NCBI RefSeq assembly: GCF_037042905.1
Contig: NC_087251.1
Span: forward strand, 19,346,001-19,410,000
DNA: 64,000 bases
From: Lytechinus pictus
Lineage: Eukaryota
Direction: 5' to 3'
Shown: positions 1 through 64,000 of the stretch, one piece after another
How the letters are laid out: the number at the start of each line of letters is the position of its first letter
Numbering within the stretch: the stretch's first letter is position 1
The notes under the pieces: model-generated
Seen by the model: the letters and a program-made list of their open reading frames with translations, nothing else
The model's database searches: none
Told to the model about the DNA's origin: nothing
Made by a program: the position numbers and the translations under genes

Positions 1-601
1 GTCGGTGGTTGATGTTGATGTTGATGTTGATGTTGCGGTTGAAGGTGTGGTGGCGGTAGGGGTGGCGGTGGAGGGGGGACAAATGGCAGCTGAGTGTGAA
101 AGTCGGCTATGCTGACAGGAGATATATGTGGTGGTAGCTCAGTGATTCTACTCTCTGGAGGAGGCATATGAAAATCCCTCCGGTGCATGTGATTTATATG
201 GGGATAAAGCCTCTCCAACCCAGGTGAATACAGCCTATCTGGGCCCGTTGGACGAATTAAGACTGGAAACGTTGGCGTGTGACCATCTACAGGATGAGAA
301 TGTGGACTGTGGACTGGTATAGGAGCCAGTGGAGGGTGAATAATTTGTGGTAAACTGCTCTCTATTGGTTTGGGAATAAGCTGCTTGCTGGTGCTAGATG
401 TTGTGCTCTTGGGTGAGAGGGAGTCCACCTGAGAGACCGACTCCACAGACACAGACCGGGACCTTGAGAAAGGCCTCTCCTCCTTTGGAAATGTGTATAT
501 CTGCATTCCATGGTCTTCCTGTGCATGTTTCAGGAGCGTTGCAGCATTCTCAAACAAGCCCTTGCAAGACACACATATGTATTTTTCAGCTGCGTGGGGA
601 T
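1..601 (-). CDS. BCL11: BCL11-family zinc-finger transcription factor, large internal exon (5' part only; continues past window start). Encodes first C2H2 finger plus Ser/Pro/His-rich region
   Basis: Minus-strand acceptor tttatttctctttgcag|AT at 602/601. Hand translation in phase 1 has no stop down to base 1: (D)PHAAEKYICVSCKGLFENAATLLKHAQEDHGMQIYTFPKEERPFSRSRSVSVES...PPPPPPLPPPHLQPQHQHQHQHQPP. C-X2-C-X12-H-X4-H followed by G-x-x-IY resembles BCL11A ZF1 ([29 protein letters not shown], from memory). Absent from the ORF track because the frame is open at the window edge. Confidence 0.93.
8..35 (-). repeat. (CAACAT)n coding hexamer repeat encoding QH dipeptides
   Basis: gttgat x4.5 on the + strand, inside the BCL11 exon. 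Confidence 0.9.
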
Positions 602-1168
602 CTGCAAAGAGAAATAAAGAATATAGAAAGGAAAATTCATTAAGCATCAAGAATGATTATATTTTAGAGGTAAATTAAATTTATTAAAATCACATACACA
701 TAAATAAAAAGGAACAAATCTTAAAGCTAAGAGCAGGGGAGAGGGAGAGAGAATGCAAATGAGAAGGAAGAAACTAGAAATGACAGAAAAGAAGGAGAAA
801 TTAAGATAAAATAATAAAAATCTAAGCTTATATCAAAAGATGCATGTAACTAAACCAAAGATAAGTCTTTTATAAAACTGAGAATAGTTAATTCAAATAT
901 TTACAGTGGGTGTTAACATGTTTAATATACAGGGCTTAGAAAGAATTCATCAAATAACTATTCGAAAGTATGTCATTGACATTTAATAAATCACAATAAC
1001 TTAATCAGATGTTCATCTTTACGCAATTCCCTGTGATAAAAATGTAGGTTAGAAATAGATTCTCCCCCTTTACAATCTTAAACCAGCTGCCAATAAATCC
1101 TAATCCATAGTGGAAAACTATGATGGGCTGTCAATGCATTCTAATTCAATTCTATGAAAAGTATTATA

Positions 1169-1975
1169 CAGTGCGTCCCAGAAAAAACGAAACCGAGATT
1201 TATCGATGATTTATCATAACTTAATCACAAATACAATAGACAAGTTACCTACCATTGTAAAGCTTTGAATCTCCTCTTTCATCTGAAATTAGTTAGATTA
1301 TTTCTCATTCACGCATGAGTAAGCAAAAAAAAAGCAAAAATTCACCTGGCGGGCTGTATCGAAGTTTCAAAAAGAAAACCACATTTCAAAAAAATTCAAT
1401 ATCTGCTCTTTAATTTGATACCTTAATTACAGAAAATGGTCAAGAAATAACAAAGTTCTGCTTGTTTGAAATAAAGCTTGAATTTCAATGATTTCATAAA
1501 ATGAAGAGGTTTTACAGGCTAGCATTCACAGTCACTCAACACTCCGTTTTCTTGAGGATCAGCCATGCATTAAGTCTTTTGTTAACCGTGCGATAGCTTC
1601 TGTGGGAAACTGGTGAAAACACGTTTATTTAATGAAATTATGGAAATACAAGCATTGATTCAAGGGAACAGAACTTTTTTACTTCTTGACCATTTTCTGT
1701 GATTAAGGTATCAAATAAAAGAGCAGATATTGAACTTTTTAGGAATGTGATTTTCTTTTTGAAATTCAGATACCCCCCCGCCAAATGATTTTTTGGTATC
1801 CTTTCTTCAAATTGTTTTTGCTCACTCATGCGTAAATGCGGAATAATCTAAGTAATTTCAGATGAAAGAGGAGATTCTAAGCTTTACAATGGTAGGTCAC
1901 TTGTCTATTGTATTTGTGATTAAGTTATGATAAATCATCCATAAATCTCGGTTTCGTTTTTTGTGGGACGCACTG
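1169..1975. mobile_element. Non-autonomous Tc1/mariner-type foldback MITE (807 bp) with ~290-bp inverted arms
   Basis: Starts TA|CAGTGCGTCCCAGAAAAAACGAAACCGAGATTTAT and ends ATAAATCTCGGTTTCGTTTTTTGTGGGACGCACTG|TA. TA on both sides (1167-1168, 1976-1977). Arm complementarity continues inward to about 1460 and 1669. No transposase ORF. Confidence 0.92.
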
Positions 1976-2439
1976 TATAGAATTTATACACTGGGTGTCA
2001 TATATGAAGTTATGAAAAAGTTTATTCTATATTTTGAGGCAAAATGAGAGGACAGCTTCATAAATAAATGCAAACTGCAGGCTGTAATGAAAAGCAATAG
2101 AAACTTTATGGATGGAAAGAAAAAGGCATAAAATGAGTTGGTTTGGCATTACTGCCAATGGATAATGATATGACACTGTGGGATGTACTAGGATTTGACC
2201 GACTCAACATCTTCATGAATATTCTGCATGGCATCCATAACTCTTATTTGCAGACAGAATAATGCATGCATTATACATGTACATATACCTTTTCTCATAA
2301 AGGTCCCTCTAGCTTTCTTATGAATAAAAAAAAAACTGCTACTTTCTGTATTTATTTCTTGATAAATTGATGTAATTCTCACATTGTTTCTTTTTTAAAT
2401 CAGTGCATCCCTAGTTGGGCTCTCAACAACTAATTGATT

Positions 2440-2905
2440 TGAATTAAAGTAGAAGAATAGAATGAGCACAACACTGATATGTCATCAAAAGTAGAAGTAA
2501 ATTAAGAAAGTTATGTAATTTTAAATTTGTACTCAATCTCACAAAAAAATGTTGCATACACAATATGACTTTTGGACTTTGCTATTTGAAAATTGAAACA
2601 TGATATTTCACTATTTTCCCCTTGTAATATATGGTCTGCTTGTTCAGTGAACATGTAAAGAATCACCATTATTGTATGTTATTATTTTTCAACCAACACA
2701 TCGTTTTATTTCAAATTTTTGAAAAATTGAAATATTCAATATTTTATTAAAAATATACTAAAATCTTAAAAAATAGTGTGTGATGCCATCACTACTTTGC
2801 ATATCACTATGATTTTTGTGTGCAAATGACTGTTCTGTGAAATTGAGCTAAACCTTAAAATATCATGAAGTCTTCCTAGTTTGAATCTGATTTAAATGAA
2901 ACTTT
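2440..2905. mobile_element. Highly degraded palindromic DNA-transposon remnant (Kolobok-like MITE?)
   Basis: Loose inverted similarity between tcatcaaaagtagaagtaaattaagaaagttatgtaattttaa (~2482-2525) and ttaaaatatcatgaagtcttcctagtttgaatctgatttaaatgaaa (~2855-2901). Termini not recognisable; family call is from memory of similar sea-urchin repeats. Confidence 0.3.
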
Positions 2906-5242
2906 TATTCTCATAAGGGAGTGGCTTAATGATTATTTTTTAAGAAATTGGGATTACACATCAATTTCATGTTCAGCATTGTCATCAACATCAATGGCTA
3001 GACATAGGCAGGTCAATTAAAAAAAATGAAAGAAAACTTTCACATTATTCGACAGAACAAACATGTTTATATTATGTGAATTTATATTACATAATTTTTA
3101 GGATGATGAGTATCAACATAAAATTTTGATAATTTTTTAATCAGTTTATTCTTCATATTTCTTGGCATGCAAATTATATTAAATGATAGGGGAGGGAGAA
3201 GGGTCAATTCAAAGAGATCATCTATTCATATAACAACCAGCAATGAAAAAAATTATAGTACAACATCAAATTTTCTTGTCTAAAGTGTATTGTGGTTAAA
3301 TCTGTGAATCTAGTAGCAATGTAGGTCAAGCGTATGCAAGCCTAATCAGGTCTAAATTCTTCACCAGACATCACGATTCGATTGGTCAAAGTGACCTTGG
3401 ATATTAGTTCCAAAGCGATGACCATCATCTCTTTTAATTTGACCATCATCTGATCATTACTTCCACAAAAGACAAATCTAATTAATTGCTGACCTAATAT
3501 TTCTATTCCCCTTTTTCTTCGCATTATACCCCCGAAAGTGTTACATACATGTTCCTGATGTGTTTTTTTATCCCCTCAACCTCCACCTGCCCCCCCCCCC
3601 TTCATCGCTATCCACCTATCTCGTTTTCTTGACCTACTTCTTTGAACCATGACTATGAAGGTGTAAAGAATGGCAGTATTAATTCACAGTTATAATTCCC
3701 GGTAAGATTGAATTGTGATATTTTGTCACTGAGGTGTGAGTATTAGTATAAAGTTTAGGTTGAAATCAACCAGGTCAGCAAAAGTTCATATGTACCAGTA
3801 GAATTAGTACTTGGCTAGACAGGCCTATGTCTGAGACAGCTCATTAAAAAATAAATAATTATAACAATAGGCTGCCATTAGCAGGCATGCAATGCGCTAA
3901 TTATCATTCAACTCCTTTAAAGCTTTTGGAAATAAATTGTGTATGAAAATGGTTTGTTTCCTCCATGAATTTAAAATTTTACTAATGAAAGGAAATACAT
4001 TTATACCTCTATTTTCCTGAACTATTTTATCATACCAAACTCTTAAACCTTGCTTGGTGGGACATCAACAAGGCAGCAAAGACTCATGACCCATCAATTT
4101 TTTTTTGTCCACCAATCATATTGAATCAAGGATATTAGCTCAATTCTATATAATAAAGTCAAATAAAGTTAACTTTCAGAGAAGTCATAGGTTGAAACAC
4201 ATTTCACAGCCAAACATAACCAAACAATGTGAATCTAAGACATGCATGCATTTCCTTCTGCAGTCATCTTCTATAAGTGACCGACTTTTGGGAACGGTTG
4301 AAATGGAGGTCACTCAAACACTGTACTGACCACAGTGACTGGTCGATTGGTCAAAGGCAAAAGATATTGCATGCTATCTGGACAGCTGACACTTAAGTGA
4401 ATCATAATTATTGATAAATGATGGACTGCGGGTAGAATTCATTGAGATTCACCAGTGCAAGAATAATTAGAAATGCTGATTGCTTGTTAATGGTCAATAA
4501 GTTTGTGAATTTTATTTTCTGACCAGCTGCCATTCTTGTTCACATTAGCGAGGGCAAATTGGCCAACCCTGATTGTAATAAAAAAATCAACAATATTTTT
4601 TTTTATCTGACGTCATTCACAATGAGGAAAGGGCTTGGTATTTCATGAATCCAACATTTTTTTTTAATTTTCACTCGATTTGGATTCATTTTACAGGGTG
4701 TCATTAATATACATTAACAATTTATTAATGCATGGACTGCTTTAAAAGAAAGGAAATGATAATGGGTGAAAAGGTTGAGACAGCATTTTACTTCCTTTTG
4801 AAAATATACTGGTGCCATTTAGTTAACTGTACAGACTGAAATATCATCACATTTACAATGTTGTGTAAAGACCTTCAACTTTAGAAACATTAGTTAATAC
4901 ATACATGTATATCATCTTTCAAGAGTTCCCTAGTTTTAATTAAACATGAAATAGTGACCACAGGGGCAAAATGCATAAGCAAATGTAAACAGCCCTAAAA
5001 CTGAATATTTAGGCAAGCAAGCTAAATACAAGCTATATAACAACAATAGATTTTTGAAACTATTTTTATAATTACTTTAAACAAGTGATTATCACCACTC
5101 AAACAACAATGGGCAAGATTAATAAGTTTTCTCTGTTTATGTAACATTAATTTTTGATGAATTTAGTTTTAATTCATTATAACATAATGAACATTTGTTC
5201 TTTGTACATGGGAAGGGAATTATCAAAATGATAGGTTGATAG

Positions 5243-5815
5243 TATACAAATATACAATGACACTCGAGGATCTGGCTAAAACTATTCGCATCGAAGGAAC
5301 ATCACATAGTACTATATGTGATGTTCCTGAGTGCGAATAGTTTTAGCCTGTTCCGAGAATGGGTCAATGTATATTTGTTTTATATCCCTTCAACTCATAT
5401 ATATTCTTCGTTGATACCCGACTTTTACAGCGAAACGATTTTTAATATATAGAACAATCGCTGAGAAGTTGAGAAAATAATAAGCCTTGCCGTATGGATC
5501 GTCTGTTCAGCGAGCGCACCTGGTTAGTGCAGCTCGCCGAAAGTTTCCCGTGGTATGCAGTGGAGAGTACCGTTGGGCTGAGCAGCGCTCTGCTCGCATT
5601 GCGCTGCACAGCTCGCGAGATTAGAGGTAGGGGGGGGGGGTAAAAAAAACATAAAGTTAACTTTTTCTCTAGGGAAAAAATGGACTATGTGTGACGTCAG
5701 CAAGGAAAATGAACTATTTCATGGCAAACATTTTTCGTAGTAAAACTATTCTTTTTCTCCTTGTGTACACTCTCAATACAACAATCTTAAGGGATATAAT
5801 ATTTGATATATCCCT
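5243..5815. mobile_element. Non-autonomous element with 133-bp terminal hairpin and loxP-like right junction (Crypton/tyrosine-recombinase-type candidate)
   Basis: Imperfect palindrome 5246-5378 centred on GGAACATCACATA-gtacta-TATGTGATGTTCC. TTATATCCCTT (5380-5390) is the exact reverse complement of AAGGGATATAA (5789-5799). CpG-rich interior 5490-5625. No TIR/TSD pair. Confidence 0.55.
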
Positions 5816-6693
5816 GACATAGACCTTAATACAATAAATAGATCACAACATGTTCCAATCACACTTTTATATGATCAAGGACACAACTGACCTCAGTGAA
5901 AGTACATGTGACCTTCAACTGGCCTGTGGTCAAGTTAAACTGTCCTTTACTCTGTAAAAGGACGTAATTAGTTTGGACTTCTCACCAACCAAAACGATCC
6001 CCTGAAAATAGCCTCAGGAGATGAACTGGCTCAAATAATTTAAATTCAGTTTTATTCAATCACAAAGAATTAATCAAAGTATTAAGATGGCCAGGAAAAG
6101 ACTAATGAAGTTCACACTCTTGCAAGTTCAATACTGCCCACAATAGAGCAAGAATTGGGATATTTTGAACAACGCCATCTGTAGAGGGAAACTATGCAGT
6201 TGTGATTTCAAAGGAACTTTGTTCAACACAGATGTTAACATGTATGTTAAATGAAAAAAAATTATAGTTGCACAATATGAGATCAAAATGAAAGGTTTCA
6301 TTGCAATATAAACTTGAGGGTTAGGTAAATGTTGAAACAGACCGTGGAAAGCATATTAAGCATCTTTTCCCCTTCTGTCCTTCACAAGTTTATCTCCTTT
6401 TAAAAAATATTTTGGGGTTACTTCCCCTGTTTATAGCATTTGCTTTTTATCATCAATTTCTCCTTCTCTTCATTTTCTCCAATAGATCTGTCATCATCCT
6501 CTTACTCACAATTGCTTCTGAATGAAGATTAACCCTTTATGTGATGATACAAACCACACAACACACTCTGTGTTTTATCATTTAGTTAGTAAAAAAAAAT
6601 CTGCAAATTTCTAGAAGAATTCTGAGTGGGTCTGCAAAACCTAGACTATAGAGAGGCATTGTTTACAATCCCTGTCCAGTCTGTTATGATAGC

Positions 6694-6850
6694 CTTGGTT
6701 GTAATCCTAGTAGTATCCCACAGGTTATGTAATCAGTCTGGAAGGCTCATGACTGGAGTAACCTTGTCCTCTTGATTGGGTAATCCTAAATACATCCTGA
6801 GTTATGTAATCAGTCTGCATTTTACAGGAATGGCCTTGTCCTTAGATTCA
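6694..6850. repeat. Degenerate ~77-bp tandem duplication
   Basis: GTTATGTAATCAGTCTG at 6724 and 6801; GTAATCCTA and CCTTGTCCT also recur at similar spacing. Confidence 0.7.
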
Positions 6851-7002
6851 GGTCACCAAACAATCTGAATGGACTGGTAGAGTACTATATATACCTATAT
6901 TCATTCACAGATGGAAGTTTTACTGTGTCTGAGCAAGTCCAAAATTAAATTAAATTCAATGTTTTTTTGTACAAGTGTTTTTTTATTACTGATATTATGG
7001 GC

Positions 7003-7070
7003 ATCATCATCACCATCATCATTGTGTTGATAATTATGATGAAGATCATGATCATCATCACTATTATCAT
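7003..7070. repeat. Degenerate (ATC)n/(ATG)n microsatellite
   Basis: catcatcatcaccatcatcat...gatcatcatcactattatcat. Confidence 0.7.
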
Positions 7071-8580
7071 TTTTATCAAAAATATTGAACAATCAATATC
7101 AAACAGAAAAATCTGAACAATATATGCATTGCAACTGAGAACTGACAAAAACAATATATAGAAATAATAATAAAGAAAAGTTCTTGTCAGGATATCAACT
7201 GACCCATTTCCTTCAAATAAGATTTACCAGTTTGTGGATGTATTGTGACATGAATGATTAATTTCATTTTCAAAATAAAATGACTTCTTGAATGAACACT
7301 GTTTATTCATTGGCATGAGATGAGAGGAGTTGGTTTATTATCATTTGAAATCTACCTCTGAATGGAAGGGGAAGTCTATTGATTGAAGCCGTAAACAAAG
7401 TCTTGTAAAAGATGAAAGCAAAATTAAGACTGAAGACTTAGTTCATGTCAGTAGGGGTTTGGGGTATAAGAAGTGTGTTGAGGAACAATGAGTCTGATAA
7501 GGGTAAGGTTAAGGATCGAGAAGAAAGTACAGACGTCAATGAGGTCTGTAGTATTGTACAACATGCATATTGTATAAACATATATGAAGCAGCTATTTTG
7601 CACATTACACAAGCTTAGTGTATTTTAGAAAAAAATAATTCCCTGTAAAAATTGAAAATAGACATAAAAACTAATTACATAGGAGATCTTAGTTTGGTAT
7701 ATGATACAACATACTTTTTAAGGGTATAGAATTAAAAACATGGTTGCTTTAAATTGATTTGAAGTCAGTTGTAAACTAAATGTCTTTTTCAAAATGAATT
7801 GCTGAAAAAGATGACTTTTAAAAGTCAATTGAATGCAACATTGTAATACAGGCCTTGCAGTTCAAATACGCATTGCCTACACTCCAAATCGACCTGTACT
7901 TCCTGGGGCAGACTAACTGATATGCGATGTGCAGCGGGTGGGCTAGAAAAGTGGAAAGAAACAGTTTTATTAATTACTCTCTCCAAGAAATTATATTTCA
8001 TGTTTTCTTTTTCTATTCATGTTTGTGATTGTAGCTTAACAGAACTGATTGAATACATCCTATGTACTACATCTGAAACATTATCCCCTTCTTCAATTTC
8101 AGTAGGTTGAAGTACTGCTAAAGATGTGTAAGCATTCCCCCTCGGTACTTTTTATTTAGCTTTGAGTGTCCTCAGTCACTAGTAGTTTGGTTTCTACTAG
8201 TACGAAGACTATTTTAAAATGCAAACATTGTTCAAAGAAAGTGAAATAAAATATTTTTTTTTGTGTGTTTAGCACAATACTGTTTGGTGCGATTACAGAA
8301 ATATTAATTTTAATGATGGAAACAAAAAATTGCGGGGGGGGGGGGGAGTAAAGAGTAAAGTAACTGGATAAAAGGCCCAGAGATATAAGAATGCTTTAGA
8401 AGAAGCATCATGTATATCAAAGTCATTAAGCACAGTATGCTACTCATGTGGTTGATATGCATGCATGGATGTGTGTGTATATATATATATATACACGTTT
8501 GGTATTAGCCATTCAGGCCTGCAAGCCACCATCACATGAACATCCATGTGAATGTGATTAACATTGGTGTGGCTTATTCG

Positions 8581-8610
8581 CTCTCTCTTTCACTCTCTCT
8601 CTCTCTCTCT
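8581..8610. repeat. (CT)n microsatellite
   Basis: ctctctctttcactctctctctctctctct. Confidence 0.85.
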
Positions 8611-9526
8611 TCATCTCACTTCCTTCCTTTCTCACTGGACTCTATTCGGTGAAGACATCTCCGCCAGCCACGCACTGACCACTGTGATTCATAAAACATC
8701 CCTGGCATGCCGACAGGAATGCTTAATGTCCGCAACACACCACATTCATAATATATAGGGCGCATGTGTGTGCATTTCTTACACCATCAAATTGGCTACA
8801 TTAGCAGAACTAGGTAGGGGTAGCCGTCAAAGATATCCTTTATGTTGAATATATGCTCCCAACCGCCAATGTTCCAGAGAATTTTATGAAATGCAAGCTA
8901 ACATATTAATGAGGCTAGAGCTGTCTACACTGGCTACTGTATTTGTATGCAAGGCAGCGATGTTGTGGCAACACAGAATTAATCTTCCCCTGACTGGAAT
9001 TTTGCTGCATTTTAATATCTCAAGAAGACAGACCCCTGAAGAAATACATCAATGTCAATAAATAATACTACTGTGAATAATGGAAGCAATCAGACAGTAT
9101 AAAAAAAGGGGAGAAATTGACAAAAAGTGTGCTTTTCCTTGATGAGTTGTAGACAAGAAAGTGAGTAGGATTTTATATAGGAAGAATAAGAGAGACAGTG
9201 AGACATCAAAGGAAGATTGAAAAAAAAAACCTAATGGAAAATAAAATTATACTATGTAACCAAAACGGTGAATCCATGGATACTATCACATGTAACAGAC
9301 ATTCAAATTAATAATGTATACTGATTTCAGCAGTAAAATATTGTAAAGAACAAAATGAAATTAAAAGATGTAAAAGTGATATGTAGAAAGAAAAAAAGTT
9401 CAACTTCAGAGTTGTTATGACGTAGCGATACATAGAATTAAACAGATAGAAAAGAATGAAGAACAGTGAAAGAGAGAGGGGTGAGAAAAAAGTGAGAAAG
9501 AACTATAATTGAGATAAGAGAAAAAT

Positions 9527-9552
9527 GAGAGAGAGAGAGAGAGAGAGATAGA
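9527..9552. repeat. (GA)n microsatellite in a purine-rich tract
   Basis: gagagagagagagagagagagataga. Confidence 0.9.
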
Positions 9553-10912
9553 GGAAGAAATCATATTCATATGTGTATTACTGTGTGTGTGTGTGAAAGA
9601 GAGGGGGATAGAGATAGAGAGAAGGGGGGGGGGTACTGAACATGGGATATTATTCTAGTATTGGTGCTATCTGATGTCTGTGTTGTGACTAAGGAGTTCT
9701 GATGATGTGATTGGGTCGCGATCCTATGACAGCCCAGCCCCTTTCACGTCGCTTTGTATTTCCTTGCCGATGACTCCAGAGGAACAACTTTATAATCAGA
9801 TCTCAAAGCACGTAAATATATATCTCATTTACAGGTAGGTCAGCATCATTTATTCTGCATGATCATACACACACCCAGTTGGTCTGGATGCCCTTCCCCT
9901 GTGTGTGAGCGTAACTATCTCTTGAAGATCAGCCAAAATGTTGCCATGTTTGCCTTGAAATTAATTTAAGAAGCAGAAAAAGATTTCTAAAAATGTTTCT
10001 ATGTTTCTCTTCCAATTTTTCCGACTGAATTAAAATAAAGTAATCAGAAGCATCTTCTCCACACAAACTTCGTGGAAAAAAGATAAAGTTACTTGAATAT
10101 GCTAAAGGAATAAGTTCAAGATCTAATCAAGAACCCGTTCTGATTGCGAGCAGTTTGCACATTAATATTAAAGAAAGGAAACAGTTTGGTAGAATTAGTC
10201 CCTGATCACCACACAAGCATACAATGTGCGTAATTAAACATGTCAGACTAAAATAATAAATTGATTATACAAGTTTCTGCTTTCTTTTACATCTCCCCCA
10301 TTGACTTTTAATACTTTAATAGTCATTTATCATTTCTTACTATTCAACTCGCATCAATGTGAAAATCAAACAGCAATTATAATGTTTAAATTGATAAGAG
10401 GGTGTGGCCACTGAGCATTATACTGATCATATCGATGTGTTGTCTGAGCAAGTATTATATTCATATTCCATTGCTATATATATATCATCTGAATATTTCA
10501 TAATACCTGTTTACTTCTTTTCTATCTATCCATGCCATCAGCATTATTTGGAGGCTATTGTCAGGTTGTAGTTGTTGGTTGAGAGAATACAATCAAAGAC
10601 CAACCTACAGTCCATGATTAGGATTTAGACTGTGCAACCAAATTCCATCACTTCGCAACAGACAAACTAATATAGTATTTGCTTTGGAGTCGGAATCGCT
10701 ATCGCTGACCCCTGGATCTGCAAACTGGGAGGGTTTGGCAGACAATATTGAACCAACGGACCATGAACTTGGCATTGTTGATCATCGAGACATTGTGTGG
10801 ATTGCAAGAGAATGAGGCATAGCCTTACATTAGCCATAGAATGTTACAGGGTTGGCTGAAGTTGGGTGACGAGATGGGGGCAAGGGTGCATGTGAAATGG
10901 TTCTCTTTAACT

Positions 10913-11113
10913 GCCCTTTCACACGGTTCCAAAATCGTAGTTTGAATGATGATTCCAGTGAAAAATAATTCTAATGACAAATTTTTAGCACGTGTGAAAC
11001 CAAACTAGAATCACGAACGCTAATCACAATCACGAATTTAAATTCTACTCCTGAGGTGAATTCCAGTTTAAGTTTCACTCAAAATACGGTACGAATTTTA
11101 CGTCTGAAAGGGG
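10913..11113. mobile_element. Short MITE, PIF/Harbinger-like termini
   Basis: CCCTTTCACACG at 10914 and CGTCTGAAAGGG at 11101-11112 form an 11/12 inverted match. Interior is CpG-rich with repeated aatcac(g)aa. TSD not clear. Confidence 0.5.
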
Positions 11114-11589
11114 TGACCTCCAAAACATCTTTTGAGGGGCGGAGCTTATATGACCTTTCGAATTCAAATCACAGTTTTCCATTGAACGTGTGAATGGTAG
11201 AATGATTCTAAAGACAAATTGCAATAATCATTACAATGATGATTCAAGATTCTCGTGTGAAAAGGCTCCAAGTTGCACAATACCTCAAAGCAACTACAAT
11301 ATACTGCAGACACACCAACATTTACAAAGCCGATTCCAAACAAAACAAGGGTATATCTTCGCAAATAATGTAATAGATTTGGTGGCCTGGAGTGGATTTG
11401 TAATCTGTCATCATAGTAAAATCCCTAATGATGTTAAATCCTTGCTATTATAAACAAAATTGAGTTATAATAAAGACAAGATATCACCAATATATAATTG
11501 TATATTTTGGTTGGCATTAGCTTTTTATTATGCAGAACATCTTCAAATTGCAACAGGTGCAGTAATAACTTAACCTGGAAAAGCAACCT

Positions 11590-11783
11590 TCACACATGGC
11601 AACAACTACCACCACACCTGGCAACAACTACCACCACACCTGGCAATAGCTACCACCACACATGGCAACAACTACCACCACAACCAGCAACAACTACCGC
11701 CAAATCCGGCAACAACTACCACCAAATCCGGCAACAACTACCACCACACCCGGCAACAACTACCACCAATCCCGGCAACAACT
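11590..11783. repeat. 22-bp minisatellite, ~9 copies (GGCAACAACTACCACCACACCT)
   Basis: Unit starts at 11598, 11620, 11642, 11664, 11686, 11708, 11730, 11752, 11774. Confidence 0.95.
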
Positions 11784-14700
11784 TCAGTACTCTGTGACAC
11801 CATTACAAATCCGTACTCATCTAACTCTTCAAAAATCTAATATCTCTTCTTACTGTTTACCAAGCAACGTCCATATTGTATTTACCGTCTATAGAAAGAT
11901 TCCAATCAACCCTTATGTTACTTTTCACATCGTCTATCATTAGAATAAACATGCATGGATCCATAAAAAAACTATTGTTGTTTTCCTATTAAAATGATTT
12001 TCCCATCGCAGTGGACTACAAACTACAATAGCTCTCTCTCTATTTGATCATTGAACACAAAGGGTACTTGTGGGATGAGCCCAATGTACATTATGGCCAT
12101 ATTCATGCTACATTTATTGTGGAGATATGACTGCAAAGTAACCGACAGACGGTAAAATTGATTTTTTTTTCCTGTTGATATTGTTCTTTTCCTCTTGGTC
12201 TGTCCTCTGTAAAAGCAATATCTATATTTTAGGTGAAGGCCAGTGTAAAATCCAGAACATGTTACACAAAGCAAAATGAGTATAAACAATGGCAGAAAAT
12301 GTAAGTTTGCTGAAGAATAAAAATGTGAGAATGGGTGGGTTCATGTGTTTACCAAATCAAGGTACATTGTCATGTTGTTGGTAACATTCTTGTTTACATT
12401 ACTGCATGGTTACCAATGAGAATATTGGGCAAAACATGCTATCTGGTTTCCTTTTTTTTTAAAGAAAATTTAGGTTTTTTTTATTAATGAAAGAGGGATA
12501 TTTGATAAAATTAGTATCATTTTCAAGAAACTACACTAAATGAGGAAAAAGGCAACGTGGTATAAAATCTACTCTATGTAATCCTTGAATTTCTGTACAG
12601 TATAAATATCAAAATAAAACACAAAGTACAGTGATGGTGCTTCATGAAATGTACCAGTGAGCAGAAAATCATGTAAAGATCAAAATGATTTTGAATTGCC
12701 CATTAACCTAAATTAACCTGTCCAGAAACATATTGCAATGCATTCTTAATAATTACAGGACTCAAATAGTGTAGCTAATTAACAAGGTCATTATAAAAAT
12801 TGTCTTTAATCATAAACCTGTATACTGTAGCTAATTAGTTTTAAAACTAAAGAAAATAACATAGCAGCATCACAGGAATTACCATTGCCAATCACATTAG
12901 TGCAACTTACAACAATTAGCCCCCCCCCCCCACACACACACACACCTTTCTCTCCCCCTCCCTGACTCTTTACATTAAAGTACTGTTACATTATGATCAT
13001 TCATGTGCAAGTGTGGTTTGCAGGAATCATTCTATTAGGTGATATCATCGCTTGTCTCCCTGGACATGCCGATCAAAACGATATCCTTCCATCGCAGTTC
13101 ATCTCAAACTCTTTAGATTTCAACCCAAAACCTGAGGGGAAAGGGAATGCAAATTTGCTTGCCAATATTTTTTTACTTATGCAGTAACACATGTGATGGC
13201 AAAATGATCCCTAAATGTGACTAGCAATAGTTTTGTGATATTTAAGCCAAGGAGTTACCAGCTCCTTGGTTAAACAATATTAGGTTTTCACTATCCCTTA
13301 TTTAACCCTCTTCCTCCCATCTCCCTAGTACCTGCCTTTCACTTCTACACTTGTTTCCTATACCACCTTTCCACATTCTCCTTTATTACTTACTAATCAT
13401 CCTGTCCTCCCCATCCTCCATTTAAGCTATTGCATCTTCAAAGCATTGTATCTCTGCAATGCATCTTTGTATAATGAAGCTCTCAAATTCCCCCAAATGG
13501 AAGGGGAGGGGGGGGGGGGTGGTTAAAACTTTTTGTGCACACAACAGTCATGATCCAAAAACAGTTGTAGCTGTCATTTTTCATAACTCATACTTTTGGG
13601 GGGAACACATTTACCTTATATTTTGTAGCTGTTTGTTCATGTATATTGAAAAGAAAGTGCTCTAAAATGAATATATTTTCACTTGGTAGAGAATTCATCC
13701 ATCTAGAATATGATTTGGATTGGAGGTCACCAGGGAAACAATGACATGGACTTTTATATGAGGGAATGAACTTCTTAAAATGCTTCAAAAATACATAAAA
13801 GCCAAATGACCAGAAATTGAACATTATATTATTTCATCTGAAAAATCTAAATGTTGTTAACAGATTATGAAGGCAACTAAACAAATGTTAAAAAGTAGCA
13901 TGGACAAGTGTCCTATAGCATGGGAATAGCATGTTTTCATTCTGTCAATGGAGAGATCAATAATTATCCTAATATTACTACATGGGCAGCACCCAGAACA
14001 TTTATATATAGCGGTCTTTAAATGTTGCATCTTAAAATTATTACCATCATCATGATAATTAACTTATAGTCATAGATTTTTCATAATCAGGCCAATATGT
14101 ATCATCTGATTATAGATATTTTCCTCCTTAAAATAATTGTGCAAGGGAATTATAGAAAGTCTGAGATACATACTGCATGCTCTACTGATCAATACCCGAG
14201 ACCACAGTGAAAATATTTGGAGAGAGGAATGGAAAAGACAAGGGTCTAATGACCAGAAAATAATTTCAAAAATTAAACAGGAGAATAGGAGTACCAGATG
14301 AGGCCTTATTCCCTTCTCCCCACTCAGAATTAAAAACAATCATTTCAATTATGGCATTCTTTACGTGCAGCAGAGGGAGATGGTGTGTTTGGTATGCACT
14401 GGATGCTCAAGCCAATGTCATGTATGGAATTTCAAGTGAAATTTGGGGGCTAATCATGGCCATAAGAGTGTCAGACACATGAGTGATAATCAAGCCACTC
14501 TTTCTTCTATTAACTTTCATAATTCTAAGAGGCAAATAGTAATTATTGGACATGTGGTTTAGTATTCAGAACCCTAGCTGAGTACCAGCAATATCTTCCA
14601 TGGCAAAGCCAGTGCCGGTGTTATTTTTAAGGCATGCTTCATCCAAGAGGATAAAAAAAAATGTTTGGTGAGGAACCTTGATGTCAAATGAAGAATTTTC

Positions 14701-16409
14701 CACGAATATTGTATAATGAGTTTCTTGCAATGACTTTTCCATCAGAAGTTTTAATATGTCCAGTTCTCTCAACCTTTGGATAATTCCAATTGGGCCTTAT
14801 GATGATCCTCTCTGACAAACTGATTTCATCTTTCTGTCATTTAAGTTCATCAACTGACAAAAAATGATAAGTGAGGATAACCAAGCAAAAACTTTAGGAT
14901 TGTGATAAACAGTATCAAGTTCATACTTTCTTTTCTTCACATTGAACAAAAGCTATTGGCCTGATTCCCTTAATGATTGATGAAAAAGAGACGAGTGATG
15001 TCTGCTGAAATTTAGTTTTCAGCCAATTTGTAATAATTAATCATGATTATTAAAAGGAAAAAATTGCAATACAAAGGATGTTGCATTTGAATATCTGCTT
15101 GAAATATTCTGGGTACATTCTTTGTGATAAATTATCAAGTCTTTTTCTTATCATCAGTCAGTCATTGGAAAAAAAATCATCAAAGCAGTTCCTCCTATTA
15201 GAATCTCTAAAGGACATACTGGTACCCCCACAAAATTCACGATTTGTAAATGAATGCAAGTCACAACGGGCGTTCCTATTCCATGATCGCCCTCTTTTGG
15301 CCGAAGGAAAACATAGCTTTCGACACTCACTTCACTCTTCAAGATCAAATCCTATGTCTGAGTGAGGGAACATTAGAGCATCCTGCACAGTGCAAGGGAG
15401 AAAAAGAAAGTTGTAAAGCCCTTCAAAGTTCTTACAAAACAAAGAGACAGAATGTTCCTTTACAATGACTCGTCAAGTCGATCTAACGTCTAGGACTACT
15501 GAAACCAGATAGGGGCCGAATTAGCCGCAGCTGAACTCCTCTATGAGGATGTGATTAAGACTGGTTAAAGACAAATGAGATCATCAGGGGGTTGAAGCAA
15601 GGAAAATTTAGTTGCTGAAGGAATTACTGTGGACTACCTCTGAAAGAGCAACTTTGGAGCCTCCTGATGGGTGATCAACGTAATAGGGCTTGGTAAAGAC
15701 GTCTGTCACCGCTTCTTAAGCATTATGTGCAAAATATTTAGTCATTTTAGTGACAGAAATGGAAAGGATAGAGCATCATGTGACAGTATTGTTCATAAAT
15801 ATTAATTGAAGGGCTTAGGTGCAGAACAGACCAGGTGAATAATACAGACTGAAGCACAAGGGAAGGTTAATAAAAGTGGTAGTATGGGTATGCTGCATGA
15901 AGGATCAACAATCTCTGAACAATATGCATAGCAATAATTTATCACTTATATACACAGATTATCTGCCAGTTTTGTACTGTATGGATACAGGCAGTAATTG
16001 ACTGGAACAGGGTACATTGTGGTACATCACTGTGCAGACCAAACAATGCATGAAAATCCACAAACCTCTTTTTTCCGAAACCTTTCAAAATGCTTTCTAC
16101 AAACAGTGTGTGCAATACTTTTGATCCTGGTGAAAAGAAATATATATATTTTTTTAAATAGGTTCATAGGTGCAACACAATCATTCCCAAGACGATAGGT
16201 CAAAAACATATTTTCCCTGCAGGTATCTGAATTTCTCTGTATTTAACCTTAATGGTATATTTAATGGTTGAATTACTAGACAGCATTGCATTCTCAAGTA
16301 CCATCACCTGATCATGTTCAGCACATTAGATACACATATGAATTTTATATAAAACTTTTTCAAGGGTTGTGGTTGAAGTCCTCTTATAATATGGTTAACT
16401 AACCATGTG

Positions 16410-17140
16410 TTTACCCACCCGCATCTAAGTATGACCTTCGACTCCACAAGTTCTAAGACACAGCAACACCACATCCACACACACATAAGACCCACTGCTC
16501 TTAAATACCTAATGGACTGGTCCGGTCCCGATTGCCCATACACGCACTCACACCCACACATAAACTGCTTGCACACACATGTGAATAATCATTCACACTC
16601 ACCCTCACACACAAGCACATTGCTGGTCCACAACTGTGATTCTCACCAACACTCAAACACACAACCAAGCTGGCTGATCCAGACCAGTGATTCTCATACA
16701 CACACTATTAACCTGCTAGTCCAGACCTGGGATAATCACACACACACTCACCCTCACACACCACGAACATGGAGATCCAAACCAGTGATACTCATTTACA
16801 CATTCACACAAAAACATCTAACCGGAACACACATACTAATAGCTGACCCACTCCTAACCAGTTCTACCCCAAGTTCTCTCTCCCACACACACACACACAC
16901 ACCCACCCACACAACTAACCTACTCTCCAAGACTCATGATTCCCACACACACAAACAATCTGAACCTGCTATATCAGACCGAAGATTCTCACATCTAAAA
17001 ACACTCCTAACCAACCTTTCTAGAACTGTAATTCTCACACACAGACACAAACATACATTTGACTCAACCAGTAATACCCTTTCTACCTCACCCTCTATCT
17101 CTTCCATCTACACACACACACACTTCCTAACCAACCTGTT
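16410..17140. repeat. Degenerate CA-rich minisatellite (approx. AACCTGCTGGTCCAGACCWGTGATTCTCA + (CA)n)
   Basis: Recurring ccagaccagtgattctca, aacctgct and ctcctaaccaa motifs separated by variable cacacaca tracts. Confidence 0.75.
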
Positions 17141-18743
17141 ATGCCCAGTAAATGCAATTTTTTTCTGCCAGGATCCAATAATTTTCTCCTTATTTATAAC
17201 AAATGTAAAAATATAAATGGCTCAAACTTATTACTTGAATGCAATTTAGTTAACATTTCACAAGTACATGTATGCATTAGTTGTTAATTCCACATTATGT
17301 TAATTGAACAAATTTTGCTAATTCAACAAATTTTGCTAATTCAACAGGAATCTCTCAGCTTTCATATAATTTCCTCCTCAAATGATCATTATCACTTTAA
17401 TGTCAAAGGGGACATCAGAGCCCCCTCATCTTTGAATCACACTTTAAAGGATATAACAAACACTGCACATTTATAAAACATCATGCATGCAAACAGCAGA
17501 CATTACATGTATGTTGTGGTGCATGCAGTTGGTCAATCCCTGTAGTGAACTTTGCAGATTACTAATTAAAAAACATAACTTAACTTTAAGTACTTGTTAA
17601 GTCAAAGGCATTCATCAATTTCACTGCACTTTTTGTGCTCTTTTGTAACCCTTGTAAATGTCAACAGTAGATTAAAATTATGTCAAACCTCCCTCTTTCT
17701 AATTTCTTTGTGTTCTGCATTGACATTTTGAGAACGAAGAAACTTATGGTCTTTGCAGATCTGTAAATCTGCAATATTTTTGTGAATGCTTTGTTTTAAG
17801 CTCATAAATACAATAATGATAAGGCAGATACTCTGATACTGCCTTTGATCATTTCCTTTTTTTTCTGTCTTTCCGCTCTGAACTACAGATGTTGAAGGAC
17901 GATTTGAAGTGGTGATATGGTTACAAGACATCTGGAGTATTTGATTAGCTTTAAGCTACAGTTTAGTTAGGAAGATGGGACTTGGTATTATCTAGAGCTT
18001 AATGTGTAATCACATCAATAGAACATCTTCTAGTATGACTATCAACACTTGCTAGAAATCCTTCACTACGGAACCAGTTGGGGGAAAAAGTAAACATACC
18101 GATGATCCTTAATCAGATTGAGCGATTATGATTCCTATTTGTAGGTCTTTACAGAAATTATTTTTTGGTTTAAACAATGCAGTTTCATCATAGAAATTGT
18201 TTGAAATTCCCTCATGACTGCATATCAAAAACTACAAATAGAAATTGTGCCTATATGATATATTTAAAAAAATATAAGCTACATTCATTATGAACAATAT
18301 GTCAGAAGGTGATATCATTTGAAATGTTATACACATATCATCGGAGAAAGGTGCCAAAACAAGTTTCTTTCTTTTCCATTTATCCATTCAGTCATTGCTA
18401 AGTATATTCCATTTCATTTGGTTTTATAATTTCAGAGTTGATTTCAGTGGAAAGTGTGCGAATCATGGTCATAAAAAAAAAGCTAGTAAGATGTTGAGGA
18501 TTCATACAAATTTTAAAAAGGTGATATGTGGTCAAGTGATTTAATAGATGTAGTAGAACTTTGAATAAAGCTTTATAATCATATGTAGGCAGTAATACAT
18601 CAAAAGAGATTTAAATCAACCTCAACTTATGTTCCCAATTACAACTGAATTCCACTTGCAAAACATTGTTCATAAAGTTTGCCAAAATAGGGTTATCGGC
18701 TGTGTCAAATCAAATTAGCAAGTTACAATATGCAGAAGTTTAT

Positions 18744-18958
18744 CATACATACATACGGAGGTTTTTTACCTGACTGCTAAGAAAGCACGAATGCCTGTGA
18801 GCAAGCAACCAGGGGACCAACAGCTTAAGCTCCTCTCCGAGGGACCTGGTAATGAGGAAAAATGCCTTACCAAAGGGCATTAGCGCACCACTTAGGAATC
18901 GAACCCGGGTCACCGGAATCCGAAACCCCCGCTCTACCGACTGAGCTATCGCGCCTCC
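18744..18958 (-). mobile_element. tRNA-derived SINE (family A)
   Basis: Minus strand GGAGGCGCGATAGCTCAGTCGGTAGAGCG...CCCGGGTTCGATTCC gives A box and B box. Followed by non-tRNA body (GCCCTTTGGTAAGGCATT...CCCTCGGAGAGGAGCTTAAGCTGTTGGTCCC) and an AAAAAA/(GTAT)n tail. No intact acceptor stem. Confidence 0.88.
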
Positions 18959-19913
18959 TCTCATTTTTACTGTAACAGATTTTTGACAGAATAGGTTCAT
19001 ATGAGCCACAATTTACAAGAACTTAATTGAAAATAGCCAGTCTTTCTTAAAACATAGGGAAAACTTTGGCAATTCATGTTACTGTACGTTGGAAATTCAT
19101 TCATCAAATCAATCATAACTTTATGAACTGCTTAACGAGGCCCGCAAGTGAGATTGACGCAAGGACCACCAAGTGAGTTATTCGTAAAGCATTTTGTAGA
19201 AAGAACTATGACTTGATGAATGATCAAAATACGAAGTGCCAAACAATGTCAAATGGAAAATGAAATGATTTAAAAAAAACTAATTTCACCCCTTCAACCA
19301 TGGTAGGGATAATGATTAGGGAATTTAGCATAAGGTAGATGGACTACGATGGATTTCTTAACAGGAACACAACATCATGGTCTGGGGTTTTAAGTTTCTT
19401 GCTCATGTAAATGACCTTGAAAACAGGAATTCATCCTAAACCCCAAGAGGGGGAACTCGCCACTGATAGAAAACGATGATAAACCCACAGCACAGGACAG
19501 ACTTTTGAACCCAAAGTCCTCTTTGGCCCGTTCACACAGCATACAGGGTACGTTGAGAAACATACTGGTGTATACCAGGCTTTGTTTGATAGCTATGGAG
19601 TTAAGGTTCCAGGTAGCACAATCTAAAGAACACACAATACTCCTAATGACATACATTTGTGAATGTCCCAATCAGGTACCTGGATTCCTACGATTCTATT
19701 CACCCATTATAGTTGTATCTCTATAGATGGAATGTGATCTTCATGTAGGTTCGATATGTTTTTAGTAAATATTTTCCTTGACCAGGTTAAACGTGATAAA
19801 TGATTCAGTCATCTATGTGAATGAGTAATATCTATTTGAATAACATTTTAATAGCATAAAAGCTTCATTATTAACTTCTATAGTACATTCTATATAGTAC
19901 ATTCTATATCATC

Positions 19914-20180
19914 GGAGCGTTGTGGCCCAGTGGATTAGTCTTCGGACTTTGAAACAGAGGGTCGTGGGTTCGAATCCCAGCCATGGCGTAATTTCCTTCA
20001 GCAAGAAACTGATCCACAGTGTGCTGCACTCAACCCAGGTGAGGTAAATGGGTACCGGTAGGAAGTAATTCCTTAAAAAGCTGTGTGCGCTATGAACGCC
20101 TAGCTTAGCTGGGTAATATAGGAGCGCCTTGAGCACCTAACAAGGTGGATATGTGCGCAATATAAATACCCTATATTATT
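19914..20180 (+). mobile_element. tRNA-derived SINE (family B) with L2-like 3' tail and probable TSD
   Basis: A box TGGCCCAGTGG, B box GGTTCGAATCC. Central CACTCAACCCAGGTGAGGTAAATGGGTACC resembles conserved SINE core domains. 3' GCGCCTTGAGCAC...GCGCAATATAAATA...(TAT)n. ATTCTATATC on both flanks (19901-19910, 20178-20187). Confidence 0.9.
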
Positions 20181-23100
20181 CTATATCTCATCTTTCTCAA
20201 TATGTGAGCAAATCATGGAAATTATAACACTAGGATACAAATATATACTGCCAAGTTTTATTATTGAATATTATATAACATTTATGCCATGACAGGTATC
20301 TTTTGTATAAGATCACATGTGAATAATTTCTAGTATAGTGAGAGTAATGGATATTGGCTACATTTTGGAAGACTATCAGTTACTTGAAACATCTGAGTGG
20401 CCTAACAGAACAAGTTACAAACAAATAAAAGTAACTTCATCTGAGTGAACAGGTTTCAGAAAAGTATTTTGAATTTCATAAAACCGAATTACATAGTTGA
20501 CATGTCAAGGTAATTGATTAGGAAAGATACTTTCAAAATCTAGTTCATGGAAAAAATGACTTTTCAAAAATATCAGACAAAATATCCTTCAACAAGGTGA
20601 TAATTTGAAAATACAGTTTTTGTCAAGGAAGTTTTCAATCCAAACTATGGGAATCATTGTATTAGAGGGCATACAGATTATAGTAATTGGTAGCTTGCAA
20701 AAATATATACCTGGATTTTTATTTCCGCAGCCATTACATAATGGATATTATGACTGCTGGCAAAACTAATCACAAAGTGATGCAACTTCATACTTGAGTT
20801 TTGTTCAATTAAAATATATGTAAGTATAAGTGATGAAACGTGACCTTGAACTTAACAATTCCAGCATTTTCCCATCAGTATAGGAAGTATATATACTGAT
20901 ATTAAAAAATAGGCAATACATTCCTCTAAACTTGCTGAAGTAAGAGGAGGAAAGCCCCTGTAAATATTTGATTGTAAACCCAGGGGCTAAGGGTTAACAA
21001 CTAAACTCAGAATAAATGAGAGGTCAGTGTCTTCTATACATTCATAGGAAACAGCTAGGAAGAAGGAAATACATAAGGAGCCCCGGGCATTCGCTGGATG
21101 CAGGAAACATCACTAAATCTCCCCCTTCATCTGACGCACATTTTCTTAGCAAACTCTGCTGTTACTGCTGCAGCCTCCTATTCGGCTCAAAGCAGATGTT
21201 AGCAGGCTCAGCACGATCCATGCCTTACCTAGCCTGCTCATACCTCTCCCATTTCTTTATAAATTCTTGCTGTACCTGCGGACTTTCGGTAGCCATCTTC
21301 ACTCGATGGGGGCTATTGCAAGAGGAATTCTCTGGAATTTTGAATTTGAAATTGCTCATTAAAGTATATGACTCTAAGGCAGGGAATGAAGTGTGATTGT
21401 TTGTAATGAATACTGCCTCTGGTTGTCTATGTGTGCTTGCATTTTGAAATGAACAATTTTAAGTCTGGATGGAGCTATATCAATTCTCTGATATCAAATT
21501 TTGAACCTTTTTTTCTTCCTCCCTTGCAATGAATCTAATTATCATAATTATGTTACCCATGAAAGGATTAGCCGATCTTGCTCTAAACAAAAGGAAATAA
21601 TTAGAGTACCACTTTGTTTTAAAACATCAATTCTTAAACTGATCATCACTGGATAAAAAAAAGAAGAAAATAGAAACAAGTGTTTATTCAGAGGAGAAAG
21701 ATAGAGACAGAGAGAGAGATATAAAAAATAGACACATATCCAAACAAACACCCATGCAGTGACAAAGAGACAGAGAAACACTGAGAGAGCAACAGACAAA
21801 GAGAAAGTGACAAAGCATCAATACAAGCAAATCAAAAGTTACATGAGGAAAAAGACTGTTCAATGATAACCAATTAGCATACTGTTTTAATCAATCAACC
21901 TTTAGTTTACAAATATAGTACAAAGATACAACAATACATCTAATTGAAACAGAGATTCAAGAGTTGAAAATACTTCTATATAGCGAGTACCGAGTAAAGG
22001 TAAGTGTTTCTTTTTTTCTACTCACACAAGTGATAAATATGAAACTAGTTCCATGCTCAAAAGGAAATACTGTATTTAAAAGGTATATCCTGATTGTGCT
22101 CTCAATGGGAGATATCTACACAAGGAAACAACAACACTTTCTCAGGATAGAAACATTCTCCTTTGCTCTATATCCATGACCCCTTCCTCCCCCACCCCCC
22201 CCCCCAAATCTGTTCTGAAATGTTTTGGGTATGGTTGCGTGTGCCCCCTTGTCTTGCCCCCGGCCCTGTTTCCTGGAGATGAACATGAATGTTTAGAGAC
22301 AATGTGGTGAGTGCAGATCGCGGATGTGAAACCATCGTGGAAGTCCAATCGAGGGGGTACAGTTCAAGTCATGACTCACAAAATAGGTTTGAAAAAAAAA
22401 GAGAGAAAAAAAAACTATGAAACATGCATGCTGGACTATAAGGCCCTTTTCATGTTGACGCAGAAGAATATCAAACACAACGTTGGGGGATTTCCTTAAC
22501 CTAATGGGCATCTATAGATTAAGACCATGAGAGAGTTCTACATTTCGCGAGAGTATTGACCGATGTTTTTTCATAGATAATGTTGAGCTTCTGTGACTTT
22601 TTATTACATTAATTTCTTTAGAAATGTAACATCTACTTGAAGTTTTAAGTGAAACTAGAGAGACCAACCATTCAGCTTGGACAGCAAGTTCAAGAGGATT
22701 TATGTAATTCTAGTGATAATATTGATCATTTATGATTCATGATTTGGTTAATTAACGAAATCATTACCTCTATGAAAAGTGAAGTTCAAACAAAGACATG
22801 TCAATGAGATTGGACACAGAATAGTTAAGTGTTTACAATGACAATATAAAGTGTACTGTTTCTCTATTTTAGTCATTTTAGAGTGCTGTAAAACTGTTTA
22901 AAAAAATTGAAGTTCAGCAAGCGGCAGACTAACAAACTTTGACAAAGGAACTGTGAGGATTTAAGTGTTTTTAGTGACAAAATTTCGCTATTTTATTATT
23001 CTTGATTTTGGTTACCTTATGAAATCCTTACCCTTTTGAAAAAAAGAGGTTCAAACAAGAACAGACCAATAAGCTGGGACAAACCAACAATAACAAGTGA

Positions 23101-26100
23101 AATTTCTCCAACTGGAAAAGTGGAGAGTACAAGCATTCACGATGTACATGTATACTGCATACAAATTGAATCTTTTGGTCAGATAAACCCCGACTCACCG
23201 CAGTGATGATCATATACATTTATGCAATTTTGAAAACTCACCAGCCAATTAACCTTGCCATTTACAGAGTAATGTTTCTGAAAATTCAGTCATAAAACAG
23301 GCAATGCCAGAAGAGGATGGGCAGCATTTTGATAAACTCTACATTAGTGTTGTGATTGACATTTTGTTTTAGTAGATTATTTAGTGTTATGCACTTTGAA
23401 AAGGTGCAGTCAAGCCAAGGATATGGCTATTAATGGAACTCTGTATCTAGAGTATAGGGTAAACATTGTCATTACAAGCTAAAAAAAAATCAATCATTAG
23501 ACCTTTCAAAGCTATCACGAAATTACATATAGATGCGATAATCTTATCTTGGCATGGCATTGAATGGCCAGTAAATTTTGCGTTAAACAAACTTCCATGT
23601 ACAAATTCCCAGAAAATTTGGATTATGCCACACAGCTTGTTGGACTGCAGTGCATCATCTTGGGCTAATAGAGTATCAAAGTATATTTTGAGGAAAATAA
23701 ATCAACCAAGGCAAATGTAATAAAATGATATGGTGACACTGGTCATCAAGGAAGGAATGTGACTCGCCTTGGATTGCTAATAATGAATAATACCTATTTT
23801 GAGCTTTATCAGTTTTGTTTCTATTTTCTAGGGTAAAGAAGACATGATAGCCAAAAGGAGCAGCATATTGATGAAACAAGCTATGGTGTACTAATAAGTA
23901 TGTGCTTGGATATAATTCCATAAATTTCAGTGGAAAATATGAAAAGATTGATTCCCATCCCAATGAATTGTAGTGAATGATCCTTCATAAAGGACCAGTA
24001 TATATCCTGCTAATATGTAGAGCATTGTAGAAAATGTTTCACATAATATTAGTAGTTTCAATGGTGATTTGCCTTCATATGAATACTTGCACTATGCATA
24101 ATGCACCTTCGATAGCATATAAAAAATTATTGAAATATGAATTCATGTTAGTCTTTTTTTTTTCTTTTTGCCTACAACATTTAATCTTTCAAGCTGCAAA
24201 TGAATACTTTTGATTCTCTCTCTAGCTTGGATGACTCGTGACAGAGCTGTTCTGGCCATGTCATTAATCCGACCAGGCTTGTTTTAAGGGAAACTATTTT
24301 CATTGACTTTGATCACAAATGAAAACCTAGATTTGCAGGATGCCAGCTACTGGAAAGCCCTCGATAATTAATGGATTAACTTCTGCTGCTTAATGTAAGC
24401 CATTTTCATTATTTAGCAAATCATGAGAGATTTGGAAACAGGGACTTAGCAAATCCTGATGGGATTGTATGTACTTTTGGATACAATTACCATGTATTCA
24501 ATTGAATACTCTTTATATTCAATCCCTAATTGTCCTTTCATACCGTGTCTAATTACACAATTTTCTTTTAAGCTGCAGACATACCCCCTCCTAAAGTTCA
24601 TCTCTATGAATTCAACATATACACTCATCACGTCTCATGGATATATCACAAAAGAGCTATAATATGGGTATCATCCCTATGTGGTAACCTTTGACAAAGG
24701 CAAATGTATTCTGTGGTTTTAACATGGATGCTTTCCAACAAACCAAGAGAGCTAACAGATTACCGGGTTGCAGCTAACCGCAATTACAAATGTTTCTTTA
24801 TTTTCATTGTCAATTTGGTTGATTGTATATTGGTGATTAACAAATTTCCTTTGAGTTTAACCTGTCTAACCTTAACAGCATCTGATGGTAATCATATCAA
24901 AGGATTTTGTACTTAACATTGTATGGATGAATTGCCTTCTTGACCTTCAGCAGATTCATTTAACCAGTTGCGTACTGGAGTCTGTAATCTCTATTGGCTT
25001 TGTACAGCTAGGACCACTCACTTCCAGTAGGTAACGGGTTAAACATCCTTGATATTCTACAAGGTAAATTGGACTTGGTCATGGGAATTAAGATTGGCTG
25101 CTGTTACTAGTGAAATGGACTAAATAAACCTGTCAGGCAAACCTGGTAAAAGCTAAGCCCCAACCAGTCAATGAATCTAAACCAAAATGAAATTAAAAAA
25201 AAGAATGTTTGTTGGTTTCATCAAGAGGAAATAAGGTAGATTCATGGATAACCTTAGTGGTGTCATCTATATAATACCATTCACATTCATGAGCCTCAAA
25301 TGCAGGAGACACTTAAAAGGCTCTTTGCATTTACATCTTTGAAGTGGACTAAATCCAGCTTCACCGAACGGGGGCTCTCAAGAGTTATTGGCACAAATTT
25401 ATCAGTGCAGGGTGGGCTGGGATCACCTAACAAAAGACTATGAAGTGCTGCCGTTGTCTATATAATTTCTTCATGTGTTTCATTCATATATGCATGTTTG
25501 ATATGAGTACAGCGGACTGCAGAGCCAGAAAAGGTTAATGGGAACAAATGGGTATCTTGTCCAAGGTTGATTGCTACACACAGTGATCCAGCAGTATTGG
25601 GGCCTCCAGCTGCAGATTTCTGTGAATGAATCTCTCCCGGTTCAACATTATTCCTCTCCCCTTTTTCAAAACTGCATTTGGGTTGTTGTTTTCAATAATG
25701 AAGCCTGTCCATTTCAAGCGTTTGCATTCCCTTCTATCAATTTTTCTTCCTCATTCCAAAGAAATGTTCAGGTAATCTGTGAAGACTTGTCATCTGTTTG
25801 ATTTGGTCTTTCATTTCTATCTTTCTTTCTCTTTCTCCTCTTTTAACTGCAGTTCTTTGAAATATTAAAAAATAATCATAGCGTGTATCATTTACACATC
25901 AAGGGAAAAACCAAGAAAAATAAAAAACTGTTGGTAACATTAATAGCTTATTTTTCCTAATTCATACAATTTACTACTTGAATGTTTGTTTGTTTTCAGT
26001 TACAGATACTCGACCATCATTATGGCGCTAACTTCATAATCAAATGTCAAGTTCAATTGAAATGAGTTCTGATGCAATAAATGATAGGACCCCATTCAAT

Positions 26101-28379
26101 GGTCAACAGCATTAAAATGGGATGTGAAGTCGGAATCAACTGTGATGTCTTCAATTTTCAAAACCTAAATCTCCCGATCAAAAATATATAAATGGATTTA
26201 CAGAGCTTTTTGAAAAGCAGATGAGCCTAGGAGATTATACAAGTGTCAGAACTCAGGAAAAATATTGTCAACATCGTGCCCTGTTTGTCTGTATCACTAT
26301 TCCTCAGTGAGACCAATTATCAGATATCGGTCTTGGGATAAATGAACAGAATTACATCTTGTGTCCTAATTTGAGTTCATTTAATATTTCTTATTAGGAT
26401 TAGGAAAAGAGAATTATACAGGGTCATTTCCACTAAGTTATGTACAATATCAAGGCTTCTATTTATAATTTAAAGCAATTTAGGTTAAATATTTACCCGA
26501 TTCTCTCCCTCCTTTCATTTCCATAGATAACTTCTTAACATCCATTTCTTTCCATGGACGCTTTTTTATCTGGTCTCTCAATCTAGTTGAGCCCCTACCC
26601 CTTATCTCATTCTCTCTCTTCTTTACTCTGCTTCCCAAGCCTTTCCTTTAAAAAAGACATTCACAAGTAAACCCTACATTCTTTTCATAAAAACACAAAG
26701 ATTACTTATATGTAAAACTGGAATATACAAAAACATTTTGAGATAAATAAAACAGAGTCTTGCCTTCCATTAAAATAATTGTACATGAAAACTATAGATA
26801 TCTCTCACCAATTAAAAAAAAAACTTTCCTTGTTTTTATAGCACTGACACGACTATAGAGAAGATAACATAGCATTAGCAAAGATATTTTTCAGGTAAAC
26901 TATTTTGAATTAATAAGGAAGTTGCCATTATCTTTCTCGGTCACACACTGACCTAGATGGTCACTATCATCTTCTATCAATAAGCCTAATTCAATTTTCT
27001 TATCCTCCTGATTTATGAATTTTATATCAGCAGTAACTGACTGACAATAATCTCACTGACCGATTCAGTCAGATGAATTATATATTGACGACTCCCACGC
27101 TCGGCTAGAAGACGATTACTTTTACCAATACTGCCATCTCAATTTCCGCTCTTTTTTCTGAAATGGGAAGTTTGTTTTGGTCATTTTTTGCAAAGTCACA
27201 GCTAATCATCTCTTTTTCTTCTCTTTTTTTCCTAGTTGCTTGGCAAAGAAAATGAGACATTAAGTGGTTTAATGCTATGGAATCAAACTTGAATATATTA
27301 CTTTTGCTTCATGTGCAGCATCGATTTCTAATAAAACAAAGAAAAGAAAAAAAAAATGTTTGAATAAGCCCCTTGGAATGGGTACATTTCAAATCTATAG
27401 AAACAGGATGAAAAACAATAAGAGCAGCAGTAAATCTTGAAAGTCAGAGGACTGAATTGAATGCATTTATCATCAGAAGTTTTACAAATGAAATTTTCAA
27501 TCACTTCTGCAATTAGAATTCTAAGAATTTCACTTTCCTGAATGGAAATACAGATGGTTGAATTAGGATACAACTCTATATATTCCCTTAGGATGAATGA
27601 ACAACAGAAAGCATGGACAAATACCTGTTATTCCTTTCAATAATGAAGATGGGTAAACAATTGTGCTAAAAATTCATGCTATGGGGCAAAAAAGAGAAAG
27701 GATCGAGAACAGAAATAAGTTTTTCTTTAGCAAGGGTTACTAGTTTATGAGGTTGAGAAGAGCCACAAGCACTAAACTCATTAGAATGACTTTGTGATAC
27801 ATGAAAAACCATGCACGAGTTGTAGTCTAAGTCCCTTCAAGTGTAGTCTGACCTATATCATTCAAATCGTCACCCGTAATTACATTAATTCCCCACGACT
27901 CTGTCACTGCAAATCTAAACTTCCCCCGGGCATTGGTAAAATTATGATATCATACCGTATGATTTGTGCAAACTGACAAACCTGAGCAGAATGATTACCG
28001 TTGATATGGTTGGATTGCAGTAGGGGGCAACATTTGGATACAAGTTGACGAACACATGGAGGGCTGCGGTCTTGACAGGGTCGAGTGTCAGGTAGCTCGG
28101 ATGGCGTAGGCATTGAAGAGCTTATCTCTGCCCTGCCAGAATGTCCCTGTTTGGCCCTCTCCATGCGGTTCTATGGCCAGGTCTTCAGATTTCTCCATCC
28201 ATATCGAGGGTAAAGATGTGGGGCTGTAGCCTCCGGGCAAGCCGCCAGCCATCGATGCAGGTGATAATACCCCTGCTGAAGCCACCAGTTTAAAGATGCA
28301 GACAAAATGTAATAATGGTTCATTTGATGGCTAGAAATGATGGGGGAGTGAAGGGGGTGGGGGAAGGAAAGAGTTGATG

Positions 28380-29480
28380 AGATGTCTGGTGATGGGGGGG
28401 GGTGTCGGCTAATGGAGTGGGGCAGGCAGTGTCCGCCCCGTAGTTATCGGCTTGTGACAACCGATATGGCCGATACTCTTAACCAGCATCTTGTCCCTTC
28501 ATCCCCATCTGCATGGCCTATTTCCTCTGGCTAAATTGGTCAGGGTAACTCAACCGGCCGCTGCACTCTCCATCTTTCCTTACATCACACACTTAGCCCC
28601 TCAGAACATTCTATACAACATGATCGGTAGAACTGATTGCATCACACCGAGTGTGTGTGTATTTGGTTAACAAGTCTGTCGACAAAGTAAATGTGGGCCA
28701 ACCCGGTGCGGAGCAAGCAAGGTATGGCTAGATGGGGATCTCGGGTCACATGTGACTACTTGGCCTAGATCCATCGGCTAATTTGGCCAGGCTATCCCAA
28801 CATGCAAAGCTCAGACAAATGTATTGCTCTTCCTAGCAAAATATAATCTAACAAACTCATCAGCAATGATGAAAAGCAAGATAAGGAGAATATCGACCAG
28901 AGAAGAGAAAAAATCATAATGGTAGTTCCGTCTAATCGATTGAGATCCAGTAACCTTTGTCCTGGGCATGCAATATCAATACCACCATCAGCAAATTGAA
29001 CGGTGTGTTCAGCTTGAGATTATTTCCTCCACCGGGGATATTTATGGGAGCAAATATGTCCCCCTTTGCATCCTTTTTTCCTCTCCAATGCACATGAGGG
29101 TTGGATGCTGATGGTAAATAAGACATATTCCCATTGTATGAATGGGTCTTTTAGTATTCACGCATGCTGCATGGCCTAATTCTCTAGGCCGATTTGTTGC
29201 AATTCATTGGCCGGCTTCCTCCGGCCATTTTACCTAAGCTTTATATGGGCTAATGTACTTTGCCCAGACATGTATACAAATAGCATCATTTTTTATGACA
29301 TACATGACATTTAATCCAGGTCAGCTATGGCTATGAGCGGCCAGTCTTTCCCTGACATCTAACCATCTGCTTGATCTAGTTTCACAGGCTAAAGCGCATC
29401 CCCAAGACCTACTCACCTCTCTCTTGACACACTCACTGCTCTTGGCTCTAATCACAAAAATGTCTTGGCGGCCGATGGAC
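28380..29480. promoter_or_regulatory. Candidate intronic cis-regulatory module with a homotypic GGCY / TGGCC-N10-GGCY cluster
   Basis: Unique GC/CpG-enriched island with four identically spaced TGGCC-N10-GGCY sites (28514, 28761, 29172, 29208), about 20 GGCY half-sites and a perfect palindrome GTCACATGTGAC (28745-28756). Confidence 0.5.
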
Positions 29481-32400
29481 TCCTTCTCCCACCAGCCTCC
29501 ATGCGCTAGATCTGACAACAACTCGCATCCAAAGCCACTTCATGAGATGTCAATTGCCTGTGATTCTTTCAAATTTAACCAATCATGCCTCGCAATTCAG
29601 CGCCGACATCGGACCCGAGGCATTCCAATACACAAGTGACGAGGGGCACGATGAATGAAGATGATTGGCAGTTAATTGTCATAAAACTCCCTCTGTATTG
29701 TGGACTATCCTTGTCACCTTCCTCTCATATAAAGATAGGTACCAAATGATTCAGCTCAAACTCTGCCTATGGCCCACTTACTCAAGTTTGCGTAAATGAT
29801 AAATATTAACTGACACAAATGTATAGACACTTGTATCATTTACAATTTACTCTGTGGTTTAAAAAAATATAAACTGGTAACATTTTTTGTATCAGCATCG
29901 TTATGGTACTGAGCATTTGCAGTCAGTAATTTGTATCAGTTTTTTTCAGTACCATGTAACGCAAATTAGGTTATTGAGAAGGTGAAAAATAAGAAGATAA
30001 CATACATAAGAGTAAGAGTTTCATCATCTATGAGAAGGCTTAGGGTCTGTCATTTAATGTGAGAAAAGCTCAAATCATGCCATATTTTATGGAAAAAGGT
30101 CACTACAATGAGTCATTCATAATAATTTAGGGACAGTGACAAGATGAGAAGGAAAAGTAACAAGAGTAATTGGGGTCTGAACACTTTATGAAAACACTCT
30201 TAAAAGTATACATCTCAGAGCCCTACGGCGAACATTTATTTAACCCCGATCCCAAATTGTAAATTGAAGAATGATGTGATAAATCACTGCATATTTTATT
30301 CAGTAGAATGTGGGCTAAGTATGTCAACTGCTTAGTTTTATATGTCCCAGGGTTAATATTTTGAAACTGAATACCGTAATTACGAACACATACATCAACA
30401 GTAAGCATGGCAGGGCATAAGCCAGCCCCTCATTTGCATGTTTCCCTTCTCAAAGTAAAAGCGACCATCTTATTGAAAATGATGTCCTTTAGGCTTGACG
30501 CAACAATGACTGATAAATCTGGAGCATATTGACAACGATTTTTTTTTTAATGGGTGGAAGACAATTGTAAAAGTCTTGACATATAAAAAATAAGCACTTT
30601 GATCCAGACAGCAGCTTAGGGTAATCCTATAAACTATAGTGCCTACCTGAAATGAGACAAATTAAAAAAGAAAAGAACATATACTCTTTCAAAGTCTTAA
30701 AAGGCAACCTGTTATACCATGTTGTTAACACATTCATTCATATTATTTGGGGTAGGCTGATTTATTTGTTATGCTGAATAAAATTATTTCATCACATTGT
30801 AATGTTTTCATGTTTTCTCTATCACCCCATGTCCATGAACTGTACAAATGTTACTAAAAAGAGAAAATAAAATGGGCAACATACATGAATATGTCTTACA
30901 CAGATAAATTTAAACTTAAATGTAAGAAGGTGAAATATGATTTTTTTTTATAAAGTTATTCAAAGCCCCAAAAGTTTATTGAAGAACAAAATCCCAGTGT
31001 GATCCATCCAACAGTAATTACAATTTGACAAAGGCTACTTTACCATAAATACCATTTAACTCAGTATTAGGTCCCATCATCACACACGTACAAAAGCTGA
31101 TTACCAGATTTATTCAATTACAATTAGAAAAGCAGAATTCACTAAATATTTTTATATATTAGATGATCTTAATATTCATCATCTTCAACTTCGACCTTAC
31201 AAGAATTTTTCTCCAGAAAACAAGAAGCTATTCCACACATTAATGGCAAATCTGTTGTCTTTTTAATGTTTTTTTTTTCATTTGCTTTTCCCTCATGTTT
31301 GATGACAATATGTTCTCTTTGTATCTCATTAGTTAAAATATGGGTGACCAACTTTTAAGATTACAGTTTTACTGCTTTATCACACAGTCAAACTGATATT
31401 TTAGAGGAAAAAAATCTGTATTGAGTTTTGTTTGTGACTTTTCGACATTCTGTATCCTTACATGTTTTTCATACTTTTTGCCAATCCCTTTATTTTTTTT
31501 ATTTTTTTATTTTTTTTGGAGGGGAGGGGGGGGGGGATATCAGCGGAATGTGCTTACCATCCAAAGCAAGAGCTTTATATAGGGCAGGTGTTCCTGCGGA
31601 AATGTGAAGGAGCTGAAGCTTAGCGTTATACATTCAGAGATATACCCTTTGGTCACTTGCTTTCTTCTCAGGACAAAGCAAGATGACTTCAGGGATACTC
31701 CACTTAAATTAGTAAGGTATTGCTGAATGGTAACGATAAAGGCAACTACACAAAGATTGAATTAAAAGTAACTGGTTCCTAAAATCCTAAAGGAAAGAAG
31801 CGAAAGTCATCTGAAAATAAACATGTTGAGTACTTCAAGGATCGCACTTAGTCCTCTCGGAGAGACCACAGCAACAAACAGATGAGCTTTTTATGATGGC
31901 AAAGGCTTGACTTGGATTACTGGATTGAGGCTAGTATACACTCAGACTGGAATATCAAATATACAAGGGGGTTCCGACTATCATCGCACCACCTCAGGAG
32001 GGTATTCTCCTTGACGTTGTGAGATCATAAAATGACCAGCTTTATCCAAAGCCGCTACATCCCTTTGAATCTTCATGTTTAGAATCTACTTTGGCCCGGT
32101 ATGGTTGGAAGTCCTGCCTCGCATACTGCACTGGAGATTAGTATGATTATGATATCATTTCATCTGTCAGCCTCCGCGCTCCATTCAATTGCTCCATCTC
32201 TTTCTGACTTTGGTAAAGGATTCTAGCTTAATTTCTGAAACCTACTTCTCTTCCTATCATCAATTTGGTTATTTCTCATAAGCTCAAATTACTGATTGAA
32301 ATATGTAGAAGCTAACTTCATTCCTTTATTCATCTTCATGCCATAATTTCATACCTTCTCTCATCTTTGCCTTCTCTCTTGCTTCCCTGGAGCTATCATA

Positions 32401-35400
32401 CTGATATGATGTCTTCAAGGGTTTACAAAGTATCTTAAATAATTAATGAACTTCTCTGCAAGGAGTCAAGTGTTCTTTGCTCAAGACTCACTTGATCTTA
32501 CACACCATCACTTGCATCTCTTATGCTAGTCTCACAAAGATTATATTGACATGATTCATATCATACTAGTTAACCTTCATACACTGCACTGCAAAGCTAT
32601 GAATAAACTATCCCCTCTGCGATTCTCCCTCCATTCATCTCAAGTGAACGTTAAAATTTTCATGAGGTAGTGTTTCATTGATTTAATCAATCACATTCAC
32701 ACAAGTTGTCTACGATGTGAGGAGAATGTGCATCATTCATTGCCAAGATTTATGGTATATTGCTGGAGAAGTGAAGCGGGAATATAGCGCAGGAGATGGA
32801 GAAAGGAATGGAAAAGAAGAAGATGGATTCTAAAAGGTGAAGGGTGAGTTGGTGTCCCTTCATCAGTGATAGGGGACCAGTCAACACTGGACGTCAACTG
32901 ATACGTCTTATCCCTGGCATGCCTTAACACATCCCACCTCAATGCGCCGCCATCCCTGCTTTCATCGCCTGCCACAAGTGGTGGTTCGACTGCGGACCAG
33001 GGAGATTGCAGTTGTGTTTTCGTTATCGATTCACGACGCGATAGAGAGTAATTATTGCTCATGGAATTAATCAGCACATGATGAGCAACGCGTAATGAGA
33101 AACAGCTCATTGACACCATGTGCCAGAATAAATATAGACAGACGGGATTCTCTTTGGGTAGCAATGTCAAATGGAGAAAGAAAATGGAAAGGATGAGAAA
33201 GAGATAGAGAAGGAGACAAAATATGGCCTGCTCTTGAGAAGAAAACGGCAGGAAGTAACATAATGAAGCGGGTCTTAGTTTCCCAAGTGAGCCCACGGGT
33301 GTTGAGGGGTTAAGCTCCTGATATGTTTTCATATCTTGAATGTCTAGGTTATGTTACCATGAATGAATTCCGTGACTGATATTCCCCCTGGGAGTGCGCT
33401 ATGCTCCTGGAATATTTAATGTTTGTCATTCTTCATTCGGTTACTGCTGTTGTGTGTATGTGTTTTAATGTTTGGGTGCAAGTGTGTGTGTAAGCGAGGG
33501 AGCAGGGATCAGTGAATATAAGTAGGTTATGTCAAATGGACAAGATTAAATGAATGAATGAATGAATAAATGAATGGGAATACAAATGTCAAATGTTTCA
33601 TGCCACTTGCAAATGATACTGAAATTCAACAAAATAAAGAAAATGCAAATATATATTATTTAAAATTCAAATTAAACAAAATGCAATTAAACGAATGAAT
33701 GAATGGTACAGTCATGAATTTAGATAATGGCAAAAAATGGGTATTTGACAAAAAACATTATGCTCGTAGCAAATTGCTTATTTAGTTAAATTTTCAGCAA
33801 ATTGCGAGTTCTGACAAAGAATTGTAAATTTACTTCCAGATAGTAAGTTTACCATGAAACATGGTATCTTGAAATGACAAAACAAATTAGTAATCTGAGC
33901 CCCAACCAAGAATATCTCCTATTTCCATTTGTAAGCTCATGACATTTTTTTTTATAACCATGAAACAATCTTCTTAGTTTGAAAGATATATACATTAAGT
34001 CATATTTTTTTGTAACCAAATTACCGTAAAATGTCATTTCATGAAAATGACTCTTTATACATTATGATGGTATTTGATAATCTTGTATTTCATAATCATT
34101 ATAATCAAAAGGGCTCATTTCAAATTTGTTAACACTTCTATAATACAAGGAGAACTCTAGGTTAATTTTTATGAAGTTCTTCTGAAATCATATTTCTGAT
34201 ACAGAATCATCAAATTTAGGAATGAATAATTTTTCCCAAAAAAACATGTACGTCTTTACGAAGCTTAAAAAAATTAATATCACATTTGCATTATTATACC
34301 ATACAATTTGAAATTATGAATTTAATTTGTTTTGTAATTTCTTGATTCTTTTGTAATGTTGCTTCTTTGCTGATTTCATGTGTAGGCCCTATTTTACTCT
34401 GTTTGTAAAACATTTCGTCAATTGCAAGCTGTGATTATGTTTTTAATAAAATCTTTAATATGGAATGTAAATGGAAGCACAGTGATATCACTCCAGATTC
34501 ATATATGAGGTAGAAAATGTGGACATTTTATTAAAGCTGAATCTAAAAATTGAACTAACAATGAACGGCAAAAGTCATGTTCAGGACTTAATAATTGTAA
34601 TTGATATTGGTCCACAAGCACTGTGTGTATCTCCATTCAATAAGAATACACTGGATTTCAATAATTCCTTTTTGATATTACATTTCATTTCTGGCTAGAT
34701 GAAATTCTGCACATCAATTAATAAAGCAGGATTTAATTACACGGCTAAATGTACAGCATCAGTCTAAATTTACCTCCGTTTGTAACACAGCAAGTGCACA
34801 GTGAATAATGGGATGTTGAAAGCTGTTTCAGACGGATGTGAACAGATAATTCATATTCCTTAATTCCACTAGCTTTAACAATTTTTCTGCATGTTTCTCT
34901 TTTCATCTGTGTATTTTTGGGGTGAGAGAAAAATCCAAAGGAACTGGCTCATTTCCTCTTAACCTGCCTCCTTGTTTATTCCTATTGAAAGGAATTTAGA
35001 GAATTAAGTTAGGTGAAAGTAATAGGTATATCAAGGAAAGACGTTCCATTGTCATCACTTACTTAGAGCTAAAATGCTTTAATCTTGTTGTAAAAGTAGA
35101 CCTGATGTACATGACAGCAGACCCTCGAGTCTGGAGATTGGTTTCATTCATGATGTGATGTAAAAATGATCACCATTTGTATAAACTTTGGGACAAGTTA
35201 ATACATTGGTGATTGCCTGTTTGTTATTCATATTAACAACCTCATCTTTATCTACTCAATCACACCCTCCTCTCACCCCCCCCCCCCCTCCTCAACCTAT
35301 TTAGTAAGAGGATGCATGGAGCTCGTATCATTATTACTCTCTATCACACTATGGTTGTCTCCCTGAATGGGAAACTTACATTTATCTCGATTTGCCCATA

Positions 35401-36233
35401 AATGTCAACTCTTCGTTTCGTTTCAAGAAGCCCATCTTCATAATATCTCAATGAAAAGAAAAGAAATATAAAGTAAAGAAAGCAAAGAATTAAATTCATA
35501 TTGTTCATCATTAGCATGTGATTAACACCAAGATGCGATCAAGGTGAAATCCTTAATGATATTTAGTATGGCCTGATAATGAGAGTTAATGAGCCAGGTT
35601 ACCAATGAAGGCATATTTATAGACAATGGGTTTTTAAATATTCCAAGATGGTTATAGGTCCAATCAGTAATGCAAAAAACCATTATCACAGTAAGTAATT
35701 AATGAAAGAACAAGTTGAACCTTGAAGTGTTATACTACCAGGAACCTTGAAAGCTTCTGTTCAGTTTTAAGAGCGTCATTCAGTATTAACCATCAGCATG
35801 CCAGAGAAATTACAGCTCAACAGAATTTACATATATTATGTGGTATGGATAAGCGATTATGGCATGTTAAGGGTTGACGCACAACTAATTTAAGTTACAT
35901 TTTTGTGACATTCTTTAGGTCCTTACTCATGATTTGGGGAGTTCTCTAACTGAAAACACAACTGAGTCCATGATTCACATTTAGTTATTATTGGGAACAT
36001 GACATAGGCATATTTGTAATTCAAATCAATTGATGGAGATCTCAATAATATTTTCCATAATGCCTCTTGGTGGTAAAGTTTCCATTAAAGAAACTGGAAT
36101 TATGGTGATCTATATTCATGAGGTCAAACGATACTAAAAACCCTGCAATGGTGAGGATCATTGTTGATTGGATAAAATACATGAATACTCTTGAGCATAA
36201 AATTGCATCATGTTGTATACCATTTCTTTACTA

Positions 36234-36867
36234 ACAGGTGGAGCACCTTTGGCAGTCTCACCTGCATTACACTATTCAATATATCAGCAGTGCTGACTTT
36301 GAAAACTACTGTAAAATAATTATTCATAAAAAACTCCATTTAAATAATGGTTAAAACTATGTTCATAGACCCTAAATGACATTTGACCTTGATCATATGA
36401 GATAAGACTAGTATCCGCAAACTTTCAAAGTTATGATGGCAATTCAACAATTACCCCCAACATAGCCAAAGTTCATTTACCTTAAATGACCTTTGACTTT
36501 AAAACATGTGACCTGAAACTCTGCATGGGATGTTCAGTGATATTTGATTACTCTTATATCCAAGTTTTATGAACTAGATCCATAAACATTCAGATTTATG
36601 ATGGTAATTCAACTAATACCCCCAACATGGTCCAAGTTCATTGACCCTAAATGTACTTTGACCTTGGTCATGTGACCTGAAACTCAGGCAGGATATCAAA
36701 AATAATTGATCAATCTTATGTCCAAGTTTCATGAACTAGGTTTGTATACTTTCTAAGTTATGAGGTTATTTCGAAAACTTATCCTTCGGTTAAGATTTAA
36801 TGTTGATGCTGCCATCGGAAAAGCAGCGCCTATATAGTCCTGCTCTGCTATGTAGACGAGACAAAAA
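36234..36867 (-). mobile_element. Helentron-associated non-autonomous element (HINE/DINE-1-like), older degraded copy
   Basis: Colinear with 56055-56855: GTCTCACCTGCA near the left end, TGACCTTTGACCT-type tandem units, TCGGAAAAGCAGCGCCTATA...CTCTGCTATG...GAGACAAAAA at the right end. Confidence 0.8.
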
Positions 36868-39800
36868 TTGTGTGAACATACCCTGGATAATTCATGGATA
36901 TGGTAAGGTGTTTTTTTCGGGGGGGGGGATGGGGGGTTAAAAGTCTGTAGACAAGTGTCTTTACTTAACCATGCAGCCCAGCCCAAATTTAATTCTTCAA
37001 GCAGGTATTAAGTTTGATAGACTTAATTCAAACTGTCTGTATTAAAGAGTATTTCATTATTCACAAGTAACACATGAATTATGATGTGATTGAAAATATT
37101 ATATCTAAGGGTACAACTTACAATTAAAATGTTCAACTTAAAAATTTGAGTCCCCAACAGAACCTTTTTACAATAAAAAGGGGTATTTATTGATTTGGTA
37201 TAGTACAACTTTCTCAAACATAAAATGAGGCATTTTAGGATGAAATCTTCTTTATATACATGTAGCGTACTAATATGTAATCACAAAAAATTATAAGAGA
37301 GGAGTTAGAAGGGCCTGAATTCAGAAAAAAAAAAACAATGCCACAAGATGTGTTGAATATAGAACAATCTACTTTTGAAAAGAATGTAGGGAATAAAAAG
37401 TTATAATTATGCAGGTCACTGGTAAGATTGGAATAATGTAGTCCCACATTATCAAAATCATTGTACTTTCACAAAAGCTTTAGAAGCAAGATTTAATTTA
37501 CAACAAAAATATATAGTGTGTGTATATAAATCAGTTTATCTGGAATATATCACTGTTGTTCTGAAAGGTAGGGCATACAGTAGTTTTCATCTCTATCTAG
37601 ACAATGATGATAATATAATTTAGATGATTAAGACCAGTTATATTAGATAAGAGAATGCACATATCCAGGATCAAAAGCTGATTGGCACTAAGTAACATAC
37701 ATACAGTTCTGCTCAAAACTGAAGAGTGGCATGGAACTCATAAAAAAGGGGGACATCTTATAAGTATAGATATTCTTGGGCTGATCTGAGCATCCATTCC
37801 TGACTTCTTTTAGATTCAGTTTATTTATGAAAGGAGCATATTTTCCATATTCATGGCATTGAGAAAAAAATTCAATATAGATATCATGTCTTCCAAAACA
37901 ATTACTTTCTGTCCTATTATAGTTACCAATGTTACCCATGATTCTCATGGTTGGTATTAACTTGTTCGAGGAACTAAATCTTCTTGCTTTCACATGTTTA
38001 TTATAAATGTGAAAGCTATGCTGATTTACATTCAAAATTTCCATTCTCAAATCCTGAAGAAAAAATTATACAATGTCTCTCACTTGTCCAGTATCAACCT
38101 TGAAGAGGAAGAAAAACTGTTACAGCATCTTAGTTTTGCTTTCATTATGCTGTTAAAATAAAGAGAATAAGGACATCCAAAACACTGTTTTTGATACCGT
38201 ATTAAAACTGGAACTGTGCTTTAATAATTAAAAAGTAGGTCTATATGAGTTAATGCCTTACCAAAACTGGATTCAGCTTTATTCAAGCAAAAGTAAGGCC
38301 TGTATCAGTTAATGTAGGTCTAGTTTATTGCCTTATACAAAGCCTCAATTCATGCATGATTATACAAAATCAGGCCTGTGAAACGGTTGATGCCTTTTTG
38401 GTCCTCAATAAACTGATAATTCAAAGTTTTAGATGCCAATTAACATCAATATAAAGGCTGGTACATTGAAATTAGAGGAATAAATACCTTTATCTTTTTA
38501 ATTGTGTGTGGCTTAATGGGGTTTTGGTGTTCAATACTACACAAATTTTGTATACTGTCACATAAAACCCGAGAAAGCAGGATTTTAATATCATTTTCTA
38601 AATATCAGTCAGACTCAAGATTTTTTCTCCAATATATAAAAAAAGCTGGCATAATGTCATGGTGATGTTTACTACTACCCACGTCTTAGACAAATGATGC
38701 AATAAATAAACAGTGTAAAGATACAGGGGAAAATGGACTGCCAAAGTTTCAAAGCTTGAATTAATCATGAACATGGGTCATAGAAAGAGGGTCTCCAGGG
38801 ATGACATGAATTCTTTTCTCTGTCCAGGTATCTCATGGATTCTAAATGTCAATTCCACCTGCATCAGCTTTCTTAATCCTCGTATCTATCCGTCCTTCCA
38901 TATCAGCCACAGAAAAGCTAGTAAATACTAATTATTCTTTCCCATAATTTTCTCTTTTTTTTCCTGGTCAGATGAGCGACAATAACTTCATATCCATGCA
39001 TGCTTATTATCCAGATTGACAGAGTTGAAGGGGATTCCACCAGGGATTTCTGCCGGCATGAGCTGGTTTCCCTGATGCCCTCTTCGCTGCTTGCCCGTCC
39101 CTCCAACCTTTCTCATCAACATGCAAATAATGCAGGCGCAAGAGATTAAGATGATGCTGTTCCTGAAGAGACATTGGCATGAGCACATCAGACATTCCAG
39201 TCCAAGAAAGGCGACCTCCACCAACTCGACAACCACTTTCTTAACATTTCAAGTCCTCTCTTAAGAAGTTAAAAATGGAAAAGAGGCTACACAGTGAAGG
39301 TGCCATCACTCACCCTGAAATCAAAGTCTTCTGGCCCATTAGTTTGAGTATTGATAACTTAACACTTTGCCAGCCAGACATGTACTGTCAAAAATAGCAG
39401 TATGGCATTCCCCTTTCACAAAATCTTTGGTCTACTCATCAATTTAAGATGACCGATATGGCTTAGGGAGTAGGCAGTTTTTATGTTCTTGTGGTTGCAA
39501 TGAATGCATCAAAATAAACAGCAATTATTAACTGCCAAGAAGGAAGGTAAATGTCCTCCTTTTTTGCATGATTTTGTTAAGTAATAGCAAATTTAATCCT
39601 CCTTTCTAGATGAACAGGTTGTAAAATTTTATTCCTCTTTATGAGTTATAGAAAAATCTCATTCTTATTGTACTCTAAAACTTTTTATGAGTAATAACAC
39701 GTACACATGTGCATTTTGCAGCATTATCAAAGGGGGAAAAACCACAGTATCATGAAAAAAGTCCTATCCTGAGACAGAAGATTTGTTTACTTTCTTCTCA

Positions 39801-42303
39801 AGTTAATCCTTCTGAGGTTGTTGGTCCTGAGAGAACTTTGTTTTTATTCTGGTGAAAAATAACATTAAAACTGCATGGGCAATCTGTAGTCAGAGGGATC
39901 TACCTATCCGGGTAATGAAACACAGTTTCCATGTCACCTGTTAATTTGATAAAGATGTGGGTCAGAACCACTCAGAGATGCTACGAAGGCCCCTACATGA
40001 TTATGATCAAATCCTTTGTTTTCAAGGACAGGATCGATTCTACAAAGTTTCGACAAGATAGCAGCATGACGTCAAAGGAAAAGGACCGACTTCCTTGGAC
40101 TCAAAACACAATGGAATGGTGGGAGAAAATGTGCTCCCTCATTGTCTCTTCCCAATCTCTAGATATAACCAAGAATTAAGGTTTGGGTAATTTTCAACTA
40201 CTCCTTTAAAATCCTACCCAAAACTGGATCAGATCTACCTCGTATGGTTAAATGGTTCAATATTGATGATCAAACTGAAATTAATTTGTGTTAGAGAACA
40301 AGTGGAATACCTGCTGATCTTAAGTTTTAATTTCTTCATTTACATGATGTGAGGTATGGTTATGTTGTTGTGCCATCTAAGACATTAAATCAATATGTTA
40401 ATGAATGCTTGTACTTGTAATTACCTTATGAAGCACTTACAAATTTGGGATTCATAAAAACTTGGGAGTCAATGGGTTAACAAAGAACTTTCACAAGGTA
40501 AAAACAGCCTTATAGATGAATAAATTAGCACTTCCTGCTCACCGACTCAAAACAATAACCATAAGCATGCAAACCTGCTGGATTACAATACATGTCAACG
40601 CAGTGGACGTTGCACGGTCCTTTAATTAAGTGCCCATACATCTGATAAGCAAGGGGTGCACCCTAAAATTCTGTCATCCACAATCATTTTCTCCTCCGAA
40701 TTCTCCTGATAGCCCTGCCAGGTCTGACACGAAAGCAAGCAGGATATTTGGCATGACGTGAGCCAACATTCCGACTTCCGCAGACCCTTCCGACTCACCG
40801 AGCCCTCATGTCGTTTGTGGGTTTAATCATTGCAACATACGTGGATTTATAAGAGCACTGTGTAGCCAACGAAAGGTGATATTTGCGGGGGTCACTGGAT
40901 AACAGTTGTAAAATCTATATTTACATGTTTGTGTGTGGAGAATCACATGGCTCGGCTGCCATTTTGTAACAGATACATTATGTGTAAAATATGCAACGTG
41001 GTTCCAGATTACACTGTCAAGAATGGGATGATTATCGCCTCACGCAAATAAGCTGATAGTTGGTGTGTCAACAAAAGCGATGTTCTTACTTCTGTAACTT
41101 TCACCATAACAGATGATATTCTATTTGTTCCTGAATTCATATCATTTTGGTATTGAATGAGTTATGAAGAATAAAGTTCCTGATGTATTGAAAGGGCAAA
41201 GGACTAACTCAGAGATTTGAACTTTAGAAAATACTTTTAATACTTATTAATAATTTAAGATATTGTAGTCTTGTTCTAAGCCTTGAGTAATCTCACCTCC
41301 ATATCCATCGTCCTTAAGCCTGTCTCACAATATGTATTAATTTTGCTAACGAGTTATGATACTGCATTGTTGTTAAGGATGTTTAACGATATCTATTTAT
41401 AGTACAAGTACAATTATTTTGAATTTATATAATTAACAGCTGTATGAATATGACTATCAAGAATGCAAAGTGCTATTGCCCTTCTATTTCTAGAAAATGA
41501 CAAAATGTTGGGAATCGCAGTGATATCACACCAAATACAGCTAGGCTGACTTGAATGCTGATCATTAATGATATTTATATTCAGATGACCATTCTGGACC
41601 ATGTTAAAATACAATTTCCATTTTTCAAATCCAGTCTTATTGCAGATTTATATCAATCACACAGTGTTAAGCAGTCTTTAGTAGCTTTGTCACATTGTAT
41701 GTTACTTCTGCACTATAATATTTTAGCACCATAAAGGCAATATTTTCTTTAAAATCTTGAATATAAATCTTGGAACTGAAAGGGTTAACAGGTGTAATCC
41801 ATACAGTATATGTGTCTCCTAGGAAGGAGACCATGGTGATAGCCAGGAAGTGGAAGACCAAAAGGTCGTAAGTACATCCACGTGACTGAGTACCTTATGA
41901 CACCATCTAGGACAACACATTCACCCAGTGGGAGTGAAGGAATTTGCGAAGGTATACAAATAGTATAAGACCTTGCTGTGGATTAACCTTGGCACTGCTA
42001 TAGTTACTTAGGAATCTTCATCATTAAGACAGGAAGATATTAAATAATGTGTTCAAGAGATCAAGCAAAAGTAACTTTAAAATCATGTCTCTCATCTGTT
42101 GATGAAGAAACTTCAGGAATTGAGGGAAGGCAAACCCACATGGTTTCATCTTTGCAGAAGTGTATAAATTGTGTTTTATTTTAGTATTAATTCATCCACT
42201 CATGTCTATGATTTATAACTTCATAAACTGATTGTTTTCCAATGCATAATTAATGTCATACTTACTTATATTTGTAAAACTGATCATCAATGTTAAGACT
42301 CAG

Positions 42304-42668
42304 TGGCCCATATTCTGAAGTCAGGTTTCATTAAGAACATGGTCTAACCAGTGCTTATGTTATGTGAAGCTGAAAATATCAATATTTTGTTTACAATGTA
42401 TCTTTCTTATCTTCCTTGCATTCATCATCCCGGGATAGCTTTGAAGCTACTGAAAGGGATAAATAACTCTTCAAGGTTCAAGATTCCCCATGTCTTTACA
42501 GTGAAGAAAACTGCTATTCCCACATAGTTGTGAATGATTGGAGTGCAAAACAGAGTGATGAATTAAACCTATATATTCTTAGGGACTTGTGTCACATTTG
42601 GCTTTCCATAGTTATACCACAGCCTTAGACCAGGGTTTAATATAAACATGAGTTCAGAATATGGGCCA
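42304..42668. mobile_element. MITE, PIF/Harbinger-like
   Basis: Perfect 16-bp TIR TGGCCCATATTCTGAA ... TTCAGAATATGGGCCA with weaker subterminal inverted similarity (ggtctaa/ttagacc). TSD not evident. Confidence 0.75.
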
Positions 42669-45209
42669 ATCAATGTAGATATCCATGTTTAAGTTGGGCA
42701 CCTAGACCATTATTAAATGGCAGATACCATGCCATGTGTAGGTGTTATCTTCAGCAAAAAGGCAGACTTTCCCATCAGAAATGCAACATACGGTGAAACC
42801 TATGCAGCTTGATGGTAAATGGTAAACACAATTCAAAGGTAATCACACTCAATATATATCACCTAATCGGTAGACATGGTATCAAACCAGACTTTGCTGG
42901 GCTCTATACCCTCTTGCCGCCAGGAGCAGTCCTTGATTGGTTGCCTGCCGTATTCAATGCTGGTAAATTCATGGATTCACATCCTGCCAGGAGATCATTT
43001 ATACACCCGGATTGAGAGAAGCAATGCAGATAAAGTGGTGCTTTGTTGAAGAACCAAATGCAAGCATAAAAATTATTGATGATAATTTCTGACAACTTGC
43101 ATAGAGATCAAAGAGACACTCTGCCACTGCACCTTTTGCCCAGACTTAAAAACCCAAATAAAAAACCTAAATAATCTCATATTTTTTTAAGAAAGCCATA
43201 GGGCTAAGAATATGCCAAATTTCAATTATGAACTTTAAAAAATTCACAAATCTCTTTTAAATGATAGCTTTCCTTAAACCAAGTATTAGTTCTGCTAATG
43301 ACTAACAATATTGCATCGTTGTCAATCTCCAGTGCTAAATGGGAAAACCTTGTTTTAGAGTGTACAAGAAGTTCTGTCAGATCTTAAAAGAATCACTTGA
43401 ACATGGATTTTTTTACCATTATCTCTTGGATAGTTTACTAACTTTCTAATTCTAACAGTAGAATTTGGAGAGAGAAACACCTTGATTTATCTTCTGCACA
43501 TTTTTGTTGCCAATAAGTTCATTAAAATGCACGTTCATGCACGTTTTTTGAAGTTAATTAAAGTATGCTCTACTTTAACAAAATCAGGAAATCTCTAGTT
43601 TAATTAGCAGGCAAGAATATCCCATATTTTTTAATATATTAGGTAGCTTATGTATACATCGAACATGCTGAACTATACAATTATTGCACTCTTTTCTTGC
43701 TTTTAATATGAACAGTCATTGAAAGGGGACATAAAATTGTGTTCTGGATGTTTGAAAAAAAAATCTTGCAACATTAAATGGAATAAATATGCCAACAAAA
43801 AACACTCCATAAGAACAAAGATACTTTGCTTGCAATTCCTCTAAGCTCCAGTGTACAATGATCCATCCTAACGTTTTACTACTGAGGATACCAGCGACCT
43901 GTAACACAAAACTTAGCAATTATCATAGAACATTCTTTTTTACCATTTATTACATTGTCTAGAGTGTACCATTAACCATGAAAATCAAGCGTACGATTAA
44001 TCGCTAACCTTTATGCTACAGGGATCCCAGAATAATGTTCGGCCGAGAGGATTTTGTTACCTAATCCGACACATTTTACATGAATATTCTGTCTGCAATT
44101 AGGAAATATGCTCATTATTGAAATATTATTTCAGTCTCCATTGTTCCAACATGATTATAATTCAAGGGTTACTCATTCATCTGTTATGTTTCATTCCCTG
44201 TATACAAAGTATAGAGGTAGGAGTTGCAACAGAAGGTCACGATACAAAGACATTTTACTACTGTTGACTAGAAAAGAATAAGACAAAGATGGGGTTGTAA
44301 TTAATAAAGAATAGAGAGAGAGAGAGAGAGGGGAGGCAGGAAGAGAGAGGAAGATGGCTAATGAAAGAGACGTAAATGAATAAGTGAGAGACAGAAGGTG
44401 GCTGGGGTTACATTGGAAGAGAGTAAATAATTGATTTGAAATGGAATCCTCCTAGGAAAGAAAGAGAGAATATTTAGAAGAACATATCAAACAAATTTGG
44501 AATGTAAAGAGGATTAGAGCGAGAAAGAGAGAAAGTGATCAAGGGGGAGGGGAAGGGGTGGAAAGAGGGAGAGTGTACACAAACTGAGTGTGGGTAAAGA
44601 AAAAGAAAGCACCCTCCATGAAAAGGAGAAAGTAAAACCCAGGTGTAGATACAATGGGGTAAACCAGCTACTAAGGAGCAGAGAGGCTGGCTATACCCGA
44701 TCCTCCTAGTCCTGTCTTTGAGGCAAAAATTAAACACAACCACTGGGGCAAAGAGGTGCAAGCGTTCTGGGACACACACTTAGTGACACCTGACAAAAAC
44801 ACAAGTACATTTGACCAGCTTTCTCTAAGAGGCTTCCTCCCCGAGCCCTTTTCAAGGGTTTGGGATCAGAAAGCGGGCCTTTGTTAGATCAGTCTTGTCA
44901 AATGGGTTCTCTTTCCCTAACTTATTCTTGGTACGGAATAAAGGAATGCAAGGCTATCATATGAGGCTATAGATGAGTCATTTTTGCATGTATTTTGTGG
45001 ATGGTTAACAGAAAGTGGCTCTAGTTTGGACGAGTAGATGGATATAAAAAAGAATTTTGCAAGTGCTTGTTTGGATATGTAATTATCTACAAAAATTAGG
45101 ATCTAATAAAAAAAATTGAATGATATTTCTAAAAAAAATCATTTGAATTTATCATGAGTTTTAAGTACCATCATGCAGTGCAAATTACCTGATGAACCAT
45201 TTAGACCAG

Positions 45210-45999
45210 GGGCGGTATTCTGAGGTCATTTTATCTTTAAAATATTTTATTTTATCTCTTAAAATGAAATTGGTATTCTGAGATGACATTTTATCTCTCA
45301 GATAAAATTTAAAGTTTTATCTTGCGTATAAATGTTATCTTGCGTATCTATGATGATACGCAACAGAGCAGTGGCTGCGTAGACATACGCATCGCGCATC
45401 TGGCCATTGCAACGCGGGTGATGTGCTTGCGCCCAAGTTACTTTGAAGAAAGAATAAAATAAACTTAAAAGAGGGTAGGGGCTATTTTATCTCCGCTATG
45501 TTGATTCGTCAATATTTCTAGGTGAATTAACTCCAAATTTTGACATGAAAATGAAGAAAAATTATATATTCATTGAGAACAACACCTTAACGTTATTCCT
45601 GTACAATCAGGAAGTATTTCATAAGACTTTCATTGTCTTTGAGAAGATGCGATGACTTCGAAATAAAAACGAGAGTATTGTCATTTTAGTTAAAAAGAAA
45701 TCTCTGTAAAGACGCGCAAGCGTATTTGAAGTCAATAATTTGACGCAATCTCACTCCTTTGCCATACCTCCTAGCGGAATGGATTTCCATTGGTTGAGTG
45801 ATATGAGAGAGCTATAAAAGCGCGTTTCTAATTGGATACTGATTAAAAAATAGGTGTGTCTTACAGAGATAAAATGAAGATAAAATTGTTCTCAGAATAC
45901 CAATTCGGAGAGATTTTAAGGGTATTTTATCTCACTGATATTAACGGAGATAAAATATTTTATTTTATCTGAAATAAAATGGATCTCAGAATACCACCC
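45210..45999. mobile_element. PIF/Harbinger-type MITE (790 bp) with CAG target-site duplication
   Basis: CAG|GGGCGGTATTCTGAG ... CTCAGAATACCACCC|CAG. Second inner inverted pair TTGGTATTCTGAGA / TCTCAGAATACCAA. Many subterminal TTTTATCT/AGATAAAA motifs. No ORF. Confidence 0.88.
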
Positions 46000-46185
46000 C
46001 AGCACTTTTTAACATCTAATAAAGTGTAACAGATATATTAGTGCCTGCATGTTATTTGCAATTTAAATTTTTTTCAAGGGACAGCCCCAGTTCACATGAA
46101 TTATGCATGAATCAAACAGTTAATGAAAATACAAATATTTTCTTACTTATGGTGTGTAAGTGTACCATCATCCCCCTCCCAGATT

Positions 46186-46251
46186 CCAGAATGCATGCAT
46201 GAATATCGCATTGTATTACCAGAATGCATGCATGAATATCGCATTGTATTA
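46186..46251. repeat. Perfect 33-bp tandem duplication
   Basis: CCAGAATGCATGCATGAATATCGCATTGTATTA x2 (46186, 46219). Confidence 0.95.
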
Positions 46252-47015
46252 CAATGCTTAATTTTATGTTATATTTCACTGAAGCAAAACATAAGCTACC
46301 CTAGGACTATTTCGTGCCCAAATTTACCATAAGAATCATTTAGCTTATATCTCACCGCACCTGTGGGTAATATTCATGTGCACCATTATCTAAGGTAGAT
46401 GTAAACATACTAGTAATAATGTTGTGAACATAGGCTTAACCTGAACCAATGTTTTTAATCACTGGTCTACAGGCTGTTTGAGACTTCAAAATGTGAATAT
46501 CAGGCGCGGCTCGGAGGGGGGGGGGGGGGAGGGGTGGAATGTGCGGGTGTGCCACAAAAAAAAATTGAAATCTTATGGTGTAACATGTAGAATGCATTAA
46601 TTGCGCACCCAGTAAAATCAGTGATGGCCTTTTATTTTATTTTATTTGCTTGTCAAACTTTGCTGGCAAATTTGCATCTCAATGTTTGACTGTGGCCATT
46701 TAAGTCTAGTTTGGGAAAGTTTGGGTACCAACAATGTTAATAAACCAGACATCTTCTTTCTGAGATATGTGGCACATTTGAATTAAGGTGCCCATACGGA
46801 ATGCAAAGTCCTGTGTATAAGTTCAGCATCTCAGAGAGCCCATATTACATCTCTGTGACCTTGGGCTGTTTCATAAAAGTATGATGTAAGATAAGTATAG
46901 GTTACACGTAAACTCATAGTTTCATGTTGTACATCACAGCATTGGTCAGATTGCAATCAGGGGATGCAAGCTATACTGCATTGGCACTCATGCATGACTT
47001 TAGGTCACACACCCA

Positions 47016-47471
47016 ACCGTTTGTAAAACAGCATCACAGGTCATTCCAATAAGGCATACAATATTGGGAGATTAAGTAAAGCATTCTTTCTAGAATTTAA
47101 GTAATTGTTGAAGGAACGTCGTGACCAACTTGATCTATATAGGCCTATAAAGTTTTTGTACTTCTTTTCCATCGTTAGTATACCTTTACAAGAATCAAAT
47201 AAGGATCGCAAAACTACACAATCCTAAGGGGTTTACCCTACCTACCGTTTGTAAAACAGCATCACAGGTCATTCCAATAAGGCATACAATATTGGGAGAT
47301 TAAGTAAAGCATTCTTTCTAGAATTTAAGTAATTGTTGAAGGAACGTCGTGACCAACTTGATCTATATAGGCCTATATAGTTTTTGTACTTCTTTTCCAT
47401 CGTTAGTATACCTTTACAAGAATCAAATAAGGATCGCAAAACTACACAATCCTAAGGGGTTTACCCTACCT
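47016..47471. repeat. Near-perfect 228-bp tandem duplication
   Basis: Copy 1 47016-47243, copy 2 47244-47471. One difference seen by eye (ggcctataAag vs ggcctataTag). Confidence 0.95.
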
Positions 47472-48513
47472 AAACTCACCCTTTCCGTCTCTTACAAACA
47501 AACATTCTATGTTATATCTGCCTATAAACTCTGGTAGATGACAATGTTGGTAAAATCACTCTACGAATAGGTGTAATTATTGTTAATCACTTCATGGTCA
47601 ATAGTGGTGTGAAGGACGTTATATGTTGTTTATCTGTGCATGTGTACTTTGGTGTGATAATGACGATATGGACTGTCCTTAAATTGCCACCTGGCTGGAC
47701 ATCTGCCCAGATTCCATGGTCAAAGGTTTACAGTGCACAGCACCGGCTAGTTCTTGTTATATTGTTAAGTTGTCACATCCACTTTGTGAATAAAGATGCT
47801 TGTCTTTATCGGTCAGTCAAACTATAAGGGCAACTTATCAATATAGGTATGAAATGTGTATACAGGCAGAAAGGGAAATGTAGAATATAACATACATTTC
47901 AAAATTGATATGAGCTTTGTAGGTATACCTTATGTATACCTTCCTCATAAAAAAATACAGCAAACTTTTCATAAATCTGGGTTTTATAATGGTGTGATAA
48001 AATTTGCATGCTTTTAAAACCAAATTACTTTGTGAAAACCTACAGAGAAAGTTATGAGCTACCTTGACCCATTGAATACTCAATTGCTACATGCTGTATA
48101 CAACTATTTTGGCTCCTGTACATAATAGGTTATAGGAGTATTGACTGACTAGTAAGTAGCAAGAGTTTGGATGACTTAAAGCTCAAGTCATGGTCTCAAT
48201 AAGCAGTTTGTCTTTTCCACATTCATTGGCACAGTATGCCACCAATCAGGCCATGAATTAAAACAAGTTTCTTTTAAACTTTGTTTCACATTTAATTTAA
48301 ATATTCACTGGAATCTGACATCACTCTTTAAAGTTTATGATTCTACTATAAGGCATTTTGTTACCACTCACAATCATTATGGTGTTGTGTGGACATCTGT
48401 CCACTTGTGCATAAATAGGGGTTTAACCTGAATTTTCTCTGTGCATAAAAATGTAATAGGGACCAGTGGAAATGAATGATCCCTAACAAACACTATAACC
48501 CATCTTTCATTAC

Positions 48514-48660
48514 AGTCAGTAATGGCCTGGTGGTAGCGCCACTGGGCTCAGAAGCAGTGGATGACAGGTTTTAAAATCTTGCTGGTTCCAAGATTTTTTT
48601 TCCTGAATAATTTCAAATCAAATATGGGATTTTATTTACAAGTAACAATCCAGGAATGTG
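48514..48660 (+). mobile_element. Possible ancient tRNA-SINE remnant
   Basis: TGGCCTGGTGGTAGCG (A-box-like) followed at tRNA-like spacing by AGGTTTTAAAATC (decayed B-box-like). Confidence 0.3.
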
Positions 48661-49850
48661 ATTTATATTTTGACAATGTTTTCACATCTAATGAAGATTT
48701 AATGACATTACCAAAAGACTAGAATTTACTTGATAATGACATTACATCTTACAAAGAGTTACAACAGATCCGATCAACCTCAATTCTATGGAAATCCATC
48801 ATCGTCATAATATTTTCTACAAGAAATTCGAATAATGTTCTTTGTAAACAAAGAGAAGCACACTGAATTTTCACGAAAACAATGACTATATGAATATACA
48901 TCATAATTAAGAAATATTTTGAACAAACATCCATAATAGATGTTGACGTTGCTGGCTTTCTATAGTTATGGTTGATTGGATCAATTGCATTTCTTTGTAA
49001 GATGGGGCCTAGGTGGTTTGTATGCTGTTAATAAGGAAAGGTACATGGACAGTGACCTATGTGAAATTATTAGTAAATCATTTTAACACAGATTTATTAA
49101 TTTTGTTTATTCTTAATGCATTTTCTTTCAAAAACTATTTGTTTATTAGTTCAATTGATCAGTCATAATTTTAAAGATATTTTTACAATTTTAACTTTTC
49201 CATTTATGAATCAATGCATTTGTTTCGTCTATTATTTGGTTATAAAAATTTATGTTTTTAATTCACTTTAATATTTTTTATTTATACATGTATTGTTGGA
49301 CTGTTAAATCATTGCCTCTGATGCCTGGCAGTGGCAGTGTATTTAAAAAATGCGATTATAATGTACAAAATTTGTAAAAAGGGACAGAAAAGACAAAGTA
49401 TGAGTATATTATACAAGCAATTTTATTTAAAATCATCTTGGCTTTCATCTTTTTTTTTTGGGGGGGGGGAGTTCATATTATCAATATTTCATTGTATTAA
49501 CCACATTAATTCCCACCATTCTAATATAATTTGTTACACAAAAAAAATACTTTACTTAACACAATGCAAAGTTATGAATTTCGATTTTGCAGATCAATCC
49601 CTTGAACAATATTATATCAGCACCCAAGAGATGTATTGGAAGTTCATGTATCTTGTATTTTTTTTTTCATTTTGATAAATACCTGTTTTGGTTCATGAAT
49701 CTTTCCTGTTTTCCAGTTCCTCTAGGTTTTCTGTATGTGAGTTTTTTTACTTTCATTTTTCATTCCTTTCAATGCCAGGCTGAAAATTAATAGATTGCTT
49801 AAAAGTATGATTTTTTCATTGTCTACAGATATTGTGTGATTTGTTCTCAC

Positions 49851-50276
49851 CTAGTATAGATTCTGTTTGTGTCTCCTTAGCCCGTGGAGAGGGGGCATCT
49901 CTGCTCTGACTCAGTGACGATGTTCTCTTGATGATAATCTTTGGTTTCTCAGCTCTCAGGATTTTCTCCAACGGACTCATCGTCGTCGTCGTTGGGTTGG
50001 TCGTCATGGCCACCATGACACCCTCGCTCTTCTCTTCCTCCTTCTCCTCCGCATCGTCTGTTTCCAGGGGTTGGCTGTCATCCTCCGGTTTGTTCGGTTC
50101 TGTTTTGGTCACCACCTCTTTCTCCTTCTTCCAGCACTTCCTTTTGTGTGTTATGAATTTGACAATGTCTGAAAGCATGAAGGTGGTTTCACAGTCCCCA
50201 CACTGCAGCAGGTCACAGTGGGGAGGGGGTTCATCTCCTTCCATCAATTCTTCACCATCTTCCCCGGCAGCTGGAA
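49851..50276 (-). CDS. BCL11: BCL11-family exon encoding the N-terminal CCHC zinc finger (ZF0) and acidic/Ser-rich linker
   Basis: Within ORF 49816-50337: DLLQCGDCETTFMLSDIVKFITHKRKC resembles BCL11A [28 protein letters not shown] (from memory). Acceptor ttttccacttttcag|TT at 50277/50276 and donor CTAG|GTGAGA at 49851/49850. 426 bp, phase 1 at both ends. Confidence 0.95.
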
Positions 50277-51106
50277 CTGAAAAGTGGAAAAGAAACAGAA
50301 ACGGTGTCTTTACATATATTCTTTGCAGAAGTCTCAAACTTTCTCATTTAAATTTTGCTTAAAAAAGGGAAAACAGCATCTTTATTTAGAGAATAAATAG
50401 GAAAACCATTGCTAAACAGTTTTAATGATAACATTTAGACTGGGAGGTATCTTCCATCTCATCAAATAACATTTGAATCTTAAAATGCAAGGATTAAAAC
50501 TGAATTTCATACAGATTTGTAAATGTTATATCCACTGTAAAGAACTTGTTAGTTTCTATAGGTATCTACATTTTATTTTTTTATTTTTTGTCAATTTCTA
50601 ATTTTATCTCCCTTTTTTTTATGGGGGGGGGGGGGGGTAGTAGACAGAATAAAATGTAGATGGAAGAAAGTATCTATAGGATTTCAAAAAAGCAGTTATG
50701 AATTTTTGATGAACATTCTACCTTGGAATGGAAAGGTTATTGACTTGTTGATATGTATGAAGGAATATCTCGGAAAGCTTTCTAACAAACTTTTGGAATT
50801 AGTCTTTACATCTAATTTAGACATGAATTATTGCAAGTCAACTGAAAGTAAAATCCATCTGTCTGATTCAAGTTTGGAAGCAATCCTCATCCTAGAGAAG
50901 GCTTCATTTCTGCACACATTATCCAATAGGAATACTTAATGTGGACGATAAAATTCTCGCTAGTACTGCTACTAATCCTACGGGCAGATAAACTGTAAGT
51001 GATGGTATACCTCGCCTAGGTATGCAGTGGAAAAGCCACTGCCTTCAAAAGCTTAGATCACATTTGTTGCCAATATTTATTCATGAGAGAGATTCAGAGG
51101 CTATCT

Positions 51107-51239
51107 CAGACCACATATCACAAAGATTAGTGATTGATCGTAAAATTGAATCATATGATTGACAGAACATTAGAATCAATATAATCAATCATAAAATTAT
51201 ATCTACAATCATGTACTAAGCTCTGTGTTACCTGGCCCC
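51107..51239. mobile_element. Degraded ~130-bp Harbinger-like MITE
   Basis: TATCACAAAGATTAGT vs reverse complement of the right end TAACACAGAGCTTAGT (13/16); right end ...GGCCCC. Confidence 0.4.
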
Positions 51240-54200
51240 GGTATTGCAAAACATACTGAACATTTGGCAAACTTGTATCCTTGAACAGACAAGGGAAACT
51301 AAAGAGAAACTCTCTGATAAATGCTTGCCGGGGTGGTAAGGAAAATAATAAGAGCTAAGAATATGGGAGGTGAAGAAAGTTAGAAGAAATAAGTGTATTC
51401 AAAAGAGGAAATGGCAGCCAAAAGTATTCCACATTAATGAAATGAGAGATAGAATAAGAGAACAGAGTTTGACTGATGGCTTAATCAAACATATAAGATA
51501 AGAAAATGATACTAGTAACCTTGCCATCATGACATTGAAAGAAAATACATTTATGGAGTATTTCTTATGATTATAATGTTGTATCTGATGTGCTGGTGGG
51601 TTACACTGTTCAACTGCAAAGTCAATCAAGGTGCATCATGGGTAATATTCTGAGAGACTAAGTGTATGTCTGGAATACAGATTATTTTGTGGCAGAGATT
51701 ATCATCATAACATCATTTAGATGCTAGATAATGATAACATGCACTTTCATTTCTGTTTATTTGTATGCATTCTTTTATATCCAACTTAATAAATTTACTT
51801 GGAAAATGATATGGAACAGCATTAATACAAATTGTTGCAATCTTCAGAGACATGTCTGAATGAATAATCTTTTGGATTTGTTGCTTAGACCTTTAAGAAA
51901 CTTCTAATCATGTTCTTTTTTAATCAATGAACATATTTTTCTACTTAAGTATTATAATACAGATATTGGCACAAGTTTTTATTCATTCTTTTCCTGGTAA
52001 GGGACAAAACAACATTGTTGAATGGACAAGAACAGAATTGTTTAAAGCCGCAACAATAAACAGACATAGAAATCAAACAATAACCGAACAGCCACCTTTA
52101 CTAAACAAAAGATTTCCTCATTATGATGATGTGTCTACATTGTTGGCACACCTACTGGTCATGCTTTGGGTAATATAAATAAAAGAGATGCCAAAGGTCA
52201 CAGCCCACCTATGGAAGCTTTTCTGTACATGGTTTTTCATTTTATTCCCTATCCTTGGGGGAATTCAGGCATGCTTTGTTTCCATGTCGCAACCTTGGAC
52301 TTGACCAAGTATACCCAACCCCTTAAATGGGTTTTGTTGTCTGCTACCCGAACTGATTTCCAAATCATTGTATATATTCGTTATACTGTATCCCATGCAT
52401 ATGCCCCATCTTGCAAGCAATAATACAAGGGTTTGGCCAGCCATTATTACCATCCCCTCGGCCCAAATGAAGGACCAGGCGAATTGGATGTTGTGGGAGA
52501 TGAAGCTGGCAGATTTGTGATAATGGGCTTTTGTTACTCTATCGACCCTTTCATTCCGTCCTGGCTTATGTCAACCTTTCATCAGTAATGCTTTGGCCTG
52601 TGGGAGTTTTATGTCAAGAAAATGTACCCCAAATTATTATTTTTTTCCTGTCCACCTCTCTCCCTCTCTCCTTCTCTCTTTCTTCTCATCTGGTGACTGG
52701 AATAACATCCTGTAGTTGTGGAAGCATTACAGAGCGGTGGTACTCAAAAGACAGGGAGACAGATTAGCAAGATTCCAATCTGTTCTCCATTATACCATCA
52801 CAAAATGTGGCCAGGAGCTGGGGAACAGGCTAAAATAAAGAAGAACTGGTGAAAGAAAGACAACACAAATAGGGATCCGAGATGTTCAACAGTCAGAAAG
52901 CAGACTGTAGGCCGACCAAAACCAGAAAGAAAGAAATTGGTATTTTTTTAAGGCCAGCAAAGTTTTGATTATAAAACAAAGAACTTGAAAATCATTAAGA
53001 GAGGAAATAGACCGTTTGAAACCAGTGAACTAGATAAATATTCCTCTTGAAACATGAGAAATATGAACAAAGAAATGAAATGACAAAAAAAAGAAGAAAA
53101 AAACAGGGATGGTAGATGCTCTTCACAATGATAATAACTCAAGAAAAAATAAACCCATTTTTAATAAAGAAGTAAAGAGAAGGCTGGTTACCAAAGGTGA
53201 GAATACTATTTTCAATGTTCTATTTACCCTTTGGCAAGGATTAAAATAAATTTTCTTCTTCTGCAGACATCTCCACCTTAATAAACTCTCACAGACAACA
53301 TATTGCCTCAACATATAAATCAGTGACAACATTCTCCTGAAAGTATGATTTGTAGGTCAAGATAAACGGCCTGTGGGAGTCGTCCAGTTCTAGGGTAAGA
53401 GATAGGACACATGGGTTGTACGTGATTGGTCGAGAGGGTCACGCATTGCCTGATGGGAAGATCGAAGGTCAAGGGTGAATACTGATCTATTGGCCTAAGT
53501 TGCACAGCCATGGCTACGTTTGCAAGTCTTGGGACATTGAGAGATACAATGCACGCCTGACAGTGCAGTATGTGCCACTTGTTTGTGATATATTATAAAG
53601 CGTCCTAAGCGCCTCATACCCCCCTACTCCATATACACATACTCATAAAAAGGGTGGGGCAATAACAAGGGCTTCTATATTGGAGGGACAAAGCAAATCA
53701 TTACTGAATACAATCAGGTGAATGCAGAAATACAATCAAAGTTAGCCAGTGACTGCACAAAACTATCGAATTCTCTCCTTTTGCTATGACTTAAGAGTGC
53801 CCACTGAATCTGAATAGCTGTCTGGAGAGTGCTCTTTCTGCCATGTCCACTGTGCACACAATTCAACTGCAAAAGCAAGGTTATAAATATTAGACCTGTG
53901 CTGGTAATTGATAGCGGTGTTCTGTTGACACACTGGCCAGACTTTGTATTGACAATGTGTCTGCATACAGATCGATTGTACTTAATGATGAACTTGCTGC
54001 AATATATGTGGCCTCTAATGAGGGTTAGGTTTTAATTGGAAGGACTTTGGCCTTCAAATTAAATCATTCCCAGACACCTTTAATGAATTGGGTCAGTTCA
54101 AGACTATGATATACTACTATTGGGCAAATAATGATAAACATCCCCTCAATTTATGGCATTAAGAGATAAGAGCCACCATTTTGAAGTAACTCATGTGTGT

Positions 54201-56054
54201 AGATACAGATTCTGTATCTGGGTGTATCAGAATTCTGCATTTCCTTTTTAGTCAAAATGGGGGGTTTCAACAGTCTTTCTATTGTAAAAACAAAACCCTG
54301 GATATAGCTCCTTTATGAATTCAAATACAATAGCTCCAATCCTACAATTTTGAATATCGCTAAATGTTATCTTGCTACCTATCAAAATCAAAATCACCAC
54401 AAAAGTCTGTTCATGATTCTATCTGGGAAAGACAAAAATAATGACAAATGTAAACAATGAAATTATAATACCCTCTATATCATAGATTTATAGAAAAGAA
54501 ATAGAATCATATACTTCTTTTGCATTTCTGAATATTTGTTCATACCACACAAATATAAACAGGTGAGGATAAAAATTATCCCATATACAAGGTTAATATT
54601 CCCTTTCTTAATAAAGAATTTGACATTATTTTACCTCACAACATTTGTTTCCTTTTTACTTAATATTTGGTATACTTTCTAGGGTACAGGTGGATGTAGT
54701 CTGCCTCCCTTTATATCTTGTCAGAGATACAGCAGAAAAACTTCCATTATTATCATCACTAAGAATTACCATCATTGCATACCTGATACACCAATGTACC
54801 GGCCTAGACATCTAGTATATTTGATTCATTAATATTATCATTACTCTGCTGAAATCAATTCAATTAATTATGTTGCACACTAAATGCTCAAAAGGAAGAG
54901 ATAACTATTTCATGATTTAAGAGTTGTTAAATTTGATAACTCCCCCCACCCCCTTTACCACCCGAATTCACAAAGGGAGGGGGTTAAAAACCATGATGGC
55001 AAATCGTGTTTCTTAAGATACTGCAGCATGTAAATTGTGAAAGGCCCAATAATAACTGCATGTTTTTGGCAAAGCTGTAGTCCTCCCACATCCCTGCTTT
55101 TGTAACCCCCCCCCCCCCCCCAGTTTAAACCCTAGTCTTTCATGAATTTGGGCCTAATAGAGCTATTAAAAAGTTAGTAGATAAATGTACATCTTTACAA
55201 TTCAGAAGTGTAGAGATACAAAGAAAAAATAAGATTTTTTTTGTAAATATTGATTTATAGCAAATTGAGGGCATTCACTAAATATTAGTTAATTCTATCA
55301 ATTTATTTATTCATGGCTTACTTCTTTGTATAACAATAGGTGTATTGATATTATACTACCCATATCATGATTTCATATGAATGTTTGCTGATTCCTGTTT
55401 TTCAAATTGCTTTTCTGCTTATGACCTGAATTCCTATTCAATGCCACATACAGGCATTAGGGAAAACACATTTCAGAGGAACCAGCATGTATCACATTTG
55501 ATTTGCATGGAATTAAAATCAATATTGTTCTTTTACTTCCTATAGCAGATGTATCCATGACTTCAGGACAAAAAAATGAACATTTATTAATTTCATAGTA
55601 TTACCCCCCAAAAGGAGTATATAGTATGCAGCATGAGAGAAAGGAATATATAGTAATTGTATAACCGGACAAGTAAACTCATGCTGGTAATCTCTTGTAA
55701 TTTAATAACATCCTGAATGATCATTTCTTTTCACATTTGTAAAATACCAAGAAAACAAAGCAGTAATATGCAGCGGACATTAAACATCACTGTTTCATGA
55801 TTATTTTTTTTCAACTATTTTGCTGGTATGTTTTGTTTTTTGTTTTTTCAAATTCATTTACCTTTAACCTACATGTAAATGTAAACATGTATGGAACTTC
55901 TCTGAAGGCACTTTAAAAGTCTGAAACGCATCCTTTGTGCAAGCGTCTTTTCATTGCCTATCTTTGCATTAAATCATAGACAATTCATTGGTGAATGCAA
56001 TAAAAACCACTGTGAAGGACGCATAGTACCTTTATATTGAGATTTCTGATATAA

Positions 56055-56855
56055 ACAAGTGGAATGCCTCTGGCCGTCTCACCTGCATCACGCGATTCAA
56101 TATAGCAGCAGTGCTGATTTTGATAACTACTATAACTCGCACAAGATGTTCAGTGATACTTGGTTACTCGTATTTCCACGTTTTATGAACTAGACCAATA
56201 CACTTATAGAGATATGATGGCAATTCAACAAATACCCCCGACGTGGCCAAAGTTCTTTGACCTTACATGACCTTTGACCTTGATCATGTGACCTGAAACT
56301 TGCACAGGATGTTCAGTAATACTTGATTACTATTATGTCCAAGTTTCATGAATCAGATCCATAAACTTTCAAAGTTATGATGGTAATTCAACAGATACCC
56401 CCAATTCGGCCAAAGTTCATTGACCCTAAATGACCTTTGATCTTGGTCATGTGACGTGAAACTCATGCAGGATGTTCAGTGATACTTGATTAACCTTATG
56501 TATAAGTTTCATGAACTAGGTCCATATATTTTCTAAGTTATGATGACATTTCAAAAACTTAACCTTAGGTTAAGATTTTGATGTTGATTCCCCCAACATG
56601 GTCTAAGTTCATTGACGCTAAATGACCTTTGACCTTGGTCATGTGACATGAAACTCAGGCAGGATGTTCAGTAATACTTGATTAACCTTATGGCCAAGTT
56701 TCATAAACTAGGTCCATATACTTTCTAAGTTATGCTGTCATTTCAAAAACTTAACCTCAGGTTAAGATTTGGTGTTGACGCCGCCGCCGCCGTCGCCGCC
56801 GCCGTCGGAAAAGCGGCGCCTATAGTCTCACTCTGCTATGCAGGTGAGACAAAAA
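56055..56855 (-). mobile_element. Helentron-associated non-autonomous element (HINE/DINE-1-like), well-preserved copy
   Basis: Read on minus: TTTTT, subTIR GTCTCACCTGCA (56839-56850), partial inverted copy forming a 5' hairpin (56825-56831), (CGG)n microsatellite (~56779-56806), tandem units of 163-192 bp, then 3' subTIR TGCAGGTGAGAC (56076-56087), short stem and TTT. No TSD. This matches the described HINE/DINE-1 layout. Confidence 0.85.
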
Positions 56856-59800
56856 CCCCGGAAAAGAATTTCGGTGAAGAGCCTAAATGTTCTTCCTCAC
56901 TTGATAAACTACTTTGGAGCAACACGTATACTTCTTTCCCCAAAAGATTAATTTTCTGTTTATTAGATGCACTTGTCAGAGTCACACCCCTGTAAGTATA
57001 ATTCAAGTTCTGAAATAAAACTAAACTATGGAGAATAAATCAACAACTTTAACTATTTCATCATAAGTTAATATAAATTCACTCAAACAAAAATGTATAC
57101 AGTTTTTCCTGAGGTGCAGTGAGGGAATGGTTTGAATTCAAGAGAAGGCATTCGAACAGTCAAATAAGGTGAATGCCACTATTTTCAGCTTGATGTTTTT
57201 GACATCAACTTCATCTAAGATTCAATGCTTCACTCCTAAATAATTTGTGTTGATGATCGCACATTTCCATTTTGTTTAAGAAAGTAGATCTGGGAAATTA
57301 TAAATCTGTTGTACAAATCAAATGAAAGCATTTGACATTTCTAGATTGCCATAAGAATATTATGAGCAAACACTATTTTTTTTTCTTCTTCTATGTCATG
57401 TTTGGTCAAAAATGATATTTTGGCAAAGTCTAAACTCTGACAGTGCAAGTTAGAAATATCAACTAATGGAGAAGCCTTTGGATTTGTAGATTTCTCCTGT
57501 TTACAGTACAATGATAACAATCTTGAACAATAAACTTTGTCACGGTGTAATTAGAGGCCTCTTGAGATCATTTATAAAGCTTCTCCAGGAAAAAAATCCA
57601 CCTTTGATAGACAAATAACACTAAAGGAAATGAACTTGAAGTGAATATATTTTTTTATTCTCACCTAGAAAATTCATGGGGGCATTGCAATTGGGAGCAT
57701 TCATCAATGCGGTGTGCATGAATGTTGCCTTTCTACTCACTGCCTTTCACACATCTCCTGTGTAGAATGCACATGCTACCTATACATTGAATTATTAATG
57801 ACGATAAAGCTCGTTTACAACTTTGCTCTAGGAAGGTATTGCAGGTACATGCTTTTCACAACATTGCACAAACTCATGTCTGAAAACCAGACAACAAAGA
57901 AAACTGCTAATTTTTTAATATTTCTCTGAGATCATTTAGCATTCATAATAATTAAAATCTAAATGAATATTCTTGCAAGATTAAACTAAACTATAAATCT
58001 TCTGGATTCAAAGAACTTTTTTCTCAGAATGAAAAGTGTAGATTTTAGGTCATCAACACATCACAAAAGTACATTTACACTACAATATGGATACACTACA
58101 CATTTCACCTCACTGATAGGTTTATTTGGGCTATAAGAATTTGATATAAAAATCATGGAACCTTTAGGTTCAAACATCAGGACTAATGAACTAAACACCC
58201 CAACACTGTCATCAGAACTCCAATCACATAAGATTTAATTAAGATGTAATTAATCTATCATGGCACCCCCCCCCCCCCCATTTCATACTGACCATCATTT
58301 CTATGTCTCTATAAGCATGCTCAAAAGTCAAAGGTAATCAGTATGCAAAGAAGAAAAGCAGATTGACTTTTCAAAACTTCAAAATAAAAATGCAACCCAG
58401 AAACTGGTGAAAGGTGGCCTTTACACATCCATTCAGTCCTGCACTGTTTCCACTGCAAAAAAAACTAGTTCATCAGAAGGCGCAACACCCCTCTTCCCCT
58501 TGAAAAGTATTACAAAATTTTGCTCGTCCGTGAATGCCCCGTCTCCAGTGGAAAGTGGGAAGTGCAAGTGTGCTTATAATGACATAATATAAGTGATGTT
58601 GCAGTTAAAATGGGCCCTTTGAGTGTGCGATGATGGATGTCAACTGCCACTATCACTTGACTCCTTCAACCTGAAAATATCCATCTAATGAAGGACAATA
58701 CCTAATAACTTTATGACCAACTGACAACGACACCTGTAAACCATGCTCCTGCATGTATAACATCCATCGCATGAAGACTATTAAACATGAAGGAGATATG
58801 GCAAAACCATTATAAAATATTACAGGGACCATGTGCTAAAGCTTACATCCAAGACATTACAGTGTCCTAAAACTTGTTATGATAGATTAACAATATTCAC
58901 TTAAGTGCTATAATCAATAAAGACTGGAATTAGCCCTTAATCGCAAGGTAATGGTGCAGTTTCAAAGCCAACCTGAAAGAAAAGATATTGTTTTAAGCAA
59001 TGCCCCATATGTGTACTAATGGCGTATTGACATTCAAGAGGGCTCTTTATTGCAGGCCATAATGATGGCATCAATTTCGATATTTTCTATTTTAAGTGGT
59101 GGATAAGTTGTATAGTTGATGCTCCATTGAACTATCTAATCACCAAAATATCATCTTTTTGGCATCAGAATGAATTTAATAGAAGTAATAATTATTTTCA
59201 TTAAAACATTAATATCACTTAAGTGAGAATCATTCATGCGACCTACTGTACAAATGTACACAATATTCACTTTGGTGAGCTGTAAAATACAATGATTTTG
59301 ATGAGGAAACCTAGAAAACATTAATAAAATCAGAAGGAAGAACATATTCATTTTCATGAATCATTCCTCGAATGTATTCTGAGCCAAAATGGTTGTAGAT
59401 ATAGCAAACCCCCAAATCTGTGAACCTAGGGTTAAAATTCTTATTACTGTTATACACACTGGCTGGAGGATTAAGACCTCATTTTGATACATTTTTTCAA
59501 TAATATACATTTTTCTATCGTCAAAATATTTCATCTCTGCAAATTTCAAAATAAGATCCCTGACTTTGCTTGCTTTAAACCTTTACTAAATGAGTAACAA
59601 AGAAATTGAATAAAACATCACTAAAAAGAAAGGTAAACTTTCTGCCTATTTTTGTTAATGGCGGTTTAATTTTTGAACATTCTCTGTCTATACACCTTCC
59701 CTGTAAATATGTTTGTTGCTATGTATTCAAAATTTTCTTGATTTATTTGTAATTTTGTGTTGAATGCTTATGATGTTATTTATATTCTTGATAAATACTT

Positions 59801-60730
59801 AATTATTGAAAAAAAAAGTTACAAGCTACTAAGTGCATCAAAATTGATTGGCTGATTTGTCAATCAAATGTAGCATTAATAAAATTTTTTGGAAAATGGG
59901 ACAAAGATGATCCATAATTATATAATAATGGTAGGCCTACTATGGAAGTCAGTAGTCAACAAGTATAGAGTAATTAGGTGGATATAGTCACAGACTCTTT
60001 TCCTCATTATCTTTATTCCAAATCATATTGTGAAATCGTATTGAAATCTCACTTTGCTCATGTACCAAAACATAAAGAATTAGCTTAAAACAACCATTAC
60101 TTTGTTAACAACCAATTCTACATTACATAATATGGAGAACACTCCCAATACTTTCCAAAAAAGTGTGGTCAAATTATATGCACACTTTAAAAGTACTGCA
60201 TTGTATTCTGATGGAATAAAAAAATGTTAATCAAAACATAAATGAATATACATGCATTTATGCGTAAGCTCGTCTAGACCAAAATTACCTTGAACATGAG
60301 AAACTAATTTTACATTCCGTAAGGAGGCTTTTATTCTTTATTTCCACTTACTGCCTGGTAATAAAAGAGATAGAGGGGAAGAGAGCCCACAGAAGCTTTC
60401 AATGCCATTTCATTCCATTCAGAGATGCGCAATGAGTGATTGTTTGGCCGCCATGATGCCCAGGCATAACATTTATGAACAACATGAATGTGAAGCACTC
60501 ATTTTATGTGCATCCCCAGGGCAAGCTCTGTCATTCCAATGGACATAAAAAAGAAACCAGTAGGGGCATCTGCAGATGTGGACCTGGTCGAAGCCTCTAG
60601 GAGCAGGGGAAGGGGTGGGAGGTCACAGCTGATAGTGTCTGTGAGAGTTGTATGCACCCCTACTCTCTTTGGTAGCAATGTTGAGTAAGATACCTTCATG
60701 TGAGGACAAGCTCATGAATGAATGCGGTAA

Positions 60731-60790
60731 TGGTGGGGGTGGGTGGGGATGGTGGTGGGAGGGGGGGGGATGGTGGTGGGAGGGGGGGGG
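60731..60790 (+). other. G-rich tract with G-quadruplex potential
   Basis: GGGGGTGGGTGGGGATGGTGGTGGGAGGGGGGGGATGGTGGTGGGAGGGGGGGGG: seven runs of >=3 G with short loops, including a 21-bp duplication. Confidence 0.65.
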
Positions 60791-63700
60791 AGTGAGGGTT
60801 GGTGAAGTACAGATGGCAACAGGTACAGAAAGATCATCTGAATGCAAACTATCGGCTGTACTTGGTTGATGGGAGGGGTTGAGTTTAAGATACATGGTCG
60901 GGAGAAGAAATAAAATAGCAGGTGCTACTTGACTTAGCAGATAAGCTTTTATGAGGGGTGAGTAGGTTACACTGGTAGATGTGTGTGTATGTAGAGGGGG
61001 GTCCAAGAGGAGGGGGTAGGGGTGGTGGGATAGATCAATATTTATCAATCAATAAACATACTTGAACTATCATTGATAACATGGCTAAACAAGAAATGTT
61101 TCATTATGTTTGAATTTATAGGAAAGACATACTGATTTACTAAACAACAATCCCATCACTGAAAAGTATTGCATGGAAACACAATATTGTAAAAATTAAA
61201 TGTAAAGAATTTTATTTTGAGCTTTCTTTTGCAGCCTTTAATTTAATGACCTAGCGAGGGCAGTGCACACATTCAGGCAACATGCCAAATTGAGAGAATA
61301 AGATAGAAAATAAGAAGTGAAATAAATGGAAGTATTACCCATTGGTGTGGAATATAGATGCATATTGTTGAATGAAGCCCCTATTGTGGAACTATTTGAC
61401 TGACTGTCCCACAAAGAGTTTTTACAGTGCGTCCCTCTCATGAATCAAACAACATACACCTGAACTTGAAATGGATCAATCCATCATTCCCATATATCTT
61501 CTCTATACTCAACTCACAGTATGTATCCACAGTATCGCAAACCCTTCATTGCGAGTCTGTGTAAATCTTTAGCTTGCAGGTCGTGCACTGTAAACACCAC
61601 CTTATCACTTTTTTCTTTCTCTCTCTCCCCTCTCTCTACCCCTCTTCCTTTCACTCTCATAGCTACTCAACGAAAGGAGAACTCAATCAGTTTGCAGTAA
61701 CTTTATACTGTAACAGGGAAAGTGGTCAATGCTCTAGGCATTCTTGATTCAGGACCCTCTGCTCCAATATTAAATCCCGACCAAACTGAGATCTGTCGGT
61801 TTTTTTTTCTCTCATCTTGTTTTTTACCTCCTAATCTAGAATATTGATTTAGCAGCCGTATGTTTCCATTAGCGGCGGGCGGACGTTCAATGTCAGTGGC
61901 AGTCATGTGACCATCCTATTGAGAATGTCCACCACCTCATTTGCATAGTGCCCATGCGTTGGAAGCATGCACATTGTCTGCGCAGGGGTCGTAGGTCCGA
62001 CATAAGTTGAACATTGTCACGGGCCTCGCGACCCAGATCTGTACATACTGTTGAGCCTTGCCCCGACAAAAAGAAAAACGGGTCAGCCATTTGCACAGTT
62101 CTGCATACTTAAAAATCAGAACATATGTGCACAATGCAAACAACAATAATGCATCAAAGATAATAATACATAAAACATCCAGGCTGGGCTTGTAAGGCGT
62201 ATCAAGCTGTAAAATTGACAAACATTAATAATGTTCTTTTTATTCAAAGCTATATTACTTGTACATAATGACTTTAACCCTTTATCTATTTTTTAAAGTC
62301 AGTATATATCAATAAACATATGACTGAGCCATTAGTGCATAGTCTCATTGCAAATCAAGTTTGCAAGATTGAATCATTTCAAAGTATTTAATAAAGGTAC
62401 CAAAACAATAAAGGGAAAAAATGTAGTAAGGGGTTAAAAAGGCATGGTTCCTCCTTCCCATCCAAACAATCACTGACTTTCAAAACAAATGAGCTACTCA
62501 CTATGACTGTAAAATCTAATGTCAAACTTTTATCATTTTAAAGTTAAATTTGTGGCTTTCTTGAACTAAAGATAGCAAGACATTTTGCAATTTACAAATT
62601 ATGTGAGCATAGAATAAATGAACGTGAACTTTCTTATTCACTAACAATAGAAGATGAAACAAAAAATTAGTTCATAGTTTGATGCCCTTCCAGAGGAATT
62701 ATTTCTCTTCCAAACATAAATTCAAATATGTTTTATCAAAATATTCATCTTTGAAATGAACCCCTTGCTTTTAAGATTTTAGGTAAACCTACTTTAACAG
62801 TTACAATATTGCATTATCTAGAGAACAAAAACAGAGTGAGAAGTGAAAACTGATTACAAAACATGTTTGATGCTGTGATAATTCTACAAGTCAATTAAGC
62901 CTATTCAACGATGTTGACTTTTTAAACAATTTGCAGTTCTTCATTCGTAGATGAAAACACGTTTCTTTGAATAAACTCTAATCTGCACCCAAAATACCAA
63001 GAGTTTCGCAAGAGAAATATTGTCACAAAACATTGTTGAAATAGTCAAAGCCTGCTCGTTATAAATCTGCATGTGGAAATTCTTACAAATAATGTTTAAA
63101 ACTTGTTGCTTACAGGCATTTAGTTGATTAGAAATAAGACTAGTTAGATGCAGCTGAAACACTTGCTCAGCCTTGACTCATTATTTTTAATCAAATCTTT
63201 AGAAAAAAAAGGAGTTGTGTTGCAGGATTATAGGATTCTGGATGACTCATAGAGATGTAGGTTTCAGCCACTGGTCAAAAAGCGGATATTTTCTTCAAAG
63301 ACTTTAATAGTATTAACCTCATTTATATGACATTCATAAATGTATGTGTGAGGGCTCATGCCATCACTTAGTTCCTAATTGACACACAAGTATGGAGCAC
63401 AAATTGGCATCAACGATCTAATCATTGATATTGCTTTTTTTTCATTGTAGTCCCATATGAAGCTAATGATTTGAATACAATATATTAAATGAAATTAACT
63501 CATAGAGTCCACCAAAGCACCAATTCTTTTCGCTAAATTAGAGACAGCACTGCTAAATACAAAAGCACATTATTTTTCTTCATAAGTTATGGATTATCCT
63601 CGGGGGAAATAAAGAACATTCAAGATTTTCCCTTTTAATCTAATTCAATTGGAAGATTTTCCATTTCATTTGTATCTGTTAAATTTTTTGATTGAAATAT

Positions 63701-64000
63701 ATGACCCCTTCCTCCCACAACAACCCACCTTTCAAAAAAACTTGTTATTCTTGTCCCAAAATAGAAATTCATATCAGAGTTCATTCACGAATTTGAAACT
63801 CTTGACACTTGATAATGGATCTCCTTACTTTCACAGAATGTATTATTCTTCACTGCATTTCCAGTTCAAACAGCAATGGTTTAAATACAATAATCTATTA
63901 ATAAATTGATCCTAAATAACACAAGAGACAAAAAAAGAAAACATCAAAGAAAAGAGCTCCATATGACACTCATACCTATCTCTCCTATGACAAAACATTG

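Follow-up and report, generated by a model that had tools for sequence, protein, structure and literature searches.

The Bcl11 locus and its 49-kb intron

The 64-kb stretch of DNA analysed here, called the window below, contains a portion of a Bcl11 gene, which runs on the minus strand. The exon for the CCHC (ZF0) oligomerisation finger was located at 49851..50276 (minus strand). It matched PF25491 (E 2e-11) and the BCL11A ZF0 structures 9b4p and 9bv0, and its translation was 73% identical to protein P0001 of Diadema setosum. At 1..601, also on the minus strand, lies the start of the next Bcl11 exon (ZF1), which continues past the window edge and showed 70% identity to P0001 (173 aa). On the strength of these identities the animal was taken to be a sea urchin. 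The two exons border an intron of 49,249 bp (602-49850). Because they join gaplessly when compared with P0001, this intron holds no constitutive coding exon. The cluster of TGGCC-N10-GGCY sites that is the subject of this analysis sits in the middle of the intron, after the CCHC exon.

Several repeats were also observed in the window. Nested long inverted repeats of a MITE-like kind (168 nt at 94% and 163 nt at 83%) were found at 1165-1979, towards the 3' end of the intron. A dispersed repeat with internal units of 163 bp and 192 bp occurred twice, at 36233-36813 and 56054-56778. A near-perfect 228-bp tandem duplication was present at 47016-47472, and at 11591-11783 a minisatellite with about nine 22-bp units.

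Occurrence of the four sites

A first-pass annotation of this DNA had described a TGGCC-N10-GGCY motif repeated four times at a fixed spacing. It was found that the sites at 28514, 28761, 29172 and 29208 were all of the plus-strand matches at spacer 10 in the 64 kb. Each of the other spacers from 0 to 25 gave at most two TGGCC-Nx-GGCY matches in the window, and the single minus-strand match at N10 was the palindromic site 4. The proposed excess of N10 over other spacers was therefore seen locally, within the 64-kb window.

At least three matches at any spacer from 0 to 25 were obtained in none of 2000 dinucleotide shuffles of 28380-29480 and in none of 2000 trinucleotide shuffles of the same interval. 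Random placement of the real word counts gave four matches in 39 of 200,000 cases. Because the motif had been picked by eye, the chance test was widened to any 8-base gapped word, and four copies of such a word appeared in 4/400 and 3/400 shuffles. Counting against the observation, an 8-base gapped word was also present four times in 22 of 79 real 800-bp tiles; among the examples listed, these tiles consisted of AT-rich, simple or tandem DNA throughout. The stronger test was that of the columns beyond the eight defining bases, since these took no part in defining the motif. The annotation had described a loose consensus shared by spacers and flanks, and indeed these columns agreed more than expected by chance (p=0.002 for the spacer, and p=2e-5 for the spacer plus six right-hand columns). 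When each site was held out in turn, the four sites ranked 4th, 4th, 4th and 5th of 127,948 positions. These results demonstrated that the four-site repeat is real and beyond chance, with a motif that is defined by four copies only.

Other parts of the earlier description fared less evenly. The proposed fifth site at 53491 carries AGCC instead of GGCY at N10 and ranked 118th of 127,948 positions, and it was dropped for these reasons. The abundance of GGCY half-sites in 28380-29480 was reproduced as a count (23 on the plus strand), but outside the modules defined below it was not significant (20 versus 16.1 expected, p=0.21). The DNA between the sites was in general unrelated, as had been claimed, except that sites 1 and 2 could be aligned over 46 bp (34/46). 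That the sites do not form a tandem repeat was confirmed by Tandem Repeats Finder, which reported 14 rows in the window and none at 28-30 kb.

Anatomy of the sites and modules

The cores read TGGCC-N10-GGCT at 28514..28532 (site 1) and 28761..28779 (site 2), and TGGCC-N10-GGCC at 29172..29190 (site 3) and 29208..29226 (site 4, a perfect inverted repeat), all on the plus strand. The whole site is ~24-26 bp long and asymmetric, with a sequence of roughly TGGCC-TANWTCCNYY-GGCY-RWWTT, and all four copies have the same orientation. The copies differ from one another at 16-24 of 33 positions.

Sites 1 and 2 belong to 46-bp modules at 28509..28554 (module 1) and 28756..28801 (module 2), both on the plus strand. 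The two modules were the best 40-mer pair (30/40) within the conserved block described below, and one of 100 shuffles reached 30; past the module the likeness of sites 1 and 2 was at background level. Each module carries a third half-site at offset +23, which is TGGTCA in module 1 (28537-28542, plus strand; TGACCA on the minus strand) and TGGCCA in module 2 (28784-28789, plus strand). This agreed with the earlier observation that site 1 adjoins TGACCA(AT) on the minus strand and site 2 adjoins TGGCCA. Site 4 reads GGCCGGAGG on the minus strand, as had also been noticed, and this is the sole exact match in the window. On its plus strand site 4 contains TNCGGCCA, one of three in the window.

A borderline candidate for a degenerate extra copy, TGATC-N10-GGCT, was found at 29372..29390 (plus strand). 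It ranked 8 of about 128,000 positions, with a right-half score of 11.1 versus a null 90th percentile of 11.0, and its likeness to site 1 (26/40) was inside the null range. No helical phasing was seen between the sites, whose distances are 23.5, 39.1 and 3.4 turns. At 29319-29343 the GG-anchored half-sites GGTCA, GGCTA and GGCCA follow one another at intervals of exactly 10 bp, or roughly one helical turn.

The three-half-site pattern was also matched at five metagenome loci, which fall into two families. None of them aligns to the block, and they were treated as chance for this reason. Loci L001 and L003 lie in what the translations, judged by eye, suggest is a bacterial operon of dioxygenase-like type. 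At L004 (2980-3080; also L002 and L005), the match lies between divergent ORFs in an AT-rich element that has CCAAT-like words and flanking inverted sequence, and one of the ORFs encodes a long repeat-rich protein.

A conserved non-coding block around the sites

Part of 28300-29600 was covered by 20 listed runs, which carry the labels of six organisms (A-F) and of one metagenome. Four of these runs, one each from relatives C, D, E and F, were aligned to 28380-30180 at 80% likeness. In all four relatives a single colinear path was found, which started at ~28407-28430 and ended at 29682, and no contig fitted two places. A conserved block at 28407..29682 (no strand assigned) was defined on this basis. 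Its left edge is provisional, as the alignment started at 28380 and loose contig ends resemble the window just left of a G-run. The GC-rich island goes on leftward over 27700-28400, and together with these window-like contig ends this suggests that the conserved block may extend further left.

The contrast between block and flank was steep. Relative C showed 24 changes in 1276 bp of the block versus 28 in the next 173 bp (1.9% versus 16%; Fisher p=6e-14), so that the divergence of the block was ~8.6-fold below that of the flank. Relatives D, E and F had 66-72 changes in the block (about 5-6%), and their flank from 29683 could not be aligned until about 29991-30046. The lack of conservation that would have spoken against a functional cluster was thus not seen: the block aligned in 4/4 relatives with a divergence far below that of the flank. 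A second short block at 30046-30132 was also aligned in all four relatives and is possibly a companion element. At eight positions in 28407-29682, D has the letter of the window where relatives C, E and F have another one in common. Since D is about three times as divergent as C, these shared letters suggest unequal lineage rates.

The block is non-coding: in relative C the frame is broken by indels of 1, 2 and 8 bases, and the longest stop-free frame has 100 codons. The single contig path per relative, obtained from filtered contigs, suggests one copy. The block was absent from the 20 of 50 direct-repeat families and 25 of 76 inverted pairs listed, and no terminal repeats of a transposon or MITE were found for it among these.

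Within the block the sites themselves were examined. Sites 1 and 4 lie in runs of 134 bp and 118 bp, respectively, that are unchanged in relative C, and the core of site 2 is also unchanged there. Relative C showed no changes or indels in 36 core bases, although the absence of substitutions has a probability of 0.5 at the rate of the block. Across the relatives, 40 of 154 substitution entries and 12 of 54 indel entries were listed, and for C the list was complete over the block according to the tallies. Among those listed, two changes fell in the modules, 28787 C>T and 29185 T>C, both common to 4/4 relatives and both in columns already variable between the copies. With the former, the third half-site of site 2 becomes TGGTCA in each of the relatives (TGACCA when read on the minus strand) and so matches the third half-site of site 1. 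The latter, the one spacer change listed for site 3, is a pyrimidine swap. No deletions were seen in the bins of the sites in any of the four relatives, judged from depth bins whose dips match the listed deletions. Insertions were excluded by letter counts to the contig ends at site 1 in C, E and F, at site 2 in C, D and E, and at sites 3-4 in C only. Indels elsewhere in the block were many (54 entries over the aligned stretch). These data establish constraint for the block as a whole.

A putative homotypic cluster in a candidate cis-regulatory element

The first-pass annotation had read the repeat as a homotypic cluster, and this was strengthened by the location of the sites in a non-coding block that is strongly conserved and colinear along a single path. 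The block is most likely an enhancer or silencer of Bcl11. The reading that we prefer, and hold with about even confidence, is that the block would be a conserved intronic cis-regulatory element of Bcl11 with a homotypic cluster of sites, read by a single sequence-specific protein or by a rigid complex. Conservation was observed directly, and regulatory activity is inferred.

A protein with several C2H2 fingers might be the reader, for example, or an obligate dimer. Contacts of this reader with the two GGC(C/T) triplets and with part of the spacer would account for the TCC column and the 14-bp offset seen from copy to copy. If several copies were occupied cooperatively, the element would be opened or repressed and Bcl11 output set in this way, by analogy with the ZNF410 clusters of CHD4. 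Local duplication of one module is the probable origin of the copies, which would have been fixed afterwards, as suggested by their common orientation and by the 46-bp likeness. Consensus sequences of NFI, AP-2 and ROR with their proper spacers gave no match in the block. The left halves of three sites look like the ROR extension, except that GGTCA is replaced by GGCCA.

Bcl11 as a possible reader

It had been proposed that Bcl11 regulates itself through these sites. According to this explanation, oligomeric Bcl11 would be the main reader in its own intron, probably for self-repression, and would bind left halves of the form TGnCCn, third half-sites of the form TGACCA and right halves resembling GGCCGGAGG. 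We consider it unlikely, although it was weakly favoured by several observations. The recognition helices of ZF4-5 in Diadema Bcl11 are identical to those of human BCL11A. P0001 matched the BCL11A ZF4-6 structures with an E value of 5e-47; this is the protein of a relative, as the DNA-binding fingers encoded by the window's own gene lie beyond the window. The motifs published for BCL11 are TG(n)CC(n), TGACCA, TNCGGCCA and GGCCGGAG(G/C) (PMC12006351, PMC13752505, PMC8079813), and BCL11 binds clustered motifs (PMC12006351, PMC13752505). TGnCCn fits all four left halves and both third half-sites. TGACCA is the third half-site in site 1 and, in 4/4 relatives, at site 2, where the change in the window falls at the free position of TGRCCA. 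The occurrence of the sole exact GGCCGGAGG of the window in site 4 had a p value of 0.008-0.04, uncorrected. GGNNA comprises the three base-specific BCL11 contacts named in PMC12006351. It was enriched in the block (60 versus 41.8, p=0.001), also outside the modules (44 versus 34.8, p=0.044).

The earlier suggestion was thus weakly supported by the contact residues, the TGnCCn left halves and GGCCGGAGG in site 4, but not by the frequency of TGNCCA or by the spacing. TGNCCA was not enriched in the block (5 versus 4.4 expected). TGnCCn was more frequent than expected in the block (21 versus 12.4, p about 0.01), but its enrichment did not hold outside the modules (13 versus 10.6, p=0.26). GGCCGGAGG with at most two mismatches was not enriched (6 versus 3.5 expected, p=0.11, with trinucleotide shuffles; p=0.15 with tetranucleotide shuffles), and 297 of 1024 GGCC-led 9-mers scored as well as it did. 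Right halves depart from TGnCC in three of the four sites. As for spacing, PMC13752505 describes BCL11 arrays with variable spacing and no fixed arrangement, and a preference for 1-bp-spaced pairs in the same orientation. No such TGnCCY pair was found in the block, and the two in the window lie in a repeat, at 56268 and 56623. It is concluded that Bcl11 may bind some of the half-sites, whereas it is unlikely to set the site geometry.

A stricter form of autoregulation was also considered, in which the module is a fixed-geometry landing pad for a Bcl11 oligomer in its own intron and part of a conserved negative feedback loop. A single Bcl11 dimer or tetramer would use its ZF2-3 and ZF4-6 arrays to bind three or four GG-anchored half-sites at once, at offsets 0, +14, +23 and about +29. 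This form is distinctly improbable in our view. If it were true, the module would provide a defined DNA substrate for the full-length Bcl11 oligomer, whose arrays are now thought to be free-spaced, and it would suggest that human BCL11A and BCL11B are autoregulated through the corresponding intron as well. Should Bcl11 be the reader in any form, the cluster would show how an oligomer uses several half-sites of low information.

Other explanations of the cluster

The main competitor to a single reader outside Bcl11 is a duplicated composite module. Here the copies would be the product of old local copying, each copy would be bound by several factors with short motifs, and the 10-bp spacer would be inherited rather than required. 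The single orientation of all copies and the alignment of sites 1 and 2 over 46 bp agree with this, and it counts against the one-reader reading that four same-orientation copies and a shared 46-bp unit fit a duplication history equally well. Sub-words also recur alone and in both orientations (RGCCGAT 5 versus 0.26 and RRCCRAT 9 versus 1.6, words chosen post hoc), GGCTA occurred 6 times outside the modules versus 1.6, and site 4 alone fits the consensus words of YY1 and the CCAAT box. What speaks against the composite module is that the half-site spacing has been kept without gain or loss of a base, in the window and in the relatives where this could be tested, despite differences at 16-24 of 33 positions, and that the likeness drops to background level past the module. 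This explanation was likewise assigned a low probability.

An RNA-level element was judged very doubtful. In that case the sites would be hairpins or sites for RNA-binding proteins in the Bcl11 pre-mRNA, which would control splicing or a cryptic exon. The same orientation of all four copies is compatible with this, and sites 3 and 4 form hairpins with a 6-nt loop on the sense strand (z=-2.15), in which the 29185 change would turn an A-U pair of the site 3 hairpin into G-U. But sites 1 and 2 had no hairpin (z=+0.71 and -0.54), so that only two of four sites fold; moreover, trivial folding is to be expected of any palindromic DNA site, and folding was better on the antisense strand (z=-3.42). 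No Rfam match reached the gathering score. A pyrimidine-rich acceptor-like site with an in-frame stop directly after it, at 28331 on the minus strand, would suit a cryptic exon, but YAG/GTRAG recursive-splice sites were absent from the block (28407-29682), and the intron outside repeats contained one (21229, 5/20 pyrimidines). Use of the 28331 acceptor would place a stop three codons into a cassette exon, for which a weak donor-like site is present at 27998.

An internal or antisense promoter is highly improbable. The block would then be an island richer in GC and CpG, with the repeats as promoter-proximal sites. Indeed, it has a GC content of 0.458 and a CpG o/e of 0.55 versus 0.36 for the window, the highest GC peak of the window is at 27701-29100, a GC box is present at 28438, and two full CCAAT-box consensus words were found (2 versus 0.31, p=0.04). 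CCAAT itself, on the other hand, was not enriched (6 versus 5.0), and the one run recorded as RNA shared only 0.07 of the words. Three other runs, whose RNA origin is a guess, bridge 371 unlike letters and were for these reasons not taken as signs of transcription.

An origin by chance in GC-rich DNA, or from inside a multi-copy transposon, is scarcely credible and was largely refuted: the four-copy words in 22/79 real tiles speak for chance, the shuffles, the held-out ranks and the column agreement speak against it, and the multi-copy transposon interior, named earlier as a possible pitfall, disagrees with the one colinear orthologous path per relative into unique flanks and with a divergence far below that of the flank.

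Comparison with known systems

The homotypic cluster in a conserved Bcl11 element, which we prefer, has several counterparts in the literature. In being a long non-coding block with conservation far above its flank at a developmental transcription-factor gene, it resembles the echinoderm cis-regulatory elements reported in PMC13317027. Conservation within Odontophora holds for about 40% of the purple-urchin elements and conservation across Echinoidea for 5% (PMC13317027), figures which imply that such blocks are common. Bcl11 appears in the orthology table only among the five text supplements of that report, and its main supplementary workbook may list the element. Vertebrate BCL11A is likewise surrounded by clusters of CNEs (PMC1896008), and the block is like these in being conserved non-coding DNA at a developmental transcription-factor gene. 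The difference is the long motif repeated inside the block, for which no description was found for echinoderm or BCL11A elements in the portions of these sources at hand. In the literature covered, which included few subscription papers, there was no account of the element, of the motif geometry, or of Bcl11 autoregulation from its intron.

Compared with the clusters bound by BCL11A and BCL11B (globin locus, SHANK3, Sema3c; PMC12006351, PMC13752505, PMC8079813), the block is similar in having TGnCCn, TGACCA, GGCCGGAGG and TNCGGCCA in its modules. It differs in that its offsets are fixed (+14 and +23) and spacer bases are shared, whereas the published clusters are free-spaced or favour 1-bp-spaced pairs in the same orientation.

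Most conserved non-coding elements give no hint of their reader, whereas this block has a long word repeated with fixed geometry. That word makes it a ready bait, with a 46-bp probe and spacer mutants, in an animal, the sea urchin, where embryo reporter assays are routine. Through the block, a factor that acts upstream of Bcl11 in animals outside the vertebrates could be identified, or an uncatalogued motif.

The closest parallel is offered by the enhancer clusters of ZNF410 at CHD4, which also contain several copies of one long motif in a conserved element by a regulatory gene. We take the motif of the block to be different from that of ZNF410. For ZNF410/CHD4, 27 motifs are known, and the factor, its binding, cooperativity and activity were demonstrated; motif number and spacing are kept among related species, as reported in a preprint (bioRxiv 10.1101/2024.02.24.581901). 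The Bcl11 block, unlike these clusters, has four copies of a bipartite or tripartite motif known from sequence alone. By analogy, we infer that it would work like the ZNF410/CHD4 cluster. Viewed against these systems, the block is real and belongs to an ordinary class of element, although its motif is unusual.
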